DNA of 64,000 nucleotides from Verrucomicrobiota bacterium (GCA_039818205.1 JBCBUK010000008.1:128001-192000); one strand, 5' to 3'. Counted from the stretch's first letter, positions 1 to 64,000 are shown. Numbers and translations: made by a program. The notes: a model not told the origin generated them from the letters alone.

Positions 1-1538
1 CTCTTCATTCCGACGGTCAGAAACTTGCGGTCTCGCGAATCTCCAATCACGGCGTCGGTCACCAGAATGATGAGCTTGTCAAGGTTAGCGAGAATGGCAT
101 TCAGAAACGGTAAACAGAGTGCTGCGGCGAGGATCCAAATTGCCAGTTGCGTTAGATCTTCATAGCCACGAATCGCCTGCCAATTCTCCAATGAATCCGA
201 GCCGACATAGGCTAATGCAATAATGGCATTCAGCACAAAGAAATAGAAGACGACGTGTGAAAGCGGTCGACGGGCCAACCGGGCGAACTGACTGCGTCCA
301 ATGTAGCGGCCCACGGCATCCAGCATACTCTCATAAATTCGGGTAGTTCGGCGCAACACGTCTGGGCAATGATCCGTAATGGTTGCATAGAGCTGCTGAG
401 GCTTCGCGTTAATCAGCGGCATGACCATGTAGGTGACGATGGCGAGACCGACGGTCATACTCGTCAGTGCCTCGCTCGTTGATCCCAAGGCATAGCCCGT
501 TGCGGCTAAGATGAAACCGAACTCCCCCACACTGGCTTTTGGCAGTGCGGCTTTAAATCCCGTTTCCGGGCTCGCACCTCCAAGGAAAAAGCCAAGCCAA
601 CACGCGCCTAGTTTGCCGACAATGACCAGGAGCGCAATGCCGACCACTGCTAAGAAATTTTCTAAGATCCAAAAGGGATCAATCAACATACCAATCGTGA
701 CAAAAAACACTGCGCAAAACAGATCGCGGAACGGCTCGGTCACCCGTTCTATTTCTTTGGATAGTGAGCTCTGGGCGAGAATCGCCCCGGCTAGGAATGC
801 TCCCAGCGCCACTGAAAGGTGTAAATAGTCCGCGAACCATCCGACAGCCAAAACCGTTGCGACTGAGACAAGGGTAATCAGCTCGACGCTACCTGCCTGC
901 TTCAAAAATTCAGTAAGTCGACTCGCGACTAATCGCCCGAAGAAATAAACACCGACCACGAAAACACCGATCACGAAAATCGTTTCCGGAGCGCGTGCCC
1001 ATTCAAACTCACCCGACAAGCCAACTCCGCTCAATATCACGAGCAATAAGACTGCAACAAGGTCCTCGAATACCAGTATGCCAACGGCTAACTGAGCCTG
1101 GACACTATTTAGTCCACCGCGATCTCGCAACAGGCGAATTGCGACCATCGAAGCCGAGTTGGTCAAAACTGCGCCGAGAAAAATGCTTTCAATCGGAGAA
1201 TACCCGACCAAGGGCCCACAAAGCATACCAATGAAGAAGGCTAAGGCTGTTTGGAGGGAGACCGCAATCAGCGCGGGCCAGAAAACCCGCTGGACCCGAG
1301 CCATGTCAAAACCCAAGCCGATCGTGAACATCAGGAAAACGACCCCGAGCTGGCTCAGCTGATTGATTGACTTCGCGTCTTTGAGGTTCGGCAAATCCGG
1401 CACTGCTGGACCGATCAATAGACCTGCCATGAGAAACCCAAGAATTACTGGAAGTCTCAGTATATGAAAAACAACCGTCACGCCAGCAGCTACGGAAACC
1501 ACCAGCGCGAGATCTCGCATGATCGCACCCTCTTCCAC
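1..1538 (-). CDS. CPA2-family cation:proton antiporter, 3' end truncated by window edge
   Basis: Not in the ORF track. Manual minus-strand translation from GTG 1538 (or ATG 1520) is open to the edge: MRDLALVVSVAAGVTVVFHILRLPVILGFLMAGLLIGP...LGVVFLMFTIGL...GILVFEDL...LGAFLAG...PFRDLFCAVFFVTIGMLIDP...GEFGFILA, all CPA2 motifs. Confidence 0.9.
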   Translation of the reverse strand, partial: MEEGAIMRDLALVVSVAAGVTVVFHILRLPVILGFLMAGLLIGPAVPDLPNLKDAKSINQLSQLGVVFLMFTIGLGFDMARVQRVFWPALIAVSLQTALAFFIGMLCGPLVGYSPIESIFLGAVLTNSASMVAIRLLRDRGGLNSVQAQLAVGILVFEDLVAVLLLVILSGVGLSGEFEWARAPETIFVIGVFVVGVYFFGRLVASRLTEFLKQAGSVELITLVSVATVLAVGWFADYLHLSVALGAFLAGAILAQSSLSKEIERVTEPFRDLFCAVFFVTIGMLIDPFWILENFLAVVGIALLVIVGKLGACWLGFFLGGASPETGFKAALPKASVGEFGFILAATGYALGSTSEALTSMTVGLAIVTYMVMPLINAKPQQLYATITDHCPDVLRRTTRIYESMLDAVGRYIGRSQFARLARRPLSHVVFYFFVLNAIIALAYVGSDSLENWQAIRGYEDLTQLAIWILAAALCLPFLNAILANLDKLIILVTDAVIGDSRDRKFLTVGMK

Positions 1539-1703
1539 AGAGTCGAAGATTGGCGTTAGATGATTGGCCATTCAACGCTGAACTGCGGGTCTCCAGCTAC
1601 GAATTCGTCAATTTGAAGCTCAATTTGTCTCCAAATGGAGATAATGGTGCCCGTAGGGACGTTTCGTTTTGACAAATTCCGAAATCGCGTGCCTTTATCG
1701 ATC

Positions 1704-2711
1704 GTGCTGAATTTTTTCACCAACGACATTGGGATCGACTTGGGCACCGCCAACTCCCTCGTATTTGTCAGGGACAAGGGTATTGTCCTGCGGGAGCCTT
1801 CGGTGGTTGCTGTCTACAACAACACGAAGAAGGTCCGAGCAGTCGGAATTGAGGCGAAGCGGATGCTTGGACGAACTCCAGGCAACATCACCGCCCTTCG
1901 CCCCATGAAAGATGGCGTCATTGCTGATTTTGAAATCACCGAAGCAATGCTTCGCCACTTCATTCAGAAGGTTGCCCACAACACCAAGTTTGTTCCCCCC
2001 CGGGTCGTCGTTGCGGTTCCTAGTGGAATCACTGAGGTGGAGCGCCGCGCGGTTAAGGAATCAGCGATTCATGCTGGTGCCCGGGAGGTGCTTCTCTTGG
2101 AAGAACCGATGGCTGCCGCTATTGGTGTTGGTCTCCCGATCGAAGAACCAGCCGCAAACATGATCGTCGATATTGGCGGCGGCACGACTGAGGTCGCCAT
2201 TATTTCCCTGGCTGGGGTCGTCTTTACGCGTTCGCTCCGCGTTGGTGGTGACGAAATGGACAATGCGATCATTGCCTACATGAAGCGCGCTTACAATTTG
2301 ATGATTGGTGAACGCACCGCGGAAGAAATCAAGATCCGCGTGGGTTCCGCTTATTCGCTGGAAGAAGAACTTTCGATGGAAGTGAAGGGTCGCGATTCCG
2401 TGGCCGGTCTTCCAAAAACATTGCACATAACCTCCCAGGAAGTCCGTGAGGCCTTGGCCGATGTTTTCAATTCGATCATTGAAGTGGTTCGTTCCGCCCT
2501 TGAGCGCTGTCCACCAGAGCTCTCGGCTGACTTAGTAGACCGGGGAATTGTTCTCGCTGGTGGTGGTTCAATGATTCGGAACCTCGACAAACTGATCAGC
2601 GAAGCTACGGGATTACCCGTGATTCTCGCGGAGGATCCTCTGTCCGCCGTGGCGAACGGAACTGGCATTGTCCTACAGGACTTGAGCTGGTGGCTACGAG
2701 ATGCCTCCTAG
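1704..2711 (+). CDS. mreB: Rod shape-determining protein MreB
   Basis: [37 protein letters not shown] and GIVLAGGG motifs. Likely start is GTG 1704 rather than the track start at 1635. Confidence 0.97.
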
Positions 2712-2923
2712 CGGGTGTCGTTACTGGCCAACTAGTCAGCCAGTAGTGACAGCCATTCACCCGTTCGACTAGCGGATCTCCCGGTCGGTATGTGGTTCCG
2801 CATTTTGCTCTTCGCCCCGGTCAACTCAATCGAGCTCCTGCGTAATTGAGCAATTATGGCTTGTCTAAAACGAGGGGAAGGACCTTCTTGAATGTTTCAA
2901 ACCACCAATAATTGCAATCGTCT

Positions 2924-3784
2924 ATGAAATTCCTTCGTCAGCTGAAGCCAATCATTGTGCTGCTGCTGTTTTTAGCGATCTGGTGGTTTCTGCCGACGGT
3001 CATCAAAAGAGTGGGCAAATCGGGATTCTACGAATTCCAGGCTCCTGTGATTGCGGTCCAGGGCTATGCTAAGGATCTGCAGTCATATTGGGCTTTGCGG
3101 ACGCGGACAAATCGAGAACTGATCGAAGCTGGACGGGATCTAGCACGGATCAATTCTACATACGAAATCGCGCGGCAGGAAAACAGTGTAAAAGATGAAG
3201 AGATTGCCCGCTTGGAGCGCTTGCTAAACTTACCCTCTCGTGCCGAATACCATTATGAAGTCTCCCGTGTGGCCCAGCGCGATATTTCCGCGTGGTGGCA
3301 TCAGATGATCATCCGGAAGGGCAAAAATTATAACATCCCAGTCGGGGCTGCTGTCATTTACGGCGGTGGTGTTGTTGGCCGGGTTCGGGAGGTGCACAGC
3401 TACACCGCGGTGGTGGAACTCGTGAGTAGCCCCGGTTTTAGAATGGCAGCAAACGTTGTTGGGGAGGCTGCACCGGTCACCTATATTGGAGTGCCCAACC
3501 CCCCGTTTAGTCCGCCTCGTGGCGAAGCGTTAAATGTACCTCCGACCATTTCAGTATCCCCAACCGAACCCCGCAAGCTAGTTTCGTCGGAGCTCGGCGG
3601 TATCTTTCCGGCCGGATTGACCATCGGTGAGATTACGGCGCTTGAGCCTGGGTCGGATGGCTATTTTCAGAAGGGAACCGTTCGCCTCAGCCTACAGCTT
3701 GCTTCTCTCCGCGAAGTTGCCGTGGTTATTCCTTACGGCCAATCCCTCGCTTTTGAGGAGGATATCGAAGACGATGGAAATTGA
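2924..3784 (+). CDS. mreC: Rod shape-determining protein MreC
   Basis: N-terminal TM helix, coiled coil, GVVGRV and SSELGGIFPAGLTIGEI motifs; follows mreB. ATG 2924 chosen. Confidence 0.9.
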   Translation: MKFLRQLKPIIVLLLFLAIWWFLPTVIKRVGKSGFYEFQAPVIAVQGYAKDLQSYWALRTRTNRELIEAGRDLARINSTYEIARQENSVKDEEIARLERLLNLPSRAEYHYEVSRVAQRDISAWWHQMIIRKGKNYNIPVGAAVIYGGGVVGRVREVHSYTAVVELVSSPGFRMAANVVGEAAPVTYIGVPNPPFSPPRGEALNVPPTISVSPTEPRKLVSSELGGIFPAGLTIGEITALEPGSDGYFQKGTVRLSLQLASLREVAVVIPYGQSLAFEEDIEDDGN

Positions 3785-4304
3785 TCTACGTTGGCCGGTG
3801 ATCTTTCTCGCGAATGCGTTGCTGATCGCCTTGGTACGCATGGTCAATGACGCATTGGCTCCGTACGGCATTTATTTAGTCCTGACCGCACTTCTGCTAA
3901 TTGTGCCGGCACTCCATCTACCGCCACGATGGGGAATACTCCTTTCCTTCGGCACTGCCCTCCTCTACGGTGCGCCATACCTCGATGACATCACGCCCCT
4001 GATGTTCGTCTTCGGATTGGGTTACGTAATTTTTCGTCAATTCGGCAGCCAACTTCGACGGTTCCGTCGGGCGCAGTTGCTAACTTCTTTGGTAGTGGCG
4101 AATACCTTGCTCGTCATTTTGCAAGGGTTCCTCTTCTCGGATACGAATCCTGGATCAAACCTCGTCTATATGCAACGGGTGGTCAGTGACTCGCTTTTGT
4201 CCGCTGTGGTTCTCTATCCGGTCGGGTATTGGTTCATCGACCTACAATATACCTGCCTCGTATTACTCGGAGTCGATCCACGAGCAGATGATCCGCCGGA
4301 GTGA
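3774..4304 (+). CDS. mreD: Putative MreD-like integral membrane protein
   Basis: About 176 aa, very hydrophobic (5-6 TM), overlaps the mreC stop. Assignment rests on synteny and size. Confidence 0.6.
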   Translation: MEIDLRWPVIFLANALLIALVRMVNDALAPYGIYLVLTALLLIVPALHLPPRWGILLSFGTALLYGAPYLDDITPLMFVFGLGYVIFRQFGSQLRRFRRAQLLTSLVVANTLLVILQGFLFSDTNPGSNLVYMQRVVSDSLLSAVVLYPVGYWFIDLQYTCLVLLGVDPRADDPPE

Positions 4305-4368
4305 TATTGCACGTGTCTAGTCAGCCTTCAAACTTGACCTGCAGAAACTAGGAATTTATTTCTGGTAT

Positions 4369-6891
4369 ATGCCCCGCTTATATCTCCTTGTTGTATTATT
4401 GGTTTCTTTTCTAAACGAATCAACGGCCACCTGGTACTATGTTTCTCCGGATGGAAGTGATTTTGGCCCCGGTTCTTCGAGTGAGCCCTTCGCCACCATT
4501 CAAAAAGCCGCTTCGGTGATGAGCTCGGGCGACGTCTGCCAGGTGCGCGCTGGCGTTTATCGCGAAAGTGTCGATGTGAATGTCAACAGCGTGGCTTTCG
4601 TCGCCGAGGAAGGTGCTCGAGTTGTCCTATCCGCATTTGACCCCGTCGAGATCTGGAACGTGCATAGTGGCTCAATCTACGTCGCTCAATTGCCCTCAGA
4701 TCTCGGTGACGAAAATCTCGTCATGTATAATGGCCAGATGATGCAATTGGCCCGCTGGCCCAATAAGACGAATTTGAACCCGTTTGATATTGAAGCCTAT
4801 GCGGTCACGGGTGGATCTTCAACCAATCTCGCCCACCCGGATATTCCCGATTGGGCCTGGGAGAATGGCGGAGTTGTTTTCTTTTTGGGTAAGAACCGTT
4901 GGACCTCCTGGCGAAGACCGATCACCGGTGCAAATGCTGGGAACGTCTTTTTCAGCACGCTTCCGGACACCTGGGACTACGCAAGCTTTCACAATCCAAG
5001 CGGCGGTGGCGAATTCTACCTGCAGAACATTCTGGAAGCGCTCGATACCGAGGGAGAGTGGTATATCGACCGGGCCCAGAATCGGGTTTACTTCTGGCCA
5101 CCCGGTGGCGGAACACCATCTGACGGCGAGACTTTGGTTCGGATGCGCACCGAAGCCTTTGACCTGTCGAATCGCACCGGTGTCTCGATTGAAGGCTTTA
5201 TCATTGAAGGCGGCAGTATAAATCTCAATTCGGCCAGCTTTTGCCGTATCCTGAATTCGCGAATCTACTACGGAAATCACACGATTGCCTCCGACTCATC
5301 GGCAAACGTTAGCCAAGCTACCATTCGTTTGAATGGCGGCTCCAACGACAATTTAATCCAAGGGAATGACATTCAGTGGGGCGCGGCCAATGGTGTTATT
5401 CTCAACGGTTCAAACAACCGACTCGACAATAACTACATTGGAAATTTCAACTACCTGGCCAGCTACGCCTGCCCGGTCGAGCTCGCGGGCGCCAACGCAA
5501 TCATCCGCAACGAAATTTTCAATGGGGGGCGGGATCTCATCCGCCGAGGAGGCAGCGGCGCGGAGATCGGCTACAATGACTTACACCATTCGAATCTGAT
5601 CAACGATGACTGTGGCGCGATATATACCTGTTGTGGAAGTTTCGGATACACGCGAATCCATCATAACTGGATCCATGATCTAAACTCGCGGGATACGGTC
5701 TTCGCTAAGTACAAGGCCACCGGCATCTATCTGGATAACTCGAGTAAGCAGGTTGTGGTCGACCACAACGTCATCTGGAATGTCGAATGGGGCTGCATCA
5801 CGATTAATTGGGAAGGCGAAGACCTTCTCATTTACAACAACACGCTATGGAGCAATGAGGGTCCAAATAGTTCGTCGATGGCGCGTTGGGTAAACGGCTT
5901 TAGCCTGATCAATGTCCAACTCTACAACACCCTGGCAAATCAGAATGAGTTCCACTCTACTGACATGCAAAACACGTGCAGCCTATCCTTAGATGCGGAC
6001 CCCTTCGAAGACTTTGCGAATCAAAATTTCGTCCCCTTGGCTGGCAGTTGCCCTGAGGATGCCGGGATTAATATCCCGGGCTACACAACGATCATTGTTG
6101 ATGGCGAACCAGATATCGGGGCATACGAGCGAGGATCAACACCGTGGATTCCTGGTCCGACGTGGGAGATTGATGAACTGTTTGATTCATCAACGATGCT
6201 GGTATCGGAATTCGAGTCGGCACCAAATGTTTTGAAGCTAATGGGAACCGGCCTGACCCCCGGAGTTCGCTACGGTTTATGGCAATCAACCGACCTATTA
6301 ACTTGGGATATCGTTAGTCAATACATGGCTCCTCCCGGTGGAAGCTACGACATCGAAGAGGAAATCAATGGCAGTGGTAAGGAATTTTATCGGATGACTT
6401 GGCCTTTCATCGAACCCGGAACTGGCTTGATCAATTTCGGCGAGTTCGACGAGAACAACCACAATGATCAAGTATCGATAACCGGAGTGTTGACTCGCGG
6501 GCTACCGGACGGGCTAACGGCGACGATTGGCGGCGATAGCCAAGGCTTTGGAGTGAGTTCAAACAACGCCTTCCCCTCGCCGGTAAGCGCACCCACTCTC
6601 TTTGTCTTTGGTGATGGAACCGGAAGTAGTCTGCAGTTTAACACGGATGTCGAAGTGCCTTCCCTATGGGTAACGTCGCCCAGTTGGGCATTGGCGAATG
6701 ACCCGAATGGGGAGCAAAAGATCACGGGAAAAAAAGGTGGCGTTGTCGTCTGGTCGTTCACGAACACCGATAGCAGCACCGATTTTTTCGAGGTGACCGC
6801 GGGTGCTGGATTGGCAATAGACGAACTGGTAGTCTACCCCAAATGGATCGGTGTCGATAATATCACCGTTGAGTATGCGGCTGATATTTAA
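4369..6891 (+). CDS. Secreted right-handed parallel beta-helix protein, probable polysaccharide-active enzyme
   Basis: Signal peptide; YYVSPDGSD..GS...PFATIQKAA N-terminus; GVYRE; Asn-rich PbH1-like repeats with DCGAIYT and GIYLDN; PDIGAYE terminal motif; extra C-terminal domains. Confidence 0.8.
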   Translation: MPRLYLLVVLLVSFLNESTATWYYVSPDGSDFGPGSSSEPFATIQKAASVMSSGDVCQVRAGVYRESVDVNVNSVAFVAEEGARVVLSAFDPVEIWNVHSGSIYVAQLPSDLGDENLVMYNGQMMQLARWPNKTNLNPFDIEAYAVTGGSSTNLAHPDIPDWAWENGGVVFFLGKNRWTSWRRPITGANAGNVFFSTLPDTWDYASFHNPSGGGEFYLQNILEALDTEGEWYIDRAQNRVYFWPPGGGTPSDGETLVRMRTEAFDLSNRTGVSIEGFIIEGGSINLNSASFCRILNSRIYYGNHTIASDSSANVSQATIRLNGGSNDNLIQGNDIQWGAANGVILNGSNNRLDNNYIGNFNYLASYACPVELAGANAIIRNEIFNGGRDLIRRGGSGAEIGYNDLHHSNLINDDCGAIYTCCGSFGYTRIHHNWIHDLNSRDTVFAKYKATGIYLDNSSKQVVVDHNVIWNVEWGCITINWEGEDLLIYNNTLWSNEGPNSSSMARWVNGFSLINVQLYNTLANQNEFHSTDMQNTCSLSLDADPFEDFANQNFVPLAGSCPEDAGINIPGYTTIIVDGEPDIGAYERGSTPWIPGPTWEIDELFDSSTMLVSEFESAPNVLKLMGTGLTPGVRYGLWQSTDLLTWDIVSQYMAPPGGSYDIEEEINGSGKEFYRMTWPFIEPGTGLINFGEFDENNHNDQVSITGVLTRGLPDGLTATIGGDSQGFGVSSNNAFPSPVSAPTLFVFGDGTGSSLQFNTDVEVPSLWVTSPSWALANDPNGEQKITGKKGGVVVWSFTNTDSSTDFFEVTAGAGLAIDELVVYPKWIGVDNITVEYAADI

Positions 6892-7058
6892 CGCCTATGT
6901 GGCCTCCATTGCCGAATCATTGAAATATTGGTAAGGTAGGAAGCCCTAACACCGGGTTTAGTTAGCTAATAAGCGGTGGTCATTAAGGCTACGTTAATGA
7001 TCATTGTGTTAGGCTAGGCGCAAAACCAAACGATGCACACTTGTAAGAATTCGTAGCC

Positions 7059-7283
7059 ATGAGTCACCGATCAATAGATATATCGCCAGCTAGCCGGCGA
7101 AACGAAAAAGCTGTGGGCTTTAACCCGGTCAACTTTATTCGAAAAGATTCCTACCGTCTTCTAATTGGCCTCGTGGTGTTGGCGCTACTGTGGTTGTTCA
7201 TTACCACAACAAGCCAGTCCAACACCGGAGCCACCCAACTAGAAACTGAGGAAGAACCAGTAACCGTCTTTGAGGAGAAATAG
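7059..7283 (+). CDS. Small single-TM hypothetical protein
   Basis: 74 aa ORF filling an intergenic gap, with one hydrophobic stretch and an acidic tail. Confidence 0.4.
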   Translation: MSHRSIDISPASRRNEKAVGFNPVNFIRKDSYRLLIGLVVLALLWLFITTTSQSNTGATQLETEEEPVTVFEEK

Positions 7284-7304
7284 CTGTAAGCGAAGTCGTC
7301 CGCT

Positions 7305-7664
7305 TTATGATGCTTGTTCCTGAATTGATAAACTTTTAGCAAAAAGCCAGGCCTGAAAAATCGGGATCAACAACATCGCCTGAAGCCAAGTTAGACAGCC
7401 GCACAATAGTTCACTGTAAGGGGACAACATGGCGAAGCCAATTGGCACCAAGCCAATGATCGCCAGAAACAAGGCCCACGGAATCATTCGTCGCGCCCCA
7501 TACTCGTTGATCCGGTACCAATTCTCCTCACTGGAAAAGCTTTCGCGAAATCGGAAACCATACCACCGATTCGGCCCAATTTTATGCGCAACAAGGGGTT
7601 TACTCAGCAAGACGATGGCGATTCCGGTCACACTATAGCAGAGCCCAATGACGAAATTGATCAT
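7305..7664 (-). CDS. SdpI/YfhL-family membrane protein
   Basis: KIGPNRWYGFRFRESFSSEENWYRIN matches the SdpI pattern N.wyG.R...t..s.e.W...N; three TM segments. Confidence 0.75.
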   Translation of the reverse strand: MINFVIGLCYSVTGIAIVLLSKPLVAHKIGPNRWYGFRFRESFSSEENWYRINEYGARRMIPWALFLAIIGLVPIGFAMLSPYSELLCGCLTWLQAMLLIPIFQAWLFAKSLSIQEQAS

Positions 7665-7733
7665 GCTATTATTTTAGCATACAAAATTCCAGCGTCCAGT
7701 TCGATAGCGCAATTTCTTTGTCACCAAACGGTT

Positions 7734-7766
7734 GAGCCTGATACCGAATACAGCAGTATCAGGCTC
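7734..7766 (-). terminator. Perfect 11-bp hairpin downstream of the CoA-transferase gene (terminator or stability hairpin)
   Basis: GAGCCTGATAC-N11-GTATCAGGCTC about 33 nt past the stop; the U-tract is weak. Confidence 0.5.
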
Positions 7767-7798
7767 CGGTCTTTATGACCCAACCGAACGACAAAAAA

Positions 7799-9307
7799 TC
7801 AAGCGCAGCCGCATGACCAATCAACCTTGCGCATGTCCCCCTTGCTCAAGAAGGCTTGGTGCATTGAGTAGGCCAAAGCCAGACTCTGAGGCGTGTGCCC
7901 GTCTTTGACGGATTCCATGTATCGCGTTAGTTCGTCTCGGTATTCTGGGTTCGAACACTTGTCGATGATCGCCAATGCGCGCTCGTGCGGATCTTTGCCC
8001 CGGAGGTCAGCAATGCCTTGGTCGGTGATAACGACCTGAACGCTATGCTCACTATGATCGAGGTGACTCACAAGCGGAACAATGGTGCTAATGGCTCCGC
8101 CTTTCGCCACTGACGGGCACGTGAAAATCGAAATGAAGGCATTGCGGGTGAAATCACCGGATCCTCCAATGCCATTCATCAGGTCCTTGCCCATCACGTG
8201 AGTGCTATTGACGTTGCCAAAGATATCGAGCTCGATGGCGGTATTGATGGATATGATTCCCAGCCGCCGGACGATCTCTGGGTGATTCGAGATTTCTTGC
8301 GGTCGAAGTAGCATACGGTCCTTGAAAAACGAAAGATCCTGATAGACCTCGTTGAGCATATCCGGGCTCAGTGTCAGTGACGTTGCGCTACCAAATTTGA
8401 TTTTGTCTTCACGAATCAAGCCGATCACTGAGTCTTGGATAACCTCGGAATACATCTCGAACGCAGGGATGTCTGGGTGGCTCCCCATCGCTCCGAGTAC
8501 CGCATTCGCGACATTGCCCACACCGGACTGAATCGGAAGGAAACCTTCCGGTATTCGTCCGACCGCAAGTTCTTCGGCCAGGAACTTCGCAACATTGTCA
8601 CCAATGCGCAAGGTTGCTTCATCGGGTTCTTTAAACTGGCCGACTTCGTCGGGAAGATTGGTTCGCACAATCCCGGCAATTTTTGATGGGTCGACTTTAA
8701 GCACCTCAGATCCAATTCGCCCAGAGCAATCAGTCAGCGGAATTGCTTCGCGATGCGGTGGATCCAAGGGCTCATAAATGTCGTGAAGCCCACGAAGTTG
8801 CTTTGGGTGTGCTTCATTGATTTCGATAAGAATTTTGTCGGCGACGCGGCAAAAAGTCGGAGTTGCCCCAACGGAAGTGGTCAATACGATCTCGCCGTCG
8901 GCAGAAACATCGCAGGCTTCGACTACCGCAAACTTAAAACCTCCAAGGAAGCCATACCTCACATTCTGAGGCAGCATGGACAGGTGCATATCAAAGAAGC
9001 GGGTTTTACCGGCATTGATCGACTTCCGCAAAAATCGGTCTGATTGATACGGAGTGCGCCAGGCAACGGCCTCTGCGCGTGCGAGTTCACCATCCAGTGA
9101 ATCACCAGTCGAGGCACCAGTTACCACCCCTATCTTGAACGGGCGACCGCCGTCGTGTTCGGCCCTAGCCCGTTGGGCAAGGGCTCGGGGGATCGCCTTG
9201 ACCGCGCCAGCTGGTGTGAAACCGCTGAAGCCAATCGTGTCCCCATCGTTGATCATTGCTGCAGCCTCTTCGGCTGATATTTCAGGAATTGCAGTCATTG
9301 TCGCCAT
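7799..9307 (-). CDS. scpC: Succinate CoA-transferase (propionyl-CoA:succinate CoA-transferase, ScpC/AarC family)
   Basis: SGFTPAG, TGASTG, LPIQSGVGN, YSEVIQD, GNVNSTH, NGIGGSGDF and DHSEH motifs; lies in the methylmalonyl-CoA cluster. Confidence 0.9.
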   Translation of the reverse strand: MATMTAIPEISAEEAAAMINDGDTIGFSGFTPAGAVKAIPRALAQRARAEHDGGRPFKIGVVTGASTGDSLDGELARAEAVAWRTPYQSDRFLRKSINAGKTRFFDMHLSMLPQNVRYGFLGGFKFAVVEACDVSADGEIVLTTSVGATPTFCRVADKILIEINEAHPKQLRGLHDIYEPLDPPHREAIPLTDCSGRIGSEVLKVDPSKIAGIVRTNLPDEVGQFKEPDEATLRIGDNVAKFLAEELAVGRIPEGFLPIQSGVGNVANAVLGAMGSHPDIPAFEMYSEVIQDSVIGLIREDKIKFGSATSLTLSPDMLNEVYQDLSFFKDRMLLRPQEISNHPEIVRRLGIISINTAIELDIFGNVNSTHVMGKDLMNGIGGSGDFTRNAFISIFTCPSVAKGGAISTIVPLVSHLDHSEHSVQVVITDQGIADLRGKDPHERALAIIDKCSNPEYRDELTRYMESVKDGHTPQSLALAYSMHQAFLSKGDMRKVDWSCGCA

Positions 9308-9348
9308 GAAATTTAGGGGTTTGTCGTCGAATAATTATGTAATGAATC

Positions 9349-10887
9349 TTAGTGTGAAGCAAGGACAGCCATAAAGTAACCGGCAACCAGCGCGGTGCCA
9401 ATTACTCCGGCAACGTTGGGTCCCATCGCGTGCATCAGGAGATAGTTTCCGGCGTCGGCCCGCTGGCCTTCAACTTGGCTTACACGAGCTGCCATCGGCA
9501 CCGCTGATACACCAGCTGAACCAATGAGTGGATTGATCTTCTTCTTGGTGACCAGGTTCATTCCTTTCGCCATGAGAATACCGGACGCCGTTGCGATACC
9601 AAAAGCGACAATGCCGAGGCAAAGAATGAATAAGGTTTCCGCCTGGAGGAAGCGATTACCCGTCATGGTAATACCCACGCTGGCGCCGAGGAAAATCGTG
9701 ACGATATTGATCAATTCATTCTGCGCAGCTTTCGACAGCCGTTGGGTGACTCCGCACTCTCGAAGGAAATTCCCCAGCATCAGCATACCGATAAGCGGTG
9801 AGGCGGCCGGCACGAGTAAGATGCAAAAAATTGTTACGATAAGCGCGAAGATTAGTTTCTCCAAGCGACTGACTTTTCGCAAGCTCTGCATTCGAATCTT
9901 GCGTTCACTTTCAGTCGTTAGCGCCCGCATGATCGGTGGTTGAATCACCGGCACCAGGGCCATGTAGCTATACGCCGCAACCGCAATTGGAGCCATCAGG
10001 TCAGGCGCCAACGCGTTGGCAAGGAAGATCGAAGTTGGCCCATCCGCCCCACCAATAATCGCGATGGCGGCGGCTTGCATCGAATCGAAAACTCCAGACC
10101 CGATCGCGCCAAGGAAGGTTGCGAAAACACCGAACTGCGCCGCTGCCCCCAGCAATAAGGTTCGCGGGTTGGCAATCAACGGTCCGAAGTCCGTGAGAGC
10201 ACCAACTCCAAGAAAAATCAACGGTGGAAAAATTTCCAGGAGGATCCCGAGCGAGATATAGTGAAAGAGCCCACCCGTGTGGTCACTATGAATACGGGCC
10301 AAGGGTTGCCCGTTCACAACTTTTTCGCCCAACGTAACGTTGACTTGAGAGATGCGGCCAGAGGCATCGGCCCAAACGAGGTAGTCATCATTCGTTACGG
10401 TGACCATCTCACTGGTTCCTTGAACCGCCCCACTCCATTCTGCTTCGATTTCGGCGATGATACTAGCGACGTCCATGGTTGGGACATCGGGTCGGATGAC
10501 GTAAAGCAAGGTGTGCATGCCCTCGTCATAGAGCGCGTTCTCGACGGCGAAAAGCTGGCGGATGCCTTCCTCGTTTAGTTTCGTGAGGTGATTGGCATGC
10601 TGTCGCTCAACTTTCGGCAAATTCACAGCCTGGCCTGGGCTCAAATTCGTAGCGATGATCGTCCCATTTACTGGACTAAAAAGTTCTCCGGCCGGTTTGT
10701 TCACCATGTTTGCCGTTGGCAAGTTTGCCAGCAAGGCCCCAAACGCAATCGGGACCAAAAGCAGCGGCTCAAATTCTTTGAAGACGGCGAGGTAAAGCAG
10801 CCCCGCCACCACGAACCACATGATGATCATTCGCCAGTCAAGGGCACCAAAGCCCGTCAGCGAGAATAACTCCACTAAGTCTTGCAT
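9349..10887 (-). CDS. mmdB: Na+-translocating methylmalonyl-CoA decarboxylase beta subunit with a ~140-aa insertion
   Basis: EPLLLVPIAFG, FPPLIFLGVGALTDFGPL, IIGGADGPT, AAYSYMALVPVIQPP, GSAGVSAVPMAARV and HAMGPNVAGVIG motifs. Confidence 0.95.
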   Translation of the reverse strand: MQDLVELFSLTGFGALDWRMIIMWFVVAGLLYLAVFKEFEPLLLVPIAFGALLANLPTANMVNKPAGELFSPVNGTIIATNLSPGQAVNLPKVERQHANHLTKLNEEGIRQLFAVENALYDEGMHTLLYVIRPDVPTMDVASIIAEIEAEWSGAVQGTSEMVTVTNDDYLVWADASGRISQVNVTLGEKVVNGQPLARIHSDHTGGLFHYISLGILLEIFPPLIFLGVGALTDFGPLIANPRTLLLGAAAQFGVFATFLGAIGSGVFDSMQAAAIAIIGGADGPTSIFLANALAPDLMAPIAVAAYSYMALVPVIQPPIMRALTTESERKIRMQSLRKVSRLEKLIFALIVTIFCILLVPAASPLIGMLMLGNFLRECGVTQRLSKAAQNELINIVTIFLGASVGITMTGNRFLQAETLFILCLGIVAFGIATASGILMAKGMNLVTKKKINPLIGSAGVSAVPMAARVSQVEGQRADAGNYLLMHAMGPNVAGVIGTALVAGYFMAVLASH

Positions 10888-10914
10888 GATGGTGGTATGT
10901 TGAGGGTTAACCGG

Positions 10915-11319
10915 TTAACCGATTGCCACTAAACCTTGGCCTTCCTCAACGGCATCGCCCGCGGCAACGTGAATTGCCGTGACCTTACCGGCGCATGGCG
11001 AGTTTACGATCGTGTTCATTTTCATGGCCTCGAGGGTAATTAGCTTATCTCCTTCGTTCACTGCTTGGCCCATTGACACATCGACTGATACCACCACAGC
11101 CGACAAAGGGCTGGGCACATCACCTGCGGCAGCGGGAGCAGCGTTAGACTTTGCGGGTGCAGGCGAAGCAGACGCGGGCGCGGCTGAGACCGATGCAGCG
11201 CGCCGTGGTGGCGAGCTCTTGCGTGATGCGGGCATAGCCGTGGGTTGTCCGGCTTCGTCGAGCATCTCGACTTCGACCTCATAGGTTTTACCTTCGACGG
11301 TGATGCGTAATCGTTTCAT
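10915..11319 (-). CDS. mmdC: Biotin carboxyl carrier (gamma) subunit
   Basis: Ala/Pro-rich linker and EAMKM biotinylation motif. Confidence 0.95.
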   Translation of the reverse strand: MKRLRITVEGKTYEVEVEMLDEAGQPTAMPASRKSSPPRRAASVSAAPASASPAPAKSNAAPAAAGDVPSPLSAVVVSVDVSMGQAVNEGDKLITLEAMKMNTIVNSPCAGKVTAIHVAAGDAVEEGQGLVAIG

Positions 11320-11337
11320 GAGAGGAGAAAATTTGAT

Positions 11338-11754
11338 TTAACGAACAGAGTGTGAGGAGAAGATGGCCCGTCGTCCTTCTTGGGCCCAGGTGTTAGAGGT
11401 TGGCGTAATGCTAACGATGCGGTGTGGCTTGTCACCGATCACTGAATGAACTGCCGCAGCAACGACCACTGCGATGCGTTTCAGTTCTTCTTCGTCGAGC
11501 TCTTCAGTTGTCCGCGGCGGATGCGGCAAAGCGTCTTCGGCGACCGCTGCTACAACTGGTTCTGGTTTTGGCGTTTTTGCTGGAGCTGGAGTTGCCTGAT
11601 CTCGAAACGCCAGGCCTATAACCTGGGTTACCGCAGCCAGAATCAGCAAAACTAGAAAAACAAACAGAAACCCGACGAGAATGAATTGTATGCTTTCGCC
11701 AAACGATGGATGCCGAGCAAGCATCGCCAAAGTTGTTGTAATTGAAGCATCCAT
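11338..11754 (-). CDS. mmdD: OadG/MmdD-family decarboxylase membrane anchor (delta) subunit
   Basis: Single TM (GFLFVFLVLLILA), Pro/Ala linker, VAAAV helix and W.QEGR C-terminus. Confidence 0.85.
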   Translation of the reverse strand: MDASITTTLAMLARHPSFGESIQFILVGFLFVFLVLLILAAVTQVIGLAFRDQATPAPAKTPKPEPVVAAVAEDALPHPPRTTEELDEEELKRIAVVVAAAVHSVIGDKPHRIVSITPTSNTWAQEGRRAIFSSHSVR

Positions 11755-11774
11755 AGGGATTGATAGCTTTTGAG

Positions 11775-13328
11775 TTAGAGCGGAATGTTGCCGTGTTTCT
11801 TTGGTGGACGCGTGTCCCTCTTGGACAAGGTCGCCCGCAAGGCCAAAGCGATAGTCCCGCGAGTTTCAGCAGGTTCTATCACGTCGGTTATCATGGCGTT
11901 CGAAGCTGCTTGATACGGCGAGGCGAACTCTCCCTGATAATTCTCCACCAGCTCCTTCGTCTTAGCGGCTTTGTCTTCCGCGTCGCCAATTTCCTTACGG
12001 AAGAGAACCTTAACGGCACCCTCGCCTCCCATCACTGCGATTTCTGCTGTTGGCCAGGCAAATACCAGGTCGGCTCCCATGTCCGCGGAGCACATTGCGA
12101 GATAGGCGCCACCGTATGCTTTTCGCATGATAAGGGTGATCTTGGGCACCGTCGCAGCTGCGTAGGCAAAGAGCATTTTGGCACCGTGGCGAATAATTCC
12201 GCCGCGTTCTTGAGCAAGTCCGGGCATGAATCCCGGAACATCAACCAAGGTAACGATTGGAATATTGTAAATATTGCAGGTCCGAATGAACCGCGCTCCT
12301 TTGTCTGACGAATCGATGTCCAACGTGCCCGCTTTGAATGTTGGCTGATTGGCAACGATTCCAACAATGACGCCGCAGATGCGAGCGTATCCAACAAGCA
12401 GATTCTTGGCAAAGTCCGGCATGATCTCAAAGAAGTGACCATCGTCTACTAGGCGGTCGATAACACTGTGAACATCCAGAGGCTCTTTTGGGCTCCCCGG
12501 CACAAGTTCGTTCATCTCTGGGTCCGGGTTGAGCTCGACTTCGTAAGTGAGGTCATGTGGTGGATCTGCGAGGTTGTTGTTCGGAAGATAGGACAACAGC
12601 TCTGTGGCAAGCTCCATGGCATGCTTATCGTCGATCGCAATCATATGGATGTTTCCGCTGACCGAAGCGTGAGCTGCCGCCGAAGCAAACTGCGCAAGTT
12701 CTGCTTTTTCCCCCGTTGCCGCTTTGATCACATCCGGCCCACAAATGAACATGTTGGCGTTGGCCTCCGTCATAATGATGAAGTCCGTTAGGGCTGGTGA
12801 GTAAGCTGCACCACCCGCACAGGGTCCCGCAATAACGGCAACTTGAGGAACGACACCGGAAAGGAGGACGTTTTTAAAGAAGACCTGGCCATAGCCCGAG
12901 AGCGAATCCACGCCTTCTTGAATGCGAGCCCCTCCGGAATCATTTACTCCGACCACCGGAATACCCACTTCGTGAGCGTGCGTCATCAGATCACAGATCT
13001 TCTTTGCATGGATACGTCCGAGAGCACCGCCACCGACGGTAAAGTCCTGACTGAATGCCGCAACGGGTCTTCCGTTCACGTAGCCAGTCCCACACACGAC
13101 ACCATCGTAAGGCATGGACTTATTCTCCATTCCGAAACGGTGGCAGGTATGTTGGGCGTGCATGCCGAATTCCTGGAACGTTCCGTCTTCGAAGAAATAT
13201 TCCAAACGTTCGCGCGCCGACATTTGCCCTTTGGCCTGCCGTTTGGCGAGTTTGGACTCGCCTCCCGCCAGACGGGCTGTCTCGCGACGCTTCTTCAAAT
13301 CGTCTAATAGTGTTGGATCAATAGCCAT
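11775..13328 (-). CDS. mmdA: Methylmalonyl-CoA decarboxylase alpha (carboxyltransferase) subunit
   Basis: DSGGARIQEG, GPCAGGAAYSPALTD, VDVPGFMPG, RKAYGGAY and PKKHGNIPL motifs. Confidence 0.95.
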   Translation of the reverse strand: MAIDPTLLDDLKKRRETARLAGGESKLAKRQAKGQMSARERLEYFFEDGTFQEFGMHAQHTCHRFGMENKSMPYDGVVCGTGYVNGRPVAAFSQDFTVGGGALGRIHAKKICDLMTHAHEVGIPVVGVNDSGGARIQEGVDSLSGYGQVFFKNVLLSGVVPQVAVIAGPCAGGAAYSPALTDFIIMTEANANMFICGPDVIKAATGEKAELAQFASAAAHASVSGNIHMIAIDDKHAMELATELLSYLPNNNLADPPHDLTYEVELNPDPEMNELVPGSPKEPLDVHSVIDRLVDDGHFFEIMPDFAKNLLVGYARICGVIVGIVANQPTFKAGTLDIDSSDKGARFIRTCNIYNIPIVTLVDVPGFMPGLAQERGGIIRHGAKMLFAYAAATVPKITLIMRKAYGGAYLAMCSADMGADLVFAWPTAEIAVMGGEGAVKVLFRKEIGDAEDKAAKTKELVENYQGEFASPYQAASNAMITDVIEPAETRGTIALALRATLSKRDTRPPKKHGNIPL

Positions 13329-13368
13329 CGCCTAAATCAGTTAGAAGTTCTATCTTAACCCGTGGGAT

Positions 13369-13776
13369 CTAGTCGTTCTTGGGCATGCAGAATTCAGTCA
13401 ACATACCATGGGTTGATTTTGGGTGGAGGAACGCGACAAGCTTATTGGCGGCGCCATCGAACGGTACTTCATGAATGAGTCGCACGCCGGAGTCGGATGC
13501 CTTCTTCAACTGCCCCTCAATGTCAGAGGTTCGAAACGCGATATGATGGATACCTTCGCCGTTCTTCTCCAAAAACTTTGCGATCGGACTGTCGTCTGCC
13601 GTTGGCTCAAGAAGTTCAAGGTGGACTTCGCCAACTTCAAAGAAGGCAGTCTTCACCTTTTGGGATTCTACCTCCTCTCTTCCGTGACACTCGAGGCCAA
13701 GTGACTCCTCGAAATATTTGGCCACTTCGTCCAGATTTTTTACCGCAATACCAAGATGGTCGATTTGCTGAATCAT
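13369..13776 (-). CDS. mce: Methylmalonyl-CoA epimerase
   Basis: VOC fold: IDHLGIAV, LELLEP, GEGIHHIAF, FLHPKSTHGMLTEFC. Confidence 0.95.
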   Translation of the reverse strand: MIQQIDHLGIAVKNLDEVAKYFEESLGLECHGREEVESQKVKTAFFEVGEVHLELLEPTADDSPIAKFLEKNGEGIHHIAFRTSDIEGQLKKASDSGVRLIHEVPFDGAANKLVAFLHPKSTHGMLTEFCMPKND

Positions 13777-13800
13777 GATTGTGTTTGGTTTATGCTCCGA

Positions 13801-13884
13801 CGATATCTAATTAGCATTACTTACGTCAATGAATTTTTAAATTAAATTTTCTGATTGACGGAATGCATACGAAAAGCTTATCAA
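13801..13884. promoter_or_regulatory. Back-to-back divergent promoter region for mce-mmd-scpC and mutAB-meaB
   Basis: TTGACG on both strands (13824-13829 minus, 13855-13860 plus) flanking an AT-rich spacer; each is followed 18 nt later by TATC. Confidence 0.5.
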
Positions 13885-13950
13885 CTTTAGCGTATAAACC
13901 AACCAACCCAACCAGCATTTGATTAGGAACATCCATCAATCAATCTAGTC

Positions 13951-16098
13951 ATGGAATCCACGAGTAACCACACACTCCTCTCGGAATTCACGGCCGCCAC
14001 CTACGACGAATGGCGGACCGCAGCCGAAAAACTACTCAAGGGCGCACCGTTTGATAAAATCATGCGGACGCCGACTCCCGAAGAAATTACGCTCGAGCCA
14101 ATCTACCGTCGCGAAGACTTAGATTCAGTGCCGGCAGCGAGTACTCTACCGGGTCAGAACGGTTTTACCCGGGGGGGCAATGCTGGAGGTTATCGTGAGG
14201 AGCCCTGGAAAATCGCGCAGGAACTTCCCTACGGTGAGCCCGCTGAGTTCAACCAAGCAGCGTTACATGATCTCAGTCGCGGTCAGGATTCATTAAACAT
14301 AATTTTTGATATCGCTACCCTAAAAGGACTGGATCCTGATCATGCCGCCGATGGCGAAGTTGGCGCTTGTGGTCTTTCGGTGGCCAGCTTGCCCGATTTG
14401 CGACGAGCCCTAAAAGGGGTTTATCCAAATGCGATTCCAATCTATTTTCAAAGCGGATGCTCCGGCCTTGCTATGCTAGCCCTGTTCCGCGCGTGGCTGA
14501 AAGAAAAACGCGACCTAGACCTAAGCGAGATCCGTGGAGCCATGGGGATCGACCCGCTAGCAATGTTGGCCGCCGCGGGCAGCCTTCCCGCGTCACTTCC
14601 TCATATCTATGATGAAATGACATGCGCAACGAAAACCTGCCGCGAGGAGACTCCGAGGTTTCTTGCCGTCGGGGTGAATACGATGCATTACCATAGTGCC
14701 GGTGCCAACGCTACCCAAGAGATTGCGATCGCGCTGGCCACCGGAGTTGAATACCTGCGTGCCCTCACGGATCGTGGCATGGCGGTTGACGATGCTTCCA
14801 AGCAAATTCGATTTACGCTTTCAATTGGACCGAACTTCTTCATGGAGATCTCTAAGTTTCGAGCCTTTAGGCAGCTCTGGTCCAACGTAATTGAGGCACT
14901 TGGGGTTTCGGTTGATTCCGAAAGTATCAACCTGCACGCGCGGACCGGATTACACAACAAAACACGGAATGATCCCTATGCGAATATGCTGCGGACAACA
15001 ACCGAAGCATTGGCTGGTGTTATTGCTGGCGTAGACAGTCTGTGCGTCGGCAGCTTCGATGAAATCATCCGGGTGCCCAATGAGTTTTCTCGGCGCGTTG
15101 CGCGCAACACCCAATTAATTCTGCAGGAAGAGTGCGAACTCACCTCAGTTATTGATCCTGCAGGCGGCTCCTGGTTTGTCGAGAACCTCACTCAAGAAGT
15201 CGCTCAGGAAGCGTGGAAAACATTTCAAGGAATTGAAGCCAGTGGCGGAATGAGTTCTGCGCTAAAGAGTGGTTTCATCCAGAAACAAATTGCGACTACT
15301 GAAGCGAAGCAAACAAAGCTCGTTGGCCAACGCCGAGTCGCGCTTGTTGGGACAAATCAGTATCCCAATCTTGGCGAAGTGCCCCTTGAGGTAACGCTAC
15401 CCGACTACAAAATCCTGCGAAAACGCCGCGCCAACGAATCGACCAGCTTCCGTCTTTCCGCGGAATCGGATATCGATTCGCAGGTCATCGGTCAACTCGC
15501 GGAGATACAAACATGCAGTTACTCCGAACTTATTCCAAAATCGATATTGGCCGTTTCCTCTGGAGCCACCCTGGGCGAATTGACCCGTACCATTAGGACT
15601 CGAGATATCGGTAAGACAGTCGAGGTTGATCCTCTCCCCAACCGTCGCCTTGCCGCGATGTACGAGGAGCTTCGGGCAGCTTCACTCGACTACCAGAAGG
15701 CCAACGGAAATTCCCCTCAGATTTTCCTCGCAAATATCGGAGCGCTTCGCCGACACAAATTGCGAGCAGACTTTACCCGAGCCTTTTTTGCAACTGGAGG
15801 TTTCGAATGCATTTATTCTCCGGGCTTCACCGATGCTGGATCTGCATCGCAGGCATTTGTCGATTCCGGTGCAGAGATCGCAGTTATTTGTGGCACCGAC
15901 GACGACTACATCGAAAGTGTGCCGACCTTTGCCGCGGCCATAAAAGAGGCAGCGCCCACCGCATCTGTGATACTTGCTGGATTCCCCGGAGAAAAAGAAG
16001 CGACCTACCGCGAAGCAGGTCTCGACGATTACATATTCGTCAAATCAGACAACTACGCAACCAACCGAAGTTACCTCGAGAAACTAGAGGTATTATAA
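13951..16098 (+). CDS. mutA: Methylmalonyl-CoA mutase small (non-catalytic) subunit
   Basis: EISKFRAFRQLW, DPYANMLRTTTE, ARNTQLILQEE and DPAGGSWFVE motifs; C-terminal domain lacks DxHxxG. Confidence 0.9.
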   Translation: MESTSNHTLLSEFTAATYDEWRTAAEKLLKGAPFDKIMRTPTPEEITLEPIYRREDLDSVPAASTLPGQNGFTRGGNAGGYREEPWKIAQELPYGEPAEFNQAALHDLSRGQDSLNIIFDIATLKGLDPDHAADGEVGACGLSVASLPDLRRALKGVYPNAIPIYFQSGCSGLAMLALFRAWLKEKRDLDLSEIRGAMGIDPLAMLAAAGSLPASLPHIYDEMTCATKTCREETPRFLAVGVNTMHYHSAGANATQEIAIALATGVEYLRALTDRGMAVDDASKQIRFTLSIGPNFFMEISKFRAFRQLWSNVIEALGVSVDSESINLHARTGLHNKTRNDPYANMLRTTTEALAGVIAGVDSLCVGSFDEIIRVPNEFSRRVARNTQLILQEECELTSVIDPAGGSWFVENLTQEVAQEAWKTFQGIEASGGMSSALKSGFIQKQIATTEAKQTKLVGQRRVALVGTNQYPNLGEVPLEVTLPDYKILRKRRANESTSFRLSAESDIDSQVIGQLAEIQTCSYSELIPKSILAVSSGATLGELTRTIRTRDIGKTVEVDPLPNRRLAAMYEELRAASLDYQKANGNSPQIFLANIGALRRHKLRADFTRAFFATGGFECIYSPGFTDAGSASQAFVDSGAEIAVICGTDDDYIESVPTFAAAIKEAAPTASVILAGFPGEKEATYREAGLDDYIFVKSDNYATNRSYLEKLEVL

Positions 16099-16137
16099 GT
16101 AACTGCTTACAACCGAAAACATAATCTATTTCTATTG

Positions 16138-18312
16138 ATGAAAAATATTGACTTCTCCACTTTGGATTACAAAGCGCTCAGCGAAATCGGGAATATGGAG
16201 CAATGGCAGCAGGCGATCGAAGAATCGACCAACAAATCATTGGATGATCTCACGTTGGATACAATGGAGCAGATTCCAGTCAAACCGCTCTATACTGCGG
16301 AAGATTACTCAGGTATGGAGCATCTAGATTTCACCGCTGGCCTCCCACCGTACTTGCGCGGACCCTATGCAACCATGTATGTATTCCGCCCCTGGACGGT
16401 CCGCCAGTATGCTGGGTTCTCGACCGCGGAAGAATCCAATGCGTTCTACCGCCGAAATATCGCGGCCGGTCAACAAGGGCTATCGGTGGCATTTGACCTG
16501 GCGACCCACCGTGGATACGACAGCGATCACCCGCGGGTCGTCGGTGATGTCGGCAAGGCTGGAGTCGCAATCGATTCAATTGAGGATATGAAAGTTCTCT
16601 TTGATCAAATCGACCTTTCTAAAGTCTCGGTTTCGATGACTATGAACGGCGCTGTGATCCCGGTCTTGGCTTTCTATATTTTGGCGGGCATGGAACAAGG
16701 CTGTTCACTGGATCAACTTGCCGGGACGATTCAAAACGACATTCTGAAGGAGTTCATGGTGCGGAACACTTACATATACCCACCGGCTCCATCGATGCGG
16801 ATCATTGGAGATATTTTCGAGTATACTTCTAAAAACATGCCGAAGTTCAACTCGATATCGATCTCCGGATACCACATGCAAGAAGCAGGAGCGACGGCCG
16901 ACCTTGAAATGGCCTATACGCTCGCCGATGGGCTCGAATACCTGCACACGGGCGTGAACGCCGGGCTCGATGTGGATGCCTTCGCGCCCCGTCTGTCGTT
17001 CTTTTGGGCAATCGGCAAAAACTTCTTTATGGAAGTTGCGAAGATGCGGGCAGCAAGATGCCTCTGGGCCAAGCTGGTTCAGCAGTTTAATCCTAAAAAC
17101 CCGAAGAGTCTGGCTCTACGGACGCACTCTCAGACCTCCGGTTGGTCGCTCACCGAGCAGGATCCCTACAACAACGTCGTCCGCACTGCGATCGAGGCAT
17201 TTGCGGCAGCGTGTGGCCATACGCAATCATTGCATACCAACGCTCTCGATGAGGCGATTGCCCTCCCGACTGACTTTTCAGCACGCATTGCGCGAAACAC
17301 CCAGCTCTTCATCCAGGAAGAAACCGGCATGACGAATGTCATCGATCCCTGGGGCGGCAGCTATTACGTTGAGTCCCTGACCCATCAGCTAATGCAAAAA
17401 GCATGGTCACATATCGAAGAAGTTGAGGAGCTTGGAGGAATGACCAAGGCGATCGAGGAAGGCATACCAAAACTCCGTATCGAGGAAGCCGCTGCGCGGC
17501 GCCAGGCAAGAATCGACAGCAGTAAGGAAACGATTGTGGGCTTGAACAAGCACCGCCTTGAGCACGAGGATCCGCTTGAGATTCTCGATATAGACAACTC
17601 TGCAGTGCGCGACTCGCAGATCGCCCGGCTAAAGAAGCTGAAAGCAGAACGAGACAACGGCGCTTGCCGTTCAGCACTCGAAGCCATAACAAAATGCTCG
17701 GAGTCGGGTGAAGGCAATCTGCTTGAACTTGCGGTTGAAGCTGCGCGGCAACGAGCAACCCTTGGAGAAATTTCCGATGCTATGGAAAGTGTCTTCGGGC
17801 GCTACAACGCAAAAATCCGCTCGATTTCTGGCGTCTATGCGAAAGAATTTGGTGAGAACATGAACATTAGCAGTGTCAGCATGCTCGTCGAGCAGTTCGA
17901 AAAGGAAGAGGGCCGGCGCCCGCGGATCATGATTGCAAAGATGGGTCAAGACGGCCACGACCGTGGCGCGAAAGTTGTTGCCACCGCCTATGCCGATCTT
18001 GGATTTGATGTCGACATCGGCCCACTGTTTCAAACTCCAGAAGAAGCGGCACGTCAGGCAGTTGAAAACGATGTACACATCGTCGCCATGAGTTCTCTGG
18101 CGGCCGGTCACAAGACTCTGCTGCCCCAGCTGGTGAAGGCACTAACGGATCTTGGTCGCGACGACATTATGGTGGTTTGTGGCGGCGTGATTCCGGCTCA
18201 AGACTACGAGTTCCTGCTCGAGAATGGTGCGAGCGCCATCTTTGGGCCTGGTACCGTCATTCCTGAATCGGCGCGCAAGATTTTGGAACTACTCCTAGAA
18301 GGAAACGAATAA
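16138..18312 (+). CDS. mutB: Methylmalonyl-CoA mutase catalytic subunit (adenosylcobalamin-dependent)
   Basis: [13 protein letters not shown] (Tyr typical of methylmalonyl-CoA specificity), [12 protein letters not shown] and [11 protein letters not shown]12-binding motif. Confidence 0.97.
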
Positions 18313-18331
18313 ACTAAGAATTGAGCACATC

Positions 18332-18721
18332 ATGGACACGCTGGAAATTCTCATTCAATCAAAGAAAGCAAACCCCGACCTGGCTCACGATGTTGTTTCG
18401 GCCGCAGCAGCGTGGCTGAATAAGGAACTCCGTTCCGCGGGTGTGAGCTATCACCTTGCCGACAGCGAGCATGACTTCTGTGGCTACGCAATGTTTCAGT
18501 TTCATCGAACCTGGAAAGGAACCGACATCACCCTCTTTATAAAAATAGCGGAAGTCCGCGAAACGCCCTATGTGTTCGCCGACATTCGCGTTCGAGAACA
18601 AGAGGAAAACGTGCTCTTCCCGTTTTTTGGTGAGATCGGCTCGGACGAAGGTAAAGAGATCATTCTCAATTACCTTGCGGACTTCCTGTTAAGCGTAGAG
18701 GCTAACGGACACGATCAATAG
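18332..18721 (+). CDS. Hypothetical protein between mutB and meaB
   Basis: 129 aa ORF 19 nt after mutB, co-oriented; no motif recognised. Confidence 0.7.
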   Translation: MDTLEILIQSKKANPDLAHDVVSAAAAWLNKELRSAGVSYHLADSEHDFCGYAMFQFHRTWKGTDITLFIKIAEVRETPYVFADIRVREQEENVLFPFFGEIGSDEGKEIILNYLADFLLSVEANGHDQ

Positions 18722-18796
18722 TTGAGTAATTTTTCACTCCAAGATTCAACGCAACTATCGTAGCAATGCCTGGATGCCTGGCAGCGATCATAAATC

Positions 18797-19888
18797 ATGG
18801 CAGTTGAACGACATCCTACTGAATGGACTCCGGGTGATGATCACCATGGGGCATTCAATACTGAAGTCATGTCAGGGATCTCTTCACCCCAAACGACCAA
18901 AGCGCACTCAAAGCGTCGTAAAAAGCTCTCCGCAGACGAGGCAGTTGACGGCGTTCTATCGGGTAACCGAACAATCTTAGCCCGCGCAATCACTCTCGTA
19001 GAAAGCAGAAATGAACAGGACCAGAAAACAGCACGCGAGGTTCTCCGTCGTTGCCTTCCGCACGCCGGGAAAGCAAAACGCGTAGGAATCACGGGAACGC
19101 CGGGAGCCGGGAAAAGTACCTTTATCGAATACCTCGGGTTGCAACTTTGCAATGCAAACCAACGTGTAGCAGTTCTCGCAGTCGATCCGACCAGCTCTCG
19201 CAGTGGCGGTAGTGTTCTCGGGGACAAGACGCGCATGGAGGAATTGACACGGCATGAGAATGCGTTCATCCGCCCTTCCCCCTCGGGCGGTACGTTAGGA
19301 GGAGTTGCCGCAAAATCCCGCGAAGCTATGCTGCTGTGTGAAGCGGCCGGCTACGCTGTTATCCTGATCGAGACCGTTGGCGTCGGCCAAAGCGAGATTG
19401 CCGTCCGCTCAATGGTAGACTTTTTTCTACTCTTACAAATTGCTGGTGGTGGAGATGAGCTCCAAGGCATAAAAAAAGGCGTCATCGAAATGGCCGATGC
19501 AATCGCCGTCAACAAAGCTGATGGCGACAATTTGCGGAAGGCTAAAATGGCCTGCGTTGAGTATAAACGCGTCTTGCACTATTTATCTCCATTTACGCCG
19601 GACTGGACTCCGACAGCACTAACCTGCTCCGCACAAACGGGCGAGGGAGTGGAGGAGATTTGGCAAATGGTATCCGACTTTTGCGCTATACTTGAAAAAA
19701 ATGGCGCCTTAGACCAGATTCGCTCACAACAGAATCGCCAATGGCTGCATAGTTTGCTCAAAGAAGCGGTGTTGCAAAAATTCTTCTCGCAGCCCTCGGT
19801 TTGCCAGAATCTACCTGTCATCGAGCAGCAGGTCGAGCGAGGCGAGTTGCCTGTTGTTGAGGCGGTTGAAAAGGTTTTGTCTCTTTAA
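18797..19888 (+). CDS. meaB: Methylmalonyl-CoA mutase-associated GTPase MeaB
   Basis: GITGTPGAGKST, AVDPTS..SGGSVLGDKTRM, ETVGVGQSE, GDELQGIKKG and NKAD motifs. Confidence 0.97.
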   Translation: MAVERHPTEWTPGDDHHGAFNTEVMSGISSPQTTKAHSKRRKKLSADEAVDGVLSGNRTILARAITLVESRNEQDQKTAREVLRRCLPHAGKAKRVGITGTPGAGKSTFIEYLGLQLCNANQRVAVLAVDPTSSRSGGSVLGDKTRMEELTRHENAFIRPSPSGGTLGGVAAKSREAMLLCEAAGYAVILIETVGVGQSEIAVRSMVDFFLLLQIAGGGDELQGIKKGVIEMADAIAVNKADGDNLRKAKMACVEYKRVLHYLSPFTPDWTPTALTCSAQTGEGVEEIWQMVSDFCAILEKNGALDQIRSQQNRQWLHSLLKEAVLQKFFSQPSVCQNLPVIEQQVERGELPVVEAVEKVLSL

Positions 19889-19927
19889 GCACTAACGTGT
19901 TAGTGTCTGGCTGAAACTTATCCAGCC

Positions 19928-20266
19928 ATGATTCATTCAGACTATCAACCCAACTATCGGCCCCAAGCGACATCACTTGGAGCCAACACTAATAACCAAG
20001 CTGATATCCGGAAATTGGAAAATGAAGTCGACCGTCTATCGATCATTTGCGAGGCACTTTGGGAGTTCATTCGAGAACGCCACGGCCTACAAGAGATTGA
20101 TCTGATTGAGAAAATGACCCAAATAGACCTACAGGATGGACACCTTGATGGCAAGAAGCGCAAGGAAGATGGACCGCGGGTGTGCAAGCGTTGCGAACGC
20201 ACCATGCTTACTGACCGGCCGGTGTGTCTCTACTGCGGCGAGGTTTCGCTTCAGAACCCTTTTTAG
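19928..20266 (+). CDS. Hypothetical protein with coiled coil and C-terminal CxxC...CxxC zinc ribbon
   Basis: CKRC...CLYCG; IDLQDGHLDGK motif. Confidence 0.75.
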   Translation: MIHSDYQPNYRPQATSLGANTNNQADIRKLENEVDRLSIICEALWEFIRERHGLQEIDLIEKMTQIDLQDGHLDGKKRKEDGPRVCKRCERTMLTDRPVCLYCGEVSLQNPF

Positions 20267-20358
20267 CCGGTTTGGGCTGGACGGTGCCTGATCGATCCAT
20301 ATTCGATAAAGGACGCTCTACAAGAAAGACTACTGTTCCAGACACCAATTCGTTGCCC

Positions 20359-22773
20359 ATGGTTCAACCGAAATCCCTCTTCCGGCCTACCGTCACTGCG
20401 TTCGTGACGGTGTTTCTTTTATTGCTTAGTTTAGCGGCAATTCGTGCACAAACCATCACTGACATCATCTTGGTCAACGCTGATACGGATTCAGATATCG
20501 AAGCCCTTTCGAACGGATTTGTAATCAATTTGGCAGAAATCGGTGATCAAATCAACTTACGAGCAGATGTCACGACCGAGCCTGGAAGTATTTCTTTTGC
20601 GCTCTCGGGAGCAGAATATTTCGAAAACACGGAGAACCGGTTTCCATTTGCGCTCAAGGGCGATGCGTCGGGAGATTATCTGGTTTGGCGCCCGTCAACG
20701 GGTGACTATACGGTTACCATTGAAGCGTTTTCATTGGAGGAAGGCGGCGGCGAGATGCTCGATAGCCGCACAATTTCGTTCTCAATAATTAACCAAACAA
20801 CAACGCCTTTTGTCCTTCTGGTGGACAAGGGAGTCGGCTCCGGAGACTATCGCGTCGGCTCAGAGGTCATCATTGCTGCTAGTCCAGCGCCCGAAGGCCA
20901 CAAGTTTCGCCGTTGGGAAGGTGACGTCGACGGGATAAAGAATGTGTGGCACTCGAAGACGACGTTATTGATGCCCGAAAAGGATATCGCGATCAAGGCC
21001 ACCTATCGGAAGATTCCGGGAACCGTTGAGGTCAGCGGAGTTCTCGAACAGTGGCATAAAGTTACCGTCGACCTCATCGGCCCAGAATCGTCCGAATCGG
21101 CTTCTCCGAACCCGTTTATGGACTTCCGTTACCAGGTGCTTTTTACCGGCCCAAGTGGCCAACAGTTTGATGTGCCTGGTTTTTTCGCAGGAAACGGAAT
21201 AGGAGGTGCACAAGGCGATGTTTGGCGGGCCTTTTTTAGCCCAAACGAAAGTGGTGAGTGGCAGTACCAGATCAGCTTCCGAAAGGGCCCAGAAGTCGCG
21301 ATTGCTTTGGATGCCGAGGCGGGCGAAGCAGTTGAGCCATTCGACGCGATTGAGGGAACGTTTTCGGTCGAAAAGTCATCCGCAGAAGCACCTGATTTTC
21401 GCGCATCGGAACGCGGTTTACTCATCAATCGCGGCGGCCACTACCTCACGTTTTCCAATGGTGTACCTTTCTTTTATGCGGGTACGGGAATTCCTGAAAA
21501 CATTCTGGGCTATCGCGGTTTTGACAACACTACTTTGGGCATCGGGCACGAGTTTAAAGTCCATGAGAAAGACTACCGGGAAGGCGACCCAGATTGGACC
21601 AACGATACCGGAGAAAACGGCAAGGCGCTTATTGGAGCGATCAACTACCTTAGCGAACAAGGGAACAACACGCTCTATTTTTTGCCGATGAATCTCGGTG
21701 GCGATGGCAAGGATACCTTTCCAATGATCTCTCCAACCGAAAAGACGCGCTACGACCTTTCGAAACTCGCGCAATGGGAGATCTTCTTCGATTACGCGCA
21801 ATCGAAAGGCCAGTTTCTCAACGTATTGCTCGCTGAAACAGAACATGAAAACGAGTATTTTTGGGATAACGGCGAAAAGAATCTAGGTCCCGAGCGGCGG
21901 TTATTCTACCGCATGGTAAACGCATTGATGGGCCATCACAACGGAATCAAGTATGTCATTTCCGAAGAGGTCAGTTACCCGAAGGATTTGCGGGACGAAT
22001 ACATGGCCTTCTTGAAGGAACCAACAATCAACCCCTACGATCACCCAGTCACCTTCCATACCGGAAATGAAACGAATCCGCATTCATACCTGGAACACCT
22101 GGGGAATCAACATCTAGACACCACCTCGACGCAGGCTAATTACAACGACGAACGGATGTTTGATTATGTGCAAGAACTCCGGGCCAAAAGCGCAAAAGCG
22201 GGTGAGCCTTGGGTGGCCCATTTTGATGAACCTCAGAAAATCGAGAACGATAACGAAGACTACAAGCACGGCTACCCGCTTGGTCGGAGGAGTAAAATGT
22301 GGCCATTCTTCATGGGCGGTGGCAGTGGGTTTTCCTGGTATATTCAAAAGGATGGCGGCGGGCACGGCTTCGATCAAAGAATCGAAGACTTCACGATAAT
22401 GAAGAATGCACTTAACTGGAGCCGAATCGCTCGAAACTTCTTCGAGTCATTGCCAGTCCAGAAGATGCAGGCGAGCAAGTCGCTCGCAACCTCGTCGAAG
22501 GGTGGAACCACCCTCGCATTTTTCCAACCGGGCGAAATCTACACCGTGTACAATACTGCGAATGGCGGACCGCTAGAAATTGATTTACAGGGGGTCGATG
22601 GAGAATTTTCAGTCGAATGGTTCAATCCGCGAACCGGTGATTATTTAGCTGGTGATGTTGCCCAGGTAGCCGGCGGCAAAACGACCCCGCTCGGCAGTGC
22701 TCCCAAAGAAAAGGATCAAGATTGGGCAGTTGTCCTAAAACGGCTTTCGCCAGCAACGGAGTCGAAGAAGTAA
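20359..22773 (+). CDS. Secreted modular DUF5060-domain protein, putative glycoside hydrolase, with C-terminal collagen-binding-like domain
   Basis: Signal peptide from ATG 20359; QWHKVTVD...NPFMDFR...VPGFFAGNG...WRAFFSP..SGEWQY (DUF5060-like); EWFNPRTG...DQDWAVVL C-terminus. Confidence 0.75.
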   Translation: MVQPKSLFRPTVTAFVTVFLLLLSLAAIRAQTITDIILVNADTDSDIEALSNGFVINLAEIGDQINLRADVTTEPGSISFALSGAEYFENTENRFPFALKGDASGDYLVWRPSTGDYTVTIEAFSLEEGGGEMLDSRTISFSIINQTTTPFVLLVDKGVGSGDYRVGSEVIIAASPAPEGHKFRRWEGDVDGIKNVWHSKTTLLMPEKDIAIKATYRKIPGTVEVSGVLEQWHKVTVDLIGPESSESASPNPFMDFRYQVLFTGPSGQQFDVPGFFAGNGIGGAQGDVWRAFFSPNESGEWQYQISFRKGPEVAIALDAEAGEAVEPFDAIEGTFSVEKSSAEAPDFRASERGLLINRGGHYLTFSNGVPFFYAGTGIPENILGYRGFDNTTLGIGHEFKVHEKDYREGDPDWTNDTGENGKALIGAINYLSEQGNNTLYFLPMNLGGDGKDTFPMISPTEKTRYDLSKLAQWEIFFDYAQSKGQFLNVLLAETEHENEYFWDNGEKNLGPERRLFYRMVNALMGHHNGIKYVISEEVSYPKDLRDEYMAFLKEPTINPYDHPVTFHTGNETNPHSYLEHLGNQHLDTTSTQANYNDERMFDYVQELRAKSAKAGEPWVAHFDEPQKIENDNEDYKHGYPLGRRSKMWPFFMGGGSGFSWYIQKDGGGHGFDQRIEDFTIMKNALNWSRIARNFFESLPVQKMQASKSLATSSKGGTTLAFFQPGEIYTVYNTANGGPLEIDLQGVDGEFSVEWFNPRTGDYLAGDVAQVAGGKTTPLGSAPKEKDQDWAVVLKRLSPATESKK

Positions 22774-22815
22774 GATTTCCCCACTTGCCTTCCACCCAAT
22801 TGGACGGCTCCACCA

Positions 22816-23718
22816 ATGAGTTCTCCAACTTCTGCATCGATCAAATCGACCTTGGCCATTACACTGATCTTGTGGTTGCTATCGCCAAGCTTCTACTGGT
22901 TGTGGGCGGACGCGACTCCTATTGGTAGCTCGTTTTTGCCTCCACTTAGTATTGGCCAACGAATCCTTCTAGCTCCCCACCTGGTTATGGAGCAAATGGG
23001 CTACTGGCTTTGGCCATTTGGGCGGGAGCCATTGATTCTCTCATTTCGGCCCGAGGCGGTAATGCGCTTGGGGCTATTCTATTGGTTGGTTGTTGTATTG
23101 GTATTACGCCTTGCTTGGCGCTTAAAAAAAATCGACCCGGCTATTACGTGGGGAATCGTATGCGCACTCATCAGCTTAATTCCCTTCAGTGGATTGATTC
23201 CACACTGGGTAATGGCTTTTGATACATTTCCGATTCTTTTCGCTGGTCTCGGGTTGTCGTTTGGCTTTGGCGCGGTAATCGCCCGGGCACTAGCAATCTG
23301 GAGGCAGCCAACTGATCCACGTGATCCCCGAGGCAGAGTTCGTCGCCAACTTTGGTGCTTTGCTAGTTTAGTAATTGGGATCTGGTCCCTCGCTCTTGCC
23401 GGAAATCTGGTTGTGCAAGCCACTCAAACGTGGCCAGAGCGGCTTGCGAAACTCCAATCAGCGAACGCGAATGACGTCGTCGTAGCCGTTGAGAGCGCAC
23501 GCCAACTCGCACTGAACGGAAAAGATGATGACGCTGAGTCGCTGATAGTTCGATGCGGACAGGCTATGCCATGGTATCCCGAAATTCCGATTGTGAAGGC
23601 CAATATACTGCTTATGCGCGGACACTCCGAGGATGCAATTATCCAGCTAAACCGGGCACTTGAACTGCACCCCGATCACGCCAAAGCAATCCAGCTACTA
23701 GAATCAGACTCCAATTAG
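22816..23718 (+). CDS. Membrane protein with C-terminal TPR-like repeats
   Basis: Several TM helices followed by EDAIIQLNRALELHPDHAKA, a TPR signature. Confidence 0.65.
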   Translation: MSSPTSASIKSTLAITLILWLLSPSFYWLWADATPIGSSFLPPLSIGQRILLAPHLVMEQMGYWLWPFGREPLILSFRPEAVMRLGLFYWLVVVLVLRLAWRLKKIDPAITWGIVCALISLIPFSGLIPHWVMAFDTFPILFAGLGLSFGFGAVIARALAIWRQPTDPRDPRGRVRRQLWCFASLVIGIWSLALAGNLVVQATQTWPERLAKLQSANANDVVVAVESARQLALNGKDDDAESLIVRCGQAMPWYPEIPIVKANILLMRGHSEDAIIQLNRALELHPDHAKAIQLLESDSN

Positions 23719-24441
23719 CTAGCGTTGGCACTCGACTCGGAAGAAGGTCCAAGACGCAACGACGCCTCGCATACCAACACGATATCTTTCGTCATATTCG
23801 CGAATGATTCTCCGCAATGCTCCCGCGGAAAGGGTTCCTCGTCTAACGGCTCCTATTCCGTGCAGACTACGCAACAATGCTAGAGCATCCGGATAAAAAA
23901 ACTCTCGTTTAATTGACTCCGAACGAACGACCAGAAGGCCAGCCTCTTCAATCGAATTGATCCATACGGCTGGGTCATACCACTGCAATGGGCTGACATC
24001 GTCATCCAAGAACTCGTAGAGCTCAGGAAGGCTGGGATTCACGTAGAAACCGTGAAGCATTCTTCCACGGCTTCGTAACTGCAGCTTCCAATTTTTTATC
24101 GTGTCATAGGGGTCGGGACTCCACTGCGCCAAACTGGACGACATGAGTGTATCACAGCATCCAATAGATGGATCGTGCTTCCACGCATTCCCCACTTGCC
24201 AATTGATATTCGGCAAACTTTTTTGTCCGAGACCGACCATGCGCTCGGCGATATCAACTGCCGTGTAAGAATCGAAGTGTGGCCAGGCCTGACGGGTAAA
24301 CATGCCTTCGCCTGGACCAAACTCAAGTGCGTCACCACACTTATCCGGTAGCCATTCGGCTAGCCAGTTAGCCATCTCCCGTTGGACGCCAGCATGCTTC
24401 ACATAGCGTTCCGCACAATCGTTAAACCGCAACACAAGCAA
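23719..24441 (-). CDS. bioC: Malonyl-ACP O-methyltransferase BioC-like
   Basis: RF..AERY..HAGVQREMA, LEFGPGEG SAM motif, SSSLAQW and LLRSLHGIGA; last gene of the bio operon. Confidence 0.8.
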   Translation of the reverse strand: MLVLRFNDCAERYVKHAGVQREMANWLAEWLPDKCGDALEFGPGEGMFTRQAWPHFDSYTAVDIAERMVGLGQKSLPNINWQVGNAWKHDPSIGCCDTLMSSSLAQWSPDPYDTIKNWKLQLRSRGRMLHGFYVNPSLPELYEFLDDDVSPLQWYDPAVWINSIEEAGLLVVRSESIKREFFYPDALALLRSLHGIGAVRRGTLSAGALRRIIREYDERYRVGMRGVVASWTFFRVECQR

Positions 24442-25045
24442 CCTCCTTTACCAAATCGCGCAAATCATGGCCAACGCCAGTGACCACTTTAGTTTTCGCC
24501 CATTGGTTCTCAATAAACCGAGCGTCGGTCACCGCATCCTGTTCCCCGATTATCATCGAGATGTCCGCAGTTTCCGCCGGGACTTCGACTGGCTCGTCGT
24601 CCAACTGTTTGATTCCCCAAACTAACTGCTCGACGCTGCAAGGAAGTTCCATGTCGGAATCCATCGGAGGAATTCCGACTTGCTTCCGAAAATCAGAGAG
24701 TGCCGCACGTGGATCTCGCTGCAACCAGCGAACCAATACTTTCAGACGACGCCCGTCAAACCGACCTCCAAGATTTTCTTCCGCCTTAAAACTGACGATT
24801 GGCGAAAATAATACTGTTGGAATGTCGGGCAACTTTTCCAAATCACGAAGGATCAAAAACGACCCCAAGGAATAGCCCAGTAAACGTCTAATTGGTTGCG
24901 TTGCAACGACCCTATGGAGCTCATCAAGCCATTCAGGGCCAGGACAAATAACGAAATGCTGCACACCGGGAACCTGTTCATTCACCAGGTTCTGAATCTC
25001 TTCTTTAGAGAATCCCCAGCCGCCTATCCAAAGCCAAGCCGTCAT
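24422..25045 (-). CDS. Alpha/beta hydrolase, probable pimeloyl-ACP methyl ester esterase (BioH-equivalent)
   Basis: GGWG oxyanion region, GYSLG nucleophile elbow, GEQD Asp and GVGH His; sits between bioF and bioC. Confidence 0.7.
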   Translation of the reverse strand: MTAWLWIGGWGFSKEEIQNLVNEQVPGVQHFVICPGPEWLDELHRVVATQPIRRLLGYSLGSFLILRDLEKLPDIPTVLFSPIVSFKAEENLGGRFDGRRLKVLVRWLQRDPRAALSDFRKQVGIPPMDSDMELPCSVEQLVWGIKQLDDEPVEVPAETADISMIIGEQDAVTDARFIENQWAKTKVVTGVGHDLRDLVKEVACVAV

Positions 25046-26181
25046 TGCCTAACCTCCTGCAAGCTCGCGACCAAACCGTCGATTTGATCATCACTCAGCC
25101 CCATGTTAAGAGATATTCGTAGGCGGCTACTACCGGCTGGTACCGTTGGCGGGCGGATCGCACCAACTACGAAACCACGATCGCGCAGTAACCCTGCGAT
25201 TTTCATCGTTTCACGGTTGTCGCCAATTTCCACTGGGATGATCGGAGAGTCACCTGCTTGAGCACCAGCGATTCGACGCCTCAACGAACGCGATCTTTCT
25301 TGCCAACGCAGCCGATCAGGTTCCATTGATTCGACGAGGTCAACTGCAGCTCGGGCGCCAGCAGCACAAGCGGGAGCTAAATAGGTCGAGTAGATAAACT
25401 CGCCTGAAAAGTTGATGAAAAAATCGCGATAACATGCTTTGCGAAACAAAGTGAAAGCTCCCATCGAGCCAAGCCCCTTGCCTAGCGTCCCGACAAAAAC
25501 ATCAACGTGCTTTCCGATACCAACGGACTCGACCAGGCCACTACCGCGTTTCCCATACCAACCAATCGCATGGGCTTCGTCGACGATCCAGATGAAACCA
25601 AAGCGCTCCTTGAGTTCTGCGATTCGCTCGAGATTCGGATAGTCGCCATCCATCGAGAAAACACTTTCAGTAACAACAAAAACAGCGCGATCGGGTGATG
25701 CTTTTTCGAGCAGGGACTCAAGGTGATCGCAATCTAGATGACGATACCGCTGGAGTCGGGCCCCAGATCGTAGCAAACCGCTGATCATGCTTTGGTGAAT
25801 TAAGCGATCCGCTAGGACGAGATCGCCCTTTTCGGGCAGCTGACTGAGAACCGCCTGGTTCGCGGCATAGCCGGAGTTCCACACTAACCCGAACGGAAAT
25901 CCCGCCCATTCACAAAGGCGCAATTCCAATGCAGAATGCTCCGAGGTGTAGCCCGAAATCAAGGGCGACGCAGATGCTGAAACACCCCATTCCTCAGTTG
26001 CGCGTTTGGCAGCTTGCAATACTTGAGGGTGAGACGCGATTCTGAGGTAGTCATTGTTTGAGAGATCAATCAACCCAGAATCCGCTACTCGCGGGCTCAG
26101 TGAACGCAGAGTGCCATCCTGCTGGCGTCGCTCCAGCGCGGACTTAATCCGGTCATCAATCTGATTGCTTAGTTCAACCAC
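25042..26181 (-). CDS. bioF: 8-amino-7-oxononanoate synthase
   Basis: NNDYL, SGYAAN, ESVFSMDGD, DEAHA, GTLGKGLG and AIRPPTVP motifs. Start uncertain: GTG 26181 preferred over the track start at 26232. Confidence 0.93.
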   Translation of the reverse strand: MVELSNQIDDRIKSALERRQQDGTLRSLSPRVADSGLIDLSNNDYLRIASHPQVLQAAKRATEEWGVSASASPLISGYTSEHSALELRLCEWAGFPFGLVWNSGYAANQAVLSQLPEKGDLVLADRLIHQSMISGLLRSGARLQRYRHLDCDHLESLLEKASPDRAVFVVTESVFSMDGDYPNLERIAELKERFGFIWIVDEAHAIGWYGKRGSGLVESVGIGKHVDVFVGTLGKGLGSMGAFTLFRKACYRDFFINFSGEFIYSTYLAPACAAGARAAVDLVESMEPDRLRWQERSRSLRRRIAGAQAGDSPIIPVEIGDNRETMKIAGLLRDRGFVVGAIRPPTVPAGSSRLRISLNMGLSDDQIDGLVASLQEVRQ

Positions 26182-26837
26182 GACGCCTCCACGATCTCGG
26201 GTTGGAGTGATTGATAGCTCTGGCATCCCCACAATGGGAAATCAAGCGTGGCAAGCGTTTTACGATTAACGGAAAGAACATCTTCCGGTGTTGAATCCAC
26301 AACTTGATTCAGCCACCAACCAGCATTCAGGCTCCGCGTCGTTGAGAACTCAGCGAGCAAGCGGGCCTGATTGATCGCGCCGAGGCGATCGTCGACGACG
26401 AGGCAAACATAAGTCGCGTCGATCGCTTGAGCGAAGTCTCCCCAGTCACGAGGAGATCTCGAGTTCTCTAAGGGCACGGCAACGCCACCCGCACCTTCCA
26501 CCAACTTCCAATCGGCCGGAGGAAGTTCGCGAAACAGGTCGACAGCGGTTTCAAACGATAACGCCTCGCCATCGAACTCAGCTGCTTGAACCGGAGCCAT
26601 CGGCCGTCGGTAACGCAACAGGCGATGGAAGCTTATTCCATCAATATTGCTACCATGCTCTACCAATTGATTCTCAATCCACTCAGTGTCACCAGCTTCC
26701 GATTCCTCAATGCCCGTTTCGACGACCTTTACGACCTGAATAGTTGCGGCCTTTTCGAGTAAAAGGCGCGCAAGGGTCGCCGTGACCCAGGTCTTACCGG
26801 ATCCGGTATCGTTTGCGGATATGAAAACAGTCGGCAT
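26169..26837 (-). CDS. bioD: Dethiobiotin synthase
   Basis: FISANDTGSGKT, VEGAGGVAVP and RLGAINQ motifs. Confidence 0.93.
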   Translation of the reverse strand: MPTVFISANDTGSGKTWVTATLARLLLEKAATIQVVKVVETGIEESEAGDTEWIENQLVEHGSNIDGISFHRLLRYRRPMAPVQAAEFDGEALSFETAVDLFRELPPADWKLVEGAGGVAVPLENSRSPRDWGDFAQAIDATYVCLVVDDRLGAINQARLLAEFSTTRSLNAGWWLNQVVDSTPEDVLSVNRKTLATLDFPLWGCQSYQSLQPEIVEASWLN

Positions 26838-26843
26838 TTGTTG

Positions 26844-27914
26844 CTAGGCCTTTGTTGCGGGCTCGTGATCGTGGTCACATTCACCACCACACGCGTGAGC
26901 CCAGTAGCCTTCGCCCTCGGCTAGGTGTTCTGTAAAGGGATCTTCTTGGCCGTCGGCCGCAGCGTGAATCGCACGCGCGTCATCGGGATCAAGGGAATGT
27001 AGACCCAATCGATCCAAGAGCTTCCGGTCATCCGATTGACTTGGGTTCTCAGTCGTCAACAGCTTGTCACCAAGGAAGATGCTATTGGCTCCCGCTAGGT
27101 AACAAAGCGTTTGTAGTTCATCATTCATTTGGGTGCGTCCAGCAGAAAGGCGAACCATCGCTTTCGGCATAATGATACGGGCGGTCGCAATCGTCCGAAC
27201 AAACTCAATGCTATCGACAAACTCCTGTCCTTCCAAAGGCGTACCCTCGACGGCAACAAGTGCGTTGATCGGAACCGAATCCGGTTGTGGGTCCATGTCG
27301 GCCAACTCCTTGAGCATCATGAGGCGGTCGTCAATACTCTCTCCCATCCCAAGAATCCCGCCGCTGCAAACTTCCATTCCTGCGGCGCGCACATTGGCGA
27401 TCGTTTCCAGGCGGTCGTCATAGGTCCGGGTCGTAATAATCTTTGAATAATACTCACGCGAGGTGTCTAGGTTGTGGTTATAGACGTCACAACCCGCTTC
27501 TTTCAGCCGTTTCGCTTGATCCGCATCCAGCATACCCAACGTGCAGCAAACCTCGAGGCCCATATCTTTAACGCCGCTAACGGTTTCGATGATATTTTCG
27601 AACTGCGCATTATCGTAAACTCGACGCCATGCAGCCCCCATACAGAATCGCGTGGCACCACCAGTCTTCGCCGCTAACGCATCGCGGAGAATGACCGGCG
27701 TATTCATGAGTTTCTCCGGCTCGACAAACGTCTTATTGTGGGCTGATTGCGGGCAATAAGCACAGTCTTCCGGGCAGCGACCCGTCTTGATCGACTTCAA
27801 CGTGCAGAGCTGGACCCCTGCCGGATCTTGAAACTTTTGGTGGACCTGCTGAGCTCGAAAAATGAGCGTGGTCATTGGCTGGTTATAGATCTCGCGTATT
27901 TCTTCTAGTGTCAT
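26844..27914 (-). CDS. bioB: Biotin synthase
   Basis: [11 protein letters not shown] radical SAM motif, [14 protein letters not shown] and RLSAGR. Confidence 0.97.
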
Positions 27915-27943
27915 GACATGCGTTTGGTTGAGTAGTGTATTTT

Positions 27944-29314
27944 TTAAATATATGCTTTGTCTCGCAAAGTGGCCAGCAATCCCTGTTCGAGGAATTCAAG
28001 TTCATCGGGCGAAATGATATGGGGCGGAACAATCAACAAGCTATCCCCAAGGGGCCGCAGCAGGATTCCACGTTCGCGCAGCGCAATACAAAAGTGCATC
28101 CCACGGCGCTTATTCGAATCTCCTTCGGGAAGGTCGATTGCGCCCGTCAGGCCACGTTGCCGCAAAGAAAATGAATCGGGCAAGGCGGACTGCATCCGAC
28201 TAAAAAAAGCTCCAAAATGCTCGATTGTTTGAGCCAATTGCCGGGATGCGATCATCCGCTCAAGTTTTTCGATGCTTTTCAGCGCCACCGAACATCCCAA
28301 GGGATTTCCGGTAAATGTATGACCGTGAAAAAATGCACGATACTCGCCAAACTCCCCAAGGAACGCCTGATAAATACGCTCGCTCGTAACGGTTGCCGCC
28401 AGGGGGAGGTAGCCGGCGGTTAACCCCTTCGCCAGACAATAAAAATCGGCAGACACATCTTCTTCGCGCCCAACCAACATCGGGCCACAACGGCCAAATC
28501 CAACGAATACCTCGTCCAGAATCAGATGGATGCCATGCGCTTTGCACCGCTTCTCCAGTTCCTTCAGAAACCCCTTCGGCATCAATCGCATCCCCCCTGC
28601 CCCTTGAACCCAAGGTTCCACGATAATCGAGGCGACGGTCTCACCATGCTCACGTAAGATATCGTCAAGCGCAGCAAGCGAACTCGCGCTATCTTCAAAG
28701 GAAACCTTGCCATTGACCTCTTCGCAACGGGGTGCGGGGATCCGTTCGACAGGAAATTGCCATTTGCTGAATCGCTCATGGAACACACCGCAATCGCCAA
28801 CGGACATCGTTCCAAAAGTGTCGCCATGGTAGGCGTTGCTCAACCCGATCACCCGGGTTCTCTGGGACTCACCGATCAACTGGAAATACTGAAACGATAG
28901 CTTGAGCGCGATCTCGACGGCATTGGATCCATTATCCGAATAAAACACCCGATCCAAACCGGAAATGTCACATAAGGTCTGGGCTAACATCGCTCCTGGT
29001 TTGTGCCCTAAACCAAGGTAAGTGCTGTGAGCGACTCTAGTTAATTGGTCCCTGATTACTTGATCGATTTCAGGATCTTGGTGCCCATGAACATTGGTCC
29101 AAATCGAGGCATTCGCATCAAGGTATCGCTTCCCATCGCGATCAAACAACCAACTCCCTTTTCCGCTTTCAATCTGGACCCTCGGGAGCGAAAGGTATTC
29201 CTGCATTTGCGTAAATGGATGCCAGGTGTGCATAGAATCCATCTGATCGGCGGACTCCCGTGACCTCCGGTCTAAGGTCTGCTTGGATTCTACAACTGGT
29301 TCATTTGAAAGCAT
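27944..29314 (-). CDS. bioA: Adenosylmethionine-8-amino-7-oxononanoate aminotransferase
   Basis: [43 protein letters not shown] and [11 protein letters not shown]. Start probably ATG 29314 or 29335, because the track start overlaps the operator. Confidence 0.95.
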
Positions 29315-29346
29315 GCTTAACGGTGAACTTAGCATTAGATTTCCTT

Positions 29347-29377
29347 TTGTTAAGCCAAAAATTGAATTGGTTAACAA
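29347..29377. promoter_or_regulatory. BirA-type biotin operator (bioO)
   Basis: TTGTTAAG-N15-GTTAACAA versus the known consensus TGTTAAC-N15-GTTAACA; directly upstream of bioA. Confidence 0.75.
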
Positions 29378-29548
29378 CTTGCGGTGATACCAAACACGGT
29401 TGAACTCCGACTCATTGGTCGATCTAAAATAACTCCCGTGAGGCGGAAATTTAGCTAAGTGCCGGGAAATTTAGAATTTGACAATAGACTGCCATTAGAA
29501 GTTTATCTCCTAATACAAGCACAGCCCAAATAAATTTAGACTTATTCT

Positions 29549-30883
29549 ATGCGCACACAACGAACCATCTTATCGGCTCTATTCGGTCTTACCCAGTTCG
29601 TTGCAGTGGGAAACTCTGGTGTCTATTCCCTTGGCCTTTCCGACAACGAGAACGTTCACGATTCTCCCATCCCTGGCTTTGTTGGCCCAGAGGGTGAAGG
29701 TATTGTACCAACGGAAGTCTCTGAGGATTCAAACGTCGTTAACCCCATTTTCCTGTCATGGGCAGACACCGTGATCGACTATTCTCCGGCTCTCGGAGAA
29801 GTCGCTCCGGGTTTTGAATCAGTTCGCGAGCCACTTTTCAAGGACCCTGCAGCCGCTCTAGGTCCTGTCACTGGGCTTCAAGAGTACGATGTGGTATCCC
29901 TGGGCGAGCTTAATGAAGCGTCGATCTTAGCCGGAGATCAACCGGGCATGTTGACGGTTGCTTTTTCGGAACCCATCGTCGATGGCACCGGAGCAGACTT
30001 TGTTATATTCGAAAACGCTATTATCCTATCAATTCTGGACACCGGAGGAGCCGGAATCGGCGGCATCTGGACTGAGCTTGCCTACGTCGAAGTTTCAAGC
30101 AATGGAACGGATTTTGCACGTTTTCCGGCGCATACTCCCGGGCTCAGCATCGTTGGCCCGTATGGCTCAAACGATCCACGAAATATCTACAATTTAGCGG
30201 GCAAACACGTAAACGCTGATGGCGACTCCTGGGGAACTCCCTTTGATCTCAGCGATCTTGAGGATCATCCACTGGTAGTTTCGGGCGATCTCGATCTAGA
30301 TCAGATAACCCAGATTCGCCTCATCGACATTCCCGGGAGTGGCGATTTCCTCGATGCGTTTGGAAACCCGATCTACGATGGCTGGATCACTTACGATACC
30401 GGTGGTGCAGATATCGAAGCCCTCGGAGCGATCAGCCAGAAACAAACCTTTGAGCGTTGGAACAGTAATCGCGGTTTTGAGCCGTTAGGCAATGACGATA
30501 ACGATCAATGGTGTCACCTCCAAGAATATGCGTTTGGCCTCGATCCAGGTCAGTTCGAACAGGGCAACATACCGGATCTTCAAGCCCAACCCGATGGGAA
30601 CTACACCTTGAGCTTTCCTCGAGACGAGCGGATAACCGATATCGACTACGTTGTTGAGCAACAAGGCACAAACTCCCCATCAAACAGCTGGACTGAAATT
30701 GCTCGCTTTTCAGGCTTCGAAGAGCCTGCTATTGACGACAGCGCTATTCTAACGCTAGAAATCAGCTCAACTGCTAACCAAGCCGCCATCGGCGTATTGC
30801 AAAAGATTACCTTGTTGTTGCCTCCCCCATCCGGCCCGGAGTTTGGAGTCTTTTATCGCATTAGATTGGAGGCAACTGAATGA
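29549..30883 (+). CDS. Secreted/cell-surface protein with Verrucomicrobia-type C-terminal domain
   Basis: Signal peptide; VVSLG...F.EPI.DG.GADF.IFEN...ELAYVEVSSNG.DFARFP...NLAGK...GTPFDL core; DDND...LQEYAFGLDP and terminal FYRIRL. Confidence 0.8.
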   Translation: MRTQRTILSALFGLTQFVAVGNSGVYSLGLSDNENVHDSPIPGFVGPEGEGIVPTEVSEDSNVVNPIFLSWADTVIDYSPALGEVAPGFESVREPLFKDPAAALGPVTGLQEYDVVSLGELNEASILAGDQPGMLTVAFSEPIVDGTGADFVIFENAIILSILDTGGAGIGGIWTELAYVEVSSNGTDFARFPAHTPGLSIVGPYGSNDPRNIYNLAGKHVNADGDSWGTPFDLSDLEDHPLVVSGDLDLDQITQIRLIDIPGSGDFLDAFGNPIYDGWITYDTGGADIEALGAISQKQTFERWNSNRGFEPLGNDDNDQWCHLQEYAFGLDPGQFEQGNIPDLQAQPDGNYTLSFPRDERITDIDYVVEQQGTNSPSNSWTEIARFSGFEEPAIDDSAILTLEISSTANQAAIGVLQKITLLLPPPSGPEFGVFYRIRLEATE

Positions 30884-31695
30884 ACAAGAAATCTGCGTTT
30901 ACACTAATCGAACTACTGCTCGGAGTAACCATCGTTGGTATTCTCGGAGCTTTGATTATTTCAGCGGTTTCCAGCGCCAGGGAACAAGCATTGGCGGCAG
31001 AGTCGACCAACAATATTCGTCAGCTGACATTGGCTAACCAAGCGTATGCCAGTGACCGTGGGCACTACGTTCCCTACGGAACGACATCGAACAACAACAT
31101 TCGCTGGCACAGCTCGCGGTCCAAGGGGGATTTTGATGGCCAAGGCGGCTACCTGAGCGACTACCTTGAAGGCGGACAAGTCCGCTATTGTCCGGTTCTC
31201 GAGGAGATGCCAAGAGATTCTTCGACACTACCATTTGACGCTGGAGCGGGTGGCTACGGCTACAATGACTTTTATCTGGGGCGGCCCCTACCCGACCAGG
31301 TTCCACCGCGTCAACGGGGTCCTCAACCAAAGGTTCCGCCTCGCGGCAACTGGATTGCAAACATCCCCGATCCAAGCCGAACGGTGATGTTTACTTCAAC
31401 AGCGATTGCCAGGGCTGGCGGCATCGAGGAGACGGATTTGGCGGCGCCCTTCCGGTCCGTGACGCGTTCTGGTTTGGGCGTGCCCATGACACCGACGGTG
31501 CATTTTCGATTCCAAGGCCAGGCGCTCGTTGCCTGGGCGGATGGGCATGTAACCATGGAGATTCCAAATCCAGACGCGCCCATTAAGCACAATGCCTACG
31601 GTGACGACAACGAGGCAAATTCCATCGGCTGGTTCGGTCCCATCGAGTGGAACGGCTATTGGAACCCGCGCTACGGCAACGGGGTCGCCTACTAA
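30880..31695 (+). CDS. Prepilin-type N-terminal cleavage/methylation (pseudopilin-like) protein, H-X9-DG family
   Basis: MNKKSA/FTLIELL leader with E5; NIRQL..A...YASD; CP; GYGYN; VAWADGHV. ATGA overlap with the upstream gene. Confidence 0.9.
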   Translation: MNKKSAFTLIELLLGVTIVGILGALIISAVSSAREQALAAESTNNIRQLTLANQAYASDRGHYVPYGTTSNNNIRWHSSRSKGDFDGQGGYLSDYLEGGQVRYCPVLEEMPRDSSTLPFDAGAGGYGYNDFYLGRPLPDQVPPRQRGPQPKVPPRGNWIANIPDPSRTVMFTSTAIARAGGIEETDLAAPFRSVTRSGLGVPMTPTVHFRFQGQALVAWADGHVTMEIPNPDAPIKHNAYGDDNEANSIGWFGPIEWNGYWNPRYGNGVAY

Positions 31696-31705
31696 GAAAC
31701 GGCGG

Positions 31706-32710
31706 CTAGCTTTTCCGCCATTCCTTCTTCTCCGGGACTGGAAGCCCACGCGCTTCAAAAGCGGTGCGGAAGTGTAATTTCGCGTAGTCTCCGAGCCGGG
31801 CATCACCAAATTTTTCAACGATCTGCTTAGCCTGGCTTTTCACCTTGGCACTCGCGCCCTTCGCGAGCTCCATATCAATCTCTTTGGACAGCTCGGCTAA
31901 CCTCCGGACATACTCCGCACGCGCACAGATCGATGCCGCCGCGACGACGGGGTCTTCTTCCGCCCTTGGGCGCATCCGTAGATCGAAATCCGTTGCCGCG
32001 AAGCTGTCTTTGGTCAGCGCCCGCTGAACCAGTGGCTGCTTCGAAAACTGGTCAAGTAAGCCCCAGGGCACCTCTTTATCCGCCAAGGCACTTTCCAAGC
32101 ACTTGGCATGTTGCCACGCGAGGAGCCGATTCAAATTACTGCCGAATTTCGTGTAAAGCTCGTTGTATTTGGCCATGCGCAAAGCCATGCGCTTCACCAC
32201 AACGCCCTTGGTTTCGCGGATAATCTTGTCGAGCTTGAGAATTGCTTTATCGCTCGTAACTCGCTTCGAGTCTTGAATTCCGGCATCGCGCCATTCGTTG
32301 ACCATGCCGCTCGTGGCAATCACGCAACAGGAAACCAACGGCCCAAAAAGGTCGCCCTTGCCCGATTCATCCAAACCCGCGTGATCTTCGAACCACTCCG
32401 GATTCAGGACATCATCATAGCCAAGCTTCGGGTCGTGCGTAATTTCGCCTTCTAGCACAAAGGTAACCCAATCCTCGGTCTTTTTACCTTGGACGACTAA
32501 TTTACCACTTTCATAGCCGACGATATTGATTTTGTCCCCCTTGTAGCCGAAGTGGGCATACTCGACCTCGTAATACTCCCACAAACGGCGCTCACACCAC
32601 TCCTTAACCTGGGCCATTTGCTCGGCGGTTAGTTTGATCGTATAGATGGTCTTTTTCTTGGGACCCTCTTCTTCCTGAGTCGCTTCCTTCTTTCGTTTGG
32701 GCATCGTCAC
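31706..32710 (-). CDS. rnhC: Ribonuclease HIII
   Basis: N-terminal TBP-like domain (YESGKLVVQG), GLDESGKGDLFGPL, DSK, VAAASICAR and AKLHF motifs. Confidence 0.93.
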   Translation of the reverse strand: MTMPKRKKEATQEEEGPKKKTIYTIKLTAEQMAQVKEWCERRLWEYYEVEYAHFGYKGDKINIVGYESGKLVVQGKKTEDWVTFVLEGEITHDPKLGYDDVLNPEWFEDHAGLDESGKGDLFGPLVSCCVIATSGMVNEWRDAGIQDSKRVTSDKAILKLDKIIRETKGVVVKRMALRMAKYNELYTKFGSNLNRLLAWQHAKCLESALADKEVPWGLLDQFSKQPLVQRALTKDSFAATDFDLRMRPRAEEDPVVAAASICARAEYVRRLAELSKEIDMELAKGASAKVKSQAKQIVEKFGDARLGDYAKLHFRTAFEARGLPVPEKKEWRKS

Positions 32711-32831
32711 GAAACAAAAAACAAATTCCCCAAAGTTGAAAGGACAAACGTCACGCCACCTTGCTTCATTCCGGTGGGCCTGACCCTTCGATTACTCCCG
32801 ATTTAGCCTTTGCATTCCCAAATGAATCCCT

Positions 32832-33887
32832 ATGGCTCATCTCATGCCATCGACCAAAGAGTCACTTTCGGAATACTCGAGTGCATTTTCTCAATCGATA
32901 CTTAGTTGGTATCGTCACAATGCCCGCGCACTTCCATGGCGAGAGGCGCCGTCCCTATACCGCACGGTGGTTTCCGAATTCATGTGCCAACAGACCCAAA
33001 TTGCGACGGTCTTGCCCTATTTTGAGCGCTGGATGGCACAACTACCCGATTTTGAATCATTGGCCGCAGCGCGAGAGGACAACGTTGTGAAGCTCTGGGA
33101 GGGGCTCGGCTATTATTCTCGCGCCAGGAACCTCCACAAGCTTGCTAGAAAATGGGTTGACGCAGACCCAAAACCACAAACGGCATCTGAGTGGTTAAAG
33201 TATCCTGGCGTAGGCGCGTACACGGCTGCGGCGATCTCAAGTATCAGCTTTGGCAAACATAGCGCCGTGGTCGATGGGAACGTCGTGCGAATCCTGGCCC
33301 GTCTGACCAACGACGAAACGCAGTTCAATGATAATTCCAAGGCCGTGAAGAATTTTACCCAGCTCGCGAATGACCTCATCCGCGAGACAACTCACCCCGG
33401 CGACCACAATCAAGCGATGATGGAACTTGGGGCAACCCTTTGCACCAAGGCAAACCCACAGTGTTTGCTTTGCCCGGTTCAAGAGTACTGCACCGGCCTG
33501 AGCCAAGGCGACCCGGCTCGCTTGCCCAATTTGGCAAAGCGAAAAATAACCGCGGTAACGCTCGATCGCGCATTCATTGTCCACAATGGACGACTCCTGC
33601 TTCACCGAATTCCTGCTGATGCCAAACGCCTAGCTGGAATGTGTGAGATTCCGCCCGGCGAACAAATCAATCTCCGGTTTCCGGCCGAACTCATCATCTC
33701 CCGTCGTCGCGGCATTGCTAACGAGCGCATTGAAGAACGGTTTTTCCGAATCGTTTTCAGCAAGGAGGTCGCAGCAATCATGGAAGAAGATGATACCCTT
33801 TTTCTGCATCCACTTGATCAGCTTGACCAGATCACACTGACTGGGCCACACCGTAAGTGGCTTCATGAGCTTTTACAGGAGATTTGA
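32832..33887 (+). CDS. mutY: A/G-specific adenine glycosylase
   Basis: LPWR, VSEFMCQQT, WEGLGYYSRARNLH, HhH PGVGAYTAAAI, VDGNV and the C-x6-C-x2-C-x5-C FeS motif. Confidence 0.95.
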   Translation: MAHLMPSTKESLSEYSSAFSQSILSWYRHNARALPWREAPSLYRTVVSEFMCQQTQIATVLPYFERWMAQLPDFESLAAAREDNVVKLWEGLGYYSRARNLHKLARKWVDADPKPQTASEWLKYPGVGAYTAAAISSISFGKHSAVVDGNVVRILARLTNDETQFNDNSKAVKNFTQLANDLIRETTHPGDHNQAMMELGATLCTKANPQCLLCPVQEYCTGLSQGDPARLPNLAKRKITAVTLDRAFIVHNGRLLLHRIPADAKRLAGMCEIPPGEQINLRFPAELIISRRRGIANERIEERFFRIVFSKEVAAIMEEDDTLFLHPLDQLDQITLTGPHRKWLHELLQEI

Positions 33888-33982
33888 TCCTCGGCAGTGC
33901 ACCTGCCCAAGATTTGTCAAAGTCTCGTTGGCCAACCCCTTTAGTCTTTAAACACGGTCTCTTTCGCTATTTACCTTAGGTC

Positions 33983-34741
33983 ATGGCACGACTCACAGAC
34001 GTAGTTGATTTCTGCAACCAACGAACGCACATCGATCGCGTGAAAGATTTCCCACCGGCGCACAATGGGCTTCAGTTTGAAAACCATGGCGACGTCAACA
34101 AGATCGGCGCAGCCGTCGATGCTGGCCTCGTTCCGTTCGAGCTCGCCGGGAAAGCGGGAGTCGACTTTTTGATCGTCCACCATGGGATGTTTTGGAATCC
34201 AGTGAACTCCTTCACCGGAGCCTGGCGGAAGAAACTCCTAACTCTTTTTGCCAGCAACTTGGCCGTATACAGTTCGCATCTACCCTTGGATTGCCATCCG
34301 CAGATCGGCAACAACGCAATTCTTGCCCGCAAACTCGGCATCAAGGTTGATGGTGGCTTCGTCAACTACGAGGGTAACGATATCGCGGTCACCGGCCCAT
34401 CACCCATTCGACACCGAGAAGAACTGCGAAATCGTCTCGCAGAACTTTTCCCGGAAACGCTTATTGCAATTGAAGAAGGCCCCGCACAGATCAAGCGCAT
34501 CGGAATCCTCACCGGCAGCGGTCGCTCTGCGATTCCTGAACTAAGAGCTAATCATATTGATACGTTCATTACCGGTGAGCTCAAACAGGAGCATTTCAAT
34601 ATCGCCCAGGAAGAAGGCCTCAATATTTACCTTGGTGGTCACTATGCCACGGAAACGTTTGGCGTATGCGCGCTGGCCGAGGAAGTCGCCCACAAATTCC
34701 ACTTGGAATGGGAGTTCATCGGCACCGATTGTCCACTCTAA
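33983..34741 (+). CDS. Nif3-like dinuclear metal center protein
   Basis: NGLQ, IVHHG, HLPLDCHP..GNN, ITGE and GHYATE motifs. Confidence 0.93.
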   Translation: MARLTDVVDFCNQRTHIDRVKDFPPAHNGLQFENHGDVNKIGAAVDAGLVPFELAGKAGVDFLIVHHGMFWNPVNSFTGAWRKKLLTLFASNLAVYSSHLPLDCHPQIGNNAILARKLGIKVDGGFVNYEGNDIAVTGPSPIRHREELRNRLAELFPETLIAIEEGPAQIKRIGILTGSGRSAIPELRANHIDTFITGELKQEHFNIAQEEGLNIYLGGHYATETFGVCALAEEVAHKFHLEWEFIGTDCPL

Positions 34742-34795
34742 GATGGCCTTAAAATATCGGCTTTCATTTTTCCCTCCGGTCAGTAGCCTAAAGCC

Positions 34796-35245
34796 ATGAA
34801 AATCGGAGTATTGAATGGCCCGAACCTCAATCGTTTGGGGAAAAGAGAGCCCAACATCTACGGGAACCAAACCTTAGCGGATCTCGAGGAATTGATCGAA
34901 GCCAAGGCCAAGGAGCTCCACATCTCGGTTGACTGCTTCCAGTCCAACCATGAGGGCGATCTCGTGGAAAAGATTCATCATTGGACCGATGAAAAGTTTG
35001 ACGGTTTTGTCCTTAACGGCGCTGCTTTCACCCACTATTCATACGCCTTGCGCGATGCAGTTGCCAGTAGTGGTTTGAGCGTCATTGAAGTCCACATCTC
35101 AAATATTTACGCCCGCGAAGAGTTTCGTCAAAAATCAGTTACCGCACCACTTTCCAAAGGCGTCATCACGGGATTGGGAACTAGCGGATATCTGTTTGCC
35201 CTTGAGTGGCTGGCTGAACACCCAAGTTCGCCGGACTTGGTCTAA
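34796..35245 (+). CDS. aroQ: Type II 3-dehydroquinate dehydratase
   Basis: LNGPNLNRLGKREP.IYG, QSNHEG and EVHISNIYAREEFR motifs. Confidence 0.96.
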   Translation: MKIGVLNGPNLNRLGKREPNIYGNQTLADLEELIEAKAKELHISVDCFQSNHEGDLVEKIHHWTDEKFDGFVLNGAAFTHYSYALRDAVASSGLSVIEVHISNIYAREEFRQKSVTAPLSKGVITGLGTSGYLFALEWLAEHPSSPDLV

Positions 35246-35466
35246 GGGGTCACGTAAATTGGAGCATCCGGGTCTACCCGATTGCGCTCGAATTCGCGAG
35301 ATGCGGTGCGTACTCGTTCTTCCATCTCCTTCCGATGCTGATACTCGGGGCTCATTGGGTCGTTGCTGGGATAAGCCATACTTCCCAACGAACTCACCAG
35401 CAAGTGTTCGGTACACCCGACCGTCAAAAGTGCTAAGAGAATGGCATTGGCGAGCTTGAGTGGCAT
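35242..35466 (-). CDS. Small putative lipoprotein
   Basis: Signal peptide ending in LTVG-C lipobox; starts 7 nt after pgpA. Confidence 0.55.
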   Translation of the reverse strand: MPLKLANAILLALLTVGCTEHLLVSSLGSMAYPSNDPMSPEYQHRKEMEERVRTASREFERNRVDPDAPIYVTP

Positions 35467-35473
35467 ACTCCAA

Positions 35474-36001
35474 TTAGACGATCATTGGCCGAGCAATGGC
35501 AACGGCAATGTGCAGGCAAATACAGGTGGCAACGCCCGCAGCAATATCGTCGACAACCACTCCTAGCCCGCCCGGCATCTTCTGCATACGCTTAATTCCA
35601 AGCGGCTTTAGGATGTCAAAGAATCGGAAAATCAGGAACCCAGCGAGCAAGATTGTCCACGACCATGAGCCGAATTCCTGAATAGCGCCCGCCAGTCCGA
35701 TGAAGCACACGGGAAGCGCCACCAGCTCATCTAAAATGACCTCGCCGGGATCTCGTTTCCCTAGCCTCTTTTCAGCCTCACCGCAGACCGCGATTGCAAG
35801 GTAAATCCACATCACCAACAAAACCGCGTAGGCAATCGGTGGGAGCGCGAAAAACTGCAACAAATAGAACAGAACACCAGCGACCGATCCATTCGTTCCG
35901 GGCGCTTTCCCCCAGTATCCAAGAGGACCCAGTGTGGCCAAGCCATTGATATAGGGACTAGAGAGCTTGGTCGTCCAGGTATGCCAACGATCAGGATTCA
36001 T
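35474..36001 (-). CDS. pgpA: Phosphatidylglycerophosphatase A
   Basis: APGTNGS, DPGEVILDE, FRFFDILKP and GVVVDDIAAG motifs. Confidence 0.93.
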   Translation of the reverse strand: MNPDRWHTWTTKLSSPYINGLATLGPLGYWGKAPGTNGSVAGVLFYLLQFFALPPIAYAVLLVMWIYLAIAVCGEAEKRLGKRDPGEVILDELVALPVCFIGLAGAIQEFGSWSWTILLAGFLIFRFFDILKPLGIKRMQKMPGGLGVVVDDIAAGVATCICLHIAVAIARPMIV

Positions 36002-36611
36002 TCTGATCCTCGCTTGGCTTTGAATCCTCTTCGTCTTTCGGCGAAAAGAGAAACCAGTATTTTGTCATGTAAGTTGTGCCGGATTGCAGCGTCAAAATCG
36101 ATGCAATCACGAACAGAACCATTCCAATTCCAAAGCAGCTCCTCATCATCGGTCCAACGTCACCGAAATCTTGCTTCAAAAGATAGGCCAACAGCAGAAA
36201 TGCAGCGGCCAGAATCTGAAAAACCGTTTTCACCTTCCCGCCCTTTTCCGCCGCCAGCACAACTCCCTGACTGGCAGCCACCAGGCGTAATCCGGTGATC
36301 AAGAACTCGCGCCCAATAATAATAAGAATGAGAAACAGACTCCACCAGGGAAGGAATCCAGGGATTGCCAGGAGAATCACAAACATTCCAACCATTAGAA
36401 CCTTGTCCGCAAGCGCATCCATTAGTTTGCCGAAATCCGTGATCATATTGAATCGCCGGGCAACATAGCCATCGGCCCAATCGGTCAATGCGGCCACAAG
36501 AAAGAGCACAAACGCAAGGGTTGCCGCCCCTTGCAGCGGAACGAAAAGCAGTGCCGCAATCACAAAAAGGAAAGCGATTCGCGACAGACTAAGAATATTC
36601 GGCAGGTTCAA
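35991..36611 (-). CDS. pgsA: CDP-diacylglycerol--glycerol-3-phosphate 3-phosphatidyltransferase
   Basis: NLPNILSLSR, TDWADGYVAR...TDFGKLMDALADK, REFLITGLR and GKVKT motifs. Confidence 0.95.
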   Translation of the reverse strand: MNLPNILSLSRIAFLFVIAALLFVPLQGAATLAFVLFLVAALTDWADGYVARRFNMITDFGKLMDALADKVLMVGMFVILLAIPGFLPWWSLFLILIIIGREFLITGLRLVAASQGVVLAAEKGGKVKTVFQILAAAFLLLAYLLKQDFGDVGPMMRSCFGIGMVLFVIASILTLQSGTTYMTKYWFLFSPKDEEDSKPSEDQNES

Positions 36612-36802
36612 AGCAGCGGGCGTTGAGTGTTTATCCAGAATTCCAAATTGCTAGCTGACAATAGCTCCGGGATTTCAACATCCATGAATCCGTTTGTGAA
36701 GCCCCAATGTGGAATCACCGTGATTTGCCGATTTATGGCTGCAAAATTCCGAAGGATGCTTTGCCCTTGATTCACCTCCGACTCCGTCCAAACTGCCTCC
36801 CC

Positions 36803-37291
36803 ATGCGACGCGCTATCTATCCAGGCACTTTCGATCCAATAACAAATGGGCATCTAGATGTCCTAGAGCGCGCATGCCATCTTTTTGACGAAGTTATCAT
36901 CGCGGTTGCCCCCAACGATCCCAAAGCCCCTATTTTTACGAAAGAAGAGCGTGTCACCCTCGTTGAATCAGTTACCAGTGACATGCCCAGGGTTTCGGTA
37001 AAACACCTGAAAGGCCTTACGGTTGAGTTTGCCCGCAACAACGGAGCCGTCGCATTGGTGCGCGGCCTGCGCGCTATTTCTGACTTTGAGTATGAATTCC
37101 AGATGGCGCAGATGAACCGGCACCTTGCGGATGACATCGAGACCATATTCCTGATGCCCAATCAGGAATATTTCTATACGAGCTCAAACATCGTGAAACA
37201 GGTTGCGAATTTCGATGTTGAAAAGATTTCTGCCTTCGTTCCGGACATCGTTCTGCGAGCGATGATTGAAAAATACAAGAAAGCGACCTAA
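36803..37291 (+). CDS. coaD: Phosphopantetheine adenylyltransferase
   Basis: AIYPGTFDPITNGHLD and RGLRAISDFEYEFQMA; ATG 36803. Confidence 0.96.
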   Translation: MRRAIYPGTFDPITNGHLDVLERACHLFDEVIIAVAPNDPKAPIFTKEERVTLVESVTSDMPRVSVKHLKGLTVEFARNNGAVALVRGLRAISDFEYEFQMAQMNRHLADDIETIFLMPNQEYFYTSSNIVKQVANFDVEKISAFVPDIVLRAMIEKYKKAT

Positions 37292-37299
37292 GTCACCCC

Positions 37300-37797
37300 A
37301 TGCCGTTAATTGCGATACTCTGGGGACTCGGAGGCGTTTTCCTCCTGGTGGGGAGCGCTGTTTGGCGTCTCACTCCCTATGCCGTCGAAGCCATTCAGGA
37401 TGGACTTACCATTCTTCAGTGGGCGATTACAGTCGTTTGGTGTGTGTTTATGTTGGTTGCGGAGGGCTATCGTGGTTTCCAGAAACAGTTTTCGCCCCGC
37501 GTGGTCGCTCGGTCCAAATATCTCTCACAAAATCCCGTGCTTTGGCATGTCGCCCTGGCGCCGGCGTTCTGTATGGGCTTTTTTCACGCTACCAAGAAGC
37601 GGAAGATCGTGACCTGGTGCGTCTTTACGGGAATCGTCACCCTAGTCCTGATTGTCCGACAATTGCCGCAACCGTGGCGTGGAATAATCGACCTAGGCGT
37701 CGTGCTCGGTCTCGCCTACGGCCTCATCTGGATCCTCATATTCGCAATTCGCTGCTATACCGGCGGCAAATTTGACGTTGATCCCGAGGTAAAATAA
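37300..37797 (+). CDS. Conserved-looking hypothetical membrane protein
   Basis: Four TM segments; EGYRGFQKQFSPRVVAR and PWRGIIDLGVV look like conserved motifs. Confidence 0.7.
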   Translation: MPLIAILWGLGGVFLLVGSAVWRLTPYAVEAIQDGLTILQWAITVVWCVFMLVAEGYRGFQKQFSPRVVARSKYLSQNPVLWHVALAPAFCMGFFHATKKRKIVTWCVFTGIVTLVLIVRQLPQPWRGIIDLGVVLGLAYGLIWILIFAIRCYTGGKFDVDPEVK

Positions 37798-37874
37798 AAA
37801 TTTCGACGCTTCTTGGGCGCGTCACGGCTTTTTTCCTTTAATAATGGTCAAAGTTTTGTTCCTCTCGCCGCCCT

Positions 37875-39092
37875 ATGCGCATTCGACCATTCCAAGGACT
37901 CCGACCCAAGCCTGATCACGCCGCTACGGTAGCTTCGCTGCCTTACGACGTTGTCAATCGTGCCGAAGCCAAAGAGCTGGCCGCTGGCAACCGCAACTCC
38001 TTCCTGCGGGTGGTGCGGGCAGAGATTGACCTGCCGGAATCGGTCGATGCGTACGACGCCTCCGTCTATGAACAGGCGAAGAAGAATCTGCAGGAGCTCC
38101 AAGATCGCGACGTCATTGAGCGCGAAGGCGAACCGACTATCTATGTTTACCAGCAGCGCATGGGTGACCACGTCCAGCGCGGTATTGTTGCCGTTTGTAA
38201 CATCGAGGACTACGAAAATGACCTGATCAAGAAGCACGAGAAAACCCGTCAGGCCAAGGAAGACGACCGCACCCGCTTGAATGGTGTGCTCCGCGCCCAC
38301 CCAGGCCCGGTATTCCTAACTTATAAGGACGAGGCGGCGATCAATCAGATCGTGGACGAAACCGTCAAATCCGAGCCATTTATCGATTTTGTCGCACCCG
38401 ACGAGGTTGGCCACACGGTTTGGAAGATCAGCGGCAATGAAGCCCTCGTCGAGGCTTTCAAGGCAGTCGATGTATTTTATGTGGCCGACGGCCATCACCG
38501 TTCAGCAAGTGCTGCCCGCGTGGGCAAGGAACTGCGCGAAGCCAACCCCAGTCACACGGGAGACGAAGGCTACAACTGGTTCCTGAACGTGCTCTTCCCG
38601 GCATCTGAGCTGAAAGTTCTGCCCTACAACCGTCTCGTCTACACACTTAACGGTCAATCGAAAGAAGCGTTCCTCGAGGCCTTGAATAAAGTGGTCACCG
38701 TGACCGAAGGCGCCGAGCCGTCCCCAGATGCAGTCGGCAAGCTGTCGATGTATCTCGATGGCAAATGGTATGGCATGGACTTGAGTGGCCTGCCTGCAAA
38801 CGACCCGATTTCAAAGCTAGACGTATCGAAACTCCAAGACCACATCTTGGCACCGCTTTTGGGCATCGCTGATCCTCGCACCAGCGACGACATCGAGTTC
38901 ATCGGTGGCATTCGCGGAACCGAGGAATTGGAGAAGCGCGTGAACAATGGCGACGGCGCCGTAGCCTTCTCGATGTATCCTGTCACCGTCGAGCAGCTCA
39001 TGGAGATTGCGGACGCTGGCCAAATCATGCCGCCCAAGAGCACCTGGTTTGAGCCAAAGCTACGCAGCGGGCTGTTCGTCAACACTTTCTAG
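37875..39092 (+). CDS. DUF1015 family protein
   Basis: PYDVV, IKKHEKTR..KEDDR, YVADGHHR and MPPKSTWFEPKLRSGL motifs. Confidence 0.92.
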   Translation: MRIRPFQGLRPKPDHAATVASLPYDVVNRAEAKELAAGNRNSFLRVVRAEIDLPESVDAYDASVYEQAKKNLQELQDRDVIEREGEPTIYVYQQRMGDHVQRGIVAVCNIEDYENDLIKKHEKTRQAKEDDRTRLNGVLRAHPGPVFLTYKDEAAINQIVDETVKSEPFIDFVAPDEVGHTVWKISGNEALVEAFKAVDVFYVADGHHRSASAARVGKELREANPSHTGDEGYNWFLNVLFPASELKVLPYNRLVYTLNGQSKEAFLEALNKVVTVTEGAEPSPDAVGKLSMYLDGKWYGMDLSGLPANDPISKLDVSKLQDHILAPLLGIADPRTSDDIEFIGGIRGTEELEKRVNNGDGAVAFSMYPVTVEQLMEIADAGQIMPPKSTWFEPKLRSGLFVNTF

Positions 39093-39112
39093 TTCACTTC
39101 AATTTTTCGCTG

Positions 39113-39144
39113 ACCGCCCTTCCGTATCGGTTGGGCGGTTTTTT
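39113..39144 (+). terminator. Intrinsic terminator after the DUF1015 gene
   Basis: ACCGCCC-ttCCGtatCGGtt-GGGCGGT followed by a T-run. Confidence 0.8.
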
Positions 39145-39982
39145 AATGAAAAAGATGGTAGAAGTTCGTTCGTCCCCAGATGAGGATCGCGCTCGATAGA
39201 AATCCGATCACCAGGAGTGCAATGTAGCAGCCGAAATAGACGCGCTCGGACGCCATCTGGTAAAAATGCTTGCCGCACCAACTGCCAACCAGCGTCAGCG
39301 GAAATAATAGTAAGGCAGCCCCGGCGTTTCCTAAGTGAAGCAGGCCAAGGATTAAGAACGGCACGACCTTAATCGTATTCTGAACTGTCAGAAAGGCATT
39401 CTGGGCGGCAACGAAACGCTCCTTGGTGATTCCGTGCCGGATGAAGTAGACTGTCAATAGCGGGGTGCCCGAGTTAGCCACCGTCTGGCTTATCGCGAGC
39501 AAACAACCGAAGGTGAATACGCCTTTGGAACTTGGTGGTCCAGATCCGCCTCCGAGCTTCACTATCTTGTCGCGAAAGCTAACGAGGACCACATAAAGCA
39601 ACGAGAGTCCGGCAACGACGAATTCGAGCCGCCGGTGAACGATCGACATCTCGCCGGATGAGATGATCATCCAAAGCACTAAGCCACCCAGGATTGTTCC
39701 AAAAAACGCCGCAGGAATGAGTGGATTCAACCACTGGCGTTCGAGCGCCTTTCGATGCTGCCAGCAGCCGATCGCGCCGGCAGGGATCATAATCACTGCG
39801 ATAATTGCCAATCCATCATCCGCTCCGACGGCTAAGACTGTCAACGGAGACACAACGAAACCGCCCGCGCCGAGGCCACTGCGAGAAAATCCCATCAGCC
39901 AAGCTGCGAAGATCACCAAGGCCGTGCTAAACCAAGGTATTGGCTCTTCGGTAAATGGCGCGATCAGGGACTCCCAAGACAC
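39143..39982 (-). CDS. TauE/SafE (TSUP) family membrane transporter
   Basis: GFSRSGLGAGG N-terminal motif, ANSGTPLLTVY and KERFVA; about 8 TM segments. Confidence 0.8.
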   Translation of the reverse strand: MSWESLIAPFTEEPIPWFSTALVIFAAWLMGFSRSGLGAGGFVVSPLTVLAVGADDGLAIIAVIMIPAGAIGCWQHRKALERQWLNPLIPAAFFGTILGGLVLWMIISSGEMSIVHRRLEFVVAGLSLLYVVLVSFRDKIVKLGGGSGPPSSKGVFTFGCLLAISQTVANSGTPLLTVYFIRHGITKERFVAAQNAFLTVQNTIKVVPFLILGLLHLGNAGAALLLFPLTLVGSWCGKHFYQMASERVYFGCYIALLVIGFLSSAILIWGRTNFYHLFH

Positions 39983-40064
39983 TGGAGGAATCTAAGCTCG
40001 CCAGGTGAGTTGAGTCACGCTGAAAGGTGACGCATTCCGCTTTCAACACCTCAGCCAAACCCCG

Positions 40065-40094
40065 AAATAAAAACGGGGCTCATGAAGAGCCCCG
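40065..40094 (-). terminator. Intrinsic terminator after thiC
   Basis: CGGGGCTC-N5-GAGCCCCG followed by TTTTTATTT on the minus strand. Confidence 0.8.
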
Positions 40095-40105
40095 CGGAAA
40101 ATCGT

Positions 40106-42106
<2,001 letters not shown>

Positions 42107-42118
42107 CTAATGGTTTCC

Positions 42119-42216
42119 ATGTTTCCCTTCGTCGGCATTACCCGAATCAGGTTCGAAGGGTTCAACGAGCGGACGCATCGTCATCTCAGCCCTACGCGCA
42201 GGGCACCCCAAACTAC
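42119..42216 (-). ncRNA. TPP riboswitch (THI element)
   Basis: Minus strand GGGGTGCCC...GGGCTGAGA...ACCCTTCGAACCTGATTCGGGTAATGCCGACGAAGGGAA upstream of thiC. Confidence 0.95.
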
Positions 42217-42434
42217 GGAAAAAACGGTAACCGGACCTATCCCGGTTGCAACGGAAAAATCGTGCCTACGAGGGCATCAGCGACAAAAGAACAATCGCGG
42301 CAATGACCAAAAAAATTGCCTGCACAATCGGTGGAGCGAAATTATCCCTCTTTTTTGACTGGTTTTGCATTAATGAGTTAATCGGACTACTCGTTTGCCT
42401 CTTAAGGTCCTAACTGTAGGTTCTTCGATGTAAT

Positions 42435-42881
42435 ATGGCAGGAAATCCATTGATAATCCATTCTCGAATCGTTGAGTTTTCCGAAACTGATCGAGCCGGA
42501 ATCGTTCACTTTTCGAATTTCTTCAAGTGGATGGAATCCGCTGAAGCTCAGTGGTTTAGATCAGTTGGAGTGCCGCTCATTGAAACCACTGACGGCGTCA
42601 CTCGCGGCTGGCCACGGGTTCGGGTGAAGGCCGATTTCCACGAACCGGTGCTCTTCGACGACAAAGTCGAGACCCATTTAACCATCAAAGAGGTCCGGAT
42701 TCGCGCGATTGTTTACGGTTTTCGATTCTATAAAATTGTCGAGGACTCAAAGGTGCACGTCGCAACCGGGAGCATGACCACCGTTTTTGCCCACCGGGTC
42801 GACCAAACCGGTGAAATGCAATCAGCGGCGATACCCGATTTACTGCTTAAAGCTGCCGAAGCGGCTTCGGCCGATGGCTAA
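42435..42881 (+). CDS. Acyl-CoA thioesterase (4HBT/YbgC hotdog fold)
   Basis: VEFSETDRAGIVHFSNFFKWME motif. Confidence 0.88.
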   Translation: MAGNPLIIHSRIVEFSETDRAGIVHFSNFFKWMESAEAQWFRSVGVPLIETTDGVTRGWPRVRVKADFHEPVLFDDKVETHLTIKEVRIRAIVYGFRFYKIVEDSKVHVATGSMTTVFAHRVDQTGEMQSAAIPDLLLKAAEAASADG

Positions 42882-44281
42882 TACGCCGTTGGTGGCGGAC
42901 GCAGGACGATTAAAATGGTCCGGAAAACGATAATGACATCGAGCCAAATGGACCATTCGCCAATATACTCCAAGTCGTAGTTTACCCGTTGGGTGAGGCG
43001 CTCGCGATCGGTTATCTCTCCGCGGAATCCGTTTACCTGAGCTAATCCTGTCATTCCCGGCTTAACAAAATGTCGGTGGGGATAGATACGCACTTCTTTT
43101 CCGAACAGTTGATCATGCTCTGGAATATGCGGACGAGGCCCAACGAGACTCATTTCACCCTTCAGGACATTCCAAAATTGCGGAAACTCATCGATGCTGG
43201 TCCGTCGAATAAAACCACCGAACTCGAATATCCGATCATCGTTTTCGGTCGCTTGCCGGGCTTCGTCGTCGTTGTGCACTCCCATGCTCCGGAACTTGAA
43301 GATCGTAAATACCGTCCGATTATAACCTCGACGGTCCTGGCGAAAAAATATTGGCCCCGGCGACTCCTTGCGCTGATGGTGGCGGACCCAGAGGATCATG
43401 GGAGGCAGAATGAGCAGCACGACTGGCAGTGAGACTGCGATATCCAGAACGCGCTTCATCAATCGATTAACCGGACTCTCAAGCGGTTCCTCACGCGGAA
43501 CAAAGAAAGTGTGCGGCCCGTCTTTCACCGAGTTTAGCGGCGTGTCGAAATATTCTGCCCAGGGGTTGTAGATCAAGACCTGGCAGCCCTGCTCTTCCGC
43601 AACCTCCATAACCCCGCGGACCCAGTCCTTTGATTGCTTCGTTTCGAGCAAAACGATCTGGTTGATAAAATGGCTTCGCACGAGATCGGCCAAATTGCTA
43701 GCATCACCGAGATAATATTCCGGTTTTTCTTCGAACTTCTTCTTGTCTGGCGCAACCAAGCCGACCAAGTCCAAGCCAATGTTCTTTCGATCGACTATCC
43801 AGTCGGCCAACTTTTCATAACTAGTGGACGAGCCAATCACCATGCACCGACGAAGGTTGTCGCCGCGGAAAAAGAGTCGCGCAAAGACTCTTGGCATCGT
43901 GCTATTCAGGAAAAAGAGCAACCCGTAGCTCAAGAGTAGGTAAAAGCCGACAAAAACCCGCGAAATGCCTTTGTCTTTGGTGGCAAAGATAATTCCGAAG
44001 ATCATCGTCAGCAGTGCCAACGACTGCAAATTGGTAACCTGAAAAACCTTCACGCTCTGCCGGTCGACAAGATTTCCGGTTAGTGCGCTGTAAAAATTGA
44101 AGTAGATCAAACCGCAGGCACTAATCCCCATCAGGTATAGTGGCATGTTGATCAACTGGTAGTCATAAAAACCCAGGATCTCACCGCCGACAAAGGCTTG
44201 CAGCCAGAATAATGATGGCAGCGCGGCGGTGACAATACAACCGTGTAAGGTGAGAAGCCCTTGGGAACGTCGATCAAGCAT
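42878..44281 (-). CDS. Polyprenyl-phosphate glycosylphosphotransferase (WcaJ-like priming transferase)
   Basis: KRVLDI, PGPIFFRQ.R.G, FKFRSM, RRTSIDEFPQFWNVLKGEMSLVGPRP, VKPGMTGLAQV and DLEYI..WS motifs. Confidence 0.95.
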   Translation of the reverse strand: MLDRRSQGLLTLHGCIVTAALPSLFWLQAFVGGEILGFYDYQLINMPLYLMGISACGLIYFNFYSALTGNLVDRQSVKVFQVTNLQSLALLTMIFGIIFATKDKGISRVFVGFYLLLSYGLLFFLNSTMPRVFARLFFRGDNLRRCMVIGSSTSYEKLADWIVDRKNIGLDLVGLVAPDKKKFEEKPEYYLGDASNLADLVRSHFINQIVLLETKQSKDWVRGVMEVAEEQGCQVLIYNPWAEYFDTPLNSVKDGPHTFFVPREEPLESPVNRLMKRVLDIAVSLPVVLLILPPMILWVRHHQRKESPGPIFFRQDRRGYNRTVFTIFKFRSMGVHNDDEARQATENDDRIFEFGGFIRRTSIDEFPQFWNVLKGEMSLVGPRPHIPEHDQLFGKEVRIYPHRHFVKPGMTGLAQVNGFRGEITDRERLTQRVNYDLEYIGEWSIWLDVIIVFRTILIVLRPPPTAY

Positions 44282-44450
44282 GTGATTTGATCTCTATCGG
44301 CGATAAACGAATGATAGTTAGTGGCTAATAACTCATTTTCAAGTAGTCAGGTGCGATTTTTTACACTGAACCTAAAGAACCTACCCAAATCGTCCGTAAA
44401 CCAGGGTCAAATAACCCTAACCGTAAAAAACAATACACCAATATCATTTA

Positions 44451-44468
44451 TTTCAAAAAATCTTGAAA
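44451..44468. promoter_or_regulatory. Perfect 6-6-6 palindrome, candidate operator
   Basis: TTTCAA-aaaatc-TTGAAA in the AT-rich divergent intergenic region, 36 nt before the regulator ATG. Confidence 0.55.
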
Positions 44469-44504
44469 CTACGTTAATTGGTTGGCATTGTTTGCGTTGT
44501 AGAT

Positions 44505-44999
44505 ATGTCTGGCTCAACTCCTAAGTCGGGATTAAGCGAACTCGAATCGGAGACCATCGCGATTTTTGTCCGAATCGTCCAGCTGGTTGGCCTACCCAAA
44601 TCCCTTGGGCAGATTTACGGTCTCATCTACATCTGTCCGAAACCGGTATCGATGGAGGAACTCGTCGAGCGATTAGGAATCAGCATTGGTTCCGCGAGCC
44701 AGGGTTTGCGGCAGCTAAGAACCTTCAAAGCGATCAGCACGGTCTACGTGCCGGGAGAACGAAAAGACTACTACACTCCGGAGACAGAATTCCGGAAATT
44801 GATCTCAAATTTCTTGGACGATCAGCTCCGGCCTCACCTGGAAACGGGCAATGGCGCCATTGAGCACTTAAATGCGCTTGCTGAGGCGTCGCCAGTGGAA
44901 GAGCGAGAGCACTATCGGAATCGAATTAACAAACTCAAACGATTACATAAAATTGCGGGAAACATTACTCCGGCGATTTCTAAATTTGTGAATTTCTAA
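44505..44999 (+). CDS. GbsR/MarR-family transcriptional regulator
   Basis: GLPKSLGQIYGLIY...SMEELVERLGIS.GSASQGLRQL...GERKDYY; ATG 44505. Confidence 0.88.
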   Translation: MSGSTPKSGLSELESETIAIFVRIVQLVGLPKSLGQIYGLIYICPKPVSMEELVERLGISIGSASQGLRQLRTFKAISTVYVPGERKDYYTPETEFRKLISNFLDDQLRPHLETGNGAIEHLNALAEASPVEEREHYRNRINKLKRLHKIAGNITPAISKFVNF

Positions 45000-45001
45000 G
45001 C

Positions 45002-45562
45002 ATGCCGCTTATTTCTGTGTTATCTGAAGAACCAGGCTGGTTCTGCCTGCGGTCGCAACCGAGGCGGGAGCGCTCTGCCCAGCGTACTTTGATGACACTT
45101 CCTGGCGTAGAAGTTATATTGCCGCTCGCACGTTTTCCGCAGCAATCTGCTAAAGGAGCGAAACGACAGGTCCAGGAACCCATCTTTCCAAACTACCTGT
45201 TCTGCCGTTTCATTCCATGCGAGTCCGCCCGCAAGGTCCAATACAGTCAGGGGGTTTCCTACATCCTTAAACGAGGAGACGACCTCGTCGCGGTGCCAGA
45301 ACGAATCATCCGCGAGATCAAAACGATTGCGCCGTCGGGCGTCCTCGATTTGGCGCCGAAGCCATTGTTCCAAGGAGAGCAGATTCGATTGATCCAAGGG
45401 ATCTTTTCTGGAACTGACGCCAAGGTCGTCGCGCTCGCGCCCGCCAATGATCGCGTAAAAGTGCTCCTGGAAATTCTCGGGAGCGAGCAGGAAATTTCGA
45501 TCCCGATTACGGCGATCAAACGCAATTTTGAAAATCCGTTCCACGGAGACAAACCCGGTTAA
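45002..45562 (+). CDS. NusG paralog, RfaH-like antiterminator
   Basis: WFCLRSQP..E, EPIFPNYLFCRF, QGVSYIL..G.....VPERII and KOW GEQIRLIQGIFSG...RVKVLLEILG. Confidence 0.88.
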   Translation: MPLISVLSEEPGWFCLRSQPRRERSAQRTLMTLPGVEVILPLARFPQQSAKGAKRQVQEPIFPNYLFCRFIPCESARKVQYSQGVSYILKRGDDLVAVPERIIREIKTIAPSGVLDLAPKPLFQGEQIRLIQGIFSGTDAKVVALAPANDRVKVLLEILGSEQEISIPITAIKRNFENPFHGDKPG

Positions 45563-45613
45563 CCGAGCGCGCCCCGATGGGCCCCGCTACTCCAGTCCAC
45601 TGTTCAATCCCAA

Positions 45614-45654
45614 TTGGCTTTGCCCCTAGGCATACGGCCAAGGGCGGCAGCATC
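45614..45654 (+). promoter_or_regulatory. JUMPStart/ops-like element (hairpin plus GGCGGCAG)
   Basis: Hairpin TTGGC-tt-TGCC-ccta-GGCA-tacg-GCCAA then GGGCGGCAGCAT; resembles enterobacterial GCCA(A/G)GGGCGGTAGCGT. Confidence 0.5.
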
Positions 45655-45685
45655 TAAAAACTCGGCTTCGACAGCCCGCCACTCA

Positions 45686-46429
45686 TTGACCCAGATTCTT
45701 GGCATTGATTTTTTTCAAGGAACTCCTGAAGAAGCAGTTCAGAAGCTTCATTCTGGAGGCCTCGTGGTCGCGCCTTCGGGACCAAACTTGGCGGAGATGG
45801 ACAAAATGCCCGCGTACCTACGCGCAGTAACCAGTGCGGAACTGGCGGTTCTCGATAGCGGCGCCTTGGTCCTTTTCTGGCACAAGCTAACGGGCACCCA
45901 CCTGACTAGACTTTCCGGCTTGGCTTTGTTGCAATCGCTCGTCACAAGCCCAGAATTCGTCGAGCACCAGAATGATCAGTTTTGGGTCATGCCAACCGAA
46001 GAGGCCAAAGTCCGAAATGTTGAATACCTTAAAACTCTGGGTATCCATATACAGGAAGACCAGTGTTACGTGGCGCCTTATTACGAGCGAGGTGACATCC
46101 ATGATGCGGATTTGCTAGAACGGATTAACGAGAAACAACCGAAATATGTCGTGATCAATCTCGCGGGTGGAAAACAAGAGGTTCTGGGTGCCTGGCTTCG
46201 GTCTCATTGCCAAGGGCAGCCCGCTTTCATCTGCACGGGTGCCGCAATTGGCTTTATGACTGGCGAGCAAGCCAACATTCCTGGCTGGGCAGATCGCTAC
46301 TACCTTGGCTGGCTAATGCGTATCCTGCGCAACCCATCGGGATACCTATCGCGCTACTGGGAGGCCCGCCGGCTTTGGCCATTGGTGCGGAAGTATCGTG
46401 AATCGACTCCCCAGCTAGCTGCAGGCTAA
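45686..46429 (+). CDS. WecB/TagA/CpsF-family glycosyltransferase
   Basis: ILGIDFF, AVLDSG, RLSG, LAGGKQE, CTGAAIGFMTG and YLGWLMRILRNP. TTG 45686 preferred over the track start at 45614. Confidence 0.88.
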   Translation: MTQILGIDFFQGTPEEAVQKLHSGGLVVAPSGPNLAEMDKMPAYLRAVTSAELAVLDSGALVLFWHKLTGTHLTRLSGLALLQSLVTSPEFVEHQNDQFWVMPTEEAKVRNVEYLKTLGIHIQEDQCYVAPYYERGDIHDADLLERINEKQPKYVVINLAGGKQEVLGAWLRSHCQGQPAFICTGAAIGFMTGEQANIPGWADRYYLGWLMRILRNPSGYLSRYWEARRLWPLVRKYRESTPQLAAG

Positions 46430-46431
46430 CT

Positions 46432-47289
46432 ATGGCAAATCCGATCAAACAGTTTATCGATGGCCGCTTACCTGGTTTGGGGGTTCAATACCGAAAGTGG
46501 CGAGATGATTGGATATACGCGAAAACCAAGCCCTACCAATCATCTCAAGGTCTGGTTATTTATGGAGACACCAGCAGCCACTACACGAGCAGCAACGCGA
46601 TTGAAGATCGCCTAGAATCCGAGGAGATAAAATTTGTCCGAAGCCTTTTTGCGGATATCGACGTATTCGTCGACATCGGAGCCAATATTGGCATATTCTC
46701 GATGCTTGCTGCACAAGCAGGAAAGGCAGTCGTGGCCATCGAAGCGCACCCGCGGAACTTTCAGAATCTATTGCGAAACCTCGATGAGAACGATATTGGT
46801 GGCGTTGAGTGCTTCAACATTGCATTGAGTAATTCCGTTGGGGTCGCATCGCTCTTTGGCAGCGGTGAGATGGCCTCGCTAACCACAGGATGGGGCGGAA
46901 AAATCGTCAACCATTCGGTGCTCACTGCAACCGATACGCTAGACAACTTGATTGGCGATCGCTTTCCGGGTAAACGCCTTTTGATTAAGATGGATGTCGA
47001 AGGCCATGAGGCCTCCGTGCTCTCCGGTGCCCAAGACGTGTTGAATCGAAATCCTCAAGCGACTTGGTTTTTCGAGCATGGATTCGATCAACACTTTAAC
47101 GGAATCAACCCGTACTACCTTGAAGTCTTTGAACATTTCTGGCGGGCCAACTATCAGGTCATGCCCGCTGATGCCGATATTGGATTTCTCGACCCGGCAG
47201 TGGTCAGAGACGCAGTATCAAAAGGCGTGAACCCTTACCCTGGAAACCTTAACTTTATGGCCAGAGCCAACCCAACAAACGATGAGTAA
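46432..47289 (+). CDS. FkbM-family methyltransferase
   Basis: FVDIGANIGIFS and LIKMDVEGHEASVLSGA motifs. Confidence 0.92.
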   Translation: MANPIKQFIDGRLPGLGVQYRKWRDDWIYAKTKPYQSSQGLVIYGDTSSHYTSSNAIEDRLESEEIKFVRSLFADIDVFVDIGANIGIFSMLAAQAGKAVVAIEAHPRNFQNLLRNLDENDIGGVECFNIALSNSVGVASLFGSGEMASLTTGWGGKIVNHSVLTATDTLDNLIGDRFPGKRLLIKMDVEGHEASVLSGAQDVLNRNPQATWFFEHGFDQHFNGINPYYLEVFEHFWRANYQVMPADADIGFLDPAVVRDAVSKGVNPYPGNLNFMARANPTNDE

Positions 47290-48112
47290 CGAATCGTTAC
47301 CAATCACCGAGATCCAAGCAGGACGCAAGGCGCGGATCCAACAGTTCTTCTGGGATCTGTGGATGTATCGTGACTTGTTTATGGCATTCCTTACGCGGGA
47401 TATTAAGGTTCGATACAAACAGACGATCCTCGGCATCACCTGGGTCGTTATACAACCACTGGCGACGGCTGGCGCTTTCTCAATGATTTTTGGTGGCATT
47501 GCTCAGATGCCAGTTGGCAGTATGCCCTACCCAGTCTTTTATCTGGCCGCGTTGGTAGTATGGTCAAACTTTGCCAACTCGCTTAGTGGATCGGCGGCCA
47601 GTATGGAATCGAGCGCCGGCTTGATTTCGAAGGTGTATTTCCCCCGCGTGGTCGTGCCAGGTGCCATGATTGTTAGCACGCTACCCGACTTTCTAATTGG
47701 ATTCGTTTTGCTCAATGTCGTCGCGGCGATCTATGGATTGTGGACTCCAATGCTGCTACTTTGCCTCCCGCTGCTATTGGTATCGCTGGCGGCGGCTTGC
47801 GGCATTGGGCTCACCCTCGCCGCCCTGAACGCCCAGTATCGCGATGTTCGCTACATTGTGCCGTTCCTTATTCAGATGGGCATGCTGGTGACACCGGTTA
47901 TTTATCCGCTCGATAAAGTTCCGCATTGGGGTCAGCTGATTCTTTATGGAAACCCTGTCGCTGGAGTCATAACTTGCTTCCGATGGGCGCTCGGCGGACC
48001 CGCTCCGCCACCCGATCTCATTACTGCGAACGTCTGTGCAGCAATCGTTTACCTGCTTATCGGCTTACTGTTCTTCCGCTGGCGCGAGGGTAAGTTGGTC
48101 GATGTCCTCTAA
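47282..48112 (+). CDS. wzm: Polysaccharide ABC transporter permease
   Basis: RDIKVRYKQTILG..W, LISKVYFPR, YRDVRYIVPF and TPVIYP motifs. Confidence 0.93.
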   Translation: MSNESLPITEIQAGRKARIQQFFWDLWMYRDLFMAFLTRDIKVRYKQTILGITWVVIQPLATAGAFSMIFGGIAQMPVGSMPYPVFYLAALVVWSNFANSLSGSAASMESSAGLISKVYFPRVVVPGAMIVSTLPDFLIGFVLLNVVAAIYGLWTPMLLLCLPLLLVSLAAACGIGLTLAALNAQYRDVRYIVPFLIQMGMLVTPVIYPLDKVPHWGQLILYGNPVAGVITCFRWALGGPAPPPDLITANVCAAIVYLLIGLLFFRWREGKLVDVL

Positions 48113-48126
48113 CCTTTCTGTAAATC

Positions 48127-49416
48127 ATGTCTTGGTCCGTTCAAATTGAAGGCTTACACAAGCGTTATCGTCGCGGCGGTGTTCCGGTGATGTCGAACAG
48201 CTTGCGGGAGGACGCCGGTCGTTTCCTTAAATCACTGAAGAAACGTCAGGCTAAAGAAGCAGCTGATCCCGCTGCCAATTCTGAGTTGCCACCGAATCAC
48301 TTTTGGGCGTTGCGCGATATCAATCTTGAAATCAATCAGGGAGATATCGTCGGCCTGATTGGCTTCAATGGTTCGGGTAAAAGCACACTGCTAAAGATTA
48401 TCGCCCGGATTACCGAACCAACAAAAGGAAACATTCGGTATCGCGGACGCCTGGGAACCATGCTTGAGGTCGGTACCGGCTTTCACCGTGAACTGAGCGG
48501 CCGGGAGAACATCTACCTCAACGGAGCCATCCTTGGCATGACCCGGCGTGACATAACCGCTGCCTTTGATGAAATCGTCGAGTTCTCCGAGGTTGGCTCG
48601 TCCCTCGATACGCCGGTTAAGTTTTATAGCTCGGGGATGTATGTGCGCCTTGCATTCTCGGTCGCGGCCCACCTTCGGACCGACATATTGCTGGTTGATG
48701 AAGTGTTAGCCGTTGGGGATCAGCGATTCCAAGACAAGTGCCTCGGCAAAATGGACGACGTCGCTGCCCATGGGAAAACCATCATCTTTGTTTCCCACAA
48801 CATGGCGAGTGTCGAGAAGCTGTGCCGCCGTGGCATACTGTTGCGCGAAGGAACCATAACCTGCGACGGTGAGATCAACGAAGCGATCCGGGGTTACCTG
48901 AATATCGGTGGAAACTTGTCCAATGACTTGAGCAATCATCCGAACCGTGAAGGTTCAGGCGAGGTGCGTGTTGATGAAATTGAGATCATTGACCAAAAAG
49001 GATACCGACTCAATGAAGTTCCAGCCGGCGAATCGGTTCGCATACGTTTCCATTTCCGTAAGACAACGGATGCGCCGATCGATCAAATCGATTTCGGGAT
49101 CAAGCTGCTAAATGAAGATCGAGTGCCGGTGTTTTTCCATCGAAACACGCTTGATAAGGTCGATTTTGGGAAGCTACCAAACCGGGGAACCTTCGAATGT
49201 TCGATTGATCGCCTACCACTGCCCATCGGTCGCTATTTCTTAAACTACCATCTTTCGCCAGACTTCGGCCGGACCGCGCAGTTTTACGACAAGATTGTTA
49301 GCGCCTATGAATTTTCTGTCGTATCGGGAGCATTCTTTGAAAGCGGTCAACTTCCTCCACGAGGCCGCGGCGTTGCGCTACTGAATGCCGATTGGCAAAT
49401 GCTACCGCAAGAGTAG
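48127..49416 (+). CDS. wzt: Polysaccharide ABC transporter ATPase with C-terminal Wzt_C domain
   Basis: GFNGSGKSTLLK, YSSGMYVRLAF and LVDEVLAVGD, plus a ~170-aa Ig-like C-terminal extension. Confidence 0.93.
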   Translation: MSWSVQIEGLHKRYRRGGVPVMSNSLREDAGRFLKSLKKRQAKEAADPAANSELPPNHFWALRDINLEINQGDIVGLIGFNGSGKSTLLKIIARITEPTKGNIRYRGRLGTMLEVGTGFHRELSGRENIYLNGAILGMTRRDITAAFDEIVEFSEVGSSLDTPVKFYSSGMYVRLAFSVAAHLRTDILLVDEVLAVGDQRFQDKCLGKMDDVAAHGKTIIFVSHNMASVEKLCRRGILLREGTITCDGEINEAIRGYLNIGGNLSNDLSNHPNREGSGEVRVDEIEIIDQKGYRLNEVPAGESVRIRFHFRKTTDAPIDQIDFGIKLLNEDRVPVFFHRNTLDKVDFGKLPNRGTFECSIDRLPLPIGRYFLNYHLSPDFGRTAQFYDKIVSAYEFSVVSGAFFESGQLPPRGRGVALLNADWQMLPQE

Positions 49417-49466
49417 CTCGCCCCGAAGCAAGTGAGTTTTCTGACTGTCAGACATTCTTAATCTCA

Positions 49467-50414
49467 ATGAGTCAGCAGTTTCAGCATCCAATAGCACTCA
49501 TCGTTTATCGACGCCCGGAATCCGTCGCCAAGTTGATGGCCTGCCTTGGTCGCGTTAAGCCCACAAAACTCTATGTCATCGCTGATGTCCCCAGGGACCC
49601 AAAGTGGCAGGCTGAGTGCGATGAGACTTTTGCCATCGCTACAAACCCATCGTGGAACTGCGAATTGTTTGTTGACCGAGCTAAGGAAAATCTTGGGTGC
49701 CGCCGGCGTATTTCTTCCGGGGTTGATTGGGTATTCAGCCAAGAAGAAACCGTCGTGGTCCTCGAAGATGATCTGGAACCTGCCGATAGCTTCTTCCCAT
49801 TCTGCGCAGAACTCCTAGAACGGTATCGCGACGATAAACGCATCATGCACATTGGTGGAAACAACCACCAGCAAGGGATCGCGCGAACCCCGGATTCTTA
49901 TTATTTTAGTAAGCACACCCATTGCTGGGGTTGGGCAAGCTGGCGGCGGGCTTGGCAACACTTCGACCATGAGCTCACAAACTGGCCAACGTTTCGTGAC
50001 GGCGGATTTATGGAGCGTGTGTGCCCGGATCCACTTGAAAGAGAATACTTCGCCGGCAAGCTCGACGGTGTGCTTAACGGCGATATAGATTCCTGGGCTT
50101 ATATTTGGACTTATTCATGCTGGCGACAGAATGGCCTGGGTATCATTCCGGCGGTCAACCTCGTGGCCAATCACGGTTTCGACGACTCCGCAACGCACAC
50201 GAAAGGATCACACGCGTTGCAGGAGCTTCGGGCCGAAGAGCTATCGTTCCCGCTTCAACATCCGACTGGGTTCGCACCCAACGAAGCTGCGGATCACTAT
50301 GCGTTCTATCATCACTTTGAAGGCAATGCGATACGAGCAGCCCGTTCACCAATGGGTAAAATTCGCCAGTGGCGCAATGGAGCATTGCGTCGGATGAAAG
50401 CATTAACGCGCTAA
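49467..50414 (+). CDS. GT-A fold glycosyltransferase
   Basis: PIALIVYRRP, NLGC, VLEDD, HCWGWASWRRAW and NLVANHGF motifs; ATG 49467. Confidence 0.85.
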   Translation: MSQQFQHPIALIVYRRPESVAKLMACLGRVKPTKLYVIADVPRDPKWQAECDETFAIATNPSWNCELFVDRAKENLGCRRRISSGVDWVFSQEETVVVLEDDLEPADSFFPFCAELLERYRDDKRIMHIGGNNHQQGIARTPDSYYFSKHTHCWGWASWRRAWQHFDHELTNWPTFRDGGFMERVCPDPLEREYFAGKLDGVLNGDIDSWAYIWTYSCWRQNGLGIIPAVNLVANHGFDDSATHTKGSHALQELRAEELSFPLQHPTGFAPNEAADHYAFYHHFEGNAIRAARSPMGKIRQWRNGALRRMKALTR

Positions 50415-50435
50415 ACTCCAACCATACTTCTAGCC

Positions 50436-51164
50436 ATGTCAATTCCCCGTATCATCCATCAGGCTTGGAATACCAATGACGTCCCAGAGCAGTTTCATGC
50501 TTGGCAACAGAAAGTTAAGGACCTTCACCCCAACTGGGAGTATCGGCTTTGGACCGATGACGATTCGCGCGAGCTCATCAAGGATAAGTACCCGCAAGAT
50601 CTTGAACGATTTGATGCGTTGCCTCGCAACATTATGCGGTCCGACATGACGCGCTATTTCGTCATGGATTCGATCGGCGGTTTCTACCTCGATCTCGACT
50701 ACGAAGTCTATCAATCCTTCGAGCCAGTCGCCGCGAAATACGATTTTGTTTTGCCCAAAAACCGTGAACCCGGTGACACATCAAAGATTAAGCAATGGCA
50801 GGTTGGAAACGCCATTTTTGGTTCTAGTCCTGGTCATCCTTTCTGGCAGAATGTGTTCGCTGACTTTCGCAACGGCCCGCGTGAAATTCGCACGCCCGAG
50901 GGTAACATCCATGTTGAAGAAATCACGGGCCCTGCCTTCCTGACTCGCATTATTCATGAGCAACCGCTTGAGCCCAGCGATGGAGACTGGATTGCGCCGC
51001 GGAAGCACTTTCATCCGCGTCACGATGAGTTCGAGGCGGGTGATCCAGACGTATTTGGCTTTCACCACTGTTCTGGCAGCTGGCGACCAAAACCAACGAT
51101 TCTTCAGCGAGCCAAAAACCGTCTGAAACGAATGTTTCAAGGCGAAAACACCGCCGAAAAATAG
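50436..51164 (+). CDS. GT32 (OCH1-like, DXD) glycosyltransferase
   Basis: IPRIIHQ, SDMTRY....GGFYLDLD, PGHPF and TGP motifs. Confidence 0.88.
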   Translation: MSIPRIIHQAWNTNDVPEQFHAWQQKVKDLHPNWEYRLWTDDDSRELIKDKYPQDLERFDALPRNIMRSDMTRYFVMDSIGGFYLDLDYEVYQSFEPVAAKYDFVLPKNREPGDTSKIKQWQVGNAIFGSSPGHPFWQNVFADFRNGPREIRTPEGNIHVEEITGPAFLTRIIHEQPLEPSDGDWIAPRKHFHPRHDEFEAGDPDVFGFHHCSGSWRPKPTILQRAKNRLKRMFQGENTAEK

Positions 51165-51181
51165 AAGCTTCCGGTGATCCC

Positions 51182-52372
51182 TTGAAAGTACTCTTTGCCA
51201 ATACGGAGAAACGCGGCGGTGCCTGGATTGCCTGCAAACGCTTTGCGGAGGAACTTCAAAATCAAGAGACCGAAGTATCCGTTTTAACCGCTGATGATTT
51301 GAAGGATTCCGCGATCTTCGGGCGCGTCAAGCGAATGCTGATAGAGACCAATCAGCGATCCAAACAAGCACAATGGCAGTCGCGCAACCCCGATTATCCG
51401 GGCGTGTTTACTCTAGAAAGCAGTGCTATGGCAAACGGCCTCTTGGATCGAAGCAATGGGCATGATATAACCCATTTGCATTGGGTTTCTTACTTGCTAG
51501 ATTGGAAGCAGTTCTTCACTCAGCGTGATGTAAGCAAACCACTTTTCTGGACATGGCATGACCAGAATCCGATGTCTGGTGGAAGACACTACGAGGACAA
51601 AGAAGAGGCGTTATTCTCGTCACCCAGTGACCCACTTGAACAAGAGATCTGGATTACAAAGTGCGAGCTGGTCTCGCAAAGCGATAATCTTTGGGTGATC
51701 ACGCCCAGCAAATGGCTGGCAAACCTCGCGAAGCAACACCCCGCATGGAGCAAGGCCGAGATTCGCACCATCCACAATGGCGTGGATACCAAACTCTTCT
51801 CCCCCGGTGATGTGAGCATCGCCCGGCAAGCACTTGATCTTCCAGCGAAAGGCACCGCATTCCTATTTGTAGCCGATAGCCTTAAAGATCCCCGTAAAGG
51901 TGGAGATCTCCTCAACGCGGCACTCGAGCAATTGCCTGACTCAGATTGGTTTAGCATCTCATTAGGTGGCTCGTCTCCCCCTACCACTCGGGGTAATCAT
52001 TTTCACCTTGGGCATCTTAGCAATGAGCGGTTTCTTCCACTGGTTTACCGCGCCGCGAATGCCCTGATTGTGCCCTCCAGAGTCGATAATCTGCCCAACA
52101 CCGCGGTCGAGGCATTTGCTTGTGGAGTTCCGGTGATTGCATTCAACACTGGCGGATTGGGCGACATCATTGACGATCAAACGAACGGTTTGCTGATCGA
52201 TACATTATCTGATGACGCGCTCGCCAATGCACTGGGTGGTTTAATCAACGAACCCGAGATGTTGTCACTATGGGGAGCCAATGCGCGGGCGAAGGCGCTC
52301 GATGAGTTCGACATTGCGAAGCAAAGTACTCGCTATCGCCAACTCTACGACGAGGCACTCGAGAAGGCCTAA
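51182..52372 (+). CDS. GT4 glycosyltransferase (WcaC-like)
   Basis: GGAWIA, HLHW, WTWHD, TPSKWL, RKGG and DNLPNTAVEAFACG motifs. Confidence 0.88.
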   Translation: MKVLFANTEKRGGAWIACKRFAEELQNQETEVSVLTADDLKDSAIFGRVKRMLIETNQRSKQAQWQSRNPDYPGVFTLESSAMANGLLDRSNGHDITHLHWVSYLLDWKQFFTQRDVSKPLFWTWHDQNPMSGGRHYEDKEEALFSSPSDPLEQEIWITKCELVSQSDNLWVITPSKWLANLAKQHPAWSKAEIRTIHNGVDTKLFSPGDVSIARQALDLPAKGTAFLFVADSLKDPRKGGDLLNAALEQLPDSDWFSISLGGSSPPTTRGNHFHLGHLSNERFLPLVYRAANALIVPSRVDNLPNTAVEAFACGVPVIAFNTGGLGDIIDDQTNGLLIDTLSDDALANALGGLINEPEMLSLWGANARAKALDEFDIAKQSTRYRQLYDEALEKA

Positions 52373-52376
52373 GACC

Positions 52377-53267
52377 ATGTCTGATATCAAGGTCAGTATC
52401 ATCACTCCAAACTATAACTACGGGCACCTACTTGGCCGTACGTTGAGCTCGGTGGCCGATCAGGACTATTCAAACATCGAACATTTTGTCGTCGATGGTG
52501 GTTCGAACGATGACTCCGTTGATGTAATCAAAGCACATGCGGCCAAGGGTCATTTGGCCAACTGGGTTAGCGAAAGCGACAAGGGTCAGACCGACGCGAT
52601 TAATAAGGGCTTTGCCATGACGACAGGCGATATCTTTGCCTGGCTAAATGCCGATGATTACTACGCACACTCGGGAGTCATCAGCCAGGTGGTTGATCTC
52701 TACGAAAAAGGCAATCGGTTTATCTCGGGTGAGTTTCGCGCCATTGATGCAGACGGTAACGAGTTTCCTGAAGGAGCTGCCTTTGGCAAGTGCAATCCGA
52801 TCGAGTTCAAAGATGCTCTACGTTTCTGGGCGAACCACTGCCCGCCCCAGCCCGCTACCTTTGTCGATCGAATCCTCGCTGCCAATGTCTTCCCGCTAGA
52901 CATCTCGGTAGAGTGCTACATGGACTACCAATTGTTTCTCGGCATTCTGGCTGAAAATCCGAAGACCGCCTGGATTCCCGAAGTTTGGGTTGATTTCGTT
53001 TATCACGGTGAGAATAAATCGATGGGAAATTTTTCCGATGCTTACAATTGGGAAGCAGAAGCCCGGCGGGTGTTCCTCGGTGCGGCGGAGAAACTACCCG
53101 CTTCCGATCGGGCTGTATATCAGAAAGAATTTGAGAAGGTAGCGCTACTGCAAAACGCTGGAAGTCGGCCCGCACTGGAAAGCATTCAAACCGCATTCCG
53201 ACAATCTCCCGGCACGTTGGCCAATCCCCGGTTTTGGAAAATCCTTCTCGGGCAAAAGAGAAAATGA
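52377..53267 (+). CDS. GT2 glycosyltransferase
   Basis: VSIITPNYN, VDGGSND, DKGQTDAINKG and WLNADD motifs; ATG 52377. Confidence 0.9.
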   Translation: MSDIKVSIITPNYNYGHLLGRTLSSVADQDYSNIEHFVVDGGSNDDSVDVIKAHAAKGHLANWVSESDKGQTDAINKGFAMTTGDIFAWLNADDYYAHSGVISQVVDLYEKGNRFISGEFRAIDADGNEFPEGAAFGKCNPIEFKDALRFWANHCPPQPATFVDRILAANVFPLDISVECYMDYQLFLGILAENPKTAWIPEVWVDFVYHGENKSMGNFSDAYNWEAEARRVFLGAAEKLPASDRAVYQKEFEKVALLQNAGSRPALESIQTAFRQSPGTLANPRFWKILLGQKRK

Positions 53268-53971
53268 CAACGGAATCAACCACGACAAACGATTTCATCG
53301 ATATACCATCGGCCAGTTGGAATGTTTTGTACACCTGCCGGCGACTGACTTTGGATGAGGTGAAGCGTTATGCTGAGTCTGCAACTGGCGAGTTGTTGGA
53401 TGTCGGTTGCGGCCGCCAGCCCTATCGATCCTTGTTCCAGAATCTAACTCGCTACCAGGGGGTAGATACCGCAAGCAGCGTCCATGATCTTCCTCCTGAT
53501 ACCGTCGTCTTTGACGGCGAAACGCTTCCATTCGAGGATAACAGTTTCGATTGTGCGATTGCGACAGAAGTTTTCGAGCACGTGAAACGGCCCGCGGCGC
53601 TTTTTGCCGAGATTCGTCGAGTACTTCGCCCCGGTGGCCAATTGATGCTCACTGTCCCATTTATTCAGGCCCTTCACGAGTCGCCATATGACTTTCGAAG
53701 ACCAACCCCATTTTGGCTACAAGAGACGCTGCAAGCGGCGGGGTTTGATGGCATCGAGATCGCTGCGCTGGGTTCCTGGCATCACTCATTTGCGCACTTC
53801 TTCGGACTCTATGCCTGGCATTGTTACAAGAACAACAAATTTGCCTACCCGCTTCTAGCACTTGCCAGCATTCACCGGCGCCTGGTATGGAATCGAAGCA
53901 GAAAGTCTCGCTTTAAGCCGGTTGATGGCCAGATGTGCGTTGGTTGGAGTGCCACAGCGAAACGCTCCTAA
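53264..53971 (+). CDS. Class I SAM-dependent methyltransferase
   Basis: LLDVGCG, LPFEDNSFD, EVFEHV, RVLRPGG and HESPYDFRR motifs. Confidence 0.9.
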   Translation: MTTESTTTNDFIDIPSASWNVLYTCRRLTLDEVKRYAESATGELLDVGCGRQPYRSLFQNLTRYQGVDTASSVHDLPPDTVVFDGETLPFEDNSFDCAIATEVFEHVKRPAALFAEIRRVLRPGGQLMLTVPFIQALHESPYDFRRPTPFWLQETLQAAGFDGIEIAALGSWHHSFAHFFGLYAWHCYKNNKFAYPLLALASIHRRLVWNRSRKSRFKPVDGQMCVGWSATAKRS

Positions 53972-53977
53972 ACAGTT

Positions 53978-55123
53978 TTGACGATGCGTTGGTTACTTGC
54001 CTACGAATTCCCTAAAACCCGCGGCCTGGGAGCGTCTCGTGTTTGGTATGATTTTGGACAGGCACTTGAAGGCCTCGGCCATGACGTTGAACACTTCACC
54101 GCTGATCAGGCTTTCCCCGATGGCCTGCAGGGCCGAATTCGTCCACTCTTGAGAGTGCCGCTATTTGCAAAGGCACTTAAGGAATACCTTGAGAAACACC
54201 CGGATCAATATGATGTCGTCGATTGCCACCTGGGAGTTTTTCCGAAGCGACCAGAAGTACTCTCGCCAAATACGCTAATAGCAACCCGGTCTGTTGGTCT
54301 GTTCGACATCTATAAAGAAGTCTTAGCTACCCTGCCCTCCGAGAACAAATTTGGCCCGCTATCGGTTGTCGAACGTGCGGTTGATATTTGGCGCGCAAGT
54401 GCTCGGCGCTCACAATTCGGAGCAAGCGATCTAGTTAATGTTCCTAACTCCGAAGAGGTCGAACGGCTTAGTCGCGACGGCTGTTCCATGCCGGTCGTTC
54501 ATTTTCCATACGGTATTTCTGAGCGTGAGATCAAGGCAGTCCCCAAGGAGACGATTGAGACTCAGCCACCACGGTTGATCTTCCTTGGCATGTGGTGCTA
54601 CCGTAAAGGAAAACACGACATCCGCGATGCGTTTCTAAAGATCATTGAACAAGTGCCGGAGGCACAGCTGGAGCTGCTCGGGGTATCACGCCCCGAAAAC
54701 GAGATCCTTGCCGAGTTCCCGGAAAGTGCTCGAGGTAATATCTCAGTCACTTCCCGTTTTGAGCCTGATCAACTATTTCAGAAAATCGATGGTTCGGCAG
54801 TCGCTCTGTTTCCAAGCTATGCTGAAGGATTCGGAATTGCTGTCATCGAACAATTACTTAGTGGCATTCCTGTGTTTGCCTACAACATTGGCGGACCCGC
54901 TGATATTCTGAACGGGCTTCCTTATGCCGCACTCTTCGAGCGTGGCGACAAGCTTGCTCTGGCAAATTCAGTGATTAACTACCTTAAGATGCCGGAGAAA
55001 AATCGTGATGAGATCCGAACGGCTTGTCGCAAGCACGCCTTGAGTTTTCAGTGGGAATCGATTGCGGCCGATACAGCCGAAGCATATCAAAGGATTCGCT
55101 CAGCGGACCCCAGCGCAGTTTAA
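53978..55123 (+). CDS. GT4 glycosyltransferase
   Basis: RKG and FPSYAEGFGIAVIEQL (E-x7-E) motifs. Confidence 0.87.
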   Translation: MTMRWLLAYEFPKTRGLGASRVWYDFGQALEGLGHDVEHFTADQAFPDGLQGRIRPLLRVPLFAKALKEYLEKHPDQYDVVDCHLGVFPKRPEVLSPNTLIATRSVGLFDIYKEVLATLPSENKFGPLSVVERAVDIWRASARRSQFGASDLVNVPNSEEVERLSRDGCSMPVVHFPYGISEREIKAVPKETIETQPPRLIFLGMWCYRKGKHDIRDAFLKIIEQVPEAQLELLGVSRPENEILAEFPESARGNISVTSRFEPDQLFQKIDGSAVALFPSYAEGFGIAVIEQLLSGIPVFAYNIGGPADILNGLPYAALFERGDKLALANSVINYLKMPEKNRDEIRTACRKHALSFQWESIAADTAEAYQRIRSADPSAV

Positions 55124-55128
55124 GACCA

Positions 55129-55662
55129 ATGAGCCATACTGCATACGCCGCGAATCTGTATTTTTGCAACCATTGGGTTTTGAATATACCTTGTCGCCCG
55201 CTTCGGATGTATTACTACCGGCGTTTCATGGGATTCGCGCTCGGCTCGGGTTCAAACATCCTGATGGAGGTACGGTTCCGGTGCCGACAGCAGCTTACGA
55301 TCGGTGAGCGTTCCGTGATCAACGAGCGTGTGCTGATAGACAATCGTGGAGGAGTTTCGATTGGATCAGACGTCTCTATTTCGATGGATACACAGTTAAT
55401 CACAGCCGATCATGACCTCCAGGATCCGACCTTCGGTGGACGAGTTGCCGGGATCACGATTCATAACCACGTTTTTATTGGTGCGCGGGCAATGATCCTT
55501 CCGGGAGTTACGCTCAATGAGGGATCCGCAGTCGCGGCGGGAAGTATCGTCACCAAAGATGTGGAACCGTACGCCATCGTTGCAGGAACTCCAGCCAAGA
55601 AAATTGGCGAGCGCCCTCGCGACCTGTCATACCAGTTAAGCTATTACCCGCTGTTTGAATAG
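55129..55662 (+). CDS. Left-handed beta-helix O-acetyltransferase
   Basis: Hexapeptide repeats, TADHD, IGARAMILPGV and VTKDV...IVAGTPAK; ATG 55129. Confidence 0.9.
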   Translation: MSHTAYAANLYFCNHWVLNIPCRPLRMYYYRRFMGFALGSGSNILMEVRFRCRQQLTIGERSVINERVLIDNRGGVSIGSDVSISMDTQLITADHDLQDPTFGGRVAGITIHNHVFIGARAMILPGVTLNEGSAVAAGSIVTKDVEPYAIVAGTPAKKIGERPRDLSYQLSYYPLFE

Positions 55663-56839
55663 CGAGCGACCATTCATGAATAGCGGTGTCAAATCAGCGG
55701 CGTTTTTGCTATCTGACTTAGAACCTGGGGCAAGTGGGGTTGGCGACTATGCAACCATGCTTTGTGAGGCGCTGGACAACGAAGGAGTCGCCACCAAACT
55801 GATATCGATACGAGATCAGTCACCCGAGTACCTCGAGGAGCCCACCGGAAACAAAGTCCGAATCCCGTCAGCTTGGAGTGATGCGAAGCGACGACAAAAA
55901 CTCGAAGAAATCTTTAATGCTTTCAAACCCGATTGGGTCAGCCTGCAATACTCGGCATACGGTGTTTCCACCAATGGTATGGCGGCCGAAATCAAGCATT
56001 GGCTACCGCACCTACCTGCAACAACTCATCGGCATATCATGTTCCATGAGACATGGGTCGGAGCGAGCCCCCAGGCTCCCCTTAAGCACCGCGTAATTGG
56101 TTGGTTTCAACGGCGCTCGCTCCAACAGTTCCTCGCTTGGTTTACTCCTAGCTGCGTCCACTCACACGCAAGTGTCTATCGCGCCTTGATCGAAAGAAAG
56201 CTAGGAATCAATTGCAATTTCCTCCCGCTCTTCTCGAACTTACCCATCAATAAGGAAACTATTTCCGACGACCGAGACAGCCTGATCAATCACCGACTCG
56301 GACTTGCCTCAGATCGTCGAAGAAGCGAGTGGGTCGTCGGGATATTTGGGTCGATCTTTCCCGAGTGGAACCCCGCCGAAGTACTTTCTCGTCTTATCAA
56401 ACTTGGCAAGGAACATGCCCGAGAGATTCACTTGGTCGGTATTGGAAGGCACGGTGCTGGTGCGGTTGAAGCCCTCAAAGTGATTCAAGAAGATTTTTCT
56501 GAATCGATGAAGTTTACCGAGCTTGGTCCCGTTTCTCCGTCTGAAGCCAGTCAACTGATTGCGGGACTCGACTACAGTATTGCAATGACTCCGCTCGAAG
56601 TTTTTGGAAAGAGTAGCAGCGCGCGAACGGTTCGTGAGCACGGAATACCACTGATCGTTCCTCGCGCCGAAACGCCACTCTGGAAGCGACTGGGCGTGAC
56701 GGAGCCGGACGATGCACTCATTATTCCTTTGGATGATAGATTCGAAAAGGGCGTGATCGAAACTCGTAGAGAAATACCTCGCTGGACCCGCACAGATGTG
56801 GCGCGCAGGCTCATCGGGGACCTAAGCGAGAGCGTTTAA
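55655..56839 (+). CDS. GT-B fold (GT4-like) glycosyltransferase, atypical
   Basis: GVGDY, DWVSLQY, MFHETW and GKSSS...EHGIP; lacks a canonical E-x7-E. Start may be ATG 55676. Confidence 0.7.
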   Translation: MNSERPFMNSGVKSAAFLLSDLEPGASGVGDYATMLCEALDNEGVATKLISIRDQSPEYLEEPTGNKVRIPSAWSDAKRRQKLEEIFNAFKPDWVSLQYSAYGVSTNGMAAEIKHWLPHLPATTHRHIMFHETWVGASPQAPLKHRVIGWFQRRSLQQFLAWFTPSCVHSHASVYRALIERKLGINCNFLPLFSNLPINKETISDDRDSLINHRLGLASDRRRSEWVVGIFGSIFPEWNPAEVLSRLIKLGKEHAREIHLVGIGRHGAGAVEALKVIQEDFSESMKFTELGPVSPSEASQLIAGLDYSIAMTPLEVFGKSSSARTVREHGIPLIVPRAETPLWKRLGVTEPDDALIIPLDDRFEKGVIETRREIPRWTRTDVARRLIGDLSESV

Positions 56840-56841
56840 CT

Positions 56842-57903
56842 ATGGCGGAACCGGTTAAAGTTCTTGTCGTTGGGTCCTCTCAGGGAGTCCACGGGGGTAT
56901 CGAAGCGTTCATGGTCGCCGTAGCCGAAGACCTGGCTCAACGCGATGGGTTTGAAGTCGAGCTCTGTTTTAAAATCGTCACGGGCTTCGATCTTAAGCAA
57001 AGCCTTAAGGATTTGGTCCAGCACCTGACGATCCCCGTAGTATTTACTCGAAGAGGACGTTCTGAACTCATGCAAGCCATGCGGCGGGCTGATGCGATTC
57101 ATTGCCAAAACGCTCCACCAGATATCGTCTTCCCGGCAAAGCTATTCGGCCGTCCAGTCCTCGCCACGATTCATAACTGCCGCTATGACGCTAAAACGCT
57201 CAATAGTAGAATTCGCTGGTTCGGTTCACGATTCGTCGCAATCCGCACGTTCAACTCCGCCTACGTTCGCACTTTTTGGGACAATGGCCCCGAGGGTGAT
57301 CGATCGCTTGTCGTTCCAGCTGTCTCCAGCATGCCCGTGGGCGAACCGACTTCGGTTAGCAGTCGATCGGGCTTTTGTTTCGTTTCGCGAATGATCCCAC
57401 ACAAAGGCGGCGATCTCTTGCTCGAGGCTTACCTGGAGAGCGGGCTCAACTCGATTGAGCACCCACTGGTGTTGATGGGCGATGGCCCGCTTCGAGAGTC
57501 CCTTGAAAAGCGAGCTGCAGAATCCGGATTGCCGGGCATCAAGATAACCGGGCATGTCACCGAACAGGAGAAATACGACTACATTAGTCAAAGTCGTTGG
57601 CTCGTGGCACCCCCTGACATGCCAGAAGACATGGGATTGACGCCCATCGAAGCCCGCCAGTTTGGCGTACCATCAATTATTGCTAATCATGGTGGCCTGC
57701 CTGAAGCCGGTGGTCCAGCCGCGATTAAAGTCGAGCCTGGAAATCGGAATGCACTCGCTCAGGCCTTGCGCGAAGCAAGCCAGATGGACAACGAGGAATA
57801 TACCGAACGCGCGAATCTCGCTCGAAATAGCCTAGCCGACTACCTTCGACCAATCGGCTTCTATGGCGACCAACTTGCGGCGCTTGTGAACCAGAAACGC
57901 TAG
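56842..57903 (+). CDS. GT4 glycosyltransferase
   Basis: GGIE, SRMIPHKG and EDMGLTPIEA motifs. Confidence 0.85.
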   Translation: MAEPVKVLVVGSSQGVHGGIEAFMVAVAEDLAQRDGFEVELCFKIVTGFDLKQSLKDLVQHLTIPVVFTRRGRSELMQAMRRADAIHCQNAPPDIVFPAKLFGRPVLATIHNCRYDAKTLNSRIRWFGSRFVAIRTFNSAYVRTFWDNGPEGDRSLVVPAVSSMPVGEPTSVSSRSGFCFVSRMIPHKGGDLLLEAYLESGLNSIEHPLVLMGDGPLRESLEKRAAESGLPGIKITGHVTEQEKYDYISQSRWLVAPPDMPEDMGLTPIEARQFGVPSIIANHGGLPEAGGPAAIKVEPGNRNALAQALREASQMDNEEYTERANLARNSLADYLRPIGFYGDQLAALVNQKR

Positions 57904-57917
57904 CCGACGATTACCTC

Positions 57918-59084
57918 GTGAAACCAACGGTCGTTTACAATTCCCCAAACCGGTCGCACCACTATCCGTACGCGAAACTGATGGCAGCTAACGGGGTACT
58001 AAAGGCCTTTGTCAGCGGCTACCCGCGCAATGGAAACGAAGCACACCCTACTGAACTGGTACCATTCATCAAACGAGCCGACCATCTTCAGTTCGTTTAT
58101 TTGGCATCACTTCGCTTGCGCCTACCGCTATCAGTGCAACTAGGCCTTGCTGACAAAAGTAAACGTTGGATCGACCGATGCTCCTATTCTGCGGCAAAAG
58201 ATGCCGACATTTTTCTCTGCTATAGCGGCGCAGGGCTCGGTACAATGCGTAAGCTAAAAAAACAGGTTAGCCCAACCAAATGCGTCGTAGAAGCCGTCAA
58301 TACCCACGTGGGTGTGCAGCAGCAGATGCTGATCGAAGAGTACCGAAAAATAGGCTACGCCAAACCCCTTTTCTCGGCAGTAGAAACAGAACGGCGCCTT
58401 GAAGAATATTCCATGGCAGATGCGATTCTGTGTCCATCGCAGTTCGTAAAGGATTCTTTTGTCGCGGAAGGTTTTGCAGCAGAAAGCATCCACGTGGTTA
58501 ACTATGGTTTTACTCCGAAAGACTTTGCGGATGTTACCAAGGCTGTCGAAACGGACACGTTTAATCTGCTTTATGTTGGGCAGATACACGTACGGAAGGG
58601 ACTACATTATCTGATCAAGGCGTTCGAAGCCATCGATCATCCCCAGAAAAAACTTCGATTAGTCGGACCACTAACGGAGGAACCCGGGATTGATATTGAT
58701 TCCCTGCCTGCTGGTGTCGAGCTAGTCGGAGTTCTAAAAGGAAACGACTTAAAACAAGCCTATCGCGATGCGGATGTGTTTGTTCAGCCATCAATCGAAG
58801 AGGGCTTAAGTTTGGTGATTGCAGAGGCGCTTTGCGAAGGTTGTCCCGTCATTGCCACGACCAACACGGGAGCCGACGAAATTATTGAAGATGGAAAAGG
58901 TGGCTGGATCGTCCCACCACAAGATCCCAGCGCAATTGCCACTCGCCTGCAGCTACTCGCAGATGACTCCGATAGATTACGACAAGCACGAGAAGACGCC
59001 CGCCTCGCCGCCCAAGCGATTGGCGGTTGGAACCGTACGGAAAGCCAGCTCATGCACGTTCTTAACAAAATTGCGGGAAACTAG
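57918..59084 (+). CDS. GT4 glycosyltransferase
   Basis: LYVGQI..RKG and PSIEEGLSLVIAEALCEGCPVI motifs. Confidence 0.9.
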   Translation: MKPTVVYNSPNRSHHYPYAKLMAANGVLKAFVSGYPRNGNEAHPTELVPFIKRADHLQFVYLASLRLRLPLSVQLGLADKSKRWIDRCSYSAAKDADIFLCYSGAGLGTMRKLKKQVSPTKCVVEAVNTHVGVQQQMLIEEYRKIGYAKPLFSAVETERRLEEYSMADAILCPSQFVKDSFVAEGFAAESIHVVNYGFTPKDFADVTKAVETDTFNLLYVGQIHVRKGLHYLIKAFEAIDHPQKKLRLVGPLTEEPGIDIDSLPAGVELVGVLKGNDLKQAYRDADVFVQPSIEEGLSLVIAEALCEGCPVIATTNTGADEIIEDGKGGWIVPPQDPSAIATRLQLLADDSDRLRQAREDARLAAQAIGGWNRTESQLMHVLNKIAGN

Positions 59085-59096
59085 CACTAACGGCCG

Positions 59097-60494
59097 ATGA
59101 ATCCAGTTCGCATCCAACAGACCCTGTTGTTAGGCTTAGTGTTTCTATTGATTTTCGAAGGTATCTTCCGAAAGCTCGCTCCTGGGCCGATCAGCACGCT
59201 CCTCCTGTTTGCAAAAGATGGCATCTGCATCGTGCTTGTTCTTACGCTGGCGACTTCTCCGCCACGGGGCCAGGGGCGTAAGCTGTTTGGCTATTGGTTC
59301 GCGTTCATGGCGGTTTTTTCAATACCGTTTATGAAGACGCTGTTTATCAGCCCACCATTGGCGATTTTTGGAGCAAAGCAGTATATTCTTTTTCCAGTCG
59401 TAGCGATCGCGATGACGGCCGCCTTTCCACCTTCCCAGATCGAAGCACTGAAGCGTCATTTCGCCTGGTTTGCCTATTCGGTCATTATCACGTTTGCTGT
59501 ATCGATGCTTCAGCTAGCGCTGCCAGATTCACATTGGCTCAACCGTGGTATCGGTGGCATGGATCTGCGGGCTTTTGCGGCCGGTGGCGTTCTGCGGGTG
59601 TCGTCGACGTTTCCATTCGTAGCCCAGTACTCAATGTATTTAAATGCCCTGATTTTCGGCATTGGCCTGATGCTCGCAATCGGCTTGCCCAAGCGATTTC
59701 CCAAGCTGCTGAAAAAGATTCCAATCTGGGCGGTGCTACTTTGCTACGGCATCTCGCTCTTTGCGACCGGCTCGAGACAATCTGTTATCGGTACAGCGAT
59801 CATGTTTTCTATATCGCTTTTCGTCTTGCTGCTCGGTAATCGAACAAAGGTATTCACTTTGGCGATCCGACTACTTGTCGTCATGGCAGTTGTCATCGGA
59901 GCCGCTCAGTTCATATTGCCAAAGGCCTTTGTGGTCTACGAACTTCGATCGGAGTATTCGGACAACCAGTCTGAACTTGCTAGCCGCCTGAGCTATAGTC
60001 TGTTCGGTTGGGTTGATGGTCTACCCGGGGCGCCGCCAAATTTCCTCGGCTACGGCATTGGCGTAATGAGTAATGGATCCGAAAAAATCAGCGGCTATGC
60101 TGCGGAGTGGCGCGATCGCATCTGGGGAGAGACCGAAAGCTCCAATGTCATGTTCGAAGGTGGTTGGTGGCTAATGGCTACGTTTTTTGGGTTTCGCCTG
60201 GCTGTTACGATTTGGGTCGTGAGCCTTGCCCTTAAGATTCGAAGTAGTCCGTATTTTCTTGGTGCCGCCTCCATAACTGGATTCGTAATATTTGTAGCGC
60301 TTTTCGGCCAACTGAGTATCCAACCACCGCTCTCCTGTTGGTTTTGGATGGCGGTCGGCACCGCAGCAGTTCTCGCCAATTTGCATCGAGCTGATCTCAT
60401 TGCGGCTAACGTAGAGAAGGATACCGAAAGTCCGAGCAAGCGCTCTCGACGCCGGCGGGGACGTCCAATAAACCAGCCAGAGCAATCTACCTAA
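59097..60494 (+). CDS. Polytopic membrane protein, Wzy/O-antigen-ligase-like
   Basis: About 11 TM segments; LLIFEGIFRK, RVSSTF, TGSR and GYGIG...E...EGG pattern resembling Wzy_C-type proteins. Confidence 0.6.
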   Translation: MNPVRIQQTLLLGLVFLLIFEGIFRKLAPGPISTLLLFAKDGICIVLVLTLATSPPRGQGRKLFGYWFAFMAVFSIPFMKTLFISPPLAIFGAKQYILFPVVAIAMTAAFPPSQIEALKRHFAWFAYSVIITFAVSMLQLALPDSHWLNRGIGGMDLRAFAAGGVLRVSSTFPFVAQYSMYLNALIFGIGLMLAIGLPKRFPKLLKKIPIWAVLLCYGISLFATGSRQSVIGTAIMFSISLFVLLLGNRTKVFTLAIRLLVVMAVVIGAAQFILPKAFVVYELRSEYSDNQSELASRLSYSLFGWVDGLPGAPPNFLGYGIGVMSNGSEKISGYAAEWRDRIWGETESSNVMFEGGWWLMATFFGFRLAVTIWVVSLALKIRSSPYFLGAASITGFVIFVALFGQLSIQPPLSCWFWMAVGTAAVLANLHRADLIAANVEKDTESPSKRSRRRRGRPINQPEQST

Positions 60495-60500
60495 CTAACC

Positions 60501-61193
60501 ATGATTAGCTACGAAGAACAGACGGTCGCCTCTGGAAACCCAATCGCTCGCTTCGCGCACCGAAACCGCCTCAAGCGCTCGCTCAGGCTCGCGAGCGATC
60601 AGCTGCCGCAGGATGGGCATCTACTGGACTATGGCTGTGGTGATGGTCGGTTCGTTAAAAATATTTCGCTGCTAGGCTTCAATGCGGTCGGCTATGAACC
60701 GTTCATGGAAGAGCACCTTGAAGGCGTTCAGGTTGTACGCAGCTACGAAGAAATTGTCGATCTGGGCGTGGCCTTCGACCTCATCACCGTCTTTGAAACG
60801 CTCGAACACTTGGAGGACCAAGAGATTGTTGAACTGCTGGAACGTGCTAAAGGAATCATTAGCCCAAGCGGGAAGATTCTTTTTTCTGTTCCTATCGAAA
60901 TCGGCCCGGCGGTGATCCTTAAAACACTCAATCGAGAGTGGCGTTGCGGCAAACCCGGCTTCAATACGATCACGCCTTCTCTCCTAAAAGCCGCCTGCTT
61001 TGGCATCCCTGAATCTCGAGCCGAAGACGTTAAATCATCCCACCAAGGCTTCGACTTCCGAAAGTCTATTCGGTTTCTAGAGAACAACGGTTGCACGGTG
61101 AACGTAATCGCATACGGGCCGATTCCCGGTGGCTTTTGGTACGGCAATTCCCAGGTTTACTTTACCGCCCAGTTGGCAAAGAACGATGACTAA
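60501..61193 (+). CDS. Class I SAM-dependent methyltransferase
   Basis: LLDYGCGDG and FETLEHL motifs. Confidence 0.87.
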   Translation: MISYEEQTVASGNPIARFAHRNRLKRSLRLASDQLPQDGHLLDYGCGDGRFVKNISLLGFNAVGYEPFMEEHLEGVQVVRSYEEIVDLGVAFDLITVFETLEHLEDQEIVELLERAKGIISPSGKILFSVPIEIGPAVILKTLNREWRCGKPGFNTITPSLLKAACFGIPESRAEDVKSSHQGFDFRKSIRFLENNGCTVNVIAYGPIPGGFWYGNSQVYFTAQLAKNDD

Positions 61194-62370
61194 TAAAGCA
61201 AAGCCTACAGTCGTAATTGTAGACTCACATCCGGTCCAGTATAAGGCACCAGTCTACCAGGCGCTACAACGGCTGCGGCCGGATCAGTTCGCGGTCATTT
61301 ACGGCTTTGATACAACCCAGGGATACAGCGATAAAGAATTTGGAGCCCAGCTCAAATGGGATAGCGACCTCCTCGCTGGCTACCAAAACTGCTTTATCGA
61401 AAGCAGCACCGAAACCAGCCTTGGTGGCTTCAAAGGACTTCCGACCGCAAATGTTGTTGAGCTGCTCGAACAATACTCGCCGTTGGACATACTCGTCGGC
61501 CAATTTCGATATGAAATGGACCTGAGCGTATTTCGCTGGGCGAAGAAACATGACGTTCGACTTTGGATCCGCCATGAGACCCAAGATACCGCGTTCGATC
61601 GTCCCGCATGGAAAGATTTCCTGCGCGGTTGTTTCTATCGCTACGTTTATGGCAAACTGCATGGCGCTCTTTATATTGGAAACCTGAACCGGGAGCACCT
61701 CGTCCGATTTGGAATCTCGGAGGCGAATCTGATTCACGCGCCATACTGTGTCCCAGATCCGATTGCCACGTTTGACGATGCCGAACGTATCGATCGGCGA
61801 GAAAAACGCCGTACCGAACTGGGCGTTCAGGCGGACGCAATTACACTCGCATTTTTCGGAAAGTTAATCCCCAAGAAGCATCCGGAAATGCTGGCTCTTG
61901 CATGCGCGCAGCTACCACCCGAAATACGGTCAAAAATGCATTTGGTCTATGTTGGGACTGGCCCACTGCTTGATACCACAAAAGCTCTTTGTAAGGAACT
62001 TAAGCTCAACGCGAGCTTTCCTGGTTTTGTCAACCAGTCTGCCCTGGTGAATGACTATTTGGCGGCTGACATCGCGATGCTGCCATCCCGCCGTATGGGT
62101 GAAACCTGGGGCTTGGTCGTAAACGAAGCGCTGCAAGCGGGGTGCGGAGTCATAACGACTGACGCTGTGGGATCGTCACGCGAATTTGCTGGATGGGAAC
62201 GCTTCGAAGCATTCCCAGTCGAGGACGTCCAAGCGGCCGCAAAATGCCTCGAGAAACTCACCAGCTTCACCCGAGACTTCAATTGGTGCCGGCCCGCGAT
62301 CGAGGCTTATTCGATCGAATCAGCGGCCCAGGGATATGCTGAACTCATCGATCGCGCTCAACAAGCATGA
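61186..62370 (+). CDS. GT4 glycosyltransferase
   Basis: SHPVQY.AP, FGKLIPKKHP and ETWGLVVNEAL motifs; ATG 61186. Confidence 0.9.
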   Translation: MTNKAKPTVVIVDSHPVQYKAPVYQALQRLRPDQFAVIYGFDTTQGYSDKEFGAQLKWDSDLLAGYQNCFIESSTETSLGGFKGLPTANVVELLEQYSPLDILVGQFRYEMDLSVFRWAKKHDVRLWIRHETQDTAFDRPAWKDFLRGCFYRYVYGKLHGALYIGNLNREHLVRFGISEANLIHAPYCVPDPIATFDDAERIDRREKRRTELGVQADAITLAFFGKLIPKKHPEMLALACAQLPPEIRSKMHLVYVGTGPLLDTTKALCKELKLNASFPGFVNQSALVNDYLAADIAMLPSRRMGETWGLVVNEALQAGCGVITTDAVGSSREFAGWERFEAFPVEDVQAAAKCLEKLTSFTRDFNWCRPAIEAYSIESAAQGYAELIDRAQQA

Positions 62371-63518
62371 GACTATTAAACGTTATCGACTCCTTTGCGC
62401 CTGAGACCGGAGGAACCCTCAAGGCCATGCTCGAGTTCAATCAGGAGCTCGTTAAGCAAGGACATGTAATCGAATCCCTCGCCATGGGGCCAAAGCCAGA
62501 AATATTACCATCGGCATGTGGTGAGTTCCACGTCGTTGGTGAACGCAAAAGTGTCTACGGATACGATCCGCTGGTCTTAGACTGGCTAAAAGAGAATGTG
62601 GGCCGATTCGATGCCGTAATCGCCCATGGCGTTTGGCAGTTTCATACATTGGCGACCCGGCTCGCTTGCGCGAAACAGGGAACGCCGTATTTTGTTTACG
62701 TTCATGGCATGCTGGATCCTTGGTTCAAACATACCTATCCGCTGAAGCACATCAAGAAATGGTTCTACTGGCCATGGGGAGAATATCTAAACCTGAAAAA
62801 TGCACGGGCAGTCTTCTATACCGGAGAAGATGAGAAAGCCTTAGCGCGACAATCCTTCTGGCTCTACCATTGTCGGGAAGAAATCGTGCCACTCGGGATC
62901 GAGCCACCCATAAAACCTAAGCCAGCGATAATCGAACAGTTCCGGTCGGCGACTCCCGGTCTCGACGACGCACCCTATCTATTATTTCTCGGTAGGATTT
63001 ATCCGAAGAAAGGAGCGGACATACTGATTGAAGCGTACCGGCAACTTCGTAAGGAATCCGTTGAGCTTCCTCACCTCGTGGTGGCGGGCCCGGTTCAAGA
63101 TGATTCCTTCAAGTCTACCTTGCTTGGCTTAGCAGAAGACGATCCGCATATCCATTTCCATGAGATGGTGCAAGGTGACCAGAAATGGGGAGCGATTGCT
63201 GGCGCAGGCGCACTCATTTTGCCGTCGCACCAAGAAAACTTTGGTATTGTGGTGGCTGAAGCTCTTGGTCTCGGTGTACCCGCCTTAATCTCAGACAAGG
63301 TAAACATTTGGCGAGAAGTCGTCGACGATCAGGCTGGCTTGGCCGAAGTCGACACCGTAGCCGGAGTTCGCGACTTGCTGACCAAATGGTGTGCCCTAAC
63401 CGATGATCAACGTTTCGCTATGAGCGCTTCGGCTCAATTAGCATTCAATAAACGCTACGACATCACTCAAGCAACCGATCACCTAATCTCCGTTCTCGAT
63501 CGATGCCTCAGCAACTAG
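62367..63518 (+). CDS. GT4 glycosyltransferase
   Basis: HGMLDPWF, LGRIYPKKG and PSHQENFGIVVAEAL motifs. Confidence 0.9.
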   Translation: MRLLNVIDSFAPETGGTLKAMLEFNQELVKQGHVIESLAMGPKPEILPSACGEFHVVGERKSVYGYDPLVLDWLKENVGRFDAVIAHGVWQFHTLATRLACAKQGTPYFVYVHGMLDPWFKHTYPLKHIKKWFYWPWGEYLNLKNARAVFYTGEDEKALARQSFWLYHCREEIVPLGIEPPIKPKPAIIEQFRSATPGLDDAPYLLFLGRIYPKKGADILIEAYRQLRKESVELPHLVVAGPVQDDSFKSTLLGLAEDDPHIHFHEMVQGDQKWGAIAGAGALILPSHQENFGIVVAEALGLGVPALISDKVNIWREVVDDQAGLAEVDTVAGVRDLLTKWCALTDDQRFAMSASAQLAFNKRYDITQATDHLISVLDRCLSN

Positions 63519-64000
63519 AGCGCGTCGTTTTGATCGGAAACTATGCTCCCGATAAACAGTGGAGCATGCTAAACTTTGCCGAACAACTGCGCTCCGGGCT
63601 AAAGGCAAACAAGATCGAGGTCGATCTCTGGCAACCTCAGCCGGTATTCAATCGCCTTGATTCAAGCCTGCCGGGTGCAATCTCTAAATGGCTCGGCTAT
63701 ATCGACAAGTTGATCCTATTCCCACGTCGACTCAAACGAGCGGCGAGGACACTTCCCGACAACACTGTTTTTCACATCTGTGATCATTCAAATGGATTCT
63801 ACGTCCCGGTGATAAAGAATCGGCCACACCTGATAACCTGCCACGACCTGATGGCTATATTGTCGGCGCGCGGCGAAGTCCCACAGCACCAAACAGGATT
63901 TACTGGCAAAAAGCTTCAGGGATACATTTTTGCTGGGCTGACTCAGGCCGAACGGATCGTCTGCGATTCTCACAGTAGTCGAGCAGATCTCATCCGGCTA
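63503..64000 (+). CDS. GT4 glycosyltransferase, truncated by window edge
   Basis: Not in the ORF track. Manual translation MPQQLERVVLIGNYAPDKQWSM...KWLGYIDK...HICDHSN...ITCHDL...IVCDS is open to the edge. Confidence 0.85.
   Translation, partial: MPQQLERVVLIGNYAPDKQWSMLNFAEQLRSGLKANKIEVDLWQPQPVFNRLDSSLPGAISKWLGYIDKLILFPRRLKRAARTLPDNTVFHICDHSNGFYVPVIKNRPHLITCHDLMAILSARGEVPQHQTGFTGKKLQGYIFAGLTQAERIVCDSHSSRADLIRL

Follow-up and report, generated by a model that had tools for sequence, protein, structure and literature searches.

We showed that two adjacent genes in the genome of a Verrucomicrobiota bacterium, encoding a likely secreted protein (here called the binder) and a pseudopilin, form a real and conserved pair, which is very probably related to cobamides. 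On balance we favour the view that this pair is the core of a system scavenging vitamin B12 (cobamide), with a BtuH-like binder, a pseudopilin in the role of BtuB, and repression by a Fur-family protein. The parts of this reading differ in strength. Judging from its modelled fold, the predicted H-domain is highly likely to bind cobamides, and a functional coupling of the pilin to B12 capture can be expected with equal confidence. That the pilin is itself the outer-membrane route for B12 falls a little short of being probable. The capture role is well supported because of the fold and the genomic context, and the transport role depends solely on the alternation of the pilin with a receptor. The interpretation of the pair as a B12 capture module, proposed in an earlier note from the sequence, was supported.

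Organisation of the locus

The features of the locus are given below, in positions of the window (the whole stretch of 64,000 nt that was analysed).

29478..29495, no strand: palindromic operator core of the TTGRCA-N6-TGYCAA type, predicted Fur-family site (matrix from other genomes)
29549..30883, + strand: binder gene, likely secreted protein of 444 aa (ORF call; predicted signal helix, BtuH-like and Ig-like domains)
29618..30439, + strand: BtuH-like domain, predicted to bind cobamides, residues 24-297 (structural matches 7BIZ_B and 8BLW_B)
30443..30880, + strand: C-terminal Ig-like domain (Ig-type matches with Z of about 7 over residues 326-444)
30880..31695, + strand: pseudopilin gene, DUF1559-type, 271 aa, dedicated subfamily with the motifs RWH / GGYGYN / HFR / GWFGP (PF07963, PF07596)

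Both ORFs (29549-30883 and 30880-31695) were present on the plus strand, with the ATGA overlap described in the earlier note, and its other observations on the two products were confirmed. The binder is acidic (68 D/E vs 17 K/R), contains the core SLG..F..PI.DG.G.DF..FEN..ELA.VEVSS.G, and is likely secreted, the hydrophobic N-terminal helix (residues 2-21 of the model) pointing to a signal peptide. The second product is pilin-like, with an N-methylation motif (PF07963) and a DUF1559 N-terminal stretch (PF07596), both over the cut-off. The pair is indeed divergent from bioA/bioB, and the mutase/meaB genes (13951-19888) lie 9.7 kb from it.

The association of the two genes is beyond chance: among the 121 genomes sampled from the order, the pilin subfamily had 18 matches (in 16 genomes), and all 18 adjoin a binder homolog. 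The pair sits between a PEP-CTERM gene and trpS in four relatives from the family, and in the genome studied here these two flanking genes are adjacent to each other on contig C2, away from the pair. The present position of the pair is therefore the result of a rearrangement which kept both genes and an operator together, and the upstream PEP-CTERM partner of this copy is now on another contig. This “propeller-like” partner had neither a Pfam match nor a sequence match in the PDB.

The binder contains a predicted BtuH-like domain

The 444-aa binder had no match in Pfam or NCBIfam, and BtuH was not found from it in the PDB by phmmer or with a full-length profile. Its matches in the ESM Atlas were unnamed clusters only, including clusters from Bacteroidota with DUF4465/DUF4430. 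At least 988 homologs were recognised among 8000 candidates scored. The closest named ones among the matches scored came from Ruficoccus and Cerasicoccus (46-54% identity), and Chthoniobacter flavus also has a homolog; by sequence, the genome may be placed in or near Opitutales. The H-domain itself is widespread, with 3220 representatives at E <=0.001.

An AlphaFold2 model of the binder, built from 116 sequences (pLDDT 92.8), comprises two domains. Among 48,161 representative chains, the best structural match to this model was the C-terminal domain of BtuH2 (7BIZ_B, residues 318-593; Z 12.6, rmsd 3.2, 171 aligned), followed by the H-domain of BtuG1 (8BLW_B; Z 12.2, rmsd 3.6, 182 aligned). The next match (Z 9.4) stood 2.8 Z below BtuG1. 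CBM32/discoidin domains fill ranks 3-50 (Z 7-9.4), the CBM32/discoidin-type sandwich being the fold class of the binder domain, with many neighbours at Z 8-9. A second structural search with the binder model also placed 8BLW at the top, and in a Foldseek run with the two-domain model it was only at rank 14. The top PDB match of a domain profile made from 119 sequences was again 8BLW_B (residues 393-480, E 0.0042, 84 profile positions); 7BIZ was not recovered by the sequence searches, the domain profile included. The likeness of the binder core to BtuH, which the earlier note had suggested, is upheld by the predicted fold, at 16-20% identity to BtuH and an rmsd above 3 Å.

According to passages of PMC8941943, BtuH2 binds B12 through its H-type domain, and parts of PMC10404256 describe a copy of the BtuH-type domain in BtuG1. 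Residue Asn156 of the binder is invariant in 119/119 homolog sequences and is aligned by the profile with the GN asparagine of 8BLW. Only the N-x-F spacing suggests it as the counterpart of Asn399, which belongs to the conserved B12-contacting residues of BtuH (Gln333, Asn399, His476, Tyr510, Trp511 and Trp577).

Residues 24-297 share a predicted fold with BtuH2 (BT1956, PDB 7BIZ) and the BtuG1 H-domain (8BLW) of Bacteroides thetaiotaomicron, and the weak profile match runs through a DF...N motif. The latter proteins, like the binder homologs, are encoded in B12-regulated operons with DUF4465/BtuJ, a context that this copy shares by its operator only. The architecture is different, however: in BtuH2 and BtuG1 the H-domain is C-terminal, behind PKD domains, whereas here it is N-terminal and precedes an Ig-like domain or a PEP-CTERM tail. 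The binder also has no N-terminal lipoprotein cysteine (its sole cysteine is Cys322), and its surface location is a prediction. A profile of the Ig-like domain matched 33 ORFs of the genome, including the binder, and in 28 cases the match ended within 50 residues of the C-terminus; this is likely a generic domain for surface display or sorting. In 38 of 123 binder homologs its place is taken by a PEP-CTERM-like tail.

Cobalamin riboswitches and B12 genes accompany the homologs

For the homolog loci we took the top 80 among 581 confirmed matches in GTDB. Cobalamin riboswitches (Rfam RF00174) were present upstream, on the same strand, in five of ten loci scanned. Using our own riboswitch profile, which was built from 23 Rfam matches and whose seed loci were left out of the counts, we found a riboswitch up to 4.5 kb upstream in 32 of the 53 non-seed loci with at least 2.5 kb of upstream sequence. 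The controls yielded 3/54 loci for downstream sequence, 1 in 80 for the opposite strand and none for reversed sequence, and the enrichment upstream of binder homologs (32/53 vs 3/54) is thus evident. The 21 loci (of 53) without an upstream riboswitch include seven from cyanobacteria, which are also devoid of the pilin. The H-domain occurs in 35 of the 121 genomes of the order sample. With 25-53 candidates scored in each genome, 12 of these 35 have a riboswitch over the cut-off. In 11 of them the homolog follows a riboswitch at a distance of 1-4 kb, and the twelfth case is at contig edges.

The earlier note had placed this protein family in cobalamin-riboswitch loci of PVC bacteria. Such a context holds for homologs of the pair in other genomes and does not hold at this locus: no cobalamin riboswitch was detected in the window, nor in the genome, where 150 of 212 candidates were scored and the best E value with our own profile was 0.49. 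An Rfam search of eight riboswitch-less loci of relatives likewise gave no matches.

Neighbours of the btu type, which the earlier note had suggested looking for, do recur beside the binder: DUF4465 genes (33/80 loci) and btuF-like genes, together with the pilin (43/80) and an unnamed PEP-CTERM protein (18/80). The lack of B12-related context among homologs, which the earlier note had given as a refuting outcome, was not observed. DUF4465 (BtuJ) is at times fused to the H-domain, and passages of PMC13398666 report that DUF4465 proteins of Coraliomargarita and Haloferula bind B12. Genes for T2SS or pilus assembly, a secretin or a motor were not found inside the cassette at homolog loci. A riboswitch or the operator is kept upstream across Verrucomicrobiota, Planctomycetota, Lentisphaerales and Desulfobacterota, although the flanking genes vary. 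Mutase genes are not among the recurring neighbours, and the proximity of the mutase cluster, mentioned in the earlier note, was rejected as evidence.

A palindromic operator and a Fur-family paralog

B12 regulons are normally controlled by riboswitches. What the earlier note missed is that this copy has a conserved operator in place of the riboswitch. The motif TTGRCA-N6-TGYCAA is common to the upstream regions of riboswitch-less loci, and its core in the window (29478-29495) lies 53 bp before the start codon of the binder. When the 4.85-Mb genome was searched with a matrix trained on 15 sites, all from other genomes, the window operator was the rank 1 site (22.0 bits); the rank 2 site lies inside an unrelated ORF, and the rank 3 site is flanked by a Fur-family gene on one side and the PEP-CTERM partner on the other. 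At 20 bits the real matrix yielded three sites, vs 0-2 with 20 shuffled matrices. A sigma-70 scan revealed no promoter at the operator, despite its left arm TTGACA.

In relatives, the operator precedes H operons (those containing a gene for the H-domain, the H gene), genes for DUF4465, btuF-like and receptor proteins, and a CobA/BtuR adenosyltransferase gene. The strict pattern, applied to 35 genomes, gave both-strand matches only in riboswitch-less ones; one strict-pattern site (L160) is inside an unrelated ORF. The distribution over 35 extended loci was operator only in 22, riboswitch only in 9, both in none and neither in 4, and of the 16 riboswitch-less loci that did not serve for training, 12 carry the operator. 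It is restricted by lineage, with 1/80 GTDB loci carrying it.

A Fur paralog (PF01475) scored at least 100 bits in 23/23 riboswitch-less vs 0/12 riboswitch genomes (20/23 at 120 bits), with a profile seeded from riboswitch-less genomes. Among the weakest positives (family f8, 107-115 bits) is a probably Zur-like one whose gene neighbours that of an ABC-3 metal permease. Where a genome lacks the H gene, the Fur gene adjoins the operator and a receptor at 5 of 20 loci fetched, and metH at one of them. We read the paralog as the repressor because of its co-location and co-distribution with the operator; in the present genome, the protein encoded at G000:C2:251337-251750 probably binds the palindrome and responds to B12 or cobalt status. 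A PF01475 protein beside genes of PEP-CTERM surface proteins, together with a palindromic site, is reminiscent of the Fur/Zur/Mur/Nur regulators and the ZepA zinc exoprotein system, from which the predicted regulon differs in comprising cobamide uptake and adenosylation. No Fur protein of a B12 regulon is named in passages of a metal-sensing review (PMC11672702) or in the literature searched.

Probable B12 requirement of the genome

The genome (4.85 Mb, 99.97% complete) encodes the B12-dependent enzymes MetH and mutase. MetE and CobS were not found in it, and no CobQ exceeded the cut-off; CobQ is present in 2 of 35 genomes. Since MetH and mutase are accompanied by no detected synthesis genes, the bacterium likely must import B12, and would do so without a recognisable BtuB. 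Its TonB-dependent receptors are two PF00593 proteins (917 and 1135 aa), which reach at most 65 bits with our receptor profiles and have no operator or riboswitch, so that no BtuB-like receptor was identified. DUF4465 was not found in the genome. A BtuF-like domain is encoded; a search for an inner-membrane permease specific to B12 gave none, the sole BtuC-like match being in a haem-type locus. The secretion and pilus machinery comprises four full secretins and 13 T2SSE-family ATPases.

The pilin alternates with a TonB-dependent receptor

The cassette occurs in two layouts: regulator, a separate binder gene, H gene and pilin, or regulator, a separate binder gene, TonB-dependent receptor and H gene. 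The term “BtuB-like” refers to receptors of clades that are delimited by their B12-regulated loci and implies no resemblance to E. coli BtuB. Among the order genomes the receptor clade exceeded 400 bits in 19, and the 35 genomes with the H-domain were divided into 15 with the pilin only, 13 with the receptor only, one with both and six with neither (p 3e-4, ignoring kinship among genomes). The phylum sample of 221 genomes contained the H gene in 28, the pilin at >=150 bits in 20 (17 of them beside H) and either receptor clade in 78. Here the 28 H-gene genomes were split into 14, 9, 3 and 2 in the same sequence of classes (p 0.0015, again with kinship ignored), or into 13, 8, 2 and 0 after removal of the five genomes that occur in both samples. 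The receptor gene is directly upstream of the H gene in the nine receptor-only genomes of the phylum sample. These receptor counts rest on 5-10 candidates scored per genome, and the cut-offs of 400, 150 and 100 bits were placed at score gaps once the scores were seen.

Exceptions with both pilin and receptor are L032, G114, G138 and G185. Two receptor profiles, A3 for the first clade and A8 for the second, were used to recheck 38 receptor loci; four of these had no ORF matching either profile, and the only pilin genome with a receptor in a btu operon was G114. The receptors of the other pilin genomes have neither a riboswitch nor an upstream operator, the site at L274 (15.4 bits) being below the 16-bit bar. 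Moreover, a PF00593 listing over 22 genomes revealed no such protein in 5 of 16 pilin genomes. The phrase “without a TonB receptor” in the earlier note therefore describes a genomic pattern, since pilin and receptor alternate across both samples.

The bacterial loci closest in content to these cassettes are the BtuB-BtuG-BtuH-BtuJ loci of Bacteroides, with which the homologous loci share the riboswitch, DUF4465, the H-domain, btuF and, in one variant, the TonB-dependent receptor. In the pilin variant, by contrast, the receptor is missing, and in much of this order a DNA palindrome stands in the place of the RNA element. Passages of PMC8941943 state that more than 80% of gut btuH genes are in an operon with btuB. 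The gut gene is thus mostly found with btuB, whereas the binder described here is paired with a pseudopilin in a genome without a BtuB-like gene.

Features of the pseudopilin

The pilin matched PF07963 with 24.7 bits (cut-off 21.2) and PF07596 with 27.1 bits (gathering cut-off 23.3; profile positions 2-49 only), and TIGR02532 was also over the cut-off. A class III signal with Glu+5 and an N-terminal helix (9-60) are present. The model (pLDDT 93.0) has a type IV pilin fold, its best match being 6XXD (Z 5.2), and the head is otherwise unmatched. Among 54 aligned homologs the RWH, GGYGYN and HFR motifs are kept, and the head has invariant aromatic and glycine residues of its own. The subfamily has a single member in this genome, out of 36 ORFs with a prepilin motif.

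The N-methylation motif, Glu+5, the long helix and the pilin fold are held in common with DUF1559 (SBP_bac_10) pseudopilins and with type IV pilins/GspG. The match to DUF1559 covers the first 49 of 268 positions, and the 200-residue head has no close solved relative. It also differs from DUF1559 proteins at large in its link to a single partner gene and a single regulon. The nearest precedent for a pilin in uptake is the MUL2 locus of Akkermansia, where, according to passages of PMC13174399, verrucomicrobial pilin-like genes are needed for substrate uptake without SusC. That locus has a different pilin family, includes PilM, concerns mucin/glycan, and is proposed to act in attachment.

Proposed mechanism and its significance

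Under the reading that we favour, low B12 would lift repression at the palindrome, and the binder would be exported, held at the surface and bind B12 through its H-domain. After processing, the pseudopilin would be assembled into one of the T2SS/type IV pilus machines of the genome. Retraction of the fibre through a secretin might then carry B12, or the B12-loaded binder, into the periplasm, where a BtuF-like domain would take it over. Compared with known Btu scavenging, the outer-membrane step and the kind of regulator are possibly new. Neither the cassette nor the operator was found described in the literature searched, which consisted largely of open-access main texts; supplementary regulon tables could bear on how new the operator is.

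PVC bacteria have few TonB-dependent receptors and many DUF1559 pilin-like proteins. The cassette offers one DUF1559 pilin a proposed ligand and a partner, and the one-for-one exchange of this pilin for a BtuB-like receptor suggests that B12 has a second way across the outer membrane. A more general proposal, which we make tentatively and consider less likely to be right than wrong, is that PVC bacteria import B12 through the outer membrane independently of TonB, by means of a ligand-specific DUF1559 pseudopilin on a retractile pilus that passes a secretin and is supplied by surface binders of the BtuH/BtuJ type, and that one verrucomicrobial order has swapped the riboswitch for a Fur-family repressor sensing B12 or cobalt status. 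If this were true, hundreds of orphan DUF1559 pilins would represent a repertoire of substrate-specific receptors in place of TonB-dependent transporters. The operator itself is a candidate site for a protein regulator of a B12 regulon. Control of this kind would explain why riboswitch scans overlook B12 uptake genes in marine and freshwater Verrucomicrobia, which bears on models of competition for B12.

Alternative explanations

The main rival accepts B12 capture and assigns the pilin a different task, namely that of a helper in secretion or display (a substrate-specific minor pseudopilin of a T2SS) or of a surface holder of B12, the vitamin passing the outer membrane in bulk or through a different pore that has escaped recognition. 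We regard this as unlikely, although it deserves serious attention. Export is a real need, given that the end domain of the binder is common to about 30 proteins of the genome and that 38/123 homologs are PEP-CTERM-tailed; moreover, the cassette contains no secretin or motor, and pilin and receptor coexist in some genomes. Receptor operons, however, have the same binders with the same need for export, and the pilin is absent from the 9 phylum and 13 order genomes with the receptor only. The invariant residues of the pilin head also argue against a mere display role.

The remaining alternatives replace the ligand. Recruitment of the cassette to another metal or cofactor, with the Fur paralog as a Zur or cobalt sensor and the binder scavenging zinc or cobalt in the manner of ZepA, is improbable. 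It draws on the lack of a riboswitch at this locus and in the genome, on the single weak Fur match beside an ABC-3 permease, and on ZepA genes of PVC bacteria which, in passages of PMC10957091, adjoin Fur-family genes read as Zur. Against it, the other targets of the operator are B12 genes (CobA/BtuR, DUF4465, btuF-like, receptor), no evident zinc-uptake gene, judged by N-terminal sequence, is among the top matrix sites in the genome, and the binder is equally close (41-54% identity) to riboswitch-led and operator-led homologs. It is still more improbable that the binder domain serves as a carbohydrate-binding module, the pair being one of many PVC glycan-attachment pilin loci with an inherited B12 neighbourhood, as the CBM32 and discoidin matches, the abundance of prepilin-motif ORFs and the glycan-foraging role of Akkermansia MUL2 pilin loci (passages of PMC13174399) might suggest; BtuH outranks every CBM, and the riboswitch or operator persists across four taxa while flanking genes differ. 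Least likely of all, to the point of being hardly tenable, is that the pair belongs to the divergent regulon of the biotin operon and scavenges biotin. The pair is 171 bp from the bioA ORF, and we take an inverted repeat at 29348-29376 to be BirA-like by its consensus. The link to biotin considered in the earlier note did not withstand comparison, with bioB, bioF and bioD in 0/115 homolog loci. The one trace of bio genes in these loci is a 39% aminotransferase match 5 kb away, and the same-genus locus L143 has aroQ/pgpA/pgsA in common with the present one and no bio genes. Biotin scavenging is refuted by this synteny of the homolog loci.

Apparent relocation of the binder and pilin genes

Two loci on another contig (C2) of the same genome (G000) are of note:
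G000:C2:250145-251750 (L285), a PEP-CTERM protein gene and a divergent Fur-family gene, directly before trpS
G000:C2:524830-526701 (L286), a single open frame for an HlyD-type membrane fusion protein with a BtuF-like periplasmic binding domain

At L018, L146, L147 and L148, the binder and pilin genes are flanked by the PEP-CTERM gene and trpS, and the pair therefore appears to have been relocated as one unit in G000. The PEP-CTERM protein of L285 has no Pfam match. The third-best site of the genome, as ranked with the matrix of the operator (the palindrome predicted to bind a Fur-family repressor), is located between this gene and the Fur-family gene.

The fusion frame of L286 was the best match in G000 to the btuF genes of the homologous operons led by a cobalamin riboswitch, and no operator was found upstream of it. 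In L011, L014 and L040, such operons are adjoined by a gene for a DUF6580 membrane protein, which is a candidate inner-membrane B12 transporter.

Domain and pilin relatives

The Ig-like domain that terminates the binder (window 30443-30880) recurs in 32 other ORFs of G000. This unnamed domain is also C-terminal in many large proteins across the order, and may act as a signal for secretion or anchoring that is specific to the lineage.

Weaker relatives of the pilin, mostly scoring 75-117 bits, were detected in the phylum sample in two families, f47 (24 of 35 genomes) and f54 (9 of 19); the BtuH-like H-domain gene and the BtuB-like receptor were both absent from these genomes. Seven cyanobacterial H-domain loci (L037, L038, L041, L044, L046, L047 and L052) have neither riboswitch nor pilin, and some of them are close to COG0523-like and metal-binding ABC genes; the domain may have a different role there.

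A 1024-aa homolog (L022) is encoded on a 3.5-kb contig of a Methanosarcina assembly and may reflect transfer or contamination. In several assemblies (L021, L040, L068 and L220), pilin or binder genes are broken into two frames, by decay or assembly error.

Other elements in the window

Two further elements were recognized:
29348-29376, inverted repeat located where bioA begins
42107-42220, minus strand, TPP riboswitch preceding a thiC-like gene (40106-42028)

The repeat resembles a BirA operator and is part of the biotin operon; the riboswitch and its thiC-like gene form an ordinary arrangement.
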